From an uncultured Gemmatimonadales bacterium (GTDB lineage: Bacteria; Gemmatimonadota; Gemmatimonadetes; Gemmatimonadales; GWC2-71-9): 64,000 bases of DNA. The stretch covers positions 128,001 through 192,000 of the forward strand of contig CAVYSW010000003.1 of NCBI GenBank assembly GCA_963771275.1. Reading direction: 5' to 3'. Shown here one piece after another: positions 1 to 64,000 of this stretch. A program made the position numbers and the translations under genes. Every line of letters begins with the position of its first letter. Positions within the stretch are counted from its first letter, which is position 1. The notes under the pieces are model-generated. The model was not told the DNA's origin and ran no database searches. It saw only the letters and a list, made by a program, of their open reading frames with translations.

Positions 1-3000
1 GCGCACCGTCACCACCCGGTCGCCGTTCGCGGTCCCCAGCGTCACCGTGATCGTGCGGGCCTCCGCGGCGCGGGCGTTCTCGATCAGGTTGATCAGCACT
101 TCCTTGAGCTCGTCCCGCCGCGCGCGCACGACCACCGGCGCGTCGGCTTCCACGCCCACGCCGGGCCCGGCCGCCAGGGCGTAGAGCGCCGCGGTGTCGC
201 GCGCCACCTCGACCGCGTCCACGCGGCCCAGGGGCTCCGCGCCGGAGGGCGGCGCGCCGAACCGCGAGAACGCCCGGGCGATCGCGTCGAGTCGCTCGAT
301 CTCGGCGAGGATCTGCCGGCTCGTCCGGTCCAGCACGTCGCGGTAGTCGCCGCGCGGCGCGTCGTACGCGCGGCGCAGGTGCTGCACGCCGAGCCGGATG
401 GGCGTGAGCGGATTCTTGATCTCGTGGGCGATCTGCCGCGCCAGCTCGCCCCAGGCGAGCACGCGCACCGCGCGCGCCAGATCGGTGACGTCGTCGAGCG
501 CCACGACCCAGCCACTCGCCGCGCCGGTGAGGGGCGCCACCTGCGCGCGGATCTGCCGCTCGTCGGGGCTGAACTCGCGCGGCTCGTCGTTGCTCCGCCC
601 CTCCGCCACGGCGCGCACCCAGGTCCAGAGCGGCTGCCACGCGGCGCCGGTGAGCGGCTCGACGGCTGCTCCCGCCGTGAGCGGCTGCCCCAGAATCTCG
701 TCCGCCCGCGGGTTCGAGATCACCACGACCAGCGCATCATCCAGGGCCACCACGCCCGTGGCGACGTTGCGCAGCACCGCCGCCGTCCGCTGGCGCTGGG
801 CTTCCAGCGCAGCCCGCGACGCGTGCACGTCCCGCGCCATCCGGTCGAACGCGTCCATCACCGGCACGAACTCGCCGGGCGCGTCCGGCCCGATCGGCGA
901 CGGCAGCTCGCCGCGACGCACCTGCTCGGCCGCGGCCCGCAGGGCCTGGACCGGCCGGGCCAGGGTCCGCGCCGCCAGCGTCGCCAAGGCGACCGCCGCC
1001 GCCAACCCACCGAGCGTGATCAGCAGCAGGCCGAACACCAGGTCCTGCTCGCTCCGCACCAGCCCGGGGTCGTCGAGCAGGCGCGGCGCGCCAAGCACCA
1101 GCGCGTCGTCCACGGCGCCGCTGATCGCCCGATACCCGACCCGCGTCGGGCGTCCCGCTATCCGCTGGTCGACGGCCAGCTCGATCTCGTCACCCGTCGT
1201 GAGCGCGCGCTCCACCACGGGCGCGAGATACCAATCGAGCACCCCCAGGTCGGCGAGCACGGGCGAGCTGGCCTGGCGCAGCTGCCCCTCCTCGTAGAAC
1301 AGCAGGTCGGCGTTGAGGCGCACCGCCGCGTCGCGCAGCACCTCACCCGCGAGCGCCCCCGGCATGGCAGCGAACTCGCGCACCGACCCGGCCGCGTCCG
1401 CCAGCGTCTGGCGGATCAGAATGTCGCGCGTGCGCCGCGCCTCCAGGCCGAGGCGCGTGGCTGTCCACGCGCTATAGCCCACCGTGGGCACGACGAAGAA
1501 GACCGCGAAGGCCACCCCGAGCCGGCCGCGGTACGAGCGCGCGCGGACGTAGTCTCCCACGGCCCGCGGGAGCTGGAGCTGGCCGGCGATCCCCTGCGCC
1601 ACCAGCCAGAGGAGTCCCACCACCGCCAGGTCCAGCACGAGGACCAGGGCGCCCCGCACCATCTGGCCGAGTGGGCTCCCCAGCGAGACCACCGCGTGGA
1701 GGTGGCGCGGGCCGTCCGGAAACACGAGGTGCGCGTCGCCCCGCGCGACCCAGCCGTCGCGCCGCCATGTCACCCCGCCGCTGGTGGCCGTGTCGGGCTC
1801 CGCCACGACGTCGGAGAGCGTCAGCGTGTACGGAGCGGCGAGCGTACCCTCGCCCCGCAGGAACCGGGCGACGCGCACCGGCTCGATCAGGCGCGATCGC
1901 GGACCGAGACCGACGGTGACCGCCGAGCCGTCGGGAAACGGCACCGACAGCACGAACAGGTGCCCGGGCACGCTCGGCACTTCCGTGACGGCGGGAACGT
2001 GGCGATCGCCGGCGACGAGCGCGACGCGCTGCAGCACCGAGTCGGCCAGCGGCAGGGCTGCGAGATCGAGCCGCGACTGGAGATCCCCGTGCAGCCACAC
2101 CGCCAGCACCGCCGGGTAGCGATCCGCTTCCAGCGCCGAGCGACTCCAGCGGCTGTACAGCTCTCCGGTCGTCCGCGGGGCCGCCTCCTCCTGGAGGCTC
2201 GCGCCGAAGCGCTCGAGCAGGCCCACCGCGACCGGGTCACTGCCCTGCCGCAGCCCGGCGGCGTCCCGCTCGGCCAGCAGGATCCGGCCGTCTGCGGCGT
2301 CGCCCCACGTCAGCACCGCCGCCAGGGCGCCCGCCACCAGCCCGATGAGCGGAACCGCCCGGCCGGGCGTGGCCGGCGCGCCCGCCAGGACGAGGGCCGG
2401 CAGCCACAGAAGCGCATACCACACCGGCCAGTCATGCCCCGGCACCCAGCGCCACAGGTACAGGAGGGTCACCGCGACCGCCCACACGCCTCCCAGCAGC
2501 GGCATCCATCTCGGCAGCCCCCGCGGCACGACTCGCCGGAGCAACACGCCGCCGAACACGAGCAGCGCCGCCCCGGCGATCGCGAGCGCAACTTGCCACT
2601 GCAGCCACAGCGTCAGGTCGATGCCGTCCATCGGCGGGGTGATCGCGTCGCCCAGGCGGATGAGCACCGGTGGCACGGCCAGCGCGACCAGCACGCCTCC
2701 GATGGCGCCCCAGCGCGGCACCCGGCCCGCCCGCCACAGCAGCGCGCCCGCCACAAGCGCCAACGACGCCGTCGCCAGCAGAGCACCGGCCGACGTCGAC
2801 GCGGGCCCGAGCATCTCCGTGAAGAACGTGGCCGGTGAGAACAGCCGGCCGAACGGCGCATGGTGGCCCGCCGAGGTGAGCACGAGCAGCGCCGCCAGCG
2901 CCGCCGCGCCACCCATGCGCATGAGCGGTCCCGCGAACAACAGGAGGCTCACCAGCAGCAGAACGGTGGCCCCCGCCACCCAGCCCGATCCCCGGTCGAG

Positions 3001-3825
3001 CGCCGCGAGCTTCACGGCCCCCTGGGTCGGCGAGACCAGTCGCACGCTGAACAACGTGTCGGGTTTGACGTCCCGCGCGCCGCAGGCGGGTACGCAATAG
3101 TCGAACACGTCCGCCCAGTACGGCCCACGGCCGGCGGGATAGAACTCGAGCCCGACGCCCGTGGCGCGCTGGAACTGCGTGCCGAGCGTCCGGTTCCGGT
3201 CGGGGATGGCACTGTCGGCGCTGAGCACGACGTGGGCGACCGTGAACATCCCGTCCGGCCCCTGGCGACCGGCGGAGAGAATCGCGTAGAATGGGGTGAT
3301 GCGAGTCTCGAGACCGGCGATGGGACGCGGCGACAGGCGGTGCCGACCAGCCCAGGCCCATGGCCTGCCCTCGGCATCGAACACCACGACGCCCCGTTCC
3401 GGCCCCGCACCGCGTCCGGCGTCCGCCAGTGCGGCGAAGGCCCGGCCGCGGTGCCCGCCGGACGCGGCGACACCCGCGTCGGCGAGCCGCCGGACGAGGC
3501 CCACGGCATCGGCGAGGTCCCTGTTCAGGCGCTTGCCGGCGGCCTCCACCAGCCGCCAGTGGATGCCCGTGGAGTCGCCGCCCCAGGTTGTCTCGATCTG
3601 CTCCACCTGGCGCGCGGTGTGGACCGCGCCCCCGGCGCCGGCGACCGCGATGCCGGCCAGCACCAGAGCCACGAACGGCCGGGAACGCGCCACCAGGACG
3701 GCCGCCCCGAGCCCGGCGACCCCCGCGGCCACCCCGATCGCGAAACCGGGGTGCGCCAGCCACGCGGCCAGCAGGATGGCGGCCACCGCGGCGGCGAGTT
3801 CCCAATGAGCGACACGAGCGGCCAC
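1..3825 (-). CDS. Large multi-TM sensor histidine kinase (NtrY-like: HAMP/PAS, HisKA, HATPase); 3' end runs off the window
   Basis: Not in the ORF track because its stop is outside the window. Manual translation gives H-box AWGELARQIAHEIKNPLTP (~400-460) and N-box LKEVLINLIENA (~70-110), with many hydrophobic segments. Candidate GTG at 3825 with GGGGAG upstream; start uncertain. Confidence 0.85.
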   Translation of the reverse strand, partial: MAARVAHWELAAAVAAILLAAWLAHPGFAIGVAAGVAGLGAAVLVARSRPFVALVLAGIAVAGAGGAVHTARQVEQIETTWGGDSTGIHWRLVEAAGKRLNRDLADAVGLVRRLADAGVAASGGHRGRAFAALADAGRGAGPERGVVVFDAEGRPWAWAGRHRLSPRPIAGLETRITPFYAILSAGRQGPDGMFTVAHVVLSADSAIPDRNRTLGTQFQRATGVGLEFYPAGRGPYWADVFDYCVPACGARDVKPDTLFSVRLVSPTQGAVKLAALDRGSGWVAGATVLLLVSLLLFAGPLMRMGGAAALAALLVLTSAGHHAPFGRLFSPATFFTEMLGPASTSAGALLATASLALVAGALLWRAGRVPRWGAIGGVLVALAVPPVLIRLGDAITPPMDGIDLTLWLQWQVALAIAGAALLVFGGVLLRRVVPRGLPRWMPLLGGVWAVAVTLLYLWRWVPGHDWPVWYALLWLPALVLAGAPATPGRAVPLIGLVAGALAAVLTWGDAADGRILLAERDAAGLRQGSDPVAVGLLERFGASLQEEAAPRTTGELYSRWSRSALEADRYPAVLAVWLHGDLQSRLDLAALPLADSVLQRVALVAGDRHVPAVTEVPSVPGHLFVLSVPFPDGSAVTVGLGPRSRLIEPVRVARFLRGEGTLAAPYTLTLSDVVAEPDTATSGGVTWRRDGWVARGDAHLVFPDGPRHLHAVVSLGSPLGQMVRGALVLVLDLAVVGLLWLVAQGIAGQLQLPRAVGDYVRARSYRGRLGVAFAVFFVVPTVGYSAWTATRLGLEARRTRDILIRQTLADAAGSVREFAAMPGALAGEVLRDAAVRLNADLLFYEEGQLRQASSPVLADLGVLDWYLAPVVERALTTGDEIELAVDQRIAGRPTRVGYRAISGAVDDALVLGAPRLLDDPGLVRSEQDLVFGLLLITLGGLAAAVALATLAARTLARPVQALRAAAEQVRRGELPSPIGPDAPGEFVPVMDAFDRMARDVHASRAALEAQRQRTAAVLRNVATGVVALDDALVVVISNPRADEILGQPLTAGAAVEPLTGAAWQPLWTWVRAVAEGRSNDEPREFSPDERQIRAQVAPLTGAASGWVVALDDVTDLARAVRVLAWGELARQIAHEIKNPLTPIRLGVQHLRRAYDAPRGDYRDVLDRTSRQILAEIERLDAIARAFSRFGAPPSGAEPLGRVDAVEVARDTAALYALAAGPGVGVEADAPVVVRARRDELKEVLINLIENARAAEARTITVTLGTANGDRVVTVR

Positions 3826-4557
3826 GGCACTCCCCTGCGGCTCAAGTTCCTGCGGCCGGGCGAGGTCCGGGACATTCTGGCCCGCGACCCGCGGCTCATC
3901 ATCCCGGTCGGCACCACCGAGCAGCACGGCCCGCATCTGCCGCTCGGGGCAGACACCCTGCTGGTCGAGCGGTTGGCCGACGACCTCTCGGCGGAGTTCG
4001 GCGTGCTCCGGGCGCCGACCGTGGAATATGGCGTAAATGCACGGACGCGCACGCCCTACCCGGGAAACGCGTCGCTGCGGCGCAAGACCCTGCACCGCTT
4101 CATGAACGACTTGGTCGGCTCGTGGGAAGAGAGCGGGGTGCGGCAGTTCATCATTCTCACCGCGCACGGCCACGACCCGCATCAGGAGGCCCTCAGCACG
4201 CTGCGCACCACGCACGCCACGATCCGCACGGTGGACATCTTCACGGCCCAGCTCGACGGGGAGGATGCCGGTCTGCCGATTCACGGCGGCGCGCTCGACA
4301 CGTCGCTCGTCATGTTCGTGGGCCGGGACCTCGTGCAGCTGGAGCACGCGCAGGACTACCTGCCATCCGCGCGCCGGCTGCGCGCGTGGTACCGGCGCGG
4401 CGGCCGCAGCGTCCCGCCGGAGGGGCCCGGGTCGGTGGGGCACCCGACGCGGGCGTCAGTTGAGGCCGGGGGGCATCTGTACGATCTTATCTATGAGCGG
4501 ATCGCGACCCGGGTCTTCGGGCGCGCGCCGCACCCCACACCGACCGCGAGGCCGTGA
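3805..4557 (+). CDS. Creatininase family protein
   Basis: IIPVGTTEQHGPHLPLGAD, AHGH and HGG..DTS motifs; ATG at 3805 inside the longer listed ORF. Confidence 0.85.
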   Translation: MSDTSGHGTPLRLKFLRPGEVRDILARDPRLIIPVGTTEQHGPHLPLGADTLLVERLADDLSAEFGVLRAPTVEYGVNARTRTPYPGNASLRRKTLHRFMNDLVGSWEESGVRQFIILTAHGHDPHQEALSTLRTTHATIRTVDIFTAQLDGEDAGLPIHGGALDTSLVMFVGRDLVQLEHAQDYLPSARRLRAWYRRGGRSVPPEGPGSVGHPTRASVEAGGHLYDLIYERIATRVFGRAPHPTPTARP

Positions 4558-5135
4558 TGCGCCGTCTGTCGCTGGCACTGCTTCTGCCGTCCCTCGCCCT
4601 CCCGGCCCAGGGGCGGGCGCAGCAGCCCGAGCGGGACGGCGGCCGGCTCGTCGTGCGGCAGGGAGGGATGATCATCGGGCAGGAAGACTTCACCCTCGAG
4701 CGCGTGGAGGGCGGCCTCAACCTGATCGTCACCGCTAGCTACCCGCCCGCGGTGCCGAACCGGGTGATCGCCTCGTTCGGGGCGCGGCGCATCACTGTCC
4801 GGCAGGCGTCGGACGGCACCGAAGTGGCCCGTGAGTACCCGGGCGGCGCGCGCAGCCTCGTGGTGGCGGATCGCGCCTTGGCGCTGTACGCCGTGGCGGG
4901 GGGCATGACACCGGGGCCGCTGACGGTCCACGGGTTGGGGATCCCGGGTCGGGAATCCGGTACCCTCGAGGATCGGGGACGCGAGCCCTTTCCGGGACCC
5001 GACAGCACCATGGCGCGGCGCATGGCGCTCCGTACCGGGGGCGGGCAAGTCGAGCTGTGGTACGACGGCGCCGGCCGCCTGCTACGCATCGCCGTTCCCG
5101 CAAAGGACTTGACTGCCGAGCGGGAGGTCCGATAG
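4554..5135 (+). CDS. Exported hypothetical protein
   Basis: Signal peptide (MRRLSLALLLPSLALPAQGRA); overlaps the upstream stop codon. Confidence 0.7.
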   Translation: MMRRLSLALLLPSLALPAQGRAQQPERDGGRLVVRQGGMIIGQEDFTLERVEGGLNLIVTASYPPAVPNRVIASFGARRITVRQASDGTEVAREYPGGARSLVVADRALALYAVAGGMTPGPLTVHGLGIPGRESGTLEDRGREPFPGPDSTMARRMALRTGGGQVELWYDGAGRLLRIAVPAKDLTAEREVR

Positions 5136-5234
5136 CCCGCAGCGCCACCGCTGTCCCAGCTTGAAACTTTCCATCCCGACGCGCGTACGTTCCCCGGAAT
5201 CCGCATGGTAATACCACGTCCAAGGACAGGCTCA

Positions 5235-6731
5235 ATGCGTTCACTCGCCATCGCTGCCCTGCTGCTAGGGACGGCCGTGACAGCCACTGCCGCCCAGCAA
5301 CCCGTGCTCCCGTCCGTCCCGCAGACGCTGCGGCTCGAGGAGGCGGTTGAGCTCGCGACCCGCAACAACCCGTCGTACCGCCAGGTCACCAATGACCGGG
5401 GGGCGGCCGTGTGGGGGGTGCGCAACGCCTACTCGGAGCTGTTCCTCCCGTCGCTCAGCGCGAGCACCGGATTCAACTACCGCGGGGCGGGGTCCCAGAC
5501 GTTCCTGACGCAGGAGTTCAGCCAGGCGTCGAGCACGATCGGCTCGATCTATCAGCTGGGCCTGAGCTGGCAGCTCTCCGGCGCGACGCTTGCGCAGCCG
5601 GGACTCGCCAAGGCGCAGCTCCGGGCGACGGACGCGGCGATCGAGGGGGCGGGCATCAGCCTCCGCGCCACGATCACCCAGCAGTATCTCGCCGTGCTCC
5701 AGGCACAGGAACAGGTCACCCTCGCGCAGTCCCAGCTCACGCGGAACGACGAGTTCCTCCGTCTGGCCCAGGCGCGCTTCCAGGTGGGGCAGGCCACGAT
5801 GCTCGACGTGCGGCAGGCGGAAGTCGCCAAGGGCCAGGCCGAGGTGAGCCTGCTCCAAGCCCGTCAGGGCGTGATCGTCGAGAAGCTGCGGCTGTTTCAG
5901 CAGATCGGGGTCCCGGCCCCGGAGGATCCCAACGTGGTGACGCTGCCGGACACGTTCCCGGTGGTCGAGCCCACGTGGACGCTGCGCGACCTGTTGCAGT
6001 CCGCCGAGGAGGGGAACCCGGACGTCGCGGCGCTGCGCGCCCAGGCGGCGGCCGCCCGATCGAGCGAGCACTCGGCCCGGTCACAGTGGTTCCCCACGCT
6101 GAGCTTCTCGGCCGGGTGGTCAGGGTTCACGCAGCGGTACACCAACGGCGACCCGACCTTCCTGCTGGCCAACGCCCGGGCGTCCGCAGCGGCCGGCATC
6201 ACGCAGTGCGACTATGCCAACGCCAATTTCCTCAACGCGGGGTCGACGCCACTCGACTGCTCGGCCTACGCGCTGACGACGGCCGAGGAGCAGGCGATTC
6301 TCGACGCGAACACGAAGTTCCCGTTCCGGTTCTCCTCGCAGCCGTTCTCGGCGAGCATTTCGATCTCGCTGCCGATCTTCACGCAATTCGGGCGTCCCGC
6401 GCGGATCGCGGAGGCCGCCCAGCAGGCAGATGACGCGCAAGAGCAGGTCGAGGCGCGGCGGCTGCAGGTGCGGACCGACGTGAGCCAGGCGTACTACGGC
6501 ATTCAGGCGGCCTACCAGGCGATCGGCATTCAGGCGACGAACAAGGTCGCGGCGCAGGAGCAGCTGCGCCTCGCCACCGAGCGGTATCGGGTGGGCTCGG
6601 GCACGTTCTTCGAGCTGCTGGACGCCCAGCTCGCGGCCCAGCGGGCCGACGGGGACTACATTAACGCCATCTACGCATACCACCGTTCGGTCGCGTCCCT
6701 CGAGGCGGCGGTCGGGCGGCCCTTGCGCTAA
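5235..6731 (+). CDS. TolC family outer membrane efflux protein
   Basis: Signal peptide, LRLEEAVELA, two OEP repeats, ERYRVGSGTFFELLDAQ; first gene of an efflux operon. Confidence 0.9.
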   Translation: MRSLAIAALLLGTAVTATAAQQPVLPSVPQTLRLEEAVELATRNNPSYRQVTNDRGAAVWGVRNAYSELFLPSLSASTGFNYRGAGSQTFLTQEFSQASSTIGSIYQLGLSWQLSGATLAQPGLAKAQLRATDAAIEGAGISLRATITQQYLAVLQAQEQVTLAQSQLTRNDEFLRLAQARFQVGQATMLDVRQAEVAKGQAEVSLLQARQGVIVEKLRLFQQIGVPAPEDPNVVTLPDTFPVVEPTWTLRDLLQSAEEGNPDVAALRAQAAAARSSEHSARSQWFPTLSFSAGWSGFTQRYTNGDPTFLLANARASAAAGITQCDYANANFLNAGSTPLDCSAYALTTAEEQAILDANTKFPFRFSSQPFSASISISLPIFTQFGRPARIAEAAQQADDAQEQVEARRLQVRTDVSQAYYGIQAAYQAIGIQATNKVAAQEQLRLATERYRVGSGTFFELLDAQLAAQRADGDYINAIYAYHRSVASLEAAVGRPLR

Positions 6732-6752
6732 CAACCGGAGCGGAACGCTGTT

Positions 6753-8005
6753 ATGGCTCGGAAAAAGTGGATCATCGGCGCAGTGATCGTGGTGGTCGTG
6801 GTCGGCGCGGTCGGCGCGAAGCTGGCGCGGGGCGGCAACAAGGGCGCGGAGGTCCGGCTCGAGACCGTGGCCCGGCGCGACTTGGTCGCCACCGTCACGG
6901 CGAGCGGGAAGATCAAGCCGAAGACCAAGGTGGACATCAGCGCCGACATCACGGGCCGGATCATCGAGCTGCCCGTGGTCGAGGGGCAGCGGGTTCACAA
7001 GGGTGATCTGCTGATCCGGATCGACCCCTCCACCTTCGAGGCGTCCGTCGCCCGCGCCGAGGCGCTGCTGGCATCGGCCCAGGCCTCGGAGATCCAGAGC
7101 GTCGCGAATCGCGATCAGGCGGAGCGCAGCCTCGGCCGCTCCAAGGAGCTCCGCGCGCAGAGTCCCACCCTGGTCTCCGACGAGCAGCTCGAGCAGGCCC
7201 AGACCCAATTCGACGTCGCGGCGGCCATCGCGCTGTCGAGCCAGCGCCAGGTGGATCAGGCCCGCGCCGGCCTGCAGGAATCCCGGGATCAACTGGCCAA
7301 GACTGTGCTGCGCGCGCCGATGAACGGCCAGGTGACGCGCGTCGCCGTGGAAGCGGGCGAGGTGGCGGTCCCCGGGACGTTCTCGCGCGAGACCGGCCTG
7401 CTCATGACCGTCAGCGATCTGTCGGTGATCCAGGTCAACGTCCAGGTGGACGAGACCGACGTCGTCCGGCTCGCGCTCGGCGATTCGGCCGAGGTCACGA
7501 TCGACGCCTACCCGGACACGACGTTCTCGGGGCGGGTCACCAAGATCTCGCAGAGCTCCGTGTCGCTCGCCACGGCCGCCACGAGCAGCGACCGGGCCGT
7601 CGACTACAACGTCGAGGTGACCCTCGACAATCCGCCCCCCGACGTGCGGCCCGATCTCTCCGCCACGGCGAAGATCGTGACCGACACGCGGAAGGACGCG
7701 CTCAGCATCCCGATCATCGCGCTCACCGTGCGGGAGCACACGCCGATCTCCACCGAGACCGCGCCGCAGGATACCACCAAGGCGAAGAAGGAGACCGAGG
7801 GGGTGTTCGTGGTCCAGTCCGGCCTGGCGCAGTTCCGGCCGGTCAAGGTGGGCATTGCCGGCGAAGAGCACTTCGAGGTGCTCGAGGGACTGCAGCCCGG
7901 CGACTCGATCGTCGCCGGCCCGTACCAGGCGATCCGCGATCTCAAGGACAGCGTGCGCGTGCGCCCGTTGAAGCAGGGGCCGACGCCCGCGCCCGCGAGG
8001 GGCAC

Positions 8006-8009
<4 letters not shown>
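6753..8009 (+). CDS. MacA-like periplasmic adaptor (membrane fusion protein)
   Basis: N-terminal [33 protein letters not shown]. Confidence 0.9.
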
Positions 8010-8710
<701 letters not shown>

Positions 8711-8711
8711 C

Positions 8712-9956
8712 ATGCAGTTCCTCGAGGCAATCCGCCTCGCGCTCCAGACGATCTGGGCGCAGAAGATGAAGACGGCGTTCGCCGTGATCGGCGTGTTCAT
8801 CGCCGTCACGTTCCTGATCGCCGTCGTCTCGATCGTGCAGGGCATGAACGCGTACATGACGGACCGCTTCGCCGGCACGCTGCTGGGCGTGAACACATTC
8901 CACCTGCGGCGGTTCCCCAACTTCCAGACCGGCGAGATCACCGACTCGACCTGGCGCTCATGGATGCGCCGCCCGCGGATCCGCTACGCGGATGCGGAGG
9001 CCGTGGAGGCGGCGATCACGGTCCCGCACCTGTCGGCGTGGGAATCGGGCAATCGCGCGACGATCGAGTACCGCGGCAAGGTGGCCCGCGACATCGACGT
9101 CACGGCGGCGACCGAGCGCTACTTCGAGATCCGGAACCTGCCGATCGTCCTCGGGCGGCCGTTCAGCGCGCAGGAGGTCCGGGCGGGCACGCCGGTCGCG
9201 GTGCTCGGCTGGGAGCTGGCCGACCGCCTGTTCGAGGGGCGCGATCCGCTCGGCCGCGAGATCAAGATCCACGACATCCCCTACCGGGTGATCGGGGTCG
9301 TCGAGAAGCAGGGCAACCTGTTCGGCATCTCGCTCGACAAGTTCGTCGTCACGACGGCGTTCGCGCCCGCCAAGCGGTTCGTGAACCCGCCGGGCGTGGT
9401 GGACGCGCTGATCATCAAGACCGGCTCCCTGCCCGAGCTGCGGGCCGCCATCACGGAAGCCGAGGCGGCAATGCGCACGCGCCGCCATCTGCGGCCCACC
9501 GAGGGGAACAACTTCGCCATCGAGACCGCCGACGCGGTGCTCGACTTCTGGGGCAAGATCAACCGGGTGCTGATGATCGCCCTGCCGGGACTGGTCAGCA
9601 TCTCCCTGGTCGTGGGCGGCATCGTGATCATGAACATCATGCTCATGGCCGTGTCGGAGCGCACCCGGGAGATCGGCATTCGCAAATCGCTCGGCGCCCG
9701 GCGGCGCGACATCCTGAGCCAGTTCCTCGTCGAGTCCGCCACGATCGCCACGGTGGGGGCGGCGGTGGGCGTGGCCACCGGGCTCGCGGCGGCTGCGCTG
9801 ATCGACGCCACGACCCCGCTGCCCGCGGCGGTGGCGCCCTGGTCGATCGGCGTCGGCGTCGCGCTCGGCGCGGGCGTCGGCATGATCGCGGGGATCTATC
9901 CGGCGAGCCGGGCGTCGCGCCTCGACCCCATCACCGCCATCCGGCACGAGACATGA
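8712..9956 (+). CDS. ABC permease, MacB/FtsX family (paralog A)
   Basis: MacB periplasmic domain; VGGIVIMNIMLMAVSERTREIGIRKSLGA. Confidence 0.93.
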   Translation: MQFLEAIRLALQTIWAQKMKTAFAVIGVFIAVTFLIAVVSIVQGMNAYMTDRFAGTLLGVNTFHLRRFPNFQTGEITDSTWRSWMRRPRIRYADAEAVEAAITVPHLSAWESGNRATIEYRGKVARDIDVTAATERYFEIRNLPIVLGRPFSAQEVRAGTPVAVLGWELADRLFEGRDPLGREIKIHDIPYRVIGVVEKQGNLFGISLDKFVVTTAFAPAKRFVNPPGVVDALIIKTGSLPELRAAITEAEAAMRTRRHLRPTEGNNFAIETADAVLDFWGKINRVLMIALPGLVSISLVVGGIVIMNIMLMAVSERTREIGIRKSLGARRRDILSQFLVESATIATVGAAVGVATGLAAAALIDATTPLPAAVAPWSIGVGVALGAGVGMIAGIYPASRASRLDPITAIRHET

Positions 9957-11188
9957 TCGCCCTGTTCGAAGGCGTCGGGATCGCGATCGGCTCGCTGCGC
10001 GGCAACAAGATGCGCGCGGCGCTCACGATCCTCGGCATCGCGATCGGCGTGATGGTCGTGATGGTCATCGCGTCGCTCATCACCGGCATCAACCACAACG
10101 TCGCCCAGATCTTCGAGGAGGCCGGCACCCGGACGTTCTACGTGACCCGCTACTTCCAGGGCGGCATCGTGGTGAGCGACGGCTCCGACGAGATGAGCCC
10201 CTGGCGGCGGCGGCCGCACGTCACGCAGCAGGAGGCGGACCGGATCGCCCGGCTGCCGGCCGTGTCGTTCGTGGACGTCATCGAGTGGTGGGGCGCGTCG
10301 GGCGAGTACGCCGGCAAGTCGCTCGGCTCGGTCGGCATCGAAGGCCGTTCGGAGAACTGGCCGCGCGTCTCGGGCGGCGACATCTACCCCGGCCGCTCCT
10401 TCACGCGCATGGAAGCGCTGACCAACGCGCTCGTGGCGGTGATCACGCAGAAGATGGCCGACCGCCTCTTCGGCCAGGTCGACCCCGTGGGCAAGGTCAT
10501 CAAGCTGAACGGCTATCCGTTCGAGGTGATCGGCATGTACACGCCGCCGCCCAACCTGTTCGGCGACGGCGAGGGGCCACGGGCCATCATCCCGAACGGC
10601 ACGCTGAACAAGTACATCAAGCCGCAGCGGGGCTGGCTGCGGATCGCGGTGTCCCCGGTGGACAGTGTCACCGTCGCCGACGCGATCGACGAGGTCACGA
10701 TCGCGCTGCGCACGATGCGCGGCCTGCGCCCCGGTGAGGAGAGCAATTTCGACGTCATCACCCAGGACAAGCTGCTCGACACGTGGAACAAGGTCACCGG
10801 CATGTTCTTCCTGGTCATGCTGGTGCTGTCGGGCGTGGGGCTGATGGTGGGCGGGGTCGGCGTGGTCGCGATCATGATGATCTCGGTCACCGAGCGGACG
10901 CGCGAGATCGGCGTGCGCAAGGCCATGGGCGCCACCAAGCGGGAGATCCTCTGGCAATTCCTGGTGGAGGCCAGCACCCTCACGCTCGTCGGGGGTGCCG
11001 TCGGCATGGTCCTCGGGGGCGGCATCGCCTTCATCATCTCCAAGGTCACGCCGCTCCCCGCGTCGGTGCCGCTGTGGTCGGTCGTCGCGGCCCTCGGCGC
11101 CGCGGCGCTCACCGGGATCCTCTTCGGGATCTACCCGGCCGGCCGGGCGGCGCGGCTGGATCCGGTGGAAGCGCTGAGATACGAATGA
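9953..11188 (+). CDS. ABC permease, MacB/FtsX family (paralog B)
   Basis: ATGA overlap with paralog A; VGGVGVVAIMMISVTERTREIGVRKAMGA; ends LDPVEALRYE. Confidence 0.93.
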   Translation: MIALFEGVGIAIGSLRGNKMRAALTILGIAIGVMVVMVIASLITGINHNVAQIFEEAGTRTFYVTRYFQGGIVVSDGSDEMSPWRRRPHVTQQEADRIARLPAVSFVDVIEWWGASGEYAGKSLGSVGIEGRSENWPRVSGGDIYPGRSFTRMEALTNALVAVITQKMADRLFGQVDPVGKVIKLNGYPFEVIGMYTPPPNLFGDGEGPRAIIPNGTLNKYIKPQRGWLRIAVSPVDSVTVADAIDEVTIALRTMRGLRPGEESNFDVITQDKLLDTWNKVTGMFFLVMLVLSGVGLMVGGVGVVAIMMISVTERTREIGVRKAMGATKREILWQFLVEASTLTLVGGAVGMVLGGGIAFIISKVTPLPASVPLWSVVAALGAAALTGILFGIYPAGRAARLDPVEALRYE

Positions 11189-11262
11189 CCGTGTAGCGTC
11201 TAGCGTATCGCGTGTGGCGTGGCGCCAGCGGCTGCACGCCATACGCTGCACGCTGCACGATC
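11187..11262. repeat. Heptamer-array palindrome A
   Basis: gaccgtg tagcgtc tagcgta tcgcgtg tggcgtg / spacer / gcggctg cacgcca tacgctg cacgctg cacgatc. Confidence 0.9.
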
Positions 11263-11280
11263 CTTGTAGATTCCTCCTCT

Positions 11281-12525
11281 ATGCCGATCCTCGAAGGCCT
11301 CCGGCTCGCCGTCCAGACGATCCTGGCGCACAAGCTGCGCTCGTTCTTCACACTGCTCGGGATCATCGTCTCGGTGGCGTTTCTGGTCGCGGTGGTGGCG
11401 GTGATCCAGGGCATGAACGCCTACGTCAGCGAGACGATCACCGGCGCCATCATCGGCACGAACGCCTTTCAGATCCGCCGCACGCCGATCTCCGTGGGCC
11501 TGATCGACGACCAGGAGTGGCGTGAGCTCCAGAAGCGGCCCATCATCGCGCCGGAGGACGTACCGTTCGTGGAGCGGGCGCTGCCTGACGCCGTCGCCAT
11601 TGCGCTTCAGTCCGGCTGGCCCACCCCCTCGGTCGACGTGAAGTGGCGCAACCGCACCGTCGGCGACGTGCTGGTGTTCGGCGTGACACCGCCGTTTGTC
11701 GCCATCCAGGACTACCGCCTCGCGTTCGGCGACGCGTTCAACGACGTGGACGTCCGCGAACGCCGCCCAGTCGCCGTACTCGGCTGGGACGTCGCCGACA
11801 AGCTGTTCGACGACCCCGGCATGGCAATCGGCAGCACGGTGCGCGTGGGTGGGCGCCAATTCGTGGTCAAGGGCGTGATCGCGAAGAAGGGGAACGTCCT
11901 CGGGCAGTCGTTCGACGGCTTCGCGATGCTGCCGATCACGACGTTCGAGGCCATCTTCGGCCGGCGCCAGACCACGGTGATCTCGGTGAAGATGGCCGCA
12001 GCCGACCAGGTGGCCGACGGGATGGCACGCGCGGAGGAGGGCATGCGTATCGCGCATCGGCTCCGCCCCGGCCAGCCCGACGATTTCACCGTGGATACGG
12101 CCGAAGGGCTCGTCACGTTCTGGAAGAACCTCACCCGCGTGATCTTCACGGTCGTGCCCGCCGTCGTCGCCATCGGCATCGTCGTGGGCGGCATCGTGAT
12201 CATGAACATCATGCTCATGTCGGTGCGGGAGCGGACCCGCGAGATCGGCATCCGCAAGTCGCTCGGCGCCACGCGCCGGGACATCCGGCGCCAGTTCCTC
12301 GCCGAGGCGGTGACCCTCACCACGATCGGTGGCGCGCTCGGCCTCACGATGGGGTTCCTGTTCGCGCAGCTGATTCGGCTGGCGTCGCCGCTCCCCGCGC
12401 TCGTCACCTGGTGGTCGGCGGCAGTCGCGCTGCTGCTCGGCGCCTCGGTCGGCGTCGTGTTCGGCGTCTATCCCGCGGCTCGGGCGGCGACGCTGGACCC
12501 GATCACCGCCCTGCGCCATGAATGA
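11281..12525 (+). CDS. ABC permease, MacB/FtsX family (paralog A')
   Basis: ATG 11281; VGGIVIMNIMLMSVRERTREIGIRKSLGA. Confidence 0.93.
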   Translation: MPILEGLRLAVQTILAHKLRSFFTLLGIIVSVAFLVAVVAVIQGMNAYVSETITGAIIGTNAFQIRRTPISVGLIDDQEWRELQKRPIIAPEDVPFVERALPDAVAIALQSGWPTPSVDVKWRNRTVGDVLVFGVTPPFVAIQDYRLAFGDAFNDVDVRERRPVAVLGWDVADKLFDDPGMAIGSTVRVGGRQFVVKGVIAKKGNVLGQSFDGFAMLPITTFEAIFGRRQTTVISVKMAAADQVADGMARAEEGMRIAHRLRPGQPDDFTVDTAEGLVTFWKNLTRVIFTVVPAVVAIGIVVGGIVIMNIMLMSVRERTREIGIRKSLGATRRDIRRQFLAEAVTLTTIGGALGLTMGFLFAQLIRLASPLPALVTWWSAAVALLLGASVGVVFGVYPAARAATLDPITALRHE

Positions 12526-12607
12526 TCGTGTAGCGTATAGCGTACAGCGGGTAGCGTGGATCAGCCTCGGTGCACGCTCCACGCTACACGCTAGACGCCA
12601 CACGCGC
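12524..12607. repeat. Heptamer-array palindrome B
   Basis: gatcgtg tagcgta tagcgta cagcggg tagcgtg / 14-nt spacer / cacgctc cacgcta cacgcta gacgcca cacgcgc. Confidence 0.92.
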
Positions 12608-12616
12608 GGTTAGCGT

Positions 12617-13858
12617 ATGCGTCTCTCCGCCATCCCCGAAGGTGTCGGCATCGCGCTCGACGCGATCCGGAGCAACAAGCTCCGCTCCGCGCTCACCATC
12701 CTCGGCGTGGTGATCGGCGTCTCGACGGTCATGACAATGGCGTCCATCGTCAACGGCATCCGGGGCCAGATCCTCAACACGATCGAGGTGGTGGGCCCCA
12801 CCACCATCCGCATCTTCCGCTACTTCTCGACCACTCCGGTGAACCCGGACAACCCACCTCGCGAGGTGCGGATCCGCCCGGCCCTCAAGGCCGAGGAGGC
12901 GGAGGCCTTCGCTCGGCTGCCCGAGATCGCCTACTCGGCCGTCTGGACTGTCCTCCAGCAACGCCTCGAGTACGGGCAGGTGCGAACGCAGTTCACCGTG
13001 ATCTATGGCGCCGACGAGCGGTTCATGGAAATCCTCGGCGGCGGGCTCGCCCAGGGGCGCCTATTCACACCCGCCGAGACGCGCACCGGGGCCTCGGTCG
13101 TCATCCTCGAAGCGGACGCCGCCGAGCGGCTGTTCGGGCGGGTCGACCCGCTGCGGAAGGTCATGCGTGTCGGCGGCCGGCCGTTCCGGGTCGTCGGCAT
13201 CTACCGCAAGGCCGAGAACATCTTTCAGCCGCCCGGCCAGGAGATCGCGGCCGTCCTGCCGTACGAGGCGGCTCGCCGGGGCTTCCGGGTGGACGAAGTG
13301 AACGGGCTCGTGATCCTCGCCAAGCCGCGCCCCGGGGTCTCCGTGGACCGGGCGATGGACGCGATCACGGTCCAGTTTCGCAAGATGCGCGGCCTCCGGC
13401 CGGGCGACCCCAACACGTTCGACCTGGTCACGTCCGAGCAGGTGCTGAGCCTGTTCAACCAGCTCACCGGCGTGTTCTTCCTGGTGATGATCGTGTTGTC
13501 GAGCGTCGCGCTCATGGTGGGGGGCATCGGCGTGATGGCCATCATGATGGTGTCCGTGACCGACCGCACGCGCGAGATCGGCGTGCGCAAGGCGCTGGGC
13601 GCCACGCGCCGCGAGATCCTCTGGCAGTTCCTGGTCGAGGCTTCGACGCTGACCCTGGTGGGCGGGGTGATCGGCGTGGTCTTCGGGATCGTGGCCGGTC
13701 AGGCCGTCAAGGCGCTGCTGCGACTGGAGTCCGGCGTGCCCGTCTGGAGCGCGGTGGTCGCCACCACCGTCTCGGTGGTCATCGGCCTCGTCTTCGGCTT
13801 GCTGCCGGCGAACCGAGCGTCGAGACTGGATCCGGTGGAGGCGTTGCGGTACGAGTGA
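12617..13858 (+). CDS. ABC permease, MacB/FtsX family (paralog B')
   Basis: VGGIGVMAIMMVSVTDRTREIGVRKALGA; ends LDPVEALRYE. Confidence 0.93.
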   Translation: MRLSAIPEGVGIALDAIRSNKLRSALTILGVVIGVSTVMTMASIVNGIRGQILNTIEVVGPTTIRIFRYFSTTPVNPDNPPREVRIRPALKAEEAEAFARLPEIAYSAVWTVLQQRLEYGQVRTQFTVIYGADERFMEILGGGLAQGRLFTPAETRTGASVVILEADAAERLFGRVDPLRKVMRVGGRPFRVVGIYRKAENIFQPPGQEIAAVLPYEAARRGFRVDEVNGLVILAKPRPGVSVDRAMDAITVQFRKMRGLRPGDPNTFDLVTSEQVLSLFNQLTGVFFLVMIVLSSVALMVGGIGVMAIMMVSVTDRTREIGVRKALGATRREILWQFLVEASTLTLVGGVIGVVFGIVAGQAVKALLRLESGVPVWSAVVATTVSVVIGLVFGLLPANRASRLDPVEALRYE

Positions 13859-13960
13859 ACGTTCAGCGTATAGCGTGTAGCGTCTAGCGTACCAACTGAC
13901 GCCGCACGCCATCCGCTACACGCCATACGCTATAGGCCAGCCGCTACACGCTACACGTTC
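13857..13960. repeat. Heptamer-array palindrome C
   Basis: gaacgtt cagcgta tagcgtg tagcgtc tagcgta / ccaact / gacgccg cacgcca tccgcta cacgcca tacgcta taggcca gccgcta cacgcta cacgttc. Confidence 0.92.
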
Positions 13961-14316
13961 TTCCTCCCGTACCGCTTCAGCAATCCCACCAGCATGCTCG
14001 TGACGCGCTCCAGATCGGCTGCCGTCCGTTCGACGGAAGCTCCCGTTGGCAGCGCGTCCACGCGGCCGGCGACCCAGAAGTGCGTCTTGAGCTCGACTGC
14101 AGACCCGAAGGCGATGCGGACACCCCGTACAAGCTGGCGCGGCGTCCCCAAGGCGAACGCTTCGGCGACGTTGGCAGGGATGCTGATAGCAGCACGGCCG
14201 ATCTGATCCGCGAGAATCGGATGCCCTGAAAGCGGTCGGACCCGGGTCATCCGGTAGGCCTCAACGGCGAGTTCGCGACCCAGACGGTAGGCATCGAGGT
14301 GCTCGAGGCTGCGCAT
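13951..14316 (-). CDS. Four helix bundle protein (23S rRNA IVP / Avd-like family)
   Basis: 121 aa; L.AY.L..EL....YRMT...LADQI.RAAISIPANVAE...IAFGSAVELKT matches the family pattern. Confidence 0.85.
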   Translation of the reverse strand: MRSLEHLDAYRLGRELAVEAYRMTRVRPLSGHPILADQIGRAAISIPANVAEAFALGTPRQLVRGVRIAFGSAVELKTHFWVAGRVDALPTGASVERTAADLERVTSMLVGLLKRYGRKNV

Positions 14317-14346
14317 GACGCACTATGGCGCCCTTCGCCCCGCATG

Positions 14347-14355
14347 TGCTACCAT
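14347..14355 (+). promoter_or_regulatory. Candidate extended -10 promoter for bshB1
   Basis: TGcTACCAT fits TGnTAnnnT about 50 nt upstream of the ATG. Confidence 0.35.
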
Positions 14356-14375
14356 TCCACTGCACCGGCAAGCGA

Positions 14376-14410
14376 TACGCTACACGCTAAACGCTACACG
14401 CTATACGATG
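14376..14410. repeat. Heptamer array D (single arm)
   Basis: tacgcta cacgcta aacgcta cacgcta tacgATG; the last unit contains the bshB1 start codon. Confidence 0.9.
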
Positions 14411-15133
14411 CCCACGCCCCCCGTTCATCTCCTCGCCATCGCCGCCCACCCCGACGACGTCGAGCTGACCTGCGGCGGCTCGTCGATTAAGGCGGTCCGC
14501 CAGGGCTACCGCGCCGCCATCGTGGACCTCAGCGGTGGGGAAACCGGGACCCACGGCACAATGGGGCTGCGCGCCGAGGAGGCCGGGCGGGCCGCGCGGA
14601 TCTTGGGCGTCACCGAGCGCGTCAACGCCGGGTTGCCGGATGCGGGGCTCCACAACACGGACGAGACGCGGCGTGCGGTCGTGGCGCTGATCCGCCGGTT
14701 CGCCCCAAGCGTGGTGATCCTCCCCTTCCCCATCGGCCGCCACCCGGACCACCGCGTCGCGTCGGAGCTGTGCCGCGACGCGTCCTACCTCGCCGGCCTC
14801 AAGAACTACCCGGCGGAGGGCGCGCCGCACCGGCCCGAGAAGATCCTGTATACGCTGGCGTTTCGCGAAGACCCGGTGAAGCCGACGTTCGTCGTGGACA
14901 TCACGGCCGAGTTCGAGACCAAGCTCGCGGCGATCCGCTGCTACGCGTCGCAGTTCGACGGCAAGATGGCGGCGGGCGAGATCTTTCCGTCCGGCGAGGA
15001 CATCTACGAGAACGTGCGGATGCACTGCGCGCGGGCCGGCAGCCTGATCCGGACGGCATACGGCGAGCCGTATCTCACCTACGAGACGGTGCGGATCGAC
15101 GACGTGGTGGCGATGGGAGTGCGGTCGATGTGA
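14408..15133 (+). CDS. bshB1: Bacillithiol biosynthesis deacetylase BshB1 (PIG-L family)
   Basis: AHPDDVELTCGG, DLSGGETGTHGT..LRAEEA, RHPDH, P.FVVDIT..FETKL.AI.CY.SQF. Confidence 0.8.
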   Translation: MPTPPVHLLAIAAHPDDVELTCGGSSIKAVRQGYRAAIVDLSGGETGTHGTMGLRAEEAGRAARILGVTERVNAGLPDAGLHNTDETRRAVVALIRRFAPSVVILPFPIGRHPDHRVASELCRDASYLAGLKNYPAEGAPHRPEKILYTLAFREDPVKPTFVVDITAEFETKLAAIRCYASQFDGKMAAGEIFPSGEDIYENVRMHCARAGSLIRTAYGEPYLTYETVRIDDVVAMGVRSM

Positions 15134-15180
15134 GCCGGGTGATGCCGCCCGTCGGCACATCCCCCATCAGATTGCCCGGC

Positions 15181-15296
15181 AGAGCCAGCTCTAGCTCGAA
15201 CGGGTAGCACGGCACCCGGACTTCCTGATACAGCCGCCGCTTCGTGAGCTGGTCGGCTCTGCGTGTCGATGGGCTCAGCACTTCCACCACAAAGCG
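15181..15296 (-). pseudogene. Uma2 (DUF820) endonuclease remnant
   Basis: VVEVLSPSTRRADQLTKRRLYQEVRVPCY is the Uma2 core motif; no N-terminal half, and the typical YW.VD segment is missing. Confidence 0.7.
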
Positions 15297-15436
15297 CAGT
15301 TGGCTGGACCTGCCGAAACGATGAGCCGGCTGGCTTTCGCCATCCGCCTCATTCGGCGCAGCGAAACCACTACGCAAATCGCAGTCCGTACACACAGCGT
15401 ACGCTCGGCCTGCCGCTGCGGTCAATGGCGGGGGGG

Positions 15437-15521
15437 TGCTGGCGGTGGGACACGAACCCGCACGAGGGCCGAAGCCCGGAGGCTTGCGAGACCTCTGCGT
15501 TTGCCATTTCGCCACACCGGC
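15437..15521 (-). tRNA. tRNA-Leu-like type II tRNA with anticodon CGC, probably a pseudogene
   Basis: GCCGGTG TG GCG-AAATGGCAAA-CGC A GAGGT-CTCGCAA-GCCTC C GGGC-TTCG-GCCC TCGT GCGGG-TTCGTGT-CCCAC CGCCAGC A; C-A mismatches in the acceptor and T stems, T-loop A replaced by T. Confidence 0.75.
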
Positions 15522-15739
15522 ACCCCTTCGGTTGCGACGCGAAGTGGATACGTGCGGATGTCTCGCATCGGCCCCCGCCGATGCGAGCATCAACCATGGC
15601 AAGCTCGACGCCGATGACGCAGGACCTCGCACGCGCTACCGAGCCGCGCGCTCAGGCCGGCTCGCCCAGCGCAGCGAAACCGCTCCATCTTCGTCCGCCC
15701 CCCGCCGTTTCCGCCCGGTTCCCGCTACCTTTCTCCCTG

Positions 15740-16915
15740 ATGTCCCAGCACACCATCTACCTCGACAACGCCGCCACCACGCCCGTCCTCCCCGACGTGC
15801 GGGAGGCCATGCTCCCGTTCCTTGGCGAGGCGGCCTTCGGCAACCCGTCGTCGCCGCACCGGGTGGGGCGCGCCGTGCGCGCGGCGGTCGAGGAGGCGCG
15901 GCATCAGGTGGCGGCGGCCGTGAGTGCCGACCCCAAGTGGGTGCTGTTCACCAGCGGCGGCACCGAAGCCGATAACCTCGCCGTGCTGGGGGGCGCCCTG
16001 GCGGCCCGCGCGGCGGGCCGGCCGTTCCGCGTGGCGGTGAGCGCCATCGAGCACAAGGCGGTGCTCGCTGCTGCGCACGCCGTCGAGGACCTGGGCGGCG
16101 AGGCGATCGTCATGCCGGTGGACGCGCACGGCGTGCTCGATGTCGACGCGGTCGACCGCGCGCTCACCGCGGGCGCCGATCTCGTCGCGGCCATGTGGGT
16201 CAACAACGAGACCGGCGCGCTGCAGCACGTCGCGACGCTCGCCCGCCGGGTCGCGGAAGCCGGCGGCTGGTTCGTGTGCGACGCCGTCCAGGCGCTCGGC
16301 AAGATCCCGTGCAACCTCGCCGACCTGCCCCGCACCATGCTCACCGTGTCGGCCCACAAGATCGGCGGGCCCAAGGGCGTGGGCGCCCTCATCGTGCCAG
16401 ACGTCCACGCCGTCCACCCGCTGATCCATGGCGGCGGCCAGCAGGGCGGCGTGCGGCCCGGCACGGAGAACGTCCCGGGCATCGTGGGCTTCGGGCGCGC
16501 GGCCGAGCTCGCGGTGCAGCACCTCGCGGCGCACGCCGGTCATACCGCGGCGCTGCGCGACGCGTTCGAGCAGCGGCTCCGCGCCGCGATCCCGGACGCC
16601 CTCGTCCATGGGGCCGGCGCGCCCCGCGCGCCGCACGTGAGCAACGTCGCCTTCCCCGGCGTGGACAGCGAAGCGCTGTTGATGCATCTCGACCTCGCAG
16701 GGGTGTGCTGCTCCTCCGGCTCGGCCTGCACCACCGGCTCCGTCACTCCCTCGCACGTCCTCACCGCCATGGACGTGCCCCGGGCGCTCGCGACCGCGTC
16801 GCTCCGCTTCTCATTCGGACCGCAGAACACGATGGACGAGGTAGAGCAAGTGCTGGCGGGGCTGCCGGCCATCGTGGCCAGGGTGCGGGACCTGGGGAAG
16901 GCGCTGGGACGATGA
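15740..16915 (+). CDS. iscS: Cysteine desulfurase (IscS/NifS family)
   Basis: [41 protein letters not shown]; translationally coupled to mnmA. Confidence 0.9.
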
Positions 16916-17976
16916 GCGGCAAGGTCCTCGTCGCCATGTCCGGCGGTGTCGACAGCTCCGTGGCGGCGGCGCGCCTCGTCGAGGCTGGCTTCGACGTCGT
17001 CGGCGCCACCATGAAGTTGTTCTGCTATGGCGATGACGTGCCCGATCGCCCGTGCTGCTCGCTCGACTCGATCGCCGACGCCCGCGCCGTGGCGGACCGG
17101 CTCGGCATTCCCCACTACGTGCTCAACCTCGAGGACCGGTTCTCCGCGGACGTGATCCTGAACTTCGTGGACGAGTACGCCCGCGGCCGCACCCCGATCC
17201 CGTGCGTTCGCTGCAACTCGTTCACCAAGTTCCGCGACCTGCTCGCCTACGCCGACGCGCTGGGCTGCGAATTCCTGGCCACCGGCCACTACGCCATCGC
17301 CCGGGATGGCGCGCTGTTCCGCGGCCGCGATCCGGACAAGGACCAGAGCTACTTCCTCTGGGGCATCGACCGCGCGGTCGTGCCGCGCATGCTGACGCCG
17401 GTGGGCGGGCTGACCAAGCCCGAGACCCGCGGCATCGCGCGCCGGCTCGGGCTCCGCACCGCCGACAAGCAGGAATCGGTCGAGATCTGCTTCGTCCCGA
17501 CGGGCGACTACCTGCCCGTGCTCCAGCGGCATCTCCCGGCGGACGCGCCGGCGCTCGCCCCCGGCCCGATCGTGACGACCGCGGGCGACGTGGTCGGCCA
17601 CCACGATGGGTTCGCGCGGTTCACGATCGGGCAGCGCCGCGGCGTGCCGGGGGGCTTTCCCCAGGCGATGTACGTGGTCGCGATCCGGCCCGGGGATCGC
17701 ACCGTGGTGATCGGCCCCGCCGACGACCTGCTCGGCCGCCGCGTGGAGCTGTCCGAGGTACGCTGGCTCAGCGCCGAGCCGCTCGCCAAGGGTGTCGAGT
17801 GTCACGTGCAGATCCGCTACCGCTCACCCGCGGTCCCGGCACGCGTCTCCATGGTGGCGTCCGGCGGTGATCGGGTCGCGCTCGAGCTCGCCGAGCCCGT
17901 CCGGGCGATCGCTCCGGGCCAGTCGGGGGTACTGTACGACGGCGATCGGGTCCTCGGCGGCGGGATCATCGACTGA
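16912..17976 (+). CDS. mnmA: tRNA 2-thiouridylase MnmA
   Basis: [48 protein letters not shown]. Confidence 0.95.
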
Positions 17977-18037
17977 AGTGAGCCGGGCTGCCGTTTGGCC
18001 GTTCACTGAGCGGCGGAATCCACCATACGGAGTATCC

Positions 18038-21000
18038 ATGCCGACACGACACCTGGGCCGGAACGGCTGTGCTCATTTCCTGCCCGCTCTACCCCTCCTC
18101 GTGCTGCCGCTCCTGCCGCTTCTGCCCCTTCGGCCGCTCCAGGCCCAGGACGCGCCGAAGCCGGCCACCTGGAACATCGAGGACCCCCACGGCCCCGCGG
18201 ATACCATCCGGTTCCAGACCGATGAGGGCACCTGGATGGACCTGGACGTGAGCCCGGACGGGCAGTGGATCGTGTTCGATCTGCTGGGCGACCTCTATCG
18301 CGTCCCGATAGCGGGGGGGCACGCACAGCTGCTGGCCGGCGGGCGGGCGTACGAGCAGCTGCCGCGCTACAGCCCCGACGGCCGCACCATCGTGTACGTC
18401 AGCGACCGGAGCGGGATGGACAATCTCTGGCTGATGGACGCCGACGGCGGCCGTCCGCGGCCGCTCACCACGCTCGACGACTCGTTTCCCACCAATCCCG
18501 TCTGGCTGCCCGGCGGGGAGTACGTCGTCGCCAAGCGGCACGTGCGCGATACGCGCTCCCTCGGCGGCGGCGAGCTGTGGCTGTTTCAGGCGCACGGCGG
18601 GACCGGCATCAAGCTCAAGGACAAGCTGAGCTTCACCTCGGACGTGAACGAGCCCTATCCGTCGCGCGACGGGCGCTGGATCTACTACAGCTGGACCGGG
18701 CCGTTCGACTACAACAAGAACCCGGAGGCCGGGATCTTCCAGATCTCGCGGATCGACCGGGTGACCGGCGACGTCGAGCCCGTGACCCAGGCCCCCGGCG
18801 GCGCGGTCCGGCCGACGGTGTCGCCCGACGGGCGGTCGCTCGCGTTCATCCGCCGGGTGGGGCTCAAGACGGTGCTGTTCGTGCGCGACCTCGAGACCGG
18901 ATCGGAGCGGCCGGTGTTCGACGGGCTGGACCACGATCAGATGGAGACGTGGACGGTCCACGGCGCATATCCGAGCTATCAGTGGACGCCCGACGGGGCG
19001 AGCATCGTCATCACGTTCGGCGGCAAGCTCGCGCGGGTGAACGTCGCGAGCGGCGCGGCGACGCCCGTGCCGTTCACCGCCGACGTCGAGCAGGTGGTGA
19101 CGCGCGCGCTGCATTTCCGCTACCGGATCGCCGACGACGAGGTTCGCGCGCGCATGATCCGCTGGCCGGTGCTCTCGCCGGACGGCGCCACCCTCGTGTT
19201 CCAGGCGGTGGGCGCCCTCTGGGAGATGGCCTACCCCGGCGGCGCGCCCACCCGGATCACCGCGGACTCGGCCTTCGAGTTCGCGCCGAGTTACTCGGCC
19301 GATGGGCGGTTCCTCGCCTACGTCACATGGGACGACTCGGCGGGGGGCCACGTGTGGAAGATCCCCACCGCTGGGCGCAATCGCCGCCCCATCCGCCTCA
19401 CGACCGTCCCGAACCAGTATGCCAACCCGGCGTTCTCGCCCGACGGCCGATGGCTCGCGGTGGTCATGGGGAGCGGCGCCGCCAACCGGGGCCGCGACCT
19501 CGCGGCCGAGCCGTTCCTCCGGATCGGCGTGCTCAGCGCGGACGGCGGCCCGGTGCGCGAGGTACTACGGACCGAGAACCGCGGCTCAGGCCGCCGGATG
19601 CCGCGCGTGTGGTGGAATGCCGACGGCACGCGTCTGCTGATCCAGGAGGGCCGGGACGGCAAGAGCGTGCTGTCGTCGCTCCAGCCGGACGGAGCCGATC
19701 TCCGGATCCTCGCGGTGAACCGGCGGGCGGAGGAGATGGTGCCCTCCCCCGATGGCCGCTGGCTCGCGTTCAAGGAGCTGCACAACGTGTACGTGGCGCC
19801 GCTGCCCGCGGCCGGTGCCCCCGTGACGATCGAGGCGCGGCATGCCGGCGTGCGGGTCGTTCAGCTGTCCAACTACGGTGGTGACTGGATCGCGTGGCGC
19901 CCCGACTCCCGGGCGCTGACCTGGGTGCTGGGGCCCGCGTTCTACGAGCAGACCATCGCCGCGGCGTACGATTCCACCCCGCTACCCGCCGACACCGTCG
20001 CCGGCGCGGACTGGATGCGCGGCAACCCGCGCGTCGGCGCGCGCATCACGGAAATCGTGCTGTCGGTACCGCAGGCCCGCCCGCGCGGCGCCATCGTGCT
20101 ACGTGGTGCCCGCGTCATCACGATGCGCGGAAACGAGGTCGTCGAACACGCCGACCTGGTCGTCGAGGGCAGCCGGATCGCGCGCATCTGCCCGAGCCCG
20201 TGCGCGAACATCCCGCTCACGGCCCGCGTCGTGCCGGTTCCCGGCAAGACGATCATCCCGGGTCTGATCGACGTGCACGCACACATGGGGTACCAGGCGC
20301 TCGACATCACGCCGCAGCAGTTCTGGCCGTATCGCGCGAACCTCGCCTACGGCGTGACGACGACGCACGACCCATCGGCCTCCACGCAGGAGGTGTACGC
20401 GCAGGCGGAGCTGGTGGAGGCGGGGCGGACCGTGGGGCCGCGCATCTACTCGACCGGCTTCATCCTGTACGGCGCCGAGAACCCCGACAAGGCCGTCGTG
20501 GCGAGCCTCGCGGACGCGCGCGCACATCTGCGGCGGCACGCGGCCGTGGGCGGGTTCTCGGTCAAGAGCTACAACCAGCTGCGCCGGGACAGCCGCCAGT
20601 GGATCATCGAGGCGGCGCGCGAAGAGCACATGCTCGTCGTCCCCGAGGGCGGCTCGATGCTCCAGCAGAACATCACGATGATCCTGGACGGGCACACGGG
20701 GATCGAGCACGCGATCCCGGTGGCGCCGCTCTACAAGGATGTGGTGACGCTGTTCGGGCGCAGCAAGACCGGCTACACCCCGACGCTGATCGTGGGCTAC
20801 GGCGGCGTCTGGGGTGAGAACTACTGGTACCAGCACGCCGACGTCTTCGCCGACGCGCGGCTGCGGCAATTCGTGCCCGGCGACTGGCTCGACGCCCGGG
20901 CCCGCCGCCGGATGCTCGTGCCGGAAGACGAGTTCTATCACATCGCGCTCGCCAAGTCGGCGCACGACGTGCTCGAGGCCGGCGGCTCGGTCCAGCTCGG

Positions 21001-21322
21001 CGCCCATGGCCAGCTCCAGGGCCTCGGGGCGCACTGGGAGCTGTGGATGCTCGCGCAGGGCGGCATGACGCCGCTCGAGGCGCTGCGCGCCGCCACCCGC
21101 GCGGGCGCCGACTACCTCGGCCTGGGCGACGACCTCGGCTCGCTCGAGAACGGGAAGCTCGCCGACCTCGTGGTGCTCGACGGGAACCCGCTTGACGACA
21201 TTCACCAGTCCGACCACATCGCCATGGTGATGAAGAACGGCACCCTGTACGACGCCAACCTCAAGGTGCTGTGGCCCGATGAGCCGCTGCTGGGGACGCG
21301 ACGCGGACCCGGCCGACGCTGA
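18038..21322 (+). CDS. Exported amidohydrolase with N-terminal PD40/TolB-like propellers
   Basis: Repeated SPDG units; PGLIDVHAH, GAHGQLQGLG.HWE, GKLADLVVLD.NP. Confidence 0.88.
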   Translation: MPTRHLGRNGCAHFLPALPLLVLPLLPLLPLRPLQAQDAPKPATWNIEDPHGPADTIRFQTDEGTWMDLDVSPDGQWIVFDLLGDLYRVPIAGGHAQLLAGGRAYEQLPRYSPDGRTIVYVSDRSGMDNLWLMDADGGRPRPLTTLDDSFPTNPVWLPGGEYVVAKRHVRDTRSLGGGELWLFQAHGGTGIKLKDKLSFTSDVNEPYPSRDGRWIYYSWTGPFDYNKNPEAGIFQISRIDRVTGDVEPVTQAPGGAVRPTVSPDGRSLAFIRRVGLKTVLFVRDLETGSERPVFDGLDHDQMETWTVHGAYPSYQWTPDGASIVITFGGKLARVNVASGAATPVPFTADVEQVVTRALHFRYRIADDEVRARMIRWPVLSPDGATLVFQAVGALWEMAYPGGAPTRITADSAFEFAPSYSADGRFLAYVTWDDSAGGHVWKIPTAGRNRRPIRLTTVPNQYANPAFSPDGRWLAVVMGSGAANRGRDLAAEPFLRIGVLSADGGPVREVLRTENRGSGRRMPRVWWNADGTRLLIQEGRDGKSVLSSLQPDGADLRILAVNRRAEEMVPSPDGRWLAFKELHNVYVAPLPAAGAPVTIEARHAGVRVVQLSNYGGDWIAWRPDSRALTWVLGPAFYEQTIAAAYDSTPLPADTVAGADWMRGNPRVGARITEIVLSVPQARPRGAIVLRGARVITMRGNEVVEHADLVVEGSRIARICPSPCANIPLTARVVPVPGKTIIPGLIDVHAHMGYQALDITPQQFWPYRANLAYGVTTTHDPSASTQEVYAQAELVEAGRTVGPRIYSTGFILYGAENPDKAVVASLADARAHLRRHAAVGGFSVKSYNQLRRDSRQWIIEAAREEHMLVVPEGGSMLQQNITMILDGHTGIEHAIPVAPLYKDVVTLFGRSKTGYTPTLIVGYGGVWGENYWYQHADVFADARLRQFVPGDWLDARARRRMLVPEDEFYHIALAKSAHDVLEAGGSVQLGAHGQLQGLGAHWELWMLAQGGMTPLEALRAATRAGADYLGLGDDLGSLENGKLADLVVLDGNPLDDIHQSDHIAMVMKNGTLYDANLKVLWPDEPLLGTRRGPGRR

Positions 21323-21323
21323 C

Positions 21324-21360
21324 GCCGGGACGACCCGTCGCTTGACGGGGCACGTCCGGC
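21324..21360 (+). terminator. GC hairpin after the amidohydrolase stop
   Basis: gccgg..cccgtc gctt gacggg..ccggc; no U-tract. Confidence 0.35.
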
Positions 21361-21375
21361 AAGAGAGGCTACGGC

Positions 21376-21744
21376 ATGCGAGGATTCGTCGCGCGGGTCC
21401 TGATCGCGGCGTTCGGCCTGTGGATTGCCGACTTGCTGCTCGCCGGCGTACGGTTCGACGGTGCAGGCTCGCTGTTCCTGGCTGCCTTGCTCCTGGGGCT
21501 GGTCAACGCGATCGTGCGCCCCATCGTCGTGCTCCTCACGCTGCCCATCACCTTGGTATCGCTCGGGCTCTTCATGTTCGTGATCAACGGTGCGATGCTG
21601 CTGCTCGTCGCCCGGTTCCTCGACGGGTTTCACCTCGAGGGACTGTGGACCGCAATCATCGCCTCGATCATCGTGGGGCTGACGGGCTGGGCGGCGAGTG
21701 CTTTCATCGGGAATCGCGGTCGGATCGAGGTGATCCGGCGTTAG
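21376..21744 (+). CDS. YvlD/DUF360 4-TM membrane protein ('phage holin family')
   Basis: LLGLVNAIVRPI..LLTLPITL.SLGLF.FVING. Confidence 0.85.
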   Translation: MRGFVARVLIAAFGLWIADLLLAGVRFDGAGSLFLAALLLGLVNAIVRPIVVLLTLPITLVSLGLFMFVINGAMLLLVARFLDGFHLEGLWTAIIASIIVGLTGWAASAFIGNRGRIEVIRR

Positions 21745-21836
21745 GGAGAGGGTGGCGCGGCGAAGAGACAGCAGCGGGGCAGACGGGGAGGTGAGAAGCT
21801 CGTCCCTGCCCCTCTCCCCCGCTGCCCCTCGTTACG

Positions 21837-24227
21837 CTACTTCGTTTCCTTCAGGTAACGGTCAAACCACTCGATCATTCTGGCTACCACGTCCATCACG
21901 CTCTCGCGCGCCGCGTACCCATGCGCCTCGAGCGGCAGCTGCACGTACTCCACCGTGCCCCCCAAGCCCTTGAGCGCGGCGAACATCCGCTCGGACTGGA
22001 TGGGGAACGTCCCCGAGTTATTGTCCGCCATCCCGTGGATCAGCAGGATCGGCTCGTTGATGCTATCGGCGTAGGTGAACGGCATCATGCGGAGGTAAAC
22101 GGCCCGCGCCTCCCAGAACGTGCGCTGCTCGTTCTGGAAGCCGAACGGCGTGAGCGTGCGGTTGTAGGCGCCGCTCCGGGCTACGCCGGCCTTGAACAGG
22201 TCCGAATGCGCCAGCAGGTTGGCCGTCGCGAACGCCCCGTAGCTGTGGCCGCCTACCCCGAAGCGCCCGCTGGCGATGCCGCGCTCCACCAGGTAGTCGA
22301 CCGCCGCCTTGGCCCCGGCAACCGTCTGCTCCACGTAGCTGTTGTTGGCGGTGTCGCCGCCCACCACGGGGAGCGCGGGGTTGTCCAACACCGCGTATCC
22401 CTGCGTGAGCAGGAGCAGGTGCGACGCGCCGCTCGGCAGGACGAACCGGTTGGGACTGCCGCGCACCTGCCCCGCCGCATCGGCTGAAGCGAACTCCGAC
22501 GGGTAGATCCAGAAGATCACGGGGACTTTCTGGCCGTCCTGGTAGCCCGTCGGATAGTAGAGCGTCCCCGACAGCTGCACGCCGTCCGCCCTGGTGTACG
22601 TGACCAGCTCGCGCCGCACCGTCGCGAGCTCGGGCGCCGGGTTCTCGAGCGCCGTCACGGGAACCGGGTCGGCCGTGGTGCGCAGGTCCCGGACGAAGTA
22701 GTTGGGCGGCGCCGTGCGGCTTTCCCGCCGGGTCACGATCCGGCGTCCGCGGGGGTCCAGCAGCGCGACCACCGACTCGTACACATCCGGCTCCGACTGC
22801 CACAGGCGCTCGCTCCGGCGACTCTCCAGATTGAGCCGGTCGAGGAACGGCCGTTCTCCCGTCGGGGACGCGCCGTTGCCGCGCAGGTAGATCCACTTGC
22901 CGTCGGGGCTCTCGAGCAGCACGCCGCGGCCCGTGGAGTCGACGGTCAGCAGCGGCGCGCCGGGATCGCCGTAGGCATCCTCCACGCTGCGGTCGACAAT
23001 GATCCGCCAGCCCGCCGCCGGGGCGTGGGTGTCGAACTTCCAGGTGCGGGTCTGCCGGCTCTTGCGGTCGAGCTCGCTCACCAGCGCCACGCCGTTCCGC
23101 CCCCACAGCGTGCCGCGGTAGCGGAAGCTCAGGCGCCCCAGTTCGACCGGCGCCGTGAACGGCGCGGCGAGCGACACCAGCCGGTCGCGCACCGTTGCGG
23201 GCCGGCGGTTGTCGCCGCCGTCCAGCGCCTCGACGTAGACCACGGTGGCCTCCTCACCGGGGCGCCACTCGGCGTCCCGCGGCCCCGTGCGGACGCCGTC
23301 GACCGGGACGTTTTCGGCCAGCGGGATCGTCGCCACGGTGACCACGCGCTCCCCACCCAGTGTCCAGATTTCGAGCTCCTGCGGAAACGCGGTGACGGGC
23401 AGCTGGTACGAGTACGGCCGGGTCACGCGGGCAACGAGCAGGAACTTGCCGTCGGGCGAGGGGTCGGCCTGGAGCAGCAGCGCCGGCGCGCCCACCGGCG
23501 TCACGGCCCCCGACGCCGCGTCCACCAACGCCAGCTGGCTCGTGGCGTAATCGTCAAACAGTCGCTCGTCCCGCGGCGACGCGAGCAGGTCCTGGAATGT
23601 CGGGACCGGCGCCGCGCGGCCTGCGGCCCGCTGCACGATCGGCCCCGCCGGCACCTCCTCCTCCGGTGGGGGCGCCCCTCGGGCGGCGGGAATCACATGG
23701 CACAACAGCCGGGTCCAATCCGGCATCCACTGGCACGCGCGGTCCAGCGTGCCGTTCAGCACCGGGCCGGTGACCGCCCGGGCCGTGCGGGCCGCGACGT
23801 CGGCGATCCACAGCTCCGTCCCCTGATCCGTGGCGTTCGTGAACGCGATCCGGTTGCCGTCCCGGGCCCAGGTGACCTCGCCCAGCCGGGCGCCGGCGGG
23901 AGTGGGCACCGCCCAGGTTTCGCCCGTGGAGTCCTGGCGGACCGTGAGGCGGGTGATGTCGCGCGTGCTGAATCGCCCGTTGGTGCGCGGGTTGAGGCGG
24001 AGGCCGGCGAGCCGCAACATCGGCTGCGCGAGATCGGCGATCGCCGGCATTGGTTTGAGCTCGGCCAGCAGCGCGGCACGCCCCGAGGGCGAGGGGAGCA
24101 GCAACGGCAGCCGCGGGGCGTCGAGCACGCGCCGGACGATCTCGGGCGGCGTGCGGTACGGCTCCTGGGCAGCGGCACCGGCCGCCAGCAGCGGCCACGC
24201 GAGAAGGAGGACAGGCCGACGGATCAT
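21837..24227 (-). CDS. Exported S9 family (prolyl oligopeptidase-like) peptidase
   Basis: GGHSYGA nucleophile elbow, LLIHG.ADNN, E.HGY; signal peptide. Confidence 0.9.
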   Translation of the reverse strand: MIRRPVLLLAWPLLAAGAAAQEPYRTPPEIVRRVLDAPRLPLLLPSPSGRAALLAELKPMPAIADLAQPMLRLAGLRLNPRTNGRFSTRDITRLTVRQDSTGETWAVPTPAGARLGEVTWARDGNRIAFTNATDQGTELWIADVAARTARAVTGPVLNGTLDRACQWMPDWTRLLCHVIPAARGAPPPEEEVPAGPIVQRAAGRAAPVPTFQDLLASPRDERLFDDYATSQLALVDAASGAVTPVGAPALLLQADPSPDGKFLLVARVTRPYSYQLPVTAFPQELEIWTLGGERVVTVATIPLAENVPVDGVRTGPRDAEWRPGEEATVVYVEALDGGDNRRPATVRDRLVSLAAPFTAPVELGRLSFRYRGTLWGRNGVALVSELDRKSRQTRTWKFDTHAPAAGWRIIVDRSVEDAYGDPGAPLLTVDSTGRGVLLESPDGKWIYLRGNGASPTGERPFLDRLNLESRRSERLWQSEPDVYESVVALLDPRGRRIVTRRESRTAPPNYFVRDLRTTADPVPVTALENPAPELATVRRELVTYTRADGVQLSGTLYYPTGYQDGQKVPVIFWIYPSEFASADAAGQVRGSPNRFVLPSGASHLLLLTQGYAVLDNPALPVVGGDTANNSYVEQTVAGAKAAVDYLVERGIASGRFGVGGHSYGAFATANLLAHSDLFKAGVARSGAYNRTLTPFGFQNEQRTFWEARAVYLRMMPFTYADSINEPILLIHGMADNNSGTFPIQSERMFAALKGLGGTVEYVQLPLEAHGYAARESVMDVVARMIEWFDRYLKETK

Positions 24228-24326
24228 CGTTCGGGCTCCTGGGAGGGCAGAAAGAACCTACGCGTCGGGAACGATGGCGAGAAGTGACGACCGAGGCTAC
24301 CCCGGCCGGTACTATATTGTGCGGCG

Positions 24327-26318
24327 ATGCCTGCGACGACGCTGCTCCGCGACCTGGTCGTGCTGGTCGGCATCGCGATCCCCGTGGTCGCGCTCGCCCA
24401 CCGACTCCGCGTGCCGAGCATCGTGGGGTTCCTGGTCGCCGGCATCGTGATCGGCCCCCACGCGCTCGGGCTGGTGCGCGACCTCGGCTCGGTGAACGCC
24501 CTGGCCGACATGGGGATCGTCCTCCTGCTCTTCGCCATCGGGCTCGAGCTCTCGCTCGACCGGGTGATGCGCCTGGGCCGGGTCCTGCTGCAGGGAGGAT
24601 CCCTTCAGGTGGGCGGCACCATCGCCGCCGTCGCGACCCTGGCGATGGCCCTCGGCGCGGGAGTTCCCCGTGCCCTGGTCTACGGGGCCCTCGCCGCCAT
24701 GTCGTCCACCGCCATCCTCCTCAAGGTGTACGCCGACCGCGGTGCGCTCGACAGTCCCGACGCCCGCATCGTCATCCCCATCTCGCTGTTCCAGGACCTG
24801 TGCATCATCCCGTTCGTCCTGCTGGTCGGACTGGCTGGAGGCAGTGTCGCCGGTGGGGCGTGGCAGGCCGCGCTCCGGATCGGGGTTAGCGTGGCGGTTT
24901 TGGCGGCGCTCGTCCTGGGGGGACGAGTCGCCGTCCCGTGGGTGCTCGCGCGGGTGGCCCGCCTGCGGAGCCGCGAGCTCTTCACCCTGAGCATCGTGTT
25001 TCTGGGTGCCGCCGCCGCGTTCGTGACCCAGAGCGTGGGCCTGTCCCTGGCGCTCGGCGGCTTCATCGCCGGCCTGGTCATCTCCGAGTCCGAGTACGGC
25101 CTCCAGGCGCTGTCCGATGTCGTGCCGTTTCGCGACACCTTGACGGGGATCTTCTTCGCGTCGGTCGGGATGCTGCTCGACCCGCGACTTGTCGCCGCGC
25201 AGCCCGTGCTGGTATTCGGGGCCGCGGCGGGTCTCCTGCTCCTCAAGGCCACCGTGGCGACGGGCGCCGCGCTCTCGCTGCGCCGCCCGCTCCGGGTCAG
25301 CATCGTCGCCGGGCTGGCGCTGGCCCCCGTCGGCGAGTTCGCGTTCGTGCTGGCCGCGATCGCGCGGCCCGTAGGGCTGCTGAGCCCGGATGCCTACCAG
25401 CTCTTCCTCGCGGCGTCGCTCCTCACGATGCTGGCGGCCCCCTTTATCATGCAGGCGGCTCCGAGCCTCGCGGCCGCGGTGGGCCGCCTCGCCCGCCAGC
25501 CGGCGGCCCCCGCCGCCGAGGTCCAGGCGGAGATCGACGCGCTGCGGGACCACGTGATCATCGTGGGCTACGGCGTCAACGGCCGTAACCTGGCCCGCGT
25601 GCTCGACGGCGCGGGCATCCCATACGTGATCCTGGAGCAGAACGGGCAGACGGTCGAGCAGGCGCGGGAAGAGCTCCAGCCGATCTTCTTCGGCGATGCC
25701 ACGCGGCCCGAGGTGCTCAAGCGGGCCGGCATTCGCCGGGCGCGAGCGCTGGTCTTCGCCATCGCCTCGCCCGCGGACGAGCTGCGCGGCGTGGCGGTCG
25801 CCCGGGGGCTCAGCGACACCGTCCACATCGTGGTGCGAACCCGCTACGTCCGCGGGATGGAAGACCTCCGCCGCGCCGGTGCCAATCAGGTAGTGCCGGA
25901 GGAGTTCGAGACCTCGCTCGAGATCTTCAGCCGCGTGCTGCGCCACTACGAGGTGCCGTCCAATCTGATCGCGCGCGAGGTGGACGCCGCCCGCGTCGAG
26001 CTGTACGGCATGGCCCTCGGCCGGGCTGCCGGCGCGTCACAGCTCGAGGCCCTGGGGCGACTCGGTCTCCACCACGCCTTCGAGATCGTCGAGGTCGAGC
26101 CCGGGGCAGCCGCCGTGGACGGCCATCCGGTCACGCTGAATCTGCGCCACGAGACGGGCGCCACCGTCGTCGCCATCGTGCGCGACGGGGTGGTGGCATC
26201 CACCCTCGACCCCGCCTTTCGCTTCCGGGCCGGCGACATCGTGCTGCTGGCGGGCGCGGACGAAGCCCTGGCGCGCGGCCGAGCCGTCTTTCTGGGACCT
26301 CCGCCCCCACCACTGTGA
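24327..26318 (+). CDS. CPA2 cation:proton antiporter, Kef-type, with TrkA-N and TrkA-C domains
   Basis: LLLFAIGLELS, SSTAI, FQDL, HVIIVGYGVNG, FGDATRPEVL. Confidence 0.9.
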   Translation: MPATTLLRDLVVLVGIAIPVVALAHRLRVPSIVGFLVAGIVIGPHALGLVRDLGSVNALADMGIVLLLFAIGLELSLDRVMRLGRVLLQGGSLQVGGTIAAVATLAMALGAGVPRALVYGALAAMSSTAILLKVYADRGALDSPDARIVIPISLFQDLCIIPFVLLVGLAGGSVAGGAWQAALRIGVSVAVLAALVLGGRVAVPWVLARVARLRSRELFTLSIVFLGAAAAFVTQSVGLSLALGGFIAGLVISESEYGLQALSDVVPFRDTLTGIFFASVGMLLDPRLVAAQPVLVFGAAAGLLLLKATVATGAALSLRRPLRVSIVAGLALAPVGEFAFVLAAIARPVGLLSPDAYQLFLAASLLTMLAAPFIMQAAPSLAAAVGRLARQPAAPAAEVQAEIDALRDHVIIVGYGVNGRNLARVLDGAGIPYVILEQNGQTVEQAREELQPIFFGDATRPEVLKRAGIRRARALVFAIASPADELRGVAVARGLSDTVHIVVRTRYVRGMEDLRRAGANQVVPEEFETSLEIFSRVLRHYEVPSNLIAREVDAARVELYGMALGRAAGASQLEALGRLGLHHAFEIVEVEPGAAAVDGHPVTLNLRHETGATVVAIVRDGVVASTLDPAFRFRAGDIVLLAGADEALARGRAVFLGPPPPPL

Positions 26319-26431
26319 CGGGCCTCACCATTGGCGCGCCCCCGGGAGCACTTCGCCCGGCCGCTCCACCCTATATTACTTAGAGAGTTGTGGCTGAACG
26401 CCCCCGTCGCCTGTTGCAGAGGAGGTATATC

Positions 26432-27463
26432 ATGCTTCGGAAGTTGCTCGTCGGGTCGGTGCTGGTCGCCATGGCGGCCGCGTGCGGCGACTCCACCGGA
26501 CCGGAGGACTTCAACGCTCCCGCTATTCAGCAGCAGGCGGATCAGGTCCTCGCGGCCTTTACGAACAACGCGGCGCTGCTCGCCCTGAGCGCGCTGACCT
26601 CCACGTCGACGCCGTTCGCCGCAGCGCGCACGGCGGTCGGCCTGCTGCCGGGCTCGCCCACCGATCCGTCGACGGCGGTGCGCCTCCAGCGTCTCGGCCA
26701 GTCGCTCCTGAGCCTCAGCTCGGCGAGCCCCATGGCGCTGTTCCCGGTCGACATCCTCGCGAAGACCTTCGTATACAATCCGGACTCGGCCAAGTACGTG
26801 GTCGATCCGGCGCGCACCGATGCCCCGACCGACGGCGTCCGCCTCGTGCTGTACGCCGTGAACCCGGTCTCGCACGTGCCGCTGGTGCCGCTGCAGGAAG
26901 TCGGCAATCTCGACCTGCACGACGTGTCCACGGCGTCCGCCGATGCGATCCGGATCGTGGCAACCGTGGGGACCGTGACCTACGTGGACTACACGGCCAG
27001 CGCGTCGGTGGGGACGACCTCCGCGACGCTGGGCGCCGCCGGCTACCTGTCCAACGGGACGGACCGGCTGGATTTTAACCTCAGCCTGGCCGTCACGCAG
27101 ACGTCGATCACGGTCGATTACCTGATGGAGGCGGGGGACAATTCGGTCCGGCTGGTCGACGTCCTCACGCAGGACAGTGAGAACGTCACGCTCACGATCT
27201 CGGACGGGAACAACACGGTGGTGTTGCACGTCAGCGGTACGACCACCGGCTGGACCGGTGACATCAAGTACAACGGCGCCGTGGCCGTCACGATCGGCGG
27301 CACCCCCGAAGCGCCGACGTTCACGCGGTGGGACGGGACCGCCCTCACCACCGAAGAGATCCAGGCCCTCGGGGCCATCGTCGGCAGCATCCTGACCGTG
27401 TTTAACCAGATGGACGTCCTCCTCGGGCCGGCCCTCATCGTGCTCGCCCTGGGGAATGTCTAG
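26432..27463 (+). CDS. Hypothetical lipoprotein
   Basis: GGAGG RBS; lipobox MAAAC followed by GDSTGP; beta-rich. Confidence 0.75.
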   Translation: MLRKLLVGSVLVAMAAACGDSTGPEDFNAPAIQQQADQVLAAFTNNAALLALSALTSTSTPFAAARTAVGLLPGSPTDPSTAVRLQRLGQSLLSLSSASPMALFPVDILAKTFVYNPDSAKYVVDPARTDAPTDGVRLVLYAVNPVSHVPLVPLQEVGNLDLHDVSTASADAIRIVATVGTVTYVDYTASASVGTTSATLGAAGYLSNGTDRLDFNLSLAVTQTSITVDYLMEAGDNSVRLVDVLTQDSENVTLTISDGNNTVVLHVSGTTTGWTGDIKYNGAVAVTIGGTPEAPTFTRWDGTALTTEEIQALGAIVGSILTVFNQMDVLLGPALIVLALGNV

Positions 27464-28265
27464 CCGCGGTCTGATCGCTGGGGTCGGCGTGCTCGCGCTC
27501 GTCACCGGGTGCGGCGCGCCGACCACCACGTACGAACCCATCTTCCTCGCCGGCCGGGCGGTCGCCCCGGTCGGCGATTCGCTGTTTGCGGCCACCTCGA
27601 CCCGGGTGGCCGCGGTGATCTTGTACGACCGCCGCGGCCGCCCGCGCGACACGCTCGGGCTGGGCGTACTCAGCAACCCGGGACGCGTGCAGGTGCTCGA
27701 TGGGAGCACGTACGTCTCCGACGTGGCACAGGGACACCCGCGGATCGCGGTGTTCGGCCCGGACGGCACGCTGCGCCGCACCATTCCCCTCGACGGCATC
27801 GCGTCACAGGCGCATCAGTTCGCGGTGCTGCCGGATGGCGGCGTCGTGATCGAGAGCCGGGACGCGCGCCTGCTCGTCCTGCAGGGCGACAGCGTGGACA
27901 CGTTCGCGCCGGTCGAGGTCGGCACACGACCGAGCCTGGTGCTCGGCGCGGATGGCGGGGTGCTGCACGCCATCCCGGACAAGACCATCACGCTGTACAA
28001 CGGGTACGGGCACATCCGGTGGCGGATCGACTGGCCGTGGCAGGAATCGGCGTTCGTGGCCGACGTCGCGCTGGACGGGCGGGGACGGATCCACTTTCTG
28101 GTCGGCGATCCGGCAACGGGCACGTTCACGGCCCAAACACTGGCGCCGGCCACCGGTGAGGTCGTGCGCTGGTCGGAGCCGACGAGCGGCAGCTCGTTCG
28201 TGGTCGATCGGCTGGGTGAGGTGATCCCGGCGCGAGACCCCTGGGGAGACTCCGCCGGACGCTAG
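27456..28265 (+). CDS. Hypothetical lipoprotein, probable beta-propeller
   Basis: Lipobox VTGC; NHL-like segments (YVSD...RIAVFGPDG). Confidence 0.7.
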   Translation: MSSRGLIAGVGVLALVTGCGAPTTTYEPIFLAGRAVAPVGDSLFAATSTRVAAVILYDRRGRPRDTLGLGVLSNPGRVQVLDGSTYVSDVAQGHPRIAVFGPDGTLRRTIPLDGIASQAHQFAVLPDGGVVIESRDARLLVLQGDSVDTFAPVEVGTRPSLVLGADGGVLHAIPDKTITLYNGYGHIRWRIDWPWQESAFVADVALDGRGRIHFLVGDPATGTFTAQTLAPATGEVVRWSEPTSGSSFVVDRLGEVIPARDPWGDSAGR

Positions 28266-28295
28266 CATCCCGGATCGGAATGACGGTAACGTATT

Positions 28296-28362
28296 CACCG
28301 CAGGAATCGCCGGGGACGCAGAGCTGCTGAGCCGTAAGGGGCTCTCTGCGTGCTCTGCGGTG
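28296..28362. repeat. 9-nt-period palindromic intergenic element
   Basis: caccgcag..acgcagag / ctctgcgt..ctgcggtg between convergent genes. Confidence 0.6.
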
Positions 28363-28364
28363 TG

Positions 28365-29450
28365 CTAGTACCGCAGGTCAGCGGCTTCGGCGAATTGCTT
28401 GAGCAGGGCCTCCTGCTCCGCGGTCAGCGTATCCGGAATCCGGACCTGGATTTCCACGTACTGATCGCCGCGCGCGCCGTTATGCTCCACTCCCTGCCCC
28501 CGGATCCGGAACCTGCGGCCAGGCTGGGTGCCTGGCGGGACCTTCAGCACGACGCGCTTGTCCTCGACGGTGCGGACGCGGACCCGGGTGCCGAAGATCG
28601 CCTGGGCGAGGTTGATCGGCACGGTACAGTGGAGGTCGTTCCCGTCCCGCCGCAGGAACCGGTCGGCCTCCACCTGCAGCGTGACGACCACGTCGCCCAC
28701 CGTCCCTCCCCCACCGCGCTGGCCCTGTCCCTTGATGCGCACGCGGTGACCGGAATCCACGCCGGGCGCCACGCTCACCATGATGCGCCGCTCGACGCCG
28801 ACCTCCCCCCGCCCGCCGCAGCGTCCGCACGGCTCGGCGGCCACGCGGCCGCGCGCGCGGCAGGCCGGGCACGGACGTTTCACCGCGAACGCGCCTTGCC
28901 CGAAGGTGATTTCGCCCCGGCCCTGGCACTCGGGGCAGATCGTCACCTTCGTCCCGGGGGCGGCCCCCGAACCGCCGCACGTGGGACAGGCTTCCGTGAC
29001 CGGCAGCGTGACCGGGATCTTGCCACCCAGCGCCGCCACCTTGAGCGGCACCGTCGCCGTGACCTCGATGGCCGGCGCCTCCTCCTCCCGTCGGCCCCGC
29101 CCGAAGATCGACGAGAACAGGTCGCCGAGTCCGCCCAACCCCTCGAAGCCGCGCGTGAAATCGAAGTCTTCGGCCCGCGGGCGGCCCTGGGGTCCGGCGC
29201 GCCGCCCGGCGCCGCCGCCCGCAAACGCTCCGTACTTCCGCATCAGATCGTACTGCCGGCGCTTCTCGCCGTCGCTCAGGACGGCGTGGGCCTCGGATAT
29301 CTCCTTGAAGCGCTCCGCCGCCGACGCGTCGTTGGGATTCGCGTCCGGATGGTATTTCTTGGCCAGACGGCGGTAGGCCTTCTTGATTTCTTCCTGCCCG
29401 GCCTTCTCCTGGACGCCGAGGATCTGATAGTAGTCCTTCGCGGGAGGCAT
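28365..29450 (-). CDS. dnaJ: Chaperone DnaJ
   Basis: [12 protein letters not shown], four CxxC zinc-finger repeats, C-terminal domain. Confidence 0.95.
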
Positions 29451-29452
29451 GC

Positions 29453-30103
29453 TCAGGCGCCGTCGGGCCCGGCGTTGGTGTCACCGGTGTCGGCCGGCCA
29501 GACCCGCACGAGCACCCGGGCGGGGCGCAGCAGCTGGCCACCGAACCGGTACCCCACCTGCGCCACGAGGCCCACCGTGTGATCCAGCTCGGGGTGGTCC
29601 GCGGGCACCGTCCCGATGGCCTCGTGCTGATTGGGATCGAACGCCACATCGGCTTCGGTGACGCGCTCGAGGCCTGCCCCGGCGAGCACTCGGAGCAGCT
29701 TGCGCTCCACCAGCTCGACCCCGGCGATCACGTCGCTGGCCGCAGTCGCAGCGGGATCGAGGTGCGCCACGCGGCCCAGGTCGTCCACCACATCGAGCAA
29801 GGCCCCGACCAGCTCCCCCTGGGCGCGGGACCGTAGGTCGAGGCGCTCGCGCGCCGTCCGCTTGCGGAAGTTGTCGTACTCCGCCGCGAGCCGCAGGTGA
29901 CGATCGCGCAGCTCGTCCAGTTCGGCCACGAGCTGCTCGACGGCCGGCGCCTCGAGCGCCGCAAGCGGCGGCTCGGGGGCCGGCGGGGCTGGCGCCTCAG
30001 TCGGCTCGGTCGGCGTCGGCCCGGACCCCGGCTGCTCGGTCATCGTCGGGCCCGATGTCGTCTCGTCGGCTGCCACCTCGTTCGCCGGTCGCTTCTTGCG
30101 CAT
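29453..30103 (-). CDS. grpE: Nucleotide exchange factor GrpE
   Basis: [24 protein letters not shown]....LLRPARV. Confidence 0.95.
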
Positions 30104-30166
30104 GCTCCCTCGGCGTTGCGAACGGGCCGGGAGGCCCGTGCATTACAGGTTCTGCGCTACGGGCTT

Positions 30167-31435
30167 CTAATGTAATCCCCCGGCCGCACCGCTCGGGCCC
30201 TCCAGCATGCGCCGCAGCAGGTCGAGCGCCGCCTGCGTCGCCCGGGCACGGATCTCCGCCCGGTCGCCCGGAAGCCCAAGCCGCACGGTGCGGCGGACGT
30301 CGCGATACGACCCCGCGAGCCAGACGGTTCCCACCGGTTTGTCGGGCGTGCCGCCGTCCGGTCCGGCGACCCCCGAGACCGCCACGGCGGTATCGGCGCC
30401 GAAGCGCGCGCGGGCCCCGTCGGCCATCGCGAGCACGACCGGCTCACTCACCGCCCCGTGGGTCGCCAGCAGCTCCTGCGCCACGCCCAGCTCGCGCGTC
30501 TTCACCTCGTTGTCGTAGGCCACCACGCCGCCGACGAACGTCGCGGAGGCCCCGGCGATGGCCGTGAGGCGCGCGGCGACGAGCCCCCCCGTGCACGATT
30601 CGGCGGTGGCGAGTCGTCCGCCGGCACCGCGCGACCGGTCCAGCACCACCGCTGCGAGGTCCGCCCCATCCCCCCCATAGTACCAGGGCACCAGCAGGGG
30701 GCGGATCGTATCGACCGCTCGTCCGAGCAGGGCCTCCCCCTCCCCGCGCGGCCCGCCCCACACCGTCACCCGCAGATCCACCCCGTCGAACGAAGGCAGA
30801 TAGGCAAGCGTCGCCGGCCGGAGCTGCGGCTCGACCGGGCCGATCCGATCGGCGAGTTGAGACTCCGCAATCCCCGTCGTGCGCAGCACGCGGCTCAGGA
30901 CCACGCTCCCGCCCGCCCGCCGGGCAACGCGCGGCGCCACCTCGTCCGCCGCCAGGGCCCGCAGCTCGTGGGGCACGCCCGGCAGGAGCACGACGACCCC
31001 CCGCCCGTCCTCGAGCCACAAGCCGGGGGCCGTGCCCTGGGGATTGGGCAGCACGGTAGCCCCTTCCGGCACCATCGCCTGCGACCGGTTGGCGACCGGC
31101 ATTGCGCCGGCGCGGCCCAGGCGCCGCCAGCGCTCCTCGAGGCGCGCGAGGTACGCGTCGTCCGGCACGAGACGAACGCCGTAGAGGTCCGCGACGGCCT
31201 GCTTCGTCACATCGTCGTTCGTCGGACCCAAGCCGCCGGTCGTGATCACGAACCGGGTCCGCCCCAGCGCGGCGGCCACGGCATCGCGGATGGCGGCGGC
31301 ATCGTCGGACACGGTCGTCTTCCGGACGACGCGCGCCCCGACGGAGGCCAGGGCGCGCGCGAGGTCGGCCGCATTCGTGTCGATCGTGAGTCCGAGTAGC
31401 AGCTCGGCCCCGATCGTCACCAGCTCAAGGTCCAT
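30167..31435 (-). CDS. cinA: CinA / nicotinamide mononucleotide deamidase-related protein
   Basis: IGAELLLG..IDTN, TGGLGPT.DD, AESCTGG, SGVAGPDGG..KPVGTV. Confidence 0.92.
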   Translation of the reverse strand: MDLELVTIGAELLLGLTIDTNAADLARALASVGARVVRKTTVSDDAAAIRDAVAAALGRTRFVITTGGLGPTNDDVTKQAVADLYGVRLVPDDAYLARLEERWRRLGRAGAMPVANRSQAMVPEGATVLPNPQGTAPGLWLEDGRGVVVLLPGVPHELRALAADEVAPRVARRAGGSVVLSRVLRTTGIAESQLADRIGPVEPQLRPATLAYLPSFDGVDLRVTVWGGPRGEGEALLGRAVDTIRPLLVPWYYGGDGADLAAVVLDRSRGAGGRLATAESCTGGLVAARLTAIAGASATFVGGVVAYDNEVKTRELGVAQELLATHGAVSEPVVLAMADGARARFGADTAVAVSGVAGPDGGTPDKPVGTVWLAGSYRDVRRTVRLGLPGDRAEIRARATQAALDLLRRMLEGPSGAAGGLH

Positions 31436-32075
31436 CAGGCGGTGTCGCGCGCCGGAACAGCTGCCGATACCGGTACAGGTAGTGCACCAGCGAGTACACG
31501 GTGACCACGATGGCGATGGCGAGGGTCGCGGCCACGACGCCGCCGTGGAACCGCTCCCAGGCGGCCCCGAGCCAGCCGCGACGCCAGCCACGTGCGGTGG
31601 CGAGGTCCTTCCACGCGAACCAGAGAATCGTTGCCCCGATGAAGATGTCCTGGATGATCGTCTTGAACTTGCCGGCGCGCCCCGCCGCGATCACCACCCC
31701 GCGGCGCCGCGCGTACACGCGGAACACCGTCATGAAGAACTCGCGCCCGAGCAGCAGCACCGCGACCCAGACCGGGAGGTGGCCCCACCAGGGGATTTCG
31801 TACTGCCGCATCGGGTAGCGCGTGATCCAGTAGATCGGGATCAGCGTCGCCAGCAGCAGCAGCTTGTCGGCGAGCGGATCGAGCAGCTTGCCGAGATCGG
31901 TGATCTGGGCGCGGCGGCGCGCCAGCTTGCCGTCGTAGATGTCGCTAAAGGCGGCGACGAGGAAGACCGCGAACGCGATGAGCTTGGGGACGTAGCCTCG
32001 GATGAACGGCAGCAGCGCGATGACCGGGGCCAGCCCGATGCGCGCCAGCGTGATGATGTTGGGCAGCGTCCACAT
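31425..32075 (-). CDS. pgsA: CDP-alcohol phosphatidyltransferase (PgsA-like)
   Basis: LPNIITLAR, D.YDGKLARR...TDLGKLLDPLADK. Confidence 0.85.
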   Translation of the reverse strand: MWTLPNIITLARIGLAPVIALLPFIRGYVPKLIAFAVFLVAAFSDIYDGKLARRRAQITDLGKLLDPLADKLLLLATLIPIYWITRYPMRQYEIPWWGHLPVWVAVLLLGREFFMTVFRVYARRRGVVIAAGRAGKFKTIIQDIFIGATILWFAWKDLATARGWRRGWLGAAWERFHGGVVAATLAIAIVVTVYSLVHYLYRYRQLFRRATPPDGP

Positions 32076-32084
32076 CGGGCCGCC

Positions 32085-32759
32085 CTAGCTCAGCGTCTTC
32101 AACACGATCTTGGCGATCGCCTTGAGGGTGTCGAACACGCCCTCCCCGCTCACCGCCACGGACTCGAAGTACGGTGCGCGCTCGATCCAGGTCCCGTCGA
32201 CCTCGTGAATCAGGTACTCGCCCGGGTGGTACGGATCCACCACGAGCCGCTGCTTGGCGGAATCGTCCAGCGGCCACCCGGGATTGAGCGCGAGCTGCAG
32301 GTCCTTGATCGGGGCCGCGTTGGGCAGGTCCCGCTTGTTGTACTGCACGACGAACGGGATCTTCGTCAGGTCGTATCCGTACTGCGCCATGTTATCGTAC
32401 AGATTCTGCATCGACTCGATGTTGGCCTCCATCCGCTCGATTTGGCTGTCGGCCACGAACACGACCCCGTCGACCCCTTTGAGGATCAGCTTGCGGGAGG
32501 CGTTGTAGTACACCTGGCCCGGCACGGTATAGAGGTGGAATCGCGTCTTGAACCCCCGGACGGTCCCGAGGTCCACCGGCAGAAAGTCGAAGAACAGCGT
32601 CCGCTCGGTCTCCGTCGCCAGCGACACCATCTTGCCGCGCGTGTCGGGCGAGACCTTGGTATAGACGTGCTCCAGATTCGTCGTCTTCCCGCCCAGTCCC
32701 GGACCGTAGTAGACCAACTTGCAGTTGATCTCCCGGGAGGCGTAGTTGATCATCGACAT
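32085..32759 (-). CDS. mglA: Small Ras-like GTPase MglA
   Basis: [45 protein letters not shown]. Confidence 0.95.
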
Positions 32760-32777
32760 GCGTTGGCCGCCCTCGCG

Positions 32778-33269
32778 CTAGTCCCCGAAGAGCTTGTCGA
32801 TCTCGTCTTCCGCGCCCTCAAGCAGCGGTCGCCGCTGCTCGGGCCCACCCGACGCGTAGCGGCTGAACAGCTCCTCGAAAGTCTTGGCGAGATCGTGGAC
32901 GGTCCGCTTCACCCGCAGCCGCACCAGGCCGACGGTCGTGCGCTCGTCGAACAGGACGACCAGGATCACGCGGCGCCCGACGTCGGCGAGATACATCGAC
33001 TCCTTTTCCCCCTGGTGGAACAAGGAGGCGAACTCCGGCTCGCCGATCATCTTGGCGAGCTGATCGTTGGCGCTGAAGTCCGCCGCCGTCAGCGACGCGA
33101 ACGCCGCGGAATCGAACTGGAGCTGCTCGCCCACGCTCGCCAGCAGCTGCCCCGTCCGGTCCACCAGCAGCGCGCAGCGCGCGCTCGACTCCCGCAGCAA
33201 GCCGCTGAGCTGCTCGGTGATGCGCTGATGGTCGCTTTCACCGAGCGACCATGTGCCGGCACCAGTCAT
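32778..33269 (-). CDS. mglB: Roadblock/LC7 protein MglB
   Basis: ALLVDRTGQL, FASLTAADFSA...LAKMIGE.EF..LFHQG, GLVRLRVK, EDEIDKLF; adjacent to mglA. Confidence 0.92.
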   Translation of the reverse strand: MTGAGTWSLGESDHQRITEQLSGLLRESSARCALLVDRTGQLLASVGEQLQFDSAAFASLTAADFSANDQLAKMIGEPEFASLFHQGEKESMYLADVGRRVILVVLFDERTTVGLVRLRVKRTVHDLAKTFEELFSRYASGGPEQRRPLLEGAEDEIDKLFGD

Positions 33270-33281
33270 CGCCCCCCCGCG

Positions 33282-33551
33282 TCAGGCGAGTTTGCCTTCC
33301 ATGCGCCGCACGAGGGCCTCCGCCCGTCGGCGCAGCATCGGCTGCTGTTCCCACGCGATGTAGTCGCGCAGCAGTCGCACCGTCTCCACCGTCGGATGCG
33401 CGCTGAGGTAGCCGAGCGCGGACAGCCGCTTGAGCGGCCGGCCGCTGAACAGCGCGCGCCGATACCGGCTGAGCGAGTGCTGCGCGAGCACGACGCCGGT
33501 CACGAGGCCGAGCCCGAGCGCCGCGAGCAGCACCTTCACCCGTGTTCTCAT
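33282..33551 (-). CDS. Small membrane-anchored hypothetical protein (89 aa)
   Basis: ATG overlaps the recR stop; one TM followed by helical repeat-like segment. Confidence 0.7.
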   Translation of the reverse strand: MRTRVKVLLAALGLGLVTGVVLAQHSLSRYRRALFSGRPLKRLSALGYLSAHPTVETVRLLRDYIAWEQQPMLRRRAEALVRRMEGKLA

Positions 33552-34147
33552 CCGTTCCCCATCTCCCGCCGCGCCGCCAGCGCGCGGGCGATCGTCACGC
33601 CATCCGCATACTCCAGCTCCCCGCCGACCGGCAGGCCCAGCGCGATCCGCGTTACCCGGACGGCACGTGGTGCCAGGGCGCCGCGCACCCAGGTGGCCGT
33701 CACTTCCCCTTCCATCGACGGGTTGGTCGCGAGGATCACCTCCCGTACCGTCGAGCCGTTGCCGAGCCGCGCCAGCAGACCCTCGATCCGCAGGTCGCCG
33801 GGCCCGACCCCGTCGAGTGGCGACAGGCGCCCGCCGAGCACGTGATACAGGCCGCGGAACTCCCCGGTCCGCTCGATCGCCCCGATGTCCGAGGCCTCCT
33901 CCACGACGCAGACGACCGATCGGTCGCGGCGCGGATCCGCGCAGATCGGGCAGGTATCGCCCTCGCACAGGTTGCCGCAGGTCGCGCAGGCACGCACGCG
34001 CTCCGCCACGGCCCGAATCGCTTCCGCCAACCGTGACACGGCGACGGGCGGCTGTTTCAGCAAATGATACGTGAGCCGGGTTGCGGTTTTCCGGCCGATC
34101 CCGGGGAGCTTCGCGAGCTCCGCAGCGAGCTCGTCGATGACCGACAC
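33548..34147 (-). CDS. recR: Recombination protein RecR
   Basis: LPGIGRKTA.RL, C4 zinc finger, EVILATNPS.EG, G.PVGGELEYAD. Confidence 0.97.
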   Translation of the reverse strand: MSVIDELAAELAKLPGIGRKTATRLTYHLLKQPPVAVSRLAEAIRAVAERVRACATCGNLCEGDTCPICADPRRDRSVVCVVEEASDIGAIERTGEFRGLYHVLGGRLSPLDGVGPGDLRIEGLLARLGNGSTVREVILATNPSMEGEVTATWVRGALAPRAVRVTRIALGLPVGGELEYADGVTIARALAARREMGNG

Positions 34148-34150
34148 GGG

Positions 34151-34468
34151 TTACAACGGAAGCTGAAACGGAAGCGGCAGTCCCCCGGTCGCCTTGCGGA
34201 GCTCTTCGCGGTAGAGCTCCTCGGCCCGCCGCTGCGCGTCGGCGATCGCCGCGAGCACCAGATCCTCCAGCATCTCGACGTCCCCGCCGGCGACGGCCGC
34301 CGGGTCGATCTTGAGCGTACGGACCTGCCCGCGGCCGTCTGCGGTGACGGTCACCATCCCACCACCCGCGGAGCCCTGAACGCTCCGTTGCAGCAGGTCG
34401 GTCTGCATCTGCGAGAGCCGGCCCTGCATCTGCTGGCCGAGCTGCAGTAATTGCGAAAAGTCTGCCAT
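34151..34468 (-). CDS. ybaB: YbaB/EbfC nucleoid-associated protein
   Basis: GSAGGGMVTV, DVEMLEDLV.AA; between dnaX and recR. Confidence 0.93.
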   Translation of the reverse strand: MADFSQLLQLGQQMQGRLSQMQTDLLQRSVQGSAGGGMVTVTADGRGQVRTLKIDPAAVAGGDVEMLEDLVLAAIADAQRRAEELYREELRKATGGLPLPFQLPL

Positions 34469-34538
34469 AGTGTGCGAATGCGCCTGCGTCGGTGTTGAAG
34501 CCTCGTGCAAGGTACCGCCCCCCTAGGGGCACCGCAAG

Positions 34539-36209
34539 CTAGTCGAGAAGCTCCAGATCGAGGGCCTCGGCAACCGCGTCAAGTGCTTGATCCTTCGCAC
34601 GATAGGCCCTGAGCCGCTGGTCGCGCTCCGACTGCTGGTCGAGCCGCCGGGCCGGCCCGGCACCGCCCGCGCTCTCGCGGCCGCGAGCGCCGCCGGCGGA
34701 CGGGAACACCACCCGCACCTGGGCGGAGAACACGGCGCTCATGGCCGCCTCGATCTCCCGCCGGTTCTTCTCGAGGCCGGGCAGATACACGTCCGTGTCG
34801 CCGTCGCTCACGGCGAGAACCACGTCCCGCCCGCGGACGTCGACCACCTGCACGTGACCCAGCGCCGCTGCGAGCATCGGGCGGCGTTGGGCGAGGCTCT
34901 CGCACAGGCCGCCCCACCGCTGGCGCACCGTGTCGAGCGAGAGCGCGGCCCCCGCGACCGGACCGCCGTCCCGCAGCAGCGCGCGCTCCGGGACGGCGGC
35001 GGGTGCCCCCTGCTCTCGGGCCGGCGCCGGCCCCGCTCCCGCCGGCTCCCGCGGGGGCAGCCCCCCCAGGGCCGCGAGCACCTGGTCGAGCTCCACCGTC
35101 CGGTCGAGCAGCGCGAGCCGCAGCAGCAGCGTCTCCACCGCGAGCCGCGCATTGGCGCTGCGCCGGATCGCCGTCTCGGCCTCCTGCAGCAGATGCAGCA
35201 TCCGGAGCACGTCCCCGGCGGAGAACTGCGGCGCCGTGCGGTCAATCACCTGGCGCAGCGCATCCGTGAGCCCCTGCGGCTCGCCACCCAGCAGTCGGAT
35301 CGCGAGCGCCCGCAGCACCTCCCCCAGACCATTCACGAACTCGGCGAGATCGGCGCCCGACTCGACGAGGCGCGCCACGAAGGGGAACACCGTCTCCGGA
35401 CGATGCCGGGCGACGGCGTCCAGCAGCTCGGCGTAGAGCTCGTCGGCGATCAGGCCCAGCGCGTCGCGCACCCGATCCGCCGTCACCGCCCCTTCGCCGA
35501 ACGCCAGCGCCTGATCCAGCAGGGAGAGTGCGTCCCGCATGCCTCCGGCCGCCACGCGCGCGATCAGGACGAGCGCGTCGTCCTCGGCCGTCACACCCTC
35601 GGCGGTCACGACCGCGCGCAGCCGGTCGACGATCACCTGGGGCCCGAGCCGCCGGAAGTCGAACCGCTGGACGCGGCTCAGCACGGGGGCGGCGGTGTTG
35701 GCGATCTTCTGCGGCTCGGTCGTGGCGAACACGAACACCACGCGCGGGGGCGGCTCCTCGAGGATCTTGAGCAGCGCGTTCCACGCCTCGCGCGTCAGCA
35801 TGTGGGCTTCGTCGATGATGTAGACCTTGTGCCGCTCGGGGCCGCTGGCGGCGTACATCGCCCGCTCGCGCAGCTCGCGCGCGTCGTCGACGCCGCGGTT
35901 GCTGGCGGCGTCGATCTCCACGACGTCGAGATTGGCCGAGCCTGCCCAGATGCGACGGCAGGAATCGCACGTACCGCACGGCTCCCCGTCGGGCACGTCG
36001 GGCGTGCCGCGGCGCTCGCAGTTGAGCGCCATCGCGAGGATGCGGGCGGCCGAGGTTTTACCGACGCCGCGCGGGCCGGTCAGCAGGTAGGCGTGGGCCA
36101 CGCGCTGCTTCGCCACCGCCCCCCGGAGGCCGGCGGCGACGTGCTCCTGGGCGATCAGGTCGCCGAAGCGGGTCGGACGGTATTTGCGCGCGAGCGCGGT
36201 GTGTGTCAT
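34539..36209 (-). CDS. dnaX: DNA polymerase III subunit gamma/tau
   Basis: LARKYRP, GPRGVGKTS, EIDAASN, IIDEAHML...A.NALLK.LEEPP. Confidence 0.97.
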   Translation of the reverse strand: MTHTALARKYRPTRFGDLIAQEHVAAGLRGAVAKQRVAHAYLLTGPRGVGKTSAARILAMALNCERRGTPDVPDGEPCGTCDSCRRIWAGSANLDVVEIDAASNRGVDDARELRERAMYAASGPERHKVYIIDEAHMLTREAWNALLKILEEPPPRVVFVFATTEPQKIANTAAPVLSRVQRFDFRRLGPQVIVDRLRAVVTAEGVTAEDDALVLIARVAAGGMRDALSLLDQALAFGEGAVTADRVRDALGLIADELYAELLDAVARHRPETVFPFVARLVESGADLAEFVNGLGEVLRALAIRLLGGEPQGLTDALRQVIDRTAPQFSAGDVLRMLHLLQEAETAIRRSANARLAVETLLLRLALLDRTVELDQVLAALGGLPPREPAGAGPAPAREQGAPAAVPERALLRDGGPVAGAALSLDTVRQRWGGLCESLAQRRPMLAAALGHVQVVDVRGRDVVLAVSDGDTDVYLPGLEKNRREIEAAMSAVFSAQVRVVFPSAGGARGRESAGGAGPARRLDQQSERDQRLRAYRAKDQALDAVAEALDLELLD

Positions 36210-36224
36210 CGAGAGCAAGAAAGT

Positions 36225-36321
36225 GCCCCAGGCTCCCCGAAGCGACGTCTGACATCGCTTAGCGCTGCTACCTGCACGGTCCTGACGCGGTTCGCGCGCA
36301 TACGCCCTTCGGACCTGGGGC
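36225..36321 (-). ncRNA. ffs: Signal recognition particle 4.5S RNA
   Basis: Terminal stem GCCCCAGG/CCTGGGGC; core GAACCGCGTCAGGACC-GTGCA-GGTAGCAGCGCTAAG; usual position upstream of dnaX. Confidence 0.9.
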
Positions 36322-36393
36322 GAATGAAAACTACCACCGGCCCCCGCCTCCAACCACCCCCGCGCCGAAACCGGGCCTCGCGTCTGGCGGAGG

Positions 36394-37065
36394 CTACTCC
36401 CCCGGGCCCTGCGAGCGGGCCAACATCGTCCGGATCGTATCGTCCTTCCCCGCCACGATCGCGACGTCCGACTCGCGCAGCTTGCGATCGGGATCCGCCA
36501 CCACCTCGAAAGTCCCGGTCAGCACGTCCTGCAGCGCGACGACCTGGATGCCGTACGTGGCCGGCAGGGCCAGCTCGCGCAGCGACTTGCCGAGCCAGCC
36601 GTCCGGGATGGCCACCTCCTGAATCGAGAAACCCGGGCCGAGGGGTACGTACTCGAGGATGCTTTTCGACGTGATGCGGTGCGCCAGTCGGTCCGCCACC
36701 TCGCGCTCGGGGAAGATCGTCTCCCGCACGTCAAACGCCTCGAGCGCGCGAGCGGCTTCGGTGCTCCCCACCTTCACGTAGATCTCTTTCACGCCCAGAT
36801 CGCGCAGCGCGAGCGTCGCCAGGATGCTCGTGGCGAGGTCCTCGCCCGTACTGACGATGGCGGCGTTCGCGCCCTCGGCTCCGACCTGACGCAACAGGTC
36901 CCGGTCGGTGGCGTCTCCCACCACCGCGACCGTGACCTTGCTCTGGTAGTGGTCCACCAGTCGCTGATCCCGCTCGATGGCGATCACGTCGTGGCCCTGC
37001 GCGTACAGGGCCCGCGCGACCCACGCCCCGAAATGCCCGAGTCCCACCACCACGAACCGTTGCAT
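36394..37065 (-). CDS. Trk/Ktr potassium uptake regulatory subunit (KtrA-like)
   Basis: VVGLGHFG, GDATD, TrkA-C domain. Confidence 0.88.
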   Translation of the reverse strand: MQRFVVVGLGHFGAWVARALYAQGHDVIAIERDQRLVDHYQSKVTVAVVGDATDRDLLRQVGAEGANAAIVSTGEDLATSILATLALRDLGVKEIYVKVGSTEAARALEAFDVRETIFPEREVADRLAHRITSKSILEYVPLGPGFSIQEVAIPDGWLGKSLRELALPATYGIQVVALQDVLTGTFEVVADPDRKLRESDVAIVAGKDDTIRTMLARSQGPGE

Positions 37066-37092
37066 GCGTCCACACTCCCCGGGCCAGCGGCC

Positions 37093-38484
37093 TCAGCCGA
37101 CAGCCACGTTGTCATAGGCATACCGGAACGGGACCCGCCGCTCCCGCGCCAGGGCCATCGCCGCCGCCAGGCTGAGCGGGCCCACCCGTCCGACGAACAT
37201 CAGCAGCGTGATGATGATCCGGCCGCTCGGCGTCAGCTCGGGCGTCTTGTTCATGGACAGCCCCACCGTGCCGAACGCGCTGTTCGCCTCGAAGACGAGG
37301 CGCGCGAACTCGTTGCGCGCGGTCGCCGTCGTCATCGGCTCCGTGAGCAACAGCAGGAATACACCTGTCGCGAGGATTGCCATCGCGGCCACGACCAGCC
37401 CCGCGGCGCTCTGTATCACATCCTCCCGCACCGTGTGCCCCTTCACCGACACGTGGCGGCGGCCGCGGAGCCGCGCCGCGAGCAGCAGCAGCAGCACGCT
37501 CACCGTCGTGGTCTTGACGCCTCCGGCCGTGCCCCCGGGCGACCCGCCGATGAACATCAGCCCCACGGTCGTCGCGTACGCAGGGTTCGACACCCGGTCG
37601 TAGTCCACGCTGTTGAAGCCCGCCGTGCGCGGCGTGATCGCCATGAAGATGGCGTTGGCCGCACGATCCCCCTGCGACAGGCCCTGCAGCGTGTGCGGTG
37701 CCTCGGACACCTGGATGATGAGCGCGGCGCCGACGACGATCACCGCCGTGGCTCCGAGCGCCAGGCGCGAGTGCGTGGACAGCCGCCGCGCCGTGCGCGT
37801 CACGTACCGCGCCCGTAGGTCCTCCAGGACGACGAAGCCGATCCCGCCCAGCAGGATCAGGCCGCCGATCGACAGCAGGATCGCCGGCGAGCCGCGCCAG
37901 CCAACCAGGTTGTCGCTGAACGTGGAGAAGCCGGCGTTGCAGAATGCCGAGATCGCGTGGAAGACCGCGTGCCACACGGCAGGCCCGGCGCCCAGCGGAC
38001 CCCGCCACAGGAGCCACAGGACCGCCGCCCCAACGGCCTCGATGCCGAACGTGAGGGCAAACACCGACCGCATCATCGCGCCGGTGGTGCCGACATCGGC
38101 ACCGACACCGGTGCCAACTGCCGCCTCCACATCGAGCCCGCTGCGCCGTCCCAGCACGCGGATGATGAGCGTGGCGAAGGTTAGGATGCCGAGCCCGCCC
38201 GCCTGGATGAGGAGCAGGAGCCACGCCTGTCCCCAGAACGTGAAGGAGGCTGCCGTGTCCACGACCGTGAGGCCGGTGACGCACACCGCGCTGGCCGCCG
38301 TGAACACGGCGTCGATGACGCCGAGCCGTGGCCCTGTGTAGAGCCCCGGAAGCACCAGCAGCCCCAGCGTCCCGGTCAGGATGAGCCCGGCGAAGGACAG
38401 CACGAAGAGCCGGACCCCCGAGATGTGTCCCCAGCGCCCCCGACGGCGTTCCGGCTGGGTGAACAGCGCGACGTCGAACCGCAC
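37093..38484 (-). CDS. Trk/Ktr potassium uptake membrane subunit (KtrB-like)
   Basis: SAVCVTGL, SAFCNAGF, RTAGF, SAFGTVGLS; GTG overlaps the upstream TAG. Confidence 0.9.
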   Translation of the reverse strand: MRFDVALFTQPERRRGRWGHISGVRLFVLSFAGLILTGTLGLLVLPGLYTGPRLGVIDAVFTAASAVCVTGLTVVDTAASFTFWGQAWLLLLIQAGGLGILTFATLIIRVLGRRSGLDVEAAVGTGVGADVGTTGAMMRSVFALTFGIEAVGAAVLWLLWRGPLGAGPAVWHAVFHAISAFCNAGFSTFSDNLVGWRGSPAILLSIGGLILLGGIGFVVLEDLRARYVTRTARRLSTHSRLALGATAVIVVGAALIIQVSEAPHTLQGLSQGDRAANAIFMAITPRTAGFNSVDYDRVSNPAYATTVGLMFIGGSPGGTAGGVKTTTVSVLLLLLAARLRGRRHVSVKGHTVREDVIQSAAGLVVAAMAILATGVFLLLLTEPMTTATARNEFARLVFEANSAFGTVGLSMNKTPELTPSGRIIITLLMFVGRVGPLSLAAAMALARERRVPFRYAYDNVAVG

Positions 38485-39503
38485 TAGGCGAGCACGCGCG
38501 CGATGATGTCCGCCGCCCGCGCCACCATCTCTGGCGTCACGTCGAGGTGGGTGACCGCCCGGAGACGGGTCGGGCCGAACGAGACCACCAGCACGCCGGC
38601 GTCCGCGAGCAGCCGGACGGCGTCGTCGGCCCGGTGCGTCCGCAAATCGAGCATCACGATGTTCGTGGCGGGCGGCCGCGCGACGATGGCGGGATGCCCC
38701 GCGAGACGCTCCGCGAGGATCCGCGCCGAGGCGTGATCGTCGGCAATGCGCGGCAGCGTGTGCTCGAGGGCGTGGAGGCACGCAGCGGTGAGGATGCCCG
38801 ACTGCCGCATACCACCCCCCAGGCGCTTGCGGATCGTCCACCCTTCGTGGAGCAGGTCCCGCGGCCCCGCGAGGCACGACCCCACCGGGCACCCGAGCCC
38901 CTTGCTGAAGCTCACCATCACCGTCGTCGCGATGGCGCCCAGGACGGCCGGGGCGACGCCCAGGGCGGCCGCCGCGTTCCACAGGCGGGCGCCGTCGAGA
39001 TGGAGCGGCAGCCCGTGACGGTCGGCCAGCGCCCGGAGGGCCCGCATGGTCTCGACGGGCATGACCGTGCCGCCGGCCGCGTTGTGCGTGTTCTCGATCG
39101 CGATCCCCCCGGTCCGCGGCACGTGCGGCGAGGACGGCCGGAGCGCGGCCTCGACCAACTCCGGGGTGAGCGTCCCGTCCGGGGTGACGACGGGGCGCGG
39201 CTGCACGCCCCACAGCGCGGCGAGGCCACCCATCTCGTAGTGGAAGAGATGCGCATTGGCCTCGAGGATCAGCTCGTGTCCGCGCCGCACGTGGAGCGCG
39301 ACGCCCGTCTGGTTCGCCTGCGTGCCCGACGGGAAGAACAGGGCGGCTTCCTGCCCCAGCAGCGCCGCGACCTGCTCCTCGAGCCGCTGCGTGGTGGGGT
39401 CGTGCTCCAGCACGTCGTCCCCGACTTCCGCGCCGGCCATGGCGCGCCGCATCGCCGCCGAGGGGCGGGTGACCGTATCACTGCGCAGATCGATCGGCAT
39501 CAT
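38484..39503 (-). CDS. ltaE: Low-specificity L-threonine aldolase
   Basis: IDLRSDTVT, VGDDV, PSGTQAN, HLDGARLWNA, SKGLG.PVGS, LGGGMRQ.G. Confidence 0.92.
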   Translation of the reverse strand: MMPIDLRSDTVTRPSAAMRRAMAGAEVGDDVLEHDPTTQRLEEQVAALLGQEAALFFPSGTQANQTGVALHVRRGHELILEANAHLFHYEMGGLAALWGVQPRPVVTPDGTLTPELVEAALRPSSPHVPRTGGIAIENTHNAAGGTVMPVETMRALRALADRHGLPLHLDGARLWNAAAALGVAPAVLGAIATTVMVSFSKGLGCPVGSCLAGPRDLLHEGWTIRKRLGGGMRQSGILTAACLHALEHTLPRIADDHASARILAERLAGHPAIVARPPATNIVMLDLRTHRADDAVRLLADAGVLVVSFGPTRLRAVTHLDVTPEMVARAADIIARVLA

Positions 39504-40375
39504 GAGAGCATCGCCCGTTGTTCCCGTTGTCGGCGGGCCAGATCGTACGTTTCCGCCACCTCGCCACCAGTGAGGAACACGAACGCCGTGACGTACACCC
39601 ATCCCACGAACAGCAGGAGCGCCACGGCGTTGCGGTTCGAGACCACCTGATCGAGCGTCGCGAACCGCGCGAGGTAGACCCCGAACAGCCGCTTGACGAG
39701 CTCGAACGCCAGCGAGGCGACCCCCGCCGCCACGAGGGCCGTGTCCCACTTGACCTTGCGACTTGGCGCCACCGTGTAGACGACGAAGAACAGCAGCAAC
39801 GCGACCCCGAAGGCCGAGAGGCCCGCCAGGAACCGCCCCAGCCAGGGCGCCCGCAGCACCAGCACCGTCATGATCGTGTTGGCGACGATCAGGATCGCGG
39901 CCGTAACCGCGAGGAGGACGTCAATCGCCTTGCCGTGGAGCAGGCCGCGCGTTTCCTCGGTGTCGAACACGTCGTTGAGCGCCGCCCGCACCGAGCCGAA
40001 CAGCCGCCAGGAGAACCACACGAAGAACGGCACGCCCCAGATCGACAGCTGCGCCCGGCTCTGCACCACCACGCCCACGACGTCGTCCACCACTCTGAGC
40101 GGGCTCGTGGCGCCCGGCGCCACCGGGAGGAAGCGTCCCAGCAGGCTGTGGACGTCCTCGACCGGATGCGCGGTATCGCCGACCACGTATCCGAAGATCG
40201 ACAAGGCGATGAACAGCAGGGGCAGGAGCCACAGCAGGGCGTCGAACGCCAGGGCGCTCGCGAGAAACGGGATGTTGTCTTCGTACGCGCCGACGAACAC
40301 GCGCCGCACGAAGCCGACCGGCGAGAACGCCCAGCCCCTCGGCGGCCCGCGGCGCGAGGCCTCGGCCCGCGCCAC
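39500..40375 (-). CDS. YihY/BrkB family membrane protein
   Basis: ASALAF..LL...P, multi-TM, W.Y....FL.G.E. Confidence 0.85.
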   Translation of the reverse strand: MARAEASRRGPPRGWAFSPVGFVRRVFVGAYEDNIPFLASALAFDALLWLLPLLFIALSIFGYVVGDTAHPVEDVHSLLGRFLPVAPGATSPLRVVDDVVGVVVQSRAQLSIWGVPFFVWFSWRLFGSVRAALNDVFDTEETRGLLHGKAIDVLLAVTAAILIVANTIMTVLVLRAPWLGRFLAGLSAFGVALLLFFVVYTVAPSRKVKWDTALVAAGVASLAFELVKRLFGVYLARFATLDQVVSNRNAVALLLFVGWVYVTAFVFLTGGEVAETYDLARRQREQRAMLS

Positions 40376-40377
40376 AG

Positions 40378-40806
40378 CTACTCGTCGGACTCGGCTTCGG
40401 CTTCCGCCGGACGCGACTGTGCGCGCTGCGCCCGCGCGTCCGCCAGGCGGCGCTCCAGCTCGTCGCGCGCGGTTCGCACCGCCGAGCGGCCGGCGCTGAC
40501 CGCGTCCCGCGCGTCCTCCCGCCGGGCGTCGATCGACCGCTTGGCGGACTGCAGACCCGCTTCGACACTCGCCTTCGTCCGCTCGTAGCCGGTCTCCACC
40601 ACCTCCTCGAGGTCGTGCAACCGGTCCTCCGCCGCCTCGCGCAGGCGCCGGCCCCGGGCCCGGAGCTGCGCCCGCGTCTCCGCACCGCTCTGCGGCGCGA
40701 ACAGGAGCGCGATCACCGCCCCCAGCGCGGCCCCCGCGAGAAAGGCCCCGATGCCCCCACCCTTCTCCACCACGACCACCGCTTCGTCGTCACGACGGCT
40801 GCCCAT
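40378..40806 (-). CDS. YtxH domain protein
   Basis: FLAGAALGAVIALLFAPQSGAETR followed by coiled coil. Confidence 0.88.
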   Translation of the reverse strand: MGSRRDDEAVVVVEKGGGIGAFLAGAALGAVIALLFAPQSGAETRAQLRARGRRLREAAEDRLHDLEEVVETGYERTKASVEAGLQSAKRSIDARREDARDAVSAGRSAVRTARDELERRLADARAQRAQSRPAEAEAESDE

Positions 40807-40874
40807 TGCGCCTCCTCGAAGTGCCACGCGCGACTTCCCGCGTCGTATCAATGTACGCGGCGCCCGCAGGAGCG

Positions 40875-41648
40875 TCAAAACGTCACGGTCAGCCCGTCAT
40901 GCGCCGGCTCGATCCCGGGCGGCAGCCGAGCGGCCAGGGCCGCGTACCCGTGTCGGTGGGTGAGATGCGTCAGCAGCGTGCGCTCCGCCCCGACCGCCCG
41001 GGCGACGTCGATGGCCTCCGGAATCGACAGGTGGGTCGGGTGCGGGCGATCGAACAGGGCGTTGAGCACGAGCACCCGGACCCCGCGCAGCCGGGCCACG
41101 ACGTCGGGCGGCACGCGCTGGGCGTCGGTCACGTAGCCCACCGGCCCGATGCGGTAGCCGTACACGTCGAGGTCCCCGTGCGGCACGACGAGCGGGAGCA
41201 CGGTCAGCCCCGCGATCTCCTGCGGCTCGCCCGGGGCGAGCGCCGTCGGTAGCAGCTCCGGCTTCGACGTCCCCGGTTGCGGCCGGACGCGCGGGTCGAA
41301 GATGTACGCAAAGCGCTGCGCCAGGCGGGCCAGCGTGTCGGCCGACCCGTAGACGGCCAGCGGCCCGCGCCGCGCGGAGATCGCCCGCAGATCGTCGATG
41401 CCATGCACGTGATCGGCGTGCTCGTGCGTGAACAGGACGGCGTCGACGTGGCCGATCCCGGCACCGAGCAGCTGCACCCGGAGCTCCGGCGGCGTGTCGA
41501 TCAGGATCCGCCGCCCGTCGTCACCCTCCACGACCGCCGCGACGCGGGTGCGCCGATCGCGGGGGTCGGGCGACGCACACACCGCGCAGTCGCACCCGAG
41601 GACCGGGACGCCGAACGACGTCCCGCATCCCAGCACGACGAGGCGCAC
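40875..41648 (-). CDS. MBL-fold metallohydrolase (PhnP-like)
   Basis: LGCGTSFGVP..GCDC.VC, THEHADHVHGIDD, HPTH, LTHLTH. Confidence 0.9.
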   Translation of the reverse strand: MRLVVLGCGTSFGVPVLGCDCAVCASPDPRDRRTRVAAVVEGDDGRRILIDTPPELRVQLLGAGIGHVDAVLFTHEHADHVHGIDDLRAISARRGPLAVYGSADTLARLAQRFAYIFDPRVRPQPGTSKPELLPTALAPGEPQEIAGLTVLPLVVPHGDLDVYGYRIGPVGYVTDAQRVPPDVVARLRGVRVLVLNALFDRPHPTHLSIPEAIDVARAVGAERTLLTHLTHRHGYAALAARLPPGIEPAHDGLTVTF

Positions 41649-41650
41649 CG

Positions 41651-43081
41651 CTAGACGACCTCGACCTTGAGCAGGTTGGTCGTGCCGGGCACCTCGAACG
41701 GCATGCCCGCGGTGACCACGATGCGATCGCCCGGGACCGCGTAGCCCTTCTGCAGCAGCGTGTCGCGCGCCACGTCGAGCATGGCGCCGTAGTCGGGGAC
41801 GCGCGACGCCTGCTGGGGAATCACCCCCCAGACCAGGGCCAGGTGCCGGCACGTCTCCGCTTCCGTGGAAAGGCCGAGGATCGGCTCGCGGGGTCGCAGC
41901 GCGGCGATCTTCCGCGCCGTGAACCCGCTGCGCGTGAAGCAGACGATGACCGGCACGCGCAGCATGTCGGCCGCGGCGGTCGTCGCGGCGGCGATCGCGT
42001 CCTCGACCGACCGCTCGGCCCCCGCACGGGCGTCACTGCGCCGGCGCAGCGACCCGGACTCGTCGAACATCGCGCGCTCGACTTCCCGGATGATGCGGGC
42101 CATGGCACCGACCGCTTCCACCGGATACGCACCGACCGCCGTCTCCGCCGACAGCATCACGGCATCGGTGCCGTCGAGAATCGCGTTGGCGACGTCCGAC
42201 GCTTCGGCGCGCGTGGGCCGCGGGTTCTCCACCATCGACTCGAGCATCTGGGTCGCCGTGATGACGGGACGCCCCTGCCGGTTCGCCAGCCGGATCAGGC
42301 GCTTCTGCGCGAGCGGCACCTCCTCGTACGGCAGCTCCACGCCGAGGTCTCCCCGTGCCACCATCACCGCATCCGCGGCGTGCACGATCTCGGGCTGCTG
42401 CCCCAGCGCCGCGGCCCGCTCGATCTTGGCGACGAGCCGGATCCCGCCGGGCACGAGCTGCCGCACCTGCGCGATGTCCGACGCCCGGCTGACGAAGCTG
42501 ATCCCCAGGTAGTCGGCGCCGTGCTCCACCGCGAGCGCGATGTCCTCGCGATCCTTGGCGGTGACCGCCGGCGCGCTCACGTCCGCGTCCGGCAGGTTGA
42601 TGCCCTTGTTCCCCTTGAGCAGGCCGCCGTGCCGCACGCGCCCGATCACGCGCGTCCCGCGCGTCTCGCGCACTTCGACCTCGAGCAGGCCGTCGTCGAG
42701 CAGGATGCGGGCGCCCGGCCGGGCATCGTGCGCGAGCGCGGCGTAGGTCGTCGGGATCTCCTCGCCCCCGGCCTCGGCCTCCGGCGCGAACACGACCGTC
42801 GCTCCCTCGACCAGCGTGCGCGGCTGGCTCAGGGCACCCACGCGGATGCGCGGGCCCTGGAGATCGACCAGGATCGCGACGTGCCGCGACCGCGCCGCGG
42901 CCACGCGGCGCACCAGCGCCATCCAGCCGGCCCGCAGCGCCGGCGTGCCGTGCGAGCTGTTCACGCGCACGACGTCCATTCCGGCATCCAGCATGCGCTC
43001 CAGCACCGGCGCCGTGGCGCTCGCCGGACCGATCGTAGCGACGATCTTGGTACGACGAATATCCCGCAGACCCGGCGGCAC
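41651..43081 (-). CDS. pyk: Pyruvate kinase (start uncertain)
   Basis: RRTKIVATIGPA, DLQGPRIR, VMVARGDLGVE, ATQMLESM, DAVMLSAETA. Confidence 0.95.
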   Translation of the reverse strand: MPPGLRDIRRTKIVATIGPASATAPVLERMLDAGMDVVRVNSSHGTPALRAGWMALVRRVAAARSRHVAILVDLQGPRIRVGALSQPRTLVEGATVVFAPEAEAGGEEIPTTYAALAHDARPGARILLDDGLLEVEVRETRGTRVIGRVRHGGLLKGNKGINLPDADVSAPAVTAKDREDIALAVEHGADYLGISFVSRASDIAQVRQLVPGGIRLVAKIERAAALGQQPEIVHAADAVMVARGDLGVELPYEEVPLAQKRLIRLANRQGRPVITATQMLESMVENPRPTRAEASDVANAILDGTDAVMLSAETAVGAYPVEAVGAMARIIREVERAMFDESGSLRRRSDARAGAERSVEDAIAAATTAAADMLRVPVIVCFTRSGFTARKIAALRPREPILGLSTEAETCRHLALVWGVIPQQASRVPDYGAMLDVARDTLLQKGYAVPGDRIVVTAGMPFEVPGTTNLLKVEVV

Positions 43082-43113
43082 GTCCCCCGGCGGCCTCGCC
43101 CCCCCCTGCGGCG

Positions 43114-45996
43114 TCAGAACCCGACCTCCACGCCGAGCCGGAACAGGCGCGGCGCGCCGTACGCGAACACGGGCTGCAGGAAGTCCCACGCCGCGCGCAG
43201 GTAGAGCGGCAGCAGCTCGCCGGACCCCGCGATCACGCCGTTGTGGTCGAGGTCCGCCTCGGGCCGGTAGCGCGGCGACTCGTAGGGGATCGCTTCCGGG
43301 TGCGCCGCGTAGGCCTGCTGGGCGGCCGCCGCGATCTGCTGATCCGTCGCCTGCGGCACGTCGTTGTCGCGCCGAACGGCGACGACGTTGCGCCGGTCGG
43401 TGAGGTTGCGCACGTCCACGTAGGCGCGGACCGCGAGGTGCCCCAGCGCGAACCGCTTCCCCAGCCGCGCGTCGAGCTGGAACTGACTGGGGAGGCGGTG
43501 ACTGTTCGGCAGCCCGAGAATCGTGTCGCCGGTCGCGTTGGTCTGGCTGTAGGGGAGGCCCGACCCCCAGCGCGCCACCACGCCGCCCTCGACGCCGCGC
43601 AGCAGCGCCGGCGCCGCCGGCGGCGTCTCTCCCTGGACCACCGCGATGATCGAGTGGCGCTGGTCGTAGTCCAGCGGGAAATCCACCACCGCGGGAATGA
43701 TGGTGTCGCCGACCGGCGAGATCCGGAGCCGGCGGTAGAAGTCCAGCGCGTTCGTGGCGGTCGCGCGCGCGTCCTGGAGCACGTAGCTCACCCGCACCGC
43801 GAGACCGTCGAACGCCTCCCGCTCGATCGTGGCGTCGATCCCGCGCACCGTCCCGTAGTCGGCGTTGCCGAAGATCGCGCTGTCGGGATCGAAGCCGACC
43901 GGCACCGAAGCCACCAGGCCGTCGATCCGCTTGACGTAGGCGCCGATCTGGAGCGCCACGTGACGCGACGTGCGCAGCCGCGTGCGCAGCTCGTACTGGG
44001 TCGCCGTCTCGAAGCCGAGCTGCGGGTTGCCGCGTCGGAACCGTCCGGTCCGCAGCGTGTCGTCGAACGCGGCATCCACGAGGTACTGGAAGTCTGGCGC
44101 CTGCGCGAACCGCCCGAAGCTCGCCACCACCGTGGCGTTCCGCAGCGCGGTGGAGACCGCGAACCGTGGGCTCAGGGTGAACCTCGTTCCCCCCAGGGCG
44201 TCTTGCCCCGCCCCGCGCGCGTCAAACGCATCGCCGCGGATCCCGAACGTGAGGGTCAGATCCTCCCAGCGGTGGACGAGCTCGCCGTACCCCGCCGCGG
44301 AGAACGGCGAGAACGCGCTCCGGCGGGCGGGCGGCGCTCCCGCCGCGACCGGCCGGAACGCCTCGAGGCGCGTGAACGTCTCGACCTGCTGGGCCACGTA
44401 TTCCCCACCCACCCGGATGTCCGTGTCGTGACCGCGCCCGAAATAGGCGTCGAGCCGGGCCCGCCCCTCGCGAAACCGGTTCCAGGCGAGCTCGCCCCGC
44501 GGGCTGTCCGTGTAGAAGAACGCGGGCACGCCCCACGGCGTCGCGGTCGCGAGCTCCGGGGTCGTGAAGCCGGGCACGGCCTGCTCCGCCGCCACGGAGT
44601 CCCGCGCGCGCGCGATGTCCGCCCCCGCGAAGTCGAACCCGCCCAGGGAAAACGCGCCGAACGTGTAGCTCGGCAGCGCCAGCAGGGGTGCGCGCAGGGC
44701 TTCCTTGGTGAAGTAGCCCAGCCGCAGATCGACGATCGTCGCGTTGGTCGAGTCGGGACTGGACGCCATCTGATAGTGGACGAAACCCAGGCGCCCGCGC
44801 GTCTGCTCGGCGGGCCCCCGGTCGAGCGCATACTTGAGCGCCGGGTCAAACAGCAGCCGCCGCTGGTCCGACGCCGTCCCCAGCACGCGGAGCAGGTGCC
44901 GCGATCCGAACGGCACCGTGAGCTTGGCGAAGAAGTCCAGTTGCTCCCCCGCATTGTGCGGCAGCAGCCACGGGCGCGCCGCACGGGGATCGAGCGGGTC
45001 CTGCGGTGCCGGGGCGTTCACCGGGTCGGCGTCGAGCCGCGCGGTCCCGTCGACCACCGCGAGGAACCGGGCACGCCCGACAAGCGGCGTCCCCACGGTG
45101 GCGACGATCCGGTCGAGCCCGTAATCCGCCCCGTCGCCGAGCGGCCGGTCCGTCTCGTACGTGAGCCTCGCTTCCGGGCGCTCGGGACCGTCGCGCGTCA
45201 CGACGCTCACCATCCCGGAGAGCGCCTGGCCGTACCGGGCCGAGAACCCGTTCGTCACCACCGTGGCCTGCTCCACCGCCGCCGGGGGGATCCGGGCACC
45301 CAGCGTCCCGCCCGCCGCGTCGAGCTGGTTCTTGAAGCCCATCCCATCCACGATGTAGAGGTCCTCCCCCGCCCGCCCTCCACGATACGAGTTGCCCACG
45401 ACCCCGGGCTGGAGCGCCACCGCCTCCTCGATCGTGGTCACCGGCAGCTGGCGGAGGTCCTGCGCCGTCACGGTATGCTCCGTCGCGACGACCCGCGGGT
45501 CGAGCACCACGTCCGGCCGCTCCGCGACGACGATGCCCTCCAACAGCACCGCCTGAGACCGCAGCACGAAGGCGAGCACGGCGGTCTGGTCGCCCAGGAC
45601 CTGCACACTGTCCCGCCGGTCCATCGCGTAGCCGGGCGCCCGCACTTCCACCCGGTACACACCCGGCCGCAACTCGCGGATCGCGAAGCGCCCCAGGCCG
45701 TCCGTGATGGCCCCCCGGACACCCGGCAGCACGGCGATGCGCGCGCCTGCGATCGGGGCGCGCGTGACCGCGTCGATCACGGTGCCGCGAAGGCCACCCT
45801 CTCCCTGCGCGTGCGCGGCCGCCGGGCTTCCGGACAGCACGCCAAGCCCGCCCAGCAGGACGGCAACGCCCCGGCCCCTGCGCAATGTGCGGACCCTGTG
45901 GGAAACTCGTTCCACACGCGTGTGGAGATGTGCACCGCCCGGGGCCGCACCAGACTGGCCGCGGATCATGACGGGGGGCTGACGCGTTGACGCCAT
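43114..45996 (-). CDS. TonB-dependent receptor with carboxypeptidase-regulatory-like N-domain (start may be GTG 45915)
   Basis: GTVIDA.T..PIAGA, plug LQPGV...RGGR, GFSARYG.ALSG.V, C-terminal PRLFRLGVEVGF. Confidence 0.85.
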   Translation of the reverse strand: MASTRQPPVMIRGQSGAAPGGAHLHTRVERVSHRVRTLRRGRGVAVLLGGLGVLSGSPAAAHAQGEGGLRGTVIDAVTRAPIAGARIAVLPGVRGAITDGLGRFAIRELRPGVYRVEVRAPGYAMDRRDSVQVLGDQTAVLAFVLRSQAVLLEGIVVAERPDVVLDPRVVATEHTVTAQDLRQLPVTTIEEAVALQPGVVGNSYRGGRAGEDLYIVDGMGFKNQLDAAGGTLGARIPPAAVEQATVVTNGFSARYGQALSGMVSVVTRDGPERPEARLTYETDRPLGDGADYGLDRIVATVGTPLVGRARFLAVVDGTARLDADPVNAPAPQDPLDPRAARPWLLPHNAGEQLDFFAKLTVPFGSRHLLRVLGTASDQRRLLFDPALKYALDRGPAEQTRGRLGFVHYQMASSPDSTNATIVDLRLGYFTKEALRAPLLALPSYTFGAFSLGGFDFAGADIARARDSVAAEQAVPGFTTPELATATPWGVPAFFYTDSPRGELAWNRFREGRARLDAYFGRGHDTDIRVGGEYVAQQVETFTRLEAFRPVAAGAPPARRSAFSPFSAAGYGELVHRWEDLTLTFGIRGDAFDARGAGQDALGGTRFTLSPRFAVSTALRNATVVASFGRFAQAPDFQYLVDAAFDDTLRTGRFRRGNPQLGFETATQYELRTRLRTSRHVALQIGAYVKRIDGLVASVPVGFDPDSAIFGNADYGTVRGIDATIEREAFDGLAVRVSYVLQDARATATNALDFYRRLRISPVGDTIIPAVVDFPLDYDQRHSIIAVVQGETPPAAPALLRGVEGGVVARWGSGLPYSQTNATGDTILGLPNSHRLPSQFQLDARLGKRFALGHLAVRAYVDVRNLTDRRNVVAVRRDNDVPQATDQQIAAAAQQAYAAHPEAIPYESPRYRPEADLDHNGVIAGSGELLPLYLRAAWDFLQPVFAYGAPRLFRLGVEVGF

Positions 45997-46024
45997 GTGG
46001 AAACCCGGTGACCGGGCGCGCCCC

Positions 46025-47248
46025 TCACGGGGCTGGTGCCACCGCGCCCTGGAAGCGGCGCGCCACGTACTCCTCGAGGATCGCGATGAACTCCGCCACG
46101 ATCGTATCCCCCCGGAGCGTCCGCAGCAGTTGGCCGTCCACGTACACCGGGGCCGTGGGCTCCTCGAACGTCCCCGGCAGCGAGATCCCAATGTCCGCGT
46201 GCTTCGACTCACCCGGCCCGTTCACCACGCACCCCATCACCGCCACGGTGAGCGATTCGACGCCGGGATGGCGCTCGCGCCAGATCGGCATCTGGCGATC
46301 GAGATACGCCTGGATCTCCTCCGCCATCTCCTGAAAGAAGGTGCTCGTCGTGCGGCCGCAGCCGGGACAGGCGGCCACCTGCGGATTGAAGCGGCGCAGG
46401 TCCAGAGCCTGCAGCACCTGCTGCGCCACCCGCACCTCCTCCGCACGGTCGCCGCCCGGCTTGGGCGTCAGCGAGACGCGGATCGTGTCTCCGATGCCGT
46501 CCGCGAGGAGGATCGCGATCCCCGCGGTGCTCGCGACGACCCCCTTGGTCCCCATCCCCGCCTCGGTGAGTCCGAGGTGGAGCGGGTAGTCGGACCGCGG
46601 CGCCAGGAGGCGATATACGTCCACCAGATCGGCGACCCGCGAGATCTTGGCCGACAGGATGATCCGGTCGTGCGGCAGCCCGATCTCCTCCGCCAGCACG
46701 GCCGAGCGCATCGCGCTTTCGACCATGGCGTCGAGCATGACGTCCCGCGCGTCCCGCGGTGCGGCGCGCTGTGCGTTGGCCTCCATCAGTTCGGTGAGCA
46801 GGCGCCGGTCGAGCGACCCCCAGTTCACGCCGATCCGGATCGGCTTGGCGTTGGCGATCGCGACCTCGACGATGGCGCGGAAGTGCTCGTCCCGGCGCGC
46901 CGCGCCCACGTTGCCCGGATTGATGCGATACTTGGCGAGCGCCCGGGCGCAATCGGGGTAGCGGGTCAACAGCAGGTGGCCGTTGTAGTGGAAGTCGCCG
47001 ATGATGGGAACCGCCGCGCCGGCGGCGTCGAGCCGCGCCACGATGTCCGGGACCGCGCGTGCCGCGTCGTCGTTGTTCACCGTGACGCGGACCAGCTCGC
47101 TTCCCGCCTCGGCCAGGGCCCGCACCTGCGCCACCGTCCGCTCGACGTCGGCGGTATCCGTGTTGGTCATCGACTGGACGACCACCGGGTGCCCCGAGCC
47201 GACGGGGACGCCGCCGACCCAGGTCGTGGTCGTGGCGCGCCTCGGCAT
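46025..47248 (-). CDS. ispG: HMBPP synthase IspG
   Basis: [51 protein letters not shown]. Confidence 0.97.
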
Positions 47249-47265
47249 GCCGCGCGCGGCGCTCG

Positions 47266-47622
47266 TCAGCACCGGTGCTGCCAGTCCACCTCGAACTCCC
47301 CCGCGCACACCGGGCAGCGGGCCGCGCGCACGCCGTCCTCCACGTTCGCGCGGGTCCGGCACTGCGGGCAGACACCGTAGGTCCGGTTGAGGTTGGCGGC
47401 GCTGGCCCGCCCGGACTGGCTGAGGCTCCGCGCGACGATGCTCCACTGCGTCGGCTTCGCTGCGGAGAACTCGAGCAGCGTTCGATCCACCGCCACGTTA
47501 CGCTTGTTCACATCGAGAAACACGATGGTCGGCTTCTTGTCGTTGACGACGGGGTACCAGGCGCCGCGGCGCAGTCCGTGAGCTCCCGCCAGCCGCACCC
47601 GCGCCCAGAGCTTCGGTTCCAT
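47266..47622 (-). CDS. Hypothetical protein with C-terminal zinc ribbon
   Basis: GAGGAGG RBS; CPQC...CPVC. Confidence 0.75.
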
Positions 47623-47643
47623 CGCCCAACCTCCTCGGACCGT

Positions 47644-47826
47644 TCAGCGAGAAAACCCGGCGGCGATCCCCAGCGGAATGACGATGTAGAGCACCACGTC
47701 ACGGACCAGGTAGTATGCGACGACGACGGCAACGAGCTTCCAGCCGCGCTTGCGCACCAGCCCGCGCCAGCCGAGGGCCCGCAGCTCGTCGCGTAGCGTT
47801 CGTACGATTCCGGTCACCCAGCGCAT
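47644..47826 (-). CDS. Small membrane protein (60 aa)
   Basis: Basic N-terminus then hydrophobic segments; TATGTT 6 nt upstream of ATG. Confidence 0.6.
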   Translation of the reverse strand: MRWVTGIVRTLRDELRALGWRGLVRKRGWKLVAVVVAYYLVRDVVLYIVIPLGIAAGFSR

Positions 47827-47848
47827 TGGCCTAACATAACCGCAAGAG

Positions 47849-47938
47849 GGGAAACGGGAAAAGGGAAACGGGAAACGAAGGCGTGCGCCCTCGTTTCCCG
47901 TCTCCCCCTGCACGCTACCCGCTACGCGCTACGCGCGC
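47849..47938. repeat. Chimeric heptamer array E (GGGAAAC family plus NACGCTA family)
   Basis: gggaaac gggaaaa gggaaac gggaaac / spacer / gtttccc gtctccc cctg cacgcta cccgcta cgcgcta cgcgcgc. Confidence 0.85.
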
Positions 47939-47941
47939 CGC

Positions 47942-50464
47942 TCACCCGCACTCGCTGAACCCGCACACATGGCACTTGACGCAGCCCTCGGCATACTCCA
48001 GCTGGGAGCCGCAGTCCGGGCACGCGCCGGCATGCTGCTCGGCGTCGGTGTAGGCCTCCACGGTGAATAGCTGCCCGTCCGGGCCGGCGACGTCCCCCTC
48101 GCGCGGGGTGGCGACGCCCTGCGGCGTGGGCCGCGGCGTCTCGAGCAGGTCCTGCTGCACCCCCTGCTTGTCGTGCATCCATCGCTCGATCGCGATGCCG
48201 ATGGCATCCGGCACCGAGAGCACCTTGCTGGGACCGAGGCCGGTGACCCGATCCGACGAGATGCCGCGCACCTGGCGGTGGATCTCGCCGATCGGGATGC
48301 CGGAACGCAGCGCCAGGGAGATCAGGCGTCCGATGGCCTCCACGTCCGCCATCAGCGCCCCCCCGGCCTTGCCGAGGCTCATGAACATCTCAAACGGCTG
48401 GCCGCGATCGTCTTCCGTGATCGTCACGTACAGCGTGCCGAGCGGCGTTTCGACGCGGCGGGTGGTGCCGCGCAGCAGCTCCGGCCGCGAGCGCTTCATG
48501 CGACGCTGCAGGTTCTCCGACTCCACCTCGTGGAGCTTCTTCCGCGTGAGCCCGAGCTCGGCCTCGAGCTCGGCGATCGTCGCCTTGAGATCCGCAAGCG
48601 CGCGGGCCTCTGCCGGGCCGGCCGTGCCGCCACGGGGCACCCCGGGGTTTCCCCCCGCCTGCTCCTGGACCTTCCTGGCCGTGCTGCCGGTCGAGAGGAC
48701 CTGCAGCTCGCGGCTGCCGTCGCGGTACACCGTGACGCCCTTGCAGCGCAGCGCGTAGGCCAACTCGTAGATCTTCCGGACGTCGTCCTCGGTGGCGTCG
48801 TGGGGAAAGTTGCAGGTCTTGCTGATCGCGCTGTCGGTGTGCTCCTGGAAGGCCGCCTGCATGCGGATGTGCCACTCGGGCGTGACGTCATGCGCCGTGA
48901 CGAACACCCGCTGCCACTTGGCCGGCACGACGTCGAAGTGGATGTGGCCTTCGGCGGCGATCTGTTGCACCAGCTCGTCCGAGTACCAGCCCTCGCGCTT
49001 GGCGATGGCGACGAAGTCCTCGTTCACGTCCGGCATCAGCACGCCGGCCTGGTTGCGCATGAACGCCACTGCAAACAGCGGCTCGATGCCCGACGAGCAG
49101 CTCGCGATGATCGAGATGGTCCCGGTGGGCGCCACCGTCGTGAGGTTGCAGTGACGCAGCGCCCGCATCGGGCGAATCCGGCCACCCTGCGCGTCCCGGG
49201 CGCAGCTCGCATCCGGCCCCCAAATGCTCTCGGCCCAGGCCGCGAACGTGCCGCGCCGCTCGGCCAGACGCTCGCTCTCGACCTTGGCCTCCTCATCCAC
49301 GAAACGCATCAGCTTGCGCCCGAGCTCCACCGCATCGACGGAGTCGTAGGGGATCCCGAGGCGCACGAGCAGGTCCGCCCAGCCCATCAGGCCGAGCCCC
49401 ACGCGCCGGATACGGTTCGCGAGGTCCGTGATCTCGCCGAGCGGGTACTTGTTCGCATCGATGACGTTGTCGAGGAAATGCGTGCACAGGTGCACGGCGC
49501 GGCGCAGCCCATCCCAATCGACGTCGCGGTTCGCCACGAACAGGCCGACGTTGATCGAGCCCAGGTTGCAGACGTCGTACGGCAGCAGTGGCTGCTCGCC
49601 GCACGGATTCGTCGCCTCGTAGCTCCCCAGCGCCGGGACCGGATTGTATCGGTTGGCCTCGTCGATGAAGAACACGCCCGGCTCGCCGGTCTTCCAGGCG
49701 CCGTGCACGATCCTGGCGAACACGTCACGGGCGTCGAGCTGGCCTGTGACCGCCTTGGTGCGCGGGTGGATCAGGTCGTAGGACGTCCCTGCCCTCACGG
49801 CCTGCATGAAGGCGTCCGTCACCGCCACCGAGATGTTGAAGTTGGTGATCTTGGAGATGTCGTCTTTGCAGGTGATGAACTCGAGGATGTCCGGGTGATC
49901 CACCCGCAGAATCCCCATGTTCGCCCCGCGGCGCGTTCCCCCCTGCTTGACGACGTCGGTGGACGCGTCGTACAGCGACATGAACGACACCGGCCCCGAC
50001 GCCACCCCCATCGTGGACCGGACCACGTCGTTCTTCGGCCGGAGCCGCGAGAAGCTGAAGCCGGTGCCGCCGCCGGACTGGTGCACCAGGGCCATGTTGC
50101 GCAACGTGTCGTAGATGCCGCTCCGGCCGTTGGACAGCGCGTCCTCGACGGGCAGCACGAAGCAGGCCGAGAGCTGCCCCAGCGGCCGCCCGGCGTTCAT
50201 CAACGTGGGACTGTTGGGTATCCAGACGCGGGTCGCCATCAACTCGTAGAACGTCTCGGCGAGCGCTTCCACGGCCTTCGGGCTGGCGCCGTACCGGGCG
50301 TCCGGCTCCGCCACCGCGCGGGCCACGCGCCAGAACAGGTCCTCCGGCTGCTCCGCCGGCTTGCCTTGCTCGTCCTTGATGAGGTAGCGCCGCGTGAGCA
50401 CGGTCACGGCGTTGTCGCTGAGTTGAAGCGGAACCCCCTTCGCGGAGTTGCCGGCAATGCTCAT
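47942..50464 (-). CDS. nrdJ: Class II (B12-dependent) ribonucleotide reductase
   Basis: PNSPTLMNAG, LSACF, ATNPCGEQPL, CNLGS, APTGTIS, TVYRDGSR; TSCPD domain and C-terminal zinc ribbon. Confidence 0.93.
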   Translation of the reverse strand: MSIAGNSAKGVPLQLSDNAVTVLTRRYLIKDEQGKPAEQPEDLFWRVARAVAEPDARYGASPKAVEALAETFYELMATRVWIPNSPTLMNAGRPLGQLSACFVLPVEDALSNGRSGIYDTLRNMALVHQSGGGTGFSFSRLRPKNDVVRSTMGVASGPVSFMSLYDASTDVVKQGGTRRGANMGILRVDHPDILEFITCKDDISKITNFNISVAVTDAFMQAVRAGTSYDLIHPRTKAVTGQLDARDVFARIVHGAWKTGEPGVFFIDEANRYNPVPALGSYEATNPCGEQPLLPYDVCNLGSINVGLFVANRDVDWDGLRRAVHLCTHFLDNVIDANKYPLGEITDLANRIRRVGLGLMGWADLLVRLGIPYDSVDAVELGRKLMRFVDEEAKVESERLAERRGTFAAWAESIWGPDASCARDAQGGRIRPMRALRHCNLTTVAPTGTISIIASCSSGIEPLFAVAFMRNQAGVLMPDVNEDFVAIAKREGWYSDELVQQIAAEGHIHFDVVPAKWQRVFVTAHDVTPEWHIRMQAAFQEHTDSAISKTCNFPHDATEDDVRKIYELAYALRCKGVTVYRDGSRELQVLSTGSTARKVQEQAGGNPGVPRGGTAGPAEARALADLKATIAELEAELGLTRKKLHEVESENLQRRMKRSRPELLRGTTRRVETPLGTLYVTITEDDRGQPFEMFMSLGKAGGALMADVEAIGRLISLALRSGIPIGEIHRQVRGISSDRVTGLGPSKVLSVPDAIGIAIERWMHDKQGVQQDLLETPRPTPQGVATPREGDVAGPDGQLFTVEAYTDAEQHAGACPDCGSQLEYAEGCVKCHVCGFSECG

Positions 50465-50656
50465 GGTGGACGTCCCCCCTGCGGACCGACTCGAAAGGCT
50501 GGCGAGCGGCGTTTCTCAGACCGAAAACTACTCACGAGGACGCGCCGCTGCGGTCACGACTCCGGAGCGGCGCGCGGGCACAAGGTAGAGATACTCGCGA
50601 GCCAACGCAAGACGGCTCAAACCCCCCCGCGCGGCGCGGGCTCCCGGCAATCAACA

Positions 50657-51172
50657 TCACAAACCTGTTGCCGGGCCGATCGGCGGCGGCGCGACCGCTC
50701 CGGCCCGATGACGTTGCGCCAGCGCGACGTAGTGCTGCCACGTGGTCCGGATTCGCGCGGTGAGCCGCGCGTCCACCGGCCGGATCACCCGGGCCGGCAC
50801 GCCCATCACGAGCGAGCGAGGCGGCACTCGCATTCCCTCGGGCAGCACCGCGCCGGCCGCGATCACCGATCCGGTGCCCACGTGCACGTGGTTCAGCAGG
50901 ATCGCCCCCATCCCCACCAACACCTCGTCCTCGATCGCGCAGCCATGGAGGATCGCCCGGTGTCCCACCCCCACGCGCCGCCCCACGACGCAGGGAACGT
51001 CTTCGTCCACGTGGACCATCGAGAGATCCTGGATGTTCGTCTGGTCACCGATCGCGATCGGCGCCATGTCGGCCCGCACGACGCACTGGTACCAGACGCT
51101 CGCCTGGGCACCGAGCGACACGTCGCCCAGCACGACAGCTCCGGGGGCGATGAACGCCTGCGGATGGATCAC
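50657..51172 (-). CDS. Gamma carbonic anhydrase family protein (YrdA-like)
   Basis: FIAPGAVVLGDV, IG..TNIQD..MVH, VGHRAILHGC; hexapeptide repeats. Confidence 0.9.
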   Translation of the reverse strand: MIHPQAFIAPGAVVLGDVSLGAQASVWYQCVVRADMAPIAIGDQTNIQDLSMVHVDEDVPCVVGRRVGVGHRAILHGCAIEDEVLVGMGAILLNHVHVGTGSVIAAGAVLPEGMRVPPRSLVMGVPARVIRPVDARLTARIRTTWQHYVALAQRHRAGAVAPPPIGPATGL

Positions 51173-51174
51173 GG

Positions 51175-53133
51175 TCAGCGACTCTGCGGGAAGAACCGGA
51201 ACACCCCCCAGGCTTCCACCGGCCGGCCGTTCTTGGTGGCCGGCTCGTAGCGCAGCCGGCGCGCGTGCCGCAGCGCCAGCGCCATGAAGGTCGGGTCCGG
51301 TGGGGTCCGGTTGCCCGGCGCCGACATCAGCGCCCGCCCCTCGACCGACACCCGCACCACGACCACCACCGGCTGAGGGGTTTGCGTCACCGACTCGTTG
51401 AGCGGCACGATCGCCTCGCCGAGCAGCCGCGGCGCAGTGTCGAAGCACAGGTGGCCGGCGTTGTATCCCGGCTGACCTGGTCGGTCGCATTGAGCCCCGG
51501 GCGCCGCAGCGCTGTCCCGCGGCGCCGGCGGGCGCGGTCGGGCAGCGGGCCGGCGCGGCGTCACGGGCGTCTCCGCCACGGCCGCACGGGTGAGCCTCGC
51601 GTCGACGAACGTCGATTCCGCCTTGCGAATCGTCACCAGGGAGGTGAAGGCGTTGTACCCCGCGGCCGTCACGCGCAGCCCGTAGGAGTTGAGCCCCAGA
51701 CCCAGAACGCTGTCCTGGTACGGGGTCTCCCCGATGAAGAACCGCGCTCCGGCCGGAGCACCCCGCACGACCAGCCAGCCCGTGTCCGGCAGCGCCGCGA
51801 GCCGTGCGGTCTCCACCTGCGCGATCGAATCGGCGCGGGCGGCGGAGTCGCCCGCCGCGAGCGCCGCCGAGTCGACGGGCGGCAGGGAGTCCGGGAGAGC
51901 GATCGTCAAGCTCGGCGGCTCCGCCTGGGACGCGTAGAACGCCCGATAGATGTAGTACCCGCCCACACCACCACCGCCCACCAGCACGGCCAGGCTTGCA
52001 ACGGCGAGCACCCCGCCGCGCCGGCGCCGCACCGGCGGCTCGGCCCGCGGCACGGGCGTGGTTGGGGTGGTCAGCCCGCTCGCGCGGCCGGCGGCGCCCG
52101 GCGGCGGCGGGACCGCGACGCGCGCCGCATCGTACGGCGCCATCGTGACCGTCGGGGCGGATTCGAGATCCTCGCCGAGCGAGGACAGCGACGGCCGCAT
52201 CTCGAGTTCCCGCACCAGATCCTCGGCGGTCTGGAACCGGTCCTCCGGCGCCTTGGCCATCATCCGCCGAATCACCACGAAGATGCGGCGCTGCTCGACG
52301 GTATCCAGCGCCGGCACCGGTAGCGCCTCCATGATGTGCTTGTAGCCGATCGAGAACGCGTCCTCGCCGTCGAACGGCACCTGGCCGACGAGGCACTGGT
52401 AGGCAACGACCCCCAGCGAGTAGAGGTCGCTCCGCCCATCGAGCGGCTGCGCGCGTGCCTGCTCCGGGCTCATGTAGTGCGGCGTCCCGATCGACATCCC
52501 CGTACCGGTCAGCCGCGTGCCCGACGCCGCCTTGGCAATGCCGAAGTCGGTCACCACGGCGTGGCCCAGCTCGTCGAACATGATGTTGTCGGGCTTCACG
52601 TCGCGGTGCACGATGCCGTGCTGGTGCGCGTAGCCGAGCGCGCGCGCGGCTTGGATCAGCAGGTCGCGGATTTCGGCCGGCGGCAGCCGTCCGCGCTGCG
52701 CGAGCCGCTCGGAGAGCGCCTGGCCCCGCAGCAGCTTCATCACGAAGTAGATGACGCGGGCGGCGCGGCCGACGCGATAGATCGGAATGATGTTGGGGTG
52801 CTCGAGCCGCGCCGCCGTCCGCGCCTCGCGCTGGAAGCGCTCGACGAACTCGGCGTCGAACGCGAGCGAGAACGGCAGGACCTTGAGCGCGACTTCCCGC
52901 TCGAGCTGCCGCTCCCGGGCGCGGAACACGATCGCCATCCCACCGCGCCCGAGCTCCTCGACGATCTCGTACTCGGCCGTGAGCGCGTCGCGAATGACGT
53001 CCACTTCGGTCCGCTCGCCGGAGGGCGCGGCACTGGGCGTCTTCACCGGCGTCGCCGTCGCGAGGTCCAGTCCGCACGACGGACAGAACCTCGCGGCGTC
53101 GTCAACCTGGTGACCGCACCGCGAACAGAACAC
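51175..53133 (-). CDS. Ser/Thr protein kinase: zinc ribbon, kinase, TM, PEGA-like, TonB-C-like
   Basis: LGRGGMA, VALK, HRDVKPDN, DFGIAK, GTPHYMSPEQ; TM near residue 375. Confidence 0.92.
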   Translation of the reverse strand: MFCSRCGHQVDDAARFCPSCGLDLATATPVKTPSAAPSGERTEVDVIRDALTAEYEIVEELGRGGMAIVFRARERQLEREVALKVLPFSLAFDAEFVERFQREARTAARLEHPNIIPIYRVGRAARVIYFVMKLLRGQALSERLAQRGRLPPAEIRDLLIQAARALGYAHQHGIVHRDVKPDNIMFDELGHAVVTDFGIAKAASGTRLTGTGMSIGTPHYMSPEQARAQPLDGRSDLYSLGVVAYQCLVGQVPFDGEDAFSIGYKHIMEALPVPALDTVEQRRIFVVIRRMMAKAPEDRFQTAEDLVRELEMRPSLSSLGEDLESAPTVTMAPYDAARVAVPPPPGAAGRASGLTTPTTPVPRAEPPVRRRRGGVLAVASLAVLVGGGGVGGYYIYRAFYASQAEPPSLTIALPDSLPPVDSAALAAGDSAARADSIAQVETARLAALPDTGWLVVRGAPAGARFFIGETPYQDSVLGLGLNSYGLRVTAAGYNAFTSLVTIRKAESTFVDARLTRAAVAETPVTPRRPAARPRPPAPRDSAAAPGAQCDRPGQPGYNAGHLCFDTAPRLLGEAIVPLNESVTQTPQPVVVVVRVSVEGRALMSAPGNRTPPDPTFMALALRHARRLRYEPATKNGRPVEAWGVFRFFPQSR

Positions 53134-53189
53134 GCGCGTTTCTCCTCGTACGGCGCAACTTGGGGAGGCCCTCTGGAAACCGCAATGGT

Positions 53190-55421
53190 CTAACGCGCCA
53201 CGACGCGGAACCGGACGTCTCGCCTGTGACGCACGTCACGGGAGGGGTCTTCGACGGTCAGCGAGAGCGTGTAGTCCCCCGGTCCGAGCGGCGCGAGGTT
53301 GACCGTCTGATGCGCGCGCATCGGGCGGGCGATCGTGAGGCCGTCGAACGAGAACGCCACCGGCGGCCGCCCCCCACCGAACAGGCGCCCGATGCGCGCG
53401 AAGATCGACGTGCGCGGGCGGCCGCGCACCTCGATCCGTGCCCGGTACGGCGTGCCGACCGGGAGTCCGTGCAGCTCGTAGTACAGCTCGAGGCTCGAGC
53501 CTTGCACATAGCTGCCCAGGGGACTGAGGTGCACCGTGTCATCCGCCGTCACCCAGCGCAGGCCGCCCCCGAGGTCGCCGAGCACCAGGTCCGAGATCAC
53601 GAGCCCGTCCGCGGCGAAGTCCGGGACCAGCACGCTGTCCACCTCCCCGAGGTCACCCGCCGATCCATCGGGGTCCATCAGCACCGCACGGAGGGTCCTG
53701 AGGCCCGGCTCGATCGGGACCTCCAGGTAGCCCGTCAGGTACTGATCGCCGCCCACCGGCTGGGCGGTGAGGAACAGGCGCGTCGTGTCGAGGAACACGG
53801 GTGGCGCGTCCCCCGCGCGCTGCACGAGCCGCAACTCCAGGGGGTACACCGTCTTGTCGCCGAGGGTGCGGGGAGCGAGCTGGGCGCCGGGCACGGCGAA
53901 CACGAACAGCAGCTGGGCGGTCGCCTCGGGACCGCCGACCACGTAGACCTGCGTGCGCGAGCGCAGCGGCTGGTCGAAGCGCAGCGGGAAGTCATCGGTG
54001 GTGGTCCCGACGCGGATGGCGCGGCGCCCGCGCCGTCGCTCGTTGGCGAGGTCGGTCTGCAACGCCGTCGCGCTGGTGGCGAGGCGGCGGTAGCTCGGGT
54101 CGAGCGCACCCCGGGATTCGAACAGGGCCGTGGCCCCCGGTGGCAGGCCGCGCCGTGCCTGCCACGAGACCGCCGCGCCGAACCCGTACACGTCGGCCAG
54201 GCTCTCGATCAGCTTGAAGTCCTGCACGTCGCCCTGCGCGACGAAGTGGAAGATCAGGTTGCCGCCCGCGCGCCGATACAGCCACGACTCGTTGGGCTCG
54301 ACATCGACGGAGATGTAGCGGGCTCGCTCGTCCGGCTCGCCGTGCCGGATGTAGATGACCCCGCGATCGTCCAGCAGGGTCTGGTCGCTGCGGTAGGGCT
54401 CGAGCGTGTACTGGCGGCGCGGGCTGGTGAGCCGGAACTGGCGCCACGCATAGAACAGCCGCCGATAGTGCTCGCCGATCCGCTCGCCGGATGCGCGACC
54501 GCTGGCCGCGTCGCGTCCCGCCCAGAACCGCGCGAGCCAGGTGGGGAGGTCGCCCGCGGCAAGCGCGTCGAACTGCGCCAGCTCCTCCGGCGTGGCGATC
54601 CAGCTCAGGTCCTCGCGGTAGCCCGACTGCGCCACCGAGTCGCGGACCCGCGCCGCGCCGGCGTAGTACGCCTCACGTCCCGCCCCGATGCGTCGCAGGA
54701 AGAACTGCGTGCGCGCCTGCTCGAGCAGCCCGAGCGCCGAGTCACCACCCACGGCGACGTAGGCTCGGAACCCGACGAGCGCCGAGTCGCCCTCGCCCAG
54801 GTCGCGCTCGACCCGGCCGCGGGCGAGCTGGACGGCCGCCACGGCCCCGGCCTCGGTGGCCACGGCGGCCCGCAGCGCGCTCTGCACGACCGCGAGGCGC
54901 TGGTGGATGCGCTGGCGTCGCGCGGTCTCGGCGAGGTCCACGACCGCGACCGCGAACGCCGGGTCCGCCGTCGCGGCGCGGGCGAAGGCGCGCGCGGCCT
55001 TGGACAACGCGTCCATGCCGAATGCCGCTTTGATGTTCTCGATCACCGCGCCGCCCTGCTCGCCAATGGCGAGCTCGGCAAGGCCGAGACCGTACCACGC
55101 ATGCGGCCAGGTGGGCTGCAACTCCCCCGCCCACTCGAACTCGCCCGCCGCATCGTCGAAGTGCTTGCGGCCTCCAGTCACCTCACCGAGGCGGAAGGCC
55201 AGGTACCCCAGCTCGAGGTGGATCAGGGCGTTGTCCCGATCCTGCTTGGCGCGCTCGATCCCGGCCTGCTCGCGCGCCAAGAGCACGGTCGAGTCCGAGA
55301 TCCCGGCGAATACCGCGCGCAGCGAGTCCAGCCACCCCCGCTCGGCGGGCGCCTGCGCGGACGCCGCTCGCCCGAGCACCACGAGCAGCACGACGGCGAT
55401 CGCAACACGCTTGAGCATCAC
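53190..55421 (-). CDS. Exported TPR + GWxTD-domain protein
   Basis: Signal peptide; ATPEE..F......FW..RD......EHY.RL.YA...DRGVIYIRHGEPD..ESW.Y. Confidence 0.78.
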   Translation of the reverse strand: MMLKRVAIAVVLLVVLGRAASAQAPAERGWLDSLRAVFAGISDSTVLLAREQAGIERAKQDRDNALIHLELGYLAFRLGEVTGGRKHFDDAAGEFEWAGELQPTWPHAWYGLGLAELAIGEQGGAVIENIKAAFGMDALSKAARAFARAATADPAFAVAVVDLAETARRQRIHQRLAVVQSALRAAVATEAGAVAAVQLARGRVERDLGEGDSALVGFRAYVAVGGDSALGLLEQARTQFFLRRIGAGREAYYAGAARVRDSVAQSGYREDLSWIATPEELAQFDALAAGDLPTWLARFWAGRDAASGRASGERIGEHYRRLFYAWRQFRLTSPRRQYTLEPYRSDQTLLDDRGVIYIRHGEPDERARYISVDVEPNESWLYRRAGGNLIFHFVAQGDVQDFKLIESLADVYGFGAAVSWQARRGLPPGATALFESRGALDPSYRRLATSATALQTDLANERRRGRRAIRVGTTTDDFPLRFDQPLRSRTQVYVVGGPEATAQLLFVFAVPGAQLAPRTLGDKTVYPLELRLVQRAGDAPPVFLDTTRLFLTAQPVGGDQYLTGYLEVPIEPGLRTLRAVLMDPDGSAGDLGEVDSVLVPDFAADGLVISDLVLGDLGGGLRWVTADDTVHLSPLGSYVQGSSLELYYELHGLPVGTPYRARIEVRGRPRTSIFARIGRLFGGGRPPVAFSFDGLTIARPMRAHQTVNLAPLGPGDYTLSLTVEDPSRDVRHRRDVRFRVVAR

Positions 55422-55529
55422 AGATTCCTACCCGACGCCGCGCACCCGGTTCAGCTCACGCCGGGGCGCCCGGGGATCGCCACCGCTCCGCTTGCGTGGA
55501 GCGCCGACGATGGGGAACGACCGGCATCG

Positions 55530-58355
55530 CTAGAACGCCGTCCCCAGCGCAATGTACCCGCGCACGTCGCCCCGGGCGGCTCCCAGCCCGTCCGCCAGCG
55601 CCACCGCGACGCCGGCCCGCGCGCGCACCACCACGTCGAACCCGGTGATCACGTCCGCCACCGCCTCTCCCCCGACGTCCCGGTAGGCCGCAGGCCTGGC
55701 GGGCTCGCCCTCGCGCCAGCCCCCACCGACCTCGCCGAAGGCGGTGAGCGAGACCCGATCAATGCCGAGCGGGAGCGCGAGCCAGGACCGGCCGACGAGC
55801 CACAGCGGCACGCGGAGCTCGAGAATCCCGATCGTCGCCCTGGTGAACCGCTCGCCGTTCGGCGGGTAGCCGCGCAGCGGGAACGCGCGGCGCCTCCCCA
55901 CCGACCAGCCGGGCCCGATCTCCCACGGCTCGCTCGACGTGCCGCCGAGCGCGTAGAGCGGCGCGCCCGGGCCCCACGTGGCACCCGCCCGGACCGTCCC
56001 CGCCAGCACCACCCGGGCGAACGCGCGCGGCGGGAGGGCGACGTAGCCCGCGGCCGAGGCCCGTCCCTCCGTTGACCACCTGGTGCCGCCGATCTCCCGG
56101 CGATACCGGAACGCGGCGGACAGGGCCGCGCCGTCTTCCGGCGAGATCGCGAGCGCGGGCCGGTGAGTGTGGCTCACGGCCACGCTGAGCACGCCGCCGG
56201 CGTACGTCGGAGCGGCGAACTGCGGCCCACCCGAGTCGAGCGCGATGACGCTGTTGCGTTCCACGACGCCGCCGACGCGCGCCGCGACCGCCGTTCGCCA
56301 GCGCCGCCAGCGCAGCGTGACCCCGCCGGCCAGCGCCCGCGCCCGTTCGCCGAGATCCACCGTGTCGCCGCTCCCGCGCACGTAGCGGCCGGCATCGCTC
56401 CAGGTCTGCGACAGCGACAGGTCGAGCGCGGCGCGCTGCCAGCGCTGGTGGGTCAGCCCCACAGCCATCTCCCAGCGCCCCGGTCCCGGCGCGACCTCGA
56501 TGCTCACGCCGTACTGCGTCCGGCCGATCGGGTCGGCGCCGCCGGTCGAGCCCCCCACGAACAGGCCCGTCGTCCGCTCATCGTGCAGCAACGGCACCCA
56601 GTAGCGCGGCACCAGCGCCGGCCACGGGTTGAACGCCGTTCCGCCCGTCAACGACACCCCCCCGGCCGGGGCGACGTCCGGCACGGCGCTCGCCGCGACG
56701 ACCGGAACGCCCGCGAGCGGGCCATCGCGCCGCACCACCGCGTATCCGTCGGGCAGCACGGTCTCGTACAGCAGCGCCCCGTCGGGGAGGAGCGCCGGCT
56801 CGCGCGCGCCCGCAGGCTCGTCCGTGAGCCGCACGAGCCGGCCGGTCGCGACGTCGTACCGCAGAATCTGCGGCACGGCGCCCTCGCCCCGCTCCGATGC
56901 GAACACGATGCCGGTTCCGTCAGGGCTCCACGCGGGATCGGCATCGAGCGCCGCGTCGTCCGTGACCGCACGCGCGGCCGTCGGGCTCCCGATCGGCCAG
57001 AGGACGATGTCCCACCGGCCCCCCAAGTGCCGGGCGGCGACGATGTGACCGCCATCGGGCGATACCGCCGCGCGGCCCCAGTCATCGGCGGGCGGCGCGG
57101 CGAACGGCTCGAAGCCCCCCGTCGCGTCAACCGCCCCCAGCTGCCGGCCCCCAGCATCGAGCCGCACGGCGCCGACTTTGCCCCCCGCCACCGCGAACGG
57201 CGCCCCGAGCCGCGCCCCACGCGTCACGCGCCGCCACGCGCCGTCGGGCCGCCAGGCGTACAGATCGCCGCGCACCGCGACCGGTGAGGTGAAGTCGAGC
57301 TGGGTGACCCACACCGTGTCGCCGGACCACGCGAGGTCCGCCTCACCCGTGATGCCGTGCGCGGCGAGCGTCGTGTCACCGCGGACCGTGCGGCGCACGA
57401 CGGCGGGCGCAGTCACGCCGTCGTCCCGCACGAACGCCATCTCGCGCCCGCCGGACGCCACCCGCAGGTGCGGCTCTTGGCGCAGGCCGCGCACCACGAT
57501 CGCGCCGGCCGGACCGGGCGCGACGGGCCGCGCGGCGTCCCGCAGCGCCACCCAGCCCTGCTCGACCGAATCACCGCCCACCAGGCGGAGCGGCCGCGTC
57601 GTCCCGAAGGCCCACAGCTGCGCCGCAGAGCGCTCGACGAACCGTGGGATGAGGGAATCGCCGAACCGCGCGGTCTCCCGGGTGAAGAAGCGCGAGCCCC
57701 ACGCGTACGGGCGCTGGCCGGCCGGCCAGACCGGGCTGCCGAACGTCGCGTCCCCCGGGCCGGGCCAGCGCGGCGACGGGGCAAGCGCGGTGAGGAGCTG
57801 CGTGTGGAGCCCGCCGCGCACCCGGCCGGCCGCCGTGAAGCGGGACTCGTAGTAGACCGCGAGCCCCTCGCTCACCCACGACGGCTGGTACGCGTTGGGG
57901 AACAGCCCGGGGTTCCGACCGAGGACGGCGCGCAGCACCCCCCAAATCCCGCGTGCGCGGTCGAGGTGGAACACGTGCACCAGCTCGTGCGTCGTGACGA
58001 GCCGGAGCCAGCTGTCGTAGTTGCCCAGCTCCGGGTCGGTCGCGGGAGCGGGGAGGTAGATGACGATGCGGTTGGACGGGAAGGTCGAGGTGAAGCCGTT
58101 GGAGAAGTCGACGTTGTCGAGCAGCGTGAGATCGATCCGGCCACGCGGCGCATGCAGCTCGCCGGCCAGGAGCGTCCACGCGCGCTCCGCCTCGGCGGCA
58201 AGCACTCGCGCCGGCGCCGCAAGCCGCGGCGGCGCGTGAATCCGGAAGTGGGGCGACGTCCACGTGCGCCACGCGCCGGACGGGTCCACCTGCGCGCACG
58301 CGGGGCGCACGATGAGCGCCAGTGCGAGCGCGGCGCCCGCCACCGGCCGGATCAC
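55530..58355 (-). CDS. Outer membrane protein: zincin peptidase-like domain, PD40 propeller, Omp85-like barrel
   Basis: HELVH plus W.SEGLA.Y.E; SPDG repeats; PLRGY; terminal LGTAF; GTGA overlap with the amidase. Confidence 0.75.
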   Translation of the reverse strand: MIRPVAGAALALALIVRPACAQVDPSGAWRTWTSPHFRIHAPPRLAAPARVLAAEAERAWTLLAGELHAPRGRIDLTLLDNVDFSNGFTSTFPSNRIVIYLPAPATDPELGNYDSWLRLVTTHELVHVFHLDRARGIWGVLRAVLGRNPGLFPNAYQPSWVSEGLAVYYESRFTAAGRVRGGLHTQLLTALAPSPRWPGPGDATFGSPVWPAGQRPYAWGSRFFTRETARFGDSLIPRFVERSAAQLWAFGTTRPLRLVGGDSVEQGWVALRDAARPVAPGPAGAIVVRGLRQEPHLRVASGGREMAFVRDDGVTAPAVVRRTVRGDTTLAAHGITGEADLAWSGDTVWVTQLDFTSPVAVRGDLYAWRPDGAWRRVTRGARLGAPFAVAGGKVGAVRLDAGGRQLGAVDATGGFEPFAAPPADDWGRAAVSPDGGHIVAARHLGGRWDIVLWPIGSPTAARAVTDDAALDADPAWSPDGTGIVFASERGEGAVPQILRYDVATGRLVRLTDEPAGAREPALLPDGALLYETVLPDGYAVVRRDGPLAGVPVVAASAVPDVAPAGGVSLTGGTAFNPWPALVPRYWVPLLHDERTTGLFVGGSTGGADPIGRTQYGVSIEVAPGPGRWEMAVGLTHQRWQRAALDLSLSQTWSDAGRYVRGSGDTVDLGERARALAGGVTLRWRRWRTAVAARVGGVVERNSVIALDSGGPQFAAPTYAGGVLSVAVSHTHRPALAISPEDGAALSAAFRYRREIGGTRWSTEGRASAAGYVALPPRAFARVVLAGTVRAGATWGPGAPLYALGGTSSEPWEIGPGWSVGRRRAFPLRGYPPNGERFTRATIGILELRVPLWLVGRSWLALPLGIDRVSLTAFGEVGGGWREGEPARPAAYRDVGGEAVADVITGFDVVVRARAGVAVALADGLGAARGDVRGYIALGTAF

Positions 58356-60274
58356 CGCCGTGCGGCCCACTCCCGCAGAAACGCGGCCGCCCCCGCGGCG
58401 ATGCCGCGCGCGTAGCGCTCCTGGCCCGCGGCGCTCGTGAGCATCGCTTCCTGCTCGGGGATCATCAGGAACAGGCCCTCGGTGAGCACCGCGGGCATCC
58501 AGGTCGGCCGCGCGAGGGCGAGATCGCCGCGCCCCATGCCGAGGTCGCGCAGTCCGAGCTCGTGCACCAGCGCCCGCTGCATCGCGCGGGCAAGCGCCGC
58601 GCTGCGCGGCTGGAAGTAGTAGGTGCTCGTGCCGTTGTTCACAAATGGGTTCACGCCGTCTGGCAGCGCATTCGCGTGAATCGAGATCAGCAGGTCGGCG
58701 TCCGCCGCCTCGGCGGCCGCCGTGCGCTCCACGAGCCCGAGGGGCGCCGCGTCGGGACGCACCTGCACGACCCGGGCGCCGGCCCGCTCCAGCAGTTCCT
58801 GCGCCCGCCGCGCGACGGCGAGCACGACATCCGCCTCGTACGCGCCGGTCGGGCCCGTGGCGCCGAGCGGCGGGTGGCCGGCGTCCAGCGCGATGACCCG
58901 GCCGCGCAACGGGTGCCGCCGATCGATGACCGGCGGCCGGCGGATCTCGAGTAGCAGGTCGCTGCCCGACCAGCGGGTGCGGTATCCCCACAGCGGACGC
59001 GCGAGGTCCACCGTCACCTGCGTCTCATCCTCGGCGGGGACGGCGAACCGAATCAGACCGACCAGGGAGTCCGTCCCGCCGTACTGAATCCAGTCGGCGT
59101 CGGCCGCCACCCCATAGAGCGTGAGCGTGAGACGGCGATCGTCCTCGTCCACGCGGAACGGCACCCGGCCGGGGAGCGGCACGCGCAGCGTGACGGACCG
59201 CGGTTCCGGGTAGAGGCGCAGCGGCAGCATCGCGCCACGGAGCGGCGGCGTCCCGTCCGGCAGCGGCTGCACGTCGCTCGCGTCGACCCACGCGACGCTC
59301 CCGGCCGAGAGCTGCAGCCGGGCCTGATCGTTCCAGCGACCGCTCACCACCGCCCGCGTCCCATTGGGGAAGGACCAATTGTAGGTCGCGTGCGGGGCGG
59401 GGCGGCCGGCGAGCGACCGGTCGGTCGTGCCCGTGCGGGCCGTGTCATCGTCCACGATGGCGACCGTGGGCCGCCGCGCGTCGAGGACGGCGATGCGCAG
59501 CGGCCAGCGCACGCGGACCGTGTCGTCCTGCGCGATCGCTTCCACCCACGCGGCCGTCGTGCTGTCGGCCACCGGCCGGCCGAGCACGGGGCCGGGATCC
59601 GGTCCCAGCGCGCCCACCCACCAGGCCGCGTACCGGTCATCGCGCGGCGGTCGCGGGGCACGTGCAGCCGTGCCGAACGCCTGCTCGCCCCCGGACACCG
59701 GCAGCGATACCGTGTCCGGCACGAACGGTACGATCGAGGAGTCCGGGAGCACGAGGCGCACCTCGGCCCCCGGTGAGGCACGGACCCGGAGGGCGACCCC
59801 CTCCCCCTCCCGCAGCCACACGGCCCCGGTCGGGGAGAGCGACGTCGTGTCCACCCACGGGCCGTCCGCGGGCGGCACGAAGCGGTGCGGCAGCGCGGCC
59901 AAGAACACCAGGCTGTCCGTCGCATCGCCGACCGTCGCAACCAGCGTGAACCGCGCCACCGTATCGTCCGGCAGCGGCAGCCACGCGATCCACCCGCCAC
60001 CGCTGGCGACCGGTACGACCACGCCGTTCACGCGCAGGACGGCGTCCGGCCGGCCGACCGAGCCGAACACGAACGCGGAATCGCGACTCTCGATGGGGTG
60101 GGTCGCGCGCCAGCCGATGCTGTCGCGCGCCAGCGGAGGATAGACGACGCGGATCGACGGTGGACCGGTGGCGGGCACCGGGCTGATGGCCGACGCCCCT
60201 CCCAGCCCCCTGCCACAGGCCGCCACCAGGGCGAGGGTGGCGCAAGTTCCCGGGCGCCAAGACCGCCGCCACAT
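58352..60274 (-). CDS. N-acetylmuramoyl-L-alanine amidase (Amidase_3), lipoprotein
   Basis: Lipobox VAAC; IALDAGH, EAD, LISIHANA, PAVLTE. Confidence 0.9.
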   Translation of the reverse strand: MWRRSWRPGTCATLALVAACGRGLGGASAISPVPATGPPSIRVVYPPLARDSIGWRATHPIESRDSAFVFGSVGRPDAVLRVNGVVVPVASGGGWIAWLPLPDDTVARFTLVATVGDATDSLVFLAALPHRFVPPADGPWVDTTSLSPTGAVWLREGEGVALRVRASPGAEVRLVLPDSSIVPFVPDTVSLPVSGGEQAFGTAARAPRPPRDDRYAAWWVGALGPDPGPVLGRPVADSTTAAWVEAIAQDDTVRVRWPLRIAVLDARRPTVAIVDDDTARTGTTDRSLAGRPAPHATYNWSFPNGTRAVVSGRWNDQARLQLSAGSVAWVDASDVQPLPDGTPPLRGAMLPLRLYPEPRSVTLRVPLPGRVPFRVDEDDRRLTLTLYGVAADADWIQYGGTDSLVGLIRFAVPAEDETQVTVDLARPLWGYRTRWSGSDLLLEIRRPPVIDRRHPLRGRVIALDAGHPPLGATGPTGAYEADVVLAVARRAQELLERAGARVVQVRPDAAPLGLVERTAAAEAADADLLISIHANALPDGVNPFVNNGTSTYYFQPRSAALARAMQRALVHELGLRDLGMGRGDLALARPTWMPAVLTEGLFLMIPEQEAMLTSAAGQERYARGIAAGAAAFLREWAARR

Positions 60275-60387
60275 AGGGGCGGAACCTACACAGCTTCAAC
60301 AACCTACGTCAAATCCGCGTTGACCGGGCTGTAGGCGTGGTGATAGATTGGCCTCGCCCCAGGCCCTTCACGGGAGAGTCTCCGCCG

Positions 60388-61248
60388 GTGGCTCAGTGCG
60401 ACCATTGTGGCGCCCAGAATGACGGTGTCTCCACGTACTGCGGGCAGTGCGGCAAGCCGCTCGATCCCGCCAAACGACCCGTGACCAAGCCGTCGTTCCC
60501 CGCTCGGGCGTCCGACGCGCGGCCCTCCGCCGCCGTGTGTCCGCAGTGCGGCCAGGCGCTCGCCCACCACCGCAGCTCGACGCCGCTCGAGCGCGCCCGG
60601 GCGGTCACCCAGCTCGACGAGGCCGGCGCGGAGGTGGCACGCTTTCTCCTCAGGCGCGAAGAAACCTCGATCGGCCGGGTCGACGCCGACATCGCGTTCC
60701 CCGACGACGACTTCGTTTCGCCGATCCACGCGCAGCTGAGCGTGCGCGGGGGAGCGGCGTATGTCCGCGACCTGGGCAGTCGGAACGGGACCTGGTGTTT
60801 CCTCGACGGCCCGTACGTGCTGCAGGATGGCGACCTCCTGCTGATCGGGTCGCAGGTGCTGCGGTTCCGCCGGTTGGGGTATCCGGGCCCCCAGCCGCCG
60901 GAGCAGGACCAGACGCGACGACTCGGCAGCTCGACCCCCGGCGCGGACATTGCAAGCCTCACGCAGCTGCGGGGCGACACCTCCAGCCGGGACGTGCTGC
61001 ATCTCTCCGCCGGGCGCGATGTCGTGATCGGGCGGGAGCGCGGCGACTGGGTGTTCCCGTACGACCTGTCGATGAGCGGCCGGCATGCCGAGGTGCTGTC
61101 GCGCGACGCCGACTTCGTGCTGCAGGACGCCGGGAGCCGGAATGGCGTGGCCATTGCGGTGCGCGGTGAGGTGCGGCTGGCCCCCGGGGCCAAGATCCTG
61201 GTGGGGGACAAGCTGCTGAGAATCGACGAGGGAGCGACCCCGGCGTGA
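60388..61248 (+). CDS. Zinc ribbon + tandem FHA domain protein
   Basis: CDHC/CGQC/CPQC; two IGR...S..HA...D.GSRNG units. Confidence 0.88.
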   Translation: MAQCDHCGAQNDGVSTYCGQCGKPLDPAKRPVTKPSFPARASDARPSAAVCPQCGQALAHHRSSTPLERARAVTQLDEAGAEVARFLLRREETSIGRVDADIAFPDDDFVSPIHAQLSVRGGAAYVRDLGSRNGTWCFLDGPYVLQDGDLLLIGSQVLRFRRLGYPGPQPPEQDQTRRLGSSTPGADIASLTQLRGDTSSRDVLHLSAGRDVVIGRERGDWVFPYDLSMSGRHAEVLSRDADFVLQDAGSRNGVAIAVRGEVRLAPGAKILVGDKLLRIDEGATPA

Positions 61249-62921
61249 AAGTCTGCCCGACTTGCGGCTCCGAATACGCGGACGACCAGAAGTTCTGCCC
61301 GCGCGACGGGACGGCCCTGCGCTCGACGACGCAGGGCAGTCTGGTGGACAGCGTCATCGCCGATCGCTACCACATCGTCAAGAAGCTCGGTGAGGGCGGC
61401 ATGGGTGCGGTCTACCTCGGCGAGCACGTCAAGATGGGCCGGAGCAGCGCCATCAAGGTGATGTCACAGACGATGGCGAGCGATCCCGATGCGATCGCCC
61501 GGTTCAACCGCGAGGCCGCCAACGCGGCCCGCATCAACCACCCGAACGTCTGCCAGATCTACGACTTCGGCGAAACGCCGGACGGCCTCATCTACCTCGC
61601 GATGGAGTTCATCGAGGGTGAGTCGCTGGGCGACGTCCTCGAGCGCGAGGTGCGACTCCCGCCCCCGCGCGCCGTCTCGATCCTGCGACAGACCGCCGAC
61701 GCGCTCCAGGCCGCGCACGACCTCGGGATCGTCCACCGCGATCTCAAGCCCGACAACATCATGCTGTCCCGCGGCCGCGGCGGGGCCGACGTGGTGAAGG
61801 TGGTGGATTTCGGGATCGCCAAGGCCATGAGTGGCGAGGAGGGCCAGCAGGTCACCAAGACCGGGCTGGTCGTCGGCACCCCCGAGTACATGAGCCCCGA
61901 GCAGCTGTCCGGGGACAAGCTGGACGGCCGCAGCGACCTCTATTCCCTCGCCCTGGTGTTCTACCGCTGCCTCACGGGCACATTCGCGTTCCAGGCGGAC
62001 AGCACGCAGGAGATGATGATCAAGCGGCTGACCGACAATCCCCTGCCGCTCAACGTGGCGCAGCCGGGGGCGAGCTACCCCGACGCGCTGCAGCGTGTGC
62101 TCGACCAGGCGCTCGCCCGGATGCCGGCGGACCGCTACGCCAGCGCCGTCCAGTTCGCCACCGAGGCGGCGGCGGCCGTGCGCGGCATGCCGGCCCAGCC
62201 GGCCGCCGGTGATGGGGAGGCCGCGACGCAGCTGCTGAGCGCGACCGACGAGGCGACCCGGCTGCCGCCCACGCAGGTGCGAACGTCGGAGAAGGTGCCC
62301 GCCCCCACCCCGACAGCGCGCACGCCGACCACTCCCCAGCCCGCGTCGTCGCCCTCGCGCCCGTCCGGGCGGCGGGTCCCGGTACTCGCGATCGTCGCCG
62401 CCCTGGTGGTCGTGGGTGGCGGGGCGACCGCGGCGGTCAAGCTCCTGGGCGGTCGCGCCAGGACACCGGCCCGGGACAGCACCCAGGTGGCGCTACCGGG
62501 CGCCATACCCCCCAGCAACGCCGAGTCGACCGCTGCCCGCCCGCCTGACACCGCACGACCGCCGCGCACGGGCGGGGGCACCGAGCGGACGGGCGGCGGG
62601 CCGATCCCGGTGGACACGCCACGCGTGGCGGCGCCGATCCCATCCACGGTGGACAGCGCGGCCCTCGACGCCGAGTTGCTCAAGCTCCTGGACGAGTTCG
62701 GCACCGCCGGCGAAACGACAGCCATTCGCAGGACCCTCGACATCTCCCAGGACGCCCGGGTCCCGGTGAGCCTCCGGGCGCAGGCGGCCGCCATGGCGGC
62801 GAGCGCGCTCGTGACACGGGACCTGCCACGTGCGTGCCGGCTGTGGCAGCAGGCCCAGACGTGGATGCCTACCGTACAGTCGTACACGCAAGCCCTCCAA
62901 TCCGCGAGGTGCGGCTCGTGA
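61245..62921 (+). CDS. Ser/Thr protein kinase with N-terminal zinc ribbon and TM
   Basis: LGEGGMG.VY, AIK, HRDLKPDN, DFGIAK, GTPEYMSPEQ. Confidence 0.95.
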   Translation: MKVCPTCGSEYADDQKFCPRDGTALRSTTQGSLVDSVIADRYHIVKKLGEGGMGAVYLGEHVKMGRSSAIKVMSQTMASDPDAIARFNREAANAARINHPNVCQIYDFGETPDGLIYLAMEFIEGESLGDVLEREVRLPPPRAVSILRQTADALQAAHDLGIVHRDLKPDNIMLSRGRGGADVVKVVDFGIAKAMSGEEGQQVTKTGLVVGTPEYMSPEQLSGDKLDGRSDLYSLALVFYRCLTGTFAFQADSTQEMMIKRLTDNPLPLNVAQPGASYPDALQRVLDQALARMPADRYASAVQFATEAAAAVRGMPAQPAAGDGEAATQLLSATDEATRLPPTQVRTSEKVPAPTPTARTPTTPQPASSPSRPSGRRVPVLAIVAALVVVGGGATAAVKLLGGRARTPARDSTQVALPGAIPPSNAESTAARPPDTARPPRTGGGTERTGGGPIPVDTPRVAAPIPSTVDSAALDAELLKLLDEFGTAGETTAIRRTLDISQDARVPVSLRAQAAAMAASALVTRDLPRACRLWQQAQTWMPTVQSYTQALQSARCGS

Positions 62922-63946
62922 GCCTGTTCAAACTCGGGAGGGAGCCGGCGGTCCGGGTCTCGGTCTTCGCCAAGACCGATCTCGGCCGCACGCGCGACCA
63001 CAACGAGGACACCTTCCTGGTGGCGGACCTCACCACGCGACAGGCGTCGCTCCAGCCGGAGGTCCGGGAGCACGTGCTCGGGCCGCGGGGCTCGCTGCTC
63101 ATGGTGGCCGACGGCATGGGCGGCGCGGCGGCCGGTGAGGTCGCGAGCCAGATGGCGGCGGAGACCGTGTTCGAGCACCTCATGACGACCTGGTGCGAGG
63201 ATGCGGATGCGTCCCCGCAGCAGTTCGCCCTGCGCCTCAAGGAGGCGGTCGAGCAGGCCAACGGCCGGATCAACGAGTACGCTCGGCGGCATCCCGAGCT
63301 CCGCGGCATGGGGACGACGACCACGGCGGTCGGCGTGCTGCAGGATCACCTCTACCTCACGCAGGTGGGCGATTCGCGCGCGTACCTCGTGCGCAGCGGC
63401 CAGGCGATTCAGCTCACGAAAGACCAGTCCCTGATGCAGCGGCTGGTGGACGCCGGCGAGCTCACCGAGGAAGAGGCGGAGCGCAGCGAGCGCAAGAACA
63501 TCATCCTGCAGGCGCTGGGTCCCGACGCGCGGGTCCGCGTCGATCTCACCCACCAGGAGGTCCGGCGCGGCGACGCGATCGTGCTGTGCTCCGACGGCCT
63601 GTCGGGTCAGGTGAGGCGCGAGGAGATCGCGGCGGCGGTCGGGGACGGGAGCCGGGACCTGCCGGCCGTCTGCGCCGACCTGATCGCGCTGGCCAACGAG
63701 CGGGGCGGCCCGGACAACATCACCGTCGTCGTCGCGCGCGTGTCAGGGGACGGCCTCGCCGAGGCCCGGACCGACGACGCCGTGGGCCACGCCGCGTTCC
63801 CGCTGGTGGACGGGGAGTCCACCACGGAGCCGGTGCCCGTTTACAGGGGCAGTCCGGCACCCGAGCCGAAGGGGGCGGCCCGCGCGCTCCTGGTCACGTC
63901 GCTCGCCGTGATCGCCATCGCGGCGGTGATCTACGCCCTGACGTGA
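62918..63946 (+). CDS. PP2C/Stp1 family Ser/Thr phosphatase
   Basis: TDLG..R..NED, VADGMGG, GMGTT, VGDSRAY, LCSDGL, GGPDNIT. Confidence 0.95.
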   Translation: MSLFKLGREPAVRVSVFAKTDLGRTRDHNEDTFLVADLTTRQASLQPEVREHVLGPRGSLLMVADGMGGAAAGEVASQMAAETVFEHLMTTWCEDADASPQQFALRLKEAVEQANGRINEYARRHPELRGMGTTTTAVGVLQDHLYLTQVGDSRAYLVRSGQAIQLTKDQSLMQRLVDAGELTEEEAERSERKNIILQALGPDARVRVDLTHQEVRRGDAIVLCSDGLSGQVRREEIAAAVGDGSRDLPAVCADLIALANERGGPDNITVVVARVSGDGLAEARTDDAVGHAAFPLVDGESTTEPVPVYRGSPAPEPKGAARALLVTSLAVIAIAAVIYALT

Positions 63947-63965
63947 CGCGGCGGCCGCAGGTCCC

Positions 63966-64000
63966 GTGAAGCTCCAGCTTCGCATCCTGACCGGGGCCCG
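63966..64000 (+). CDS. Start of next gene (MKLQLRILTGA...), possibly an FHA protein; truncated by window end
   Basis: GTG 19 nt after the PP2C stop; only 11 codons visible. Confidence 0.4.
   Translation, partial: MKLQLRILTGA

Follow-up and report, generated by a model that had tools for sequence, protein, structure and literature searches.

Four-helix-bundle gene and its surroundings

The window analyzed here is the whole stretch of 64,000 nucleotides from an uncultured Gemmatimonadales bacterium. It contains a gene for a four-helix-bundle protein that is enclosed by arrays of short tandem units and lies between two host genes. The features of the locus and of related elements in the window are as follows.

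11190..11259, unstranded: element A, gene-less; left arm 11190-11221 (4.6 copies), short spacer, right arm 11231-11259 (4.1 copies)
12527..12605, unstranded: element B, gene-less; left arm 12527-12557 (4.4 copies), short spacer, right arm 12573-12605 (4.7 copies)
12617..13858, plus strand: MacB-type ABC permease, the last in a set of four paralogues; host flank, belonging to the host operon and not to the cassette
13865..13891, unstranded: element C, outer left arm; 3.9 copies (about 4 units) with degenerate sequence reaching back to about 13858, immediately 3' of the permease stop codon
13905..13957, unstranded: element C, inner right arm; 6-7 degenerate units, overlapping the stop codon of the four-helix gene
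13951..14316, minus strand: four-helix-bundle gene, 121 aa, TIGR02436 / PF05635, antisense to both neighbours
14317..14376, minus strand: putative leaderless promoter, leader of the four-helix gene; with an upstream motif (about 14365-14349) and a -10-like hexamer (about 14328-14322)
14377..14407, unstranded: outer arm D; 4.4 heptamer units, running up to the start codon of bshB1 and forming an inverted pair with 13865-13891
14408..15133, plus strand: bshB1 deacetylase; host flank, TIGR04001 above cut-off
about 15204-15308, minus strand: Uma2 nuclease fragment, in the next junction after bshB1
47849..47936, unstranded: fifth element, gene-less and chimeric; its left arm belongs to a fifth repeat family and its right arm to that of the cassette

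The protein matched TIGR02436 with 66.8 bits (cut-off 24) and PF05635 with 62.4 bits (cut-off 33.8); PF05635 was its sole domain match, and no HUH domain was found. The predicted structure (pLDDT 94.7) consists of four long helices with the fold of Xcc0516 / BT_0352, and its best fold matches were 2GSC and 2RLD (TM about 0.8), each of which contains five chains, followed by Avd 4DWL (E 0.038, TM 0.75-0.81, 13% identity). The antisense orientation and the excess of A/T-ending codons described in the earlier note were borne out by the ORF strands and by a GC3 of 0.77, compared with 0.92-0.96 in five neighbours and a genomic 1st percentile of 0.78. The statement that no nuclease or reverse transcriptase is encoded here failed for the nuclease, given the Uma2 fragment, and held for the reverse transcriptase, with no PF00078 match in the 96.7%-complete genome. 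No relatives of the protein were found in viral contigs, and phage records queried with a more typical relative gave zero matches; matches were present in 28 plasmid records, the named ones nearly all cyanobacterial.

Period-7 arrays were recovered by Tandem Repeats Finder at all four elements (A-D) described in the earlier note, and the right arm of element C was returned both as 6.3 copies of period 7 (13914-13957) and as period 14 from 13905. Elements A and B carry the repeat family of the cassette. The reading of A, B and C as long hairpins was upheld (z = -4.6, -3.3 and -2.9, with 0/200 shuffles as good for each element). The arrays had been described as flanking the gene in the same orientation, and this is correct for the two arrays touching the gene, which are direct; the arms farthest out (13865-13891 and 14377-14407) have inverted orientation, and the MFE and centroid structures alike show them paired so as to enclose the gene, with the fold of the whole cassette region reaching a z of only -1.4.

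Distribution of the arrays in the source genome

Genome-wide, 177 arrays of period 7 were detected, while periods 5, 6, 8, 9, 10, 11 and 13 gave 0, 16, 15, 73, 0, 0 and 1 arrays, respectively. An order-5 Markov copy of an 844-kb contig contained 0 arrays versus 29 in the real contig, and the period-7 arrays are not due to chance. The genome has four clear TIGR02436-type genes, all enclosed by inverted arms and all differing in the unit of these arms, and 148/177 arrays lie within one mismatch of the unit of one of these genes, confirming the genome-wide association of arrays and genes (2000 draws of four random units from relatives gave a mean of 26 and at most 122). A fifth hit to the family, C7, is weak: it scores under the cut-off and has neither arms nor the promoter pattern described below.

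The arrays are spread over at least 132 junctions of every kind, and their arms are almost all intergenic (191/212). Arrays and gene are confirmed as real, and neither is peculiar to the efflux operon. Among detected arms the commonest length is 4 units (91/212 arms) instead of the about 5 units previously given, which argues against a reading of five units per pentamer. Neighbouring arms are strictly polar, with 51 left-right and 0 right-left arrangements among 60 pairs. Arms lie close to stop codons, most of 116 being within 20 nt and 46 overlapping the stop, and stop triplets occur in 26/65 units on the strand following a gene versus 11/65 on the opposite strand.

Stops in all three frames were considered as the cause of periods 7 and 8 and rejected: the enrichment is modest, being reached by 30/2000 shuffles and, in other phyla, by 5/2000, and it is absent from two of five families.

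Pairing of genes and arrays in relatives and other phyla

Inverted flanks were found at 93/114 four-helix loci with full flanks, the source genome's four included, compared with 1.5% of cross-genome mismatched pairs, 1.9% of same-genome mismatched pairs and 4/300 small control genes; the remaining 21/114 loci were without inverted flanks. In other phyla, inverted flanks were present at 35/72 loci versus a background of 2.3%, in a set skewed to the query's closer relatives because it was collected with one protein as query. No unit was obtained for 35/118 genes, including a group with long non-periodic arms.

Array densities in relatives were taken from samples of 9-220 kb, in which regions are non-random and kin not independent. 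In these samples, arrays were near-absent from the five relatives lacking the gene (2 arrays in 425 kb in total), in line with the proposed dependence on the gene. One genome with a single 8-mer gene (G022) had 10 period-8 and 0 period-7 arrays in 220 kb, and one with a single 7-mer gene (G029) had 11 period-7 and 0 period-8 arrays; the two units differ by one base. Away from genes, 32/54 arrays matched their own genome's unit (null mean 3.3, maximum 22), and without these two genomes the cognate match was 12/33 (null mean 3.1, maximum 12).

Co-variation of the repeat with protein clade was strong for the period. One protein clade (SH-aLRT 97) accounts for 33/37 period-8/9 genes, over 27 site groups, 20 genomes and 30 different units, a coupling that comes mainly from one clade of a quick tree and part of which would arise from arms inherited with the gene. 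The unit sequence itself tracks the protein only weakly: 7/63 different-site pairs at 55% or more protein identity were within one mismatch, versus 22/1996 pairs below 35%. Residues separating the period clades exist but are confounded with ancestry.

The permease-bshB1 junction in related genomes

The gap between permease and bshB1 was estimated at 60 nt or less in 19/36 relatives, compared with 549 nt in the source genome, and two same-genus genomes had no arrays at this junction, so empty sites of the kind anticipated do exist among relatives. In a metagenome contig with both flanks 99% identical, 485 nt of diverged sequence replace the source's 548 nt; to judge from this one contig, a near-identical strain apparently carries a different allele at the cassette site. 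No empty-site join across the cassette was present among the metagenome contigs listed, and none of the sequencing runs listed was an RNA run holding the sequence. Arm ends are ragged and relatives distant, and target sites are not definable from these.

A promoter pattern common to transformation genes

In the leader of the four-helix gene, an upstream motif begins 49 nt before the ATG, and the leader scores 10.6 for this motif and 6.1 for the -10-like hexamer with matrices trained solely on relatives' four-helix-gene leaders. At a threshold score of 10 or more, the pattern was found at yraN (27/30), comEA (19/29), comM (11/28) and radC (11/28), compared with 7/239 controls, and a leave-one-genome-out test of the model gave 70/102. 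None of nine SOS/repair genes reached 10, and SOS control of the four-helix gene was rejected. The pattern was absent directly upstream of comEC (0/17) and dprA (0/20), exceptions that look operon-internal, and it also occurs on non-competence genes such as holB. In other phyla it was found in 1/78 cases, and arms there often extend to the start codon. The gene carries a putative promoter pattern common to DNA-uptake and transformation genes and not to SOS genes, and in this order the protein is probably produced in the competent state, at the time of single-stranded DNA import.

Gene-less spacers were also considered as remnants of this leader. The idea found support in one case, G004 (33-nt alignment, motif score 9.0), where the spacer reached an alignment score of 26 but other leaders reach 30; none of 15 long spacers of the source genome scored 8 for the leader motif.

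A possible selfish cassette and its alternatives

Taken together, the layout, the dispersed repeat and the promoter pattern suggest a cassette of the selfish kind, one whose repeat is spread by the cassette itself in natural transformation. We put at about even the chance that the locus is such a portable unit, in which a competence-type promoter and a four-helix gene are held within inverted arms of short tandem units that the protein would bind. Within this reading, the four-helix protein probably acts in trans to generate or maintain the repeat family that belongs to it.

The arrays might instead form without any protein, by slippage and hairpin-templated correction, with the gene as a passenger that settles in hairpins and adopts the host's common unit. 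The structure of the gene-less elements fits this: the spacers of 51 gene-less arm pairs are mostly unrelated (judged by eye), 14/51 pairs are chimeric between two repeat families, and many arms are single. The fifth repeat family has no cognate gene in the 96.7%-complete genome, and the same junction in related genomes can hold genes with 7-, 8- and 9-nt units. A dose response to gene number was likewise not seen, with 7 arrays in 232 kb for genomes with at least six genes versus 28 in 499 kb for those with 3-5 genes, and G016 and G031 had no arrays in the sampled regions. We nevertheless regard a passenger gene as unlikely, since genes within one genome differ in their unit (1.9% same-genome cross match), arrays are nearly missing where the gene is missing, single-gene genomes show one family with the gene's period, and the period follows the protein clade over 27 site groups.

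A different proposal is an RNA-level intervening sequence outside rRNA, in which the arms make a stem in the operon transcript that masks the insert or is cleaved by RNase III, leaving the cassette harmless, and the protein is RNA-binding or dispensable. A close precedent is the 23S rRNA intervening sequence (IVS) known from Coxiella burnetii and Leptospira (S23p, PF05635), where a family ORF also lies in the loop of an inverted-repeat heptamer stem; the Coxiella element carries an S23p-family ORF, varies in its number of heptameric repeats and is excised by RNase III, and the paper on it cites the view that the ORF formerly served mobility (PMC4990558). Pairing of the outer arms around the gene, the position of arms at stop codons and the enrichment of stop triplets would all suit an element of this kind. 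The known IVS, however, is inside an rRNA gene and its ORF is in the sense of the host transcript, whereas the cassette is located between a permease gene and bshB1 with an antisense ORF and its own conserved promoter pattern; in co-oriented junctions such genes are antisense to the host operon in 43 cases versus 11 (crude strand call). Moreover, the abstract and Discussion of PMC4990558 deal with a single rRNA element and mention no cognate repeats dispersed elsewhere, whereas the cassette is matched by dozens of gene-less arrays. One unit per gene and the dispersed arrays are left unaccounted for by this proposal. It is improbable as the full explanation, and as a mechanism of tolerance it is compatible with the cassette model.

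In REP/RAYT systems and REPINs, a single-copy gene is flanked by its own palindromic repeat, with many gene-less intergenic copies and one family per gene. The pairing of a gene with cognate arrays and many dispersed gene-less copies is shared by the cassette, and this part of the REP/RAYT-like pair proposed earlier stands. The cassette is not REP/RAYT in the strict sense: no HUH Y1 transposase is encoded between the repeats, the arms are periodic tandem arrays, and the gene-less elements, whose spacers are mostly unrelated and whose arms can be mixed, were not copied as one unit. The arms could still be moved in trans by a HUH (Y1) transposase of the host, with the four-helix protein as an accessory. 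The genome has three Y1 matches, two of them with the same promoter pattern (13.7 each), and the strict arm polarity would agree with such an enzyme; 0/3 Y1 genes, however, have an array within 600 bp, and the repeat families follow the four-helix genes, making this quite improbable.

The fold in common with DGR Avd and its pentameric relatives raises the idea that, like Avd, the protein partners a reverse transcriptase, which would write the arrays from RNA; this is very improbable in a genome without a PF00078 match. The TRAP-style control put forward in the earlier note, with a pentamer on about five mRNA units regulating the efflux operon, can draw on the five-chain structures, on Avd being a positively charged pentamer (PMC6182149) and on the cassette's family in three successive operon junctions, but is unsupported and barely credible because arrays lie in many junctions, orthologous junctions are often empty, including in same-genus genomes, and the modal arm has 4 units; the promoter pattern, moreover, is competence-type.

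Relation to known repeats

Cyanobacterial STRR are period-7, intergenic repeats of mostly four units that frequently occur in convergent inverted pairs. DNA uptake sequences of Neisseria and Pasteurellaceae are short repeats, often in inverted pairs at gene ends. The arrays resemble the latter as short repeats that would build up through transformation bias, but they are tandem, almost only intergenic, exist in several families per genome and have a candidate reader gene carried between them. Heptamer repeats of Xanthomonas and Nostoc have period 7, are intergenic and mostly have four units (PMC4692102), and intergenic heptamer repeats are also described from Beggiatoaceae (PMC4679880). As in these, the period-7 arrays here are frequently in convergent inverted pairs, with one strand after stops and the other before starts. 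Unlike them, several families coexist in this genome, each tied to one gene, and there are families of period 8-9. Quadruplex or translational roles are proposed in both papers, whose main texts name no cognate gene and do not contain the term 'helix bundle'.

Proposed mechanism and significance

For the selfish cassette, a tentative mechanism is that the arms pair on the imported strand and loop out the insert, while an oligomer of the four-helix protein favours gain or opposes deletion. The cassette would lodge in tight junctions between conserved host genes, where paired arms on either imported strand would juxtapose the host genes on both sides, as they are when the junction is empty, and the oligomer would bind several units at once. 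The D-loops of transformation are resolved by YraN and ComM, and acquisition works less efficiently than deletion (PMC13663708). A bias towards acquiring armed DNA, or against its deletion, could act via the RecA/ComM/YraN machinery, and the four-helix protein itself could do without a catalytic site. Arms that lack a gene would be the remains of decayed cassettes, or by-products that this bias retains.

No literature tying the TIGR02436/PF05635 family to dispersed repeats or competence was found in a search of main texts that took in few subscription papers. More generally, though this is a speculative extension, S23p/IVP genes may be enzyme-less, transformation-driven selfish elements that are switched on with the competence genes, read a private periodic 7-9-nt palindrome on incoming single-stranded DNA and bias recombination so that armed DNA is gained more than cured.

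If true, the four-helix family would be the cause of unexplained heptamer repeats in many bacteria, with oligomer geometry setting the period, and rRNA intervening sequences would be one landing site of the same cassette. Two old puzzles, the function of S23p/four-helix-bundle proteins and the origin of intergenic heptamer repeats, would then become one system. Specificity pairs are ready-made, since one genome supplies four genes with their four units and there are single-gene 7-mer and 8-mer genomes, and the promoter result points to competence as the time to look. If the mechanism holds, the gene would withstand transformational curing with no need of a transposase, and its repeat may be a sequence tag that raises the integration of foreign DNA.

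The cassette and its surroundings

The four TAGCGTN heptamer arrays described in the earlier note (elements A-D) were recovered in place by Tandem Repeats Finder, and the proposed hairpins of A, B and C folded far better than shuffled sequences. The small antisense ORF read as a four-helix-bundle gene matched TIGR02436/PF05635, and its protein has a four-helix structure whose fold matches Xcc0516 and BT_0352, with Avd as a weaker fold match. Its A/T-richer codon endings were confirmed by a GC3 of 0.77 vs 0.92-0.96 in the neighbours. The arrays touching the gene are in the same orientation (direct repeats), as had been claimed, but the outermost arms (tandem arrays of one unit) are inverted and pair into a stem enclosing the gene. 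The host operon encodes an outer-membrane factor, fusion protein, ATPase and four MacB-type permeases, followed 3' by bshB1, then a cysteine desulfurase and mnmA (genes assigned partly by profile match, the remainder by eye).

13951-14316, minus strand: four-helix-bundle gene of the cassette
15134-15740: gap between bshB1 and nifS
15204-15308, minus strand: Uma2-family nuclease gene fragment (E 2e-5), antisense, in that gap

In a sister family, the bshB1-nifS junction that holds the Uma2 fragment here holds an armed four-helix gene.

Dispersed arrays in the genome

The genome-wide scan that had been suggested found 177 period-7 arrays de novo in this genome (G000), with 0-16 arrays at periods 5, 6, 8, 10, 11 and 13, 73 at period 9, and 0 in a Markov control sequence. 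Four clear four-helix family members and one weak match were present. All four clear genes carried an upstream arm and a reverse-complement arm downstream. The repeat unit differed among all four, and 148 of the 177 arrays were within one mismatch of these genes' units (mean 26 for random four-unit sets from relatives). The weak match (C7:9293-9562, minus strand), below the cut-off and with neither arms nor promoter pattern, is probably a decayed gene.

At a lower detection threshold, 223 arrays were found, 212 of them assigned to five families, and 191 lay in gene junctions according to a simple gene caller. The fifth family has no gene in G000; its unit is found on a gene of same-genus G003. 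Arrays occupied 79/2579 co-oriented, 38/428 convergent and 15/426 divergent junctions, and arms were located close to stop codons, with a wider spread of distance to start codons. Of 60 pairs of neighbouring arms, 51 had a left-right order and none the reverse. Because two families were combined in 14 of the 51 left-right pairs and the spacers of gene-less elements were mostly unrelated to each other, these elements are not transposed copies of one unit.

Dense array clusters spanning many successive junctions were located at C4:7083-17211, C9:231009-242104 and C10:826094-833295. A few apparent period-8 arm pairs (C3:437963, C3:1228104, C10:50351) were present in G000, although the genome yielded no member of the period-8 gene clade. 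Besides the intact recA on C10, there is a broken second copy, split into two pieces and with an internal stop (C6:12459-14037); it lies downstream of a yraN match and has array pairs on both sides.

Gene content and arrays in relatives

Dispersed arrays were predicted by four-helix gene content. Relative G022, with one 8-mer-armed gene, had 10 period-8 and 0 period-7 arrays in 220 kb, and G029, with one 7-mer-armed gene, had 11 period-7 and 0 period-8 arrays. On the question of whether relatives lacking the gene keep arrays, five genomes in which no gene was detected (completeness 88-97%) had 2 arrays in 425 kb, vs 24 in 572 kb (1-2 genes), 28 in 499 kb (3-5) and 7 in 232 kb (at least 6). Against a link between genes and arrays, array density showed no dose response to gene number in these partial samples of non-independent kin, and the fifth family of G000 lacks a gene there. 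Arrays away from genes matched one of the units of the same genome in 32/54 cases (null mean 3.3), and in 12/33 without G022 and G029 (null mean 3.1, maximum 12).

The family was present in 36/41 genomes. Of 122 hits in fetched loci, 8 with short flanks were dropped, leaving 114 including the four of G000, and inverted flanks were observed at 93 of them, vs 1.5% for flanks mismatched across genomes and 1.9% for flanks mismatched within a genome; small control genes had them in 4/300 cases. In other phyla, they were found at 35 of 72 full-flank loci (of 79), vs 2.3% of mismatched pairs.

Units were 7, 8 or 9 nt long. In a quick tree of 118 four-helix proteins, 35 of which had no unit called, a single clade (48 rows, SH-aLRT 97) contained 29 period-8, 4 period-9 and 2 period-7 genes, vs 3 period-8, 1 period-9 and 44 period-7 genes outside it. 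The clade's 33 period-8/9 genes carry 30 different units and are spread over 27 site groups and 20 genomes, indicating that the period is kept while the unit sequence turns over. The suggested co-variation with protein clade holds for period, while unit sequence tracks the protein only weakly. One clade of four-helix genes (family f2) had long inverted flanks mostly without short periodicity (L040, L043, L048, L070, L072, L074, L075, L086, L093). Plasmid-borne members were nearly all cyanobacterial (records H1-H20).

The permease-bshB1 junction

The empty sites sought in relatives were found: G001 and G002, of the same genus, have almost no gap at the junction, and in 19/36 relatives its length is estimated at no more than 60 nt. 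The site is occupied in G003 by a four-helix gene of 39% identity that bears a period-8 arm, in G005 by a four-helix gene with a frameshift, and in G004 by degenerate arms around a spacer resembling the cassette leader; in five sister-family genomes an armed gene lies one junction beyond. In metagenome run X2, one 2949-nt contig has both flanks about 99% identical with 485 nt between them vs 548 nt here, and only two short pieces of the four-helix gene align in its insert; run X7 has a piece identical to the sequence here. The single X2 contig points to allele replacement at the site within the species.

Promoter pattern of the leaders

Two elements recur in the four-helix leaders: a motif that begins roughly 50 nt ahead of the start codon, and a -10-like hexamer whose end lies about 6 nt from that codon. 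With matrices trained only on 102 relatives' leaders, the four genes of G000 scored 14.8-19.8, and 70/102 leaders were recovered in leave-one-genome-out analysis. Scores of at least 10 were found for only 47/3438 called genes in G000; the top scorers included a ComEA-like protein, radC, comM, a pilin-like gene and the gene upstream of dprA, further DUF559, Uma2, two DUF4160, an aspartyl protease and two Y1 transposase genes, as well as holB and some unrelated genes. yraN, outside the gene calls, scored 18.9.

Since these genes were picked after own-genome matches, relatives served as the test (30 or 37 loci per gene set; loci without a usable start dropped). Scores of at least 10 were obtained at 27/30 scored loci for yraN, 19/29 for comEA, 11/28 for comM and 11/28 for radC, vs 7/239 for eight control genes; the pattern was absent directly upstream of comEC (0/17) and dprA (0/20). 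Nine SOS/repair genes of G000 each scored below 8, and in other phyla the pattern was found in 1/78. The leaderless pattern is conserved across the order upstream of yraN(-recA), comEA, radC and comM (L457-L486, L487-L516, L347-L376, L407-L436), and marks a candidate competence regulon, a label inferred from the known roles of the genes bearing it. ComEA, RadC and DprA function in competence and transformation. Roles of YraN and ComM in transformation are described in PMC13663708.

A different, short direct-repeat motif is common to the regions upstream of lexA (C10:659584) and an IMS-family gene (C3:1233027) in G000 and also lies upstream of recA at L385, L393, L399 and L404; it is a candidate LexA box of the group.

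Small mobile-looking genes (DUF559, Uma2, DUF4160, aspartyl protease, Y1 transposase, AbiEii-like nucleotidyltransferase) bear the competence-type pattern, e.g.:

C3:1284284-1284664
C10:829474-830028
C2:6192-6449
C10:831391-831747
C3:659845-660240

Several small-gene families may have adopted this regulon.

Known systems and proposed mechanism

In the Coxiella intervening sequence, a member of this protein family is likewise enclosed by a stem that has heptameric repeats, and published descriptions of arrays in Xanthomonas/Nostoc and Beggiatoaceae show the same geometry as here and name no cognate gene. A cas-gene survey noted the family near nucleases (PMC3936711). Literature searches covering mainly papers outside subscription journals turned up none that connects this family with dispersed repeats or with competence.

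In G000 no reverse transcriptase was found and no Y1 transposase gene had arms; phage records gave no match. For a cassette that sits in junctions of conserved genes, appears to be exchanged among strains and would be expressed together with transformation genes, natural transformation is the simplest route of travel. In transformation, insert deletion is easier than acquisition (PMC13663708), and such a gene would gain from any device shifting this balance. We tentatively propose, as a possibility somewhat short of even, that the arms and protein form such a device: the inverted arms abut the host genes at their outer ends and could loop the insert out on either imported strand, restoring the empty-site sequence, and a multimer could bind several periodic units at once, which would explain the tandem arms, the one unit per gene and the clade-fixed period. 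The earlier suggestion of a REP/RAYT-like autonomous and non-autonomous pair captures how the system behaves but not what it is, given Y1 genes without arms and no transposed copies. The arrays and gene are real, and constitute a variant of the IVS-type cassette; it resembles a REP/RAYT pair in behaviour but is not such a pair.
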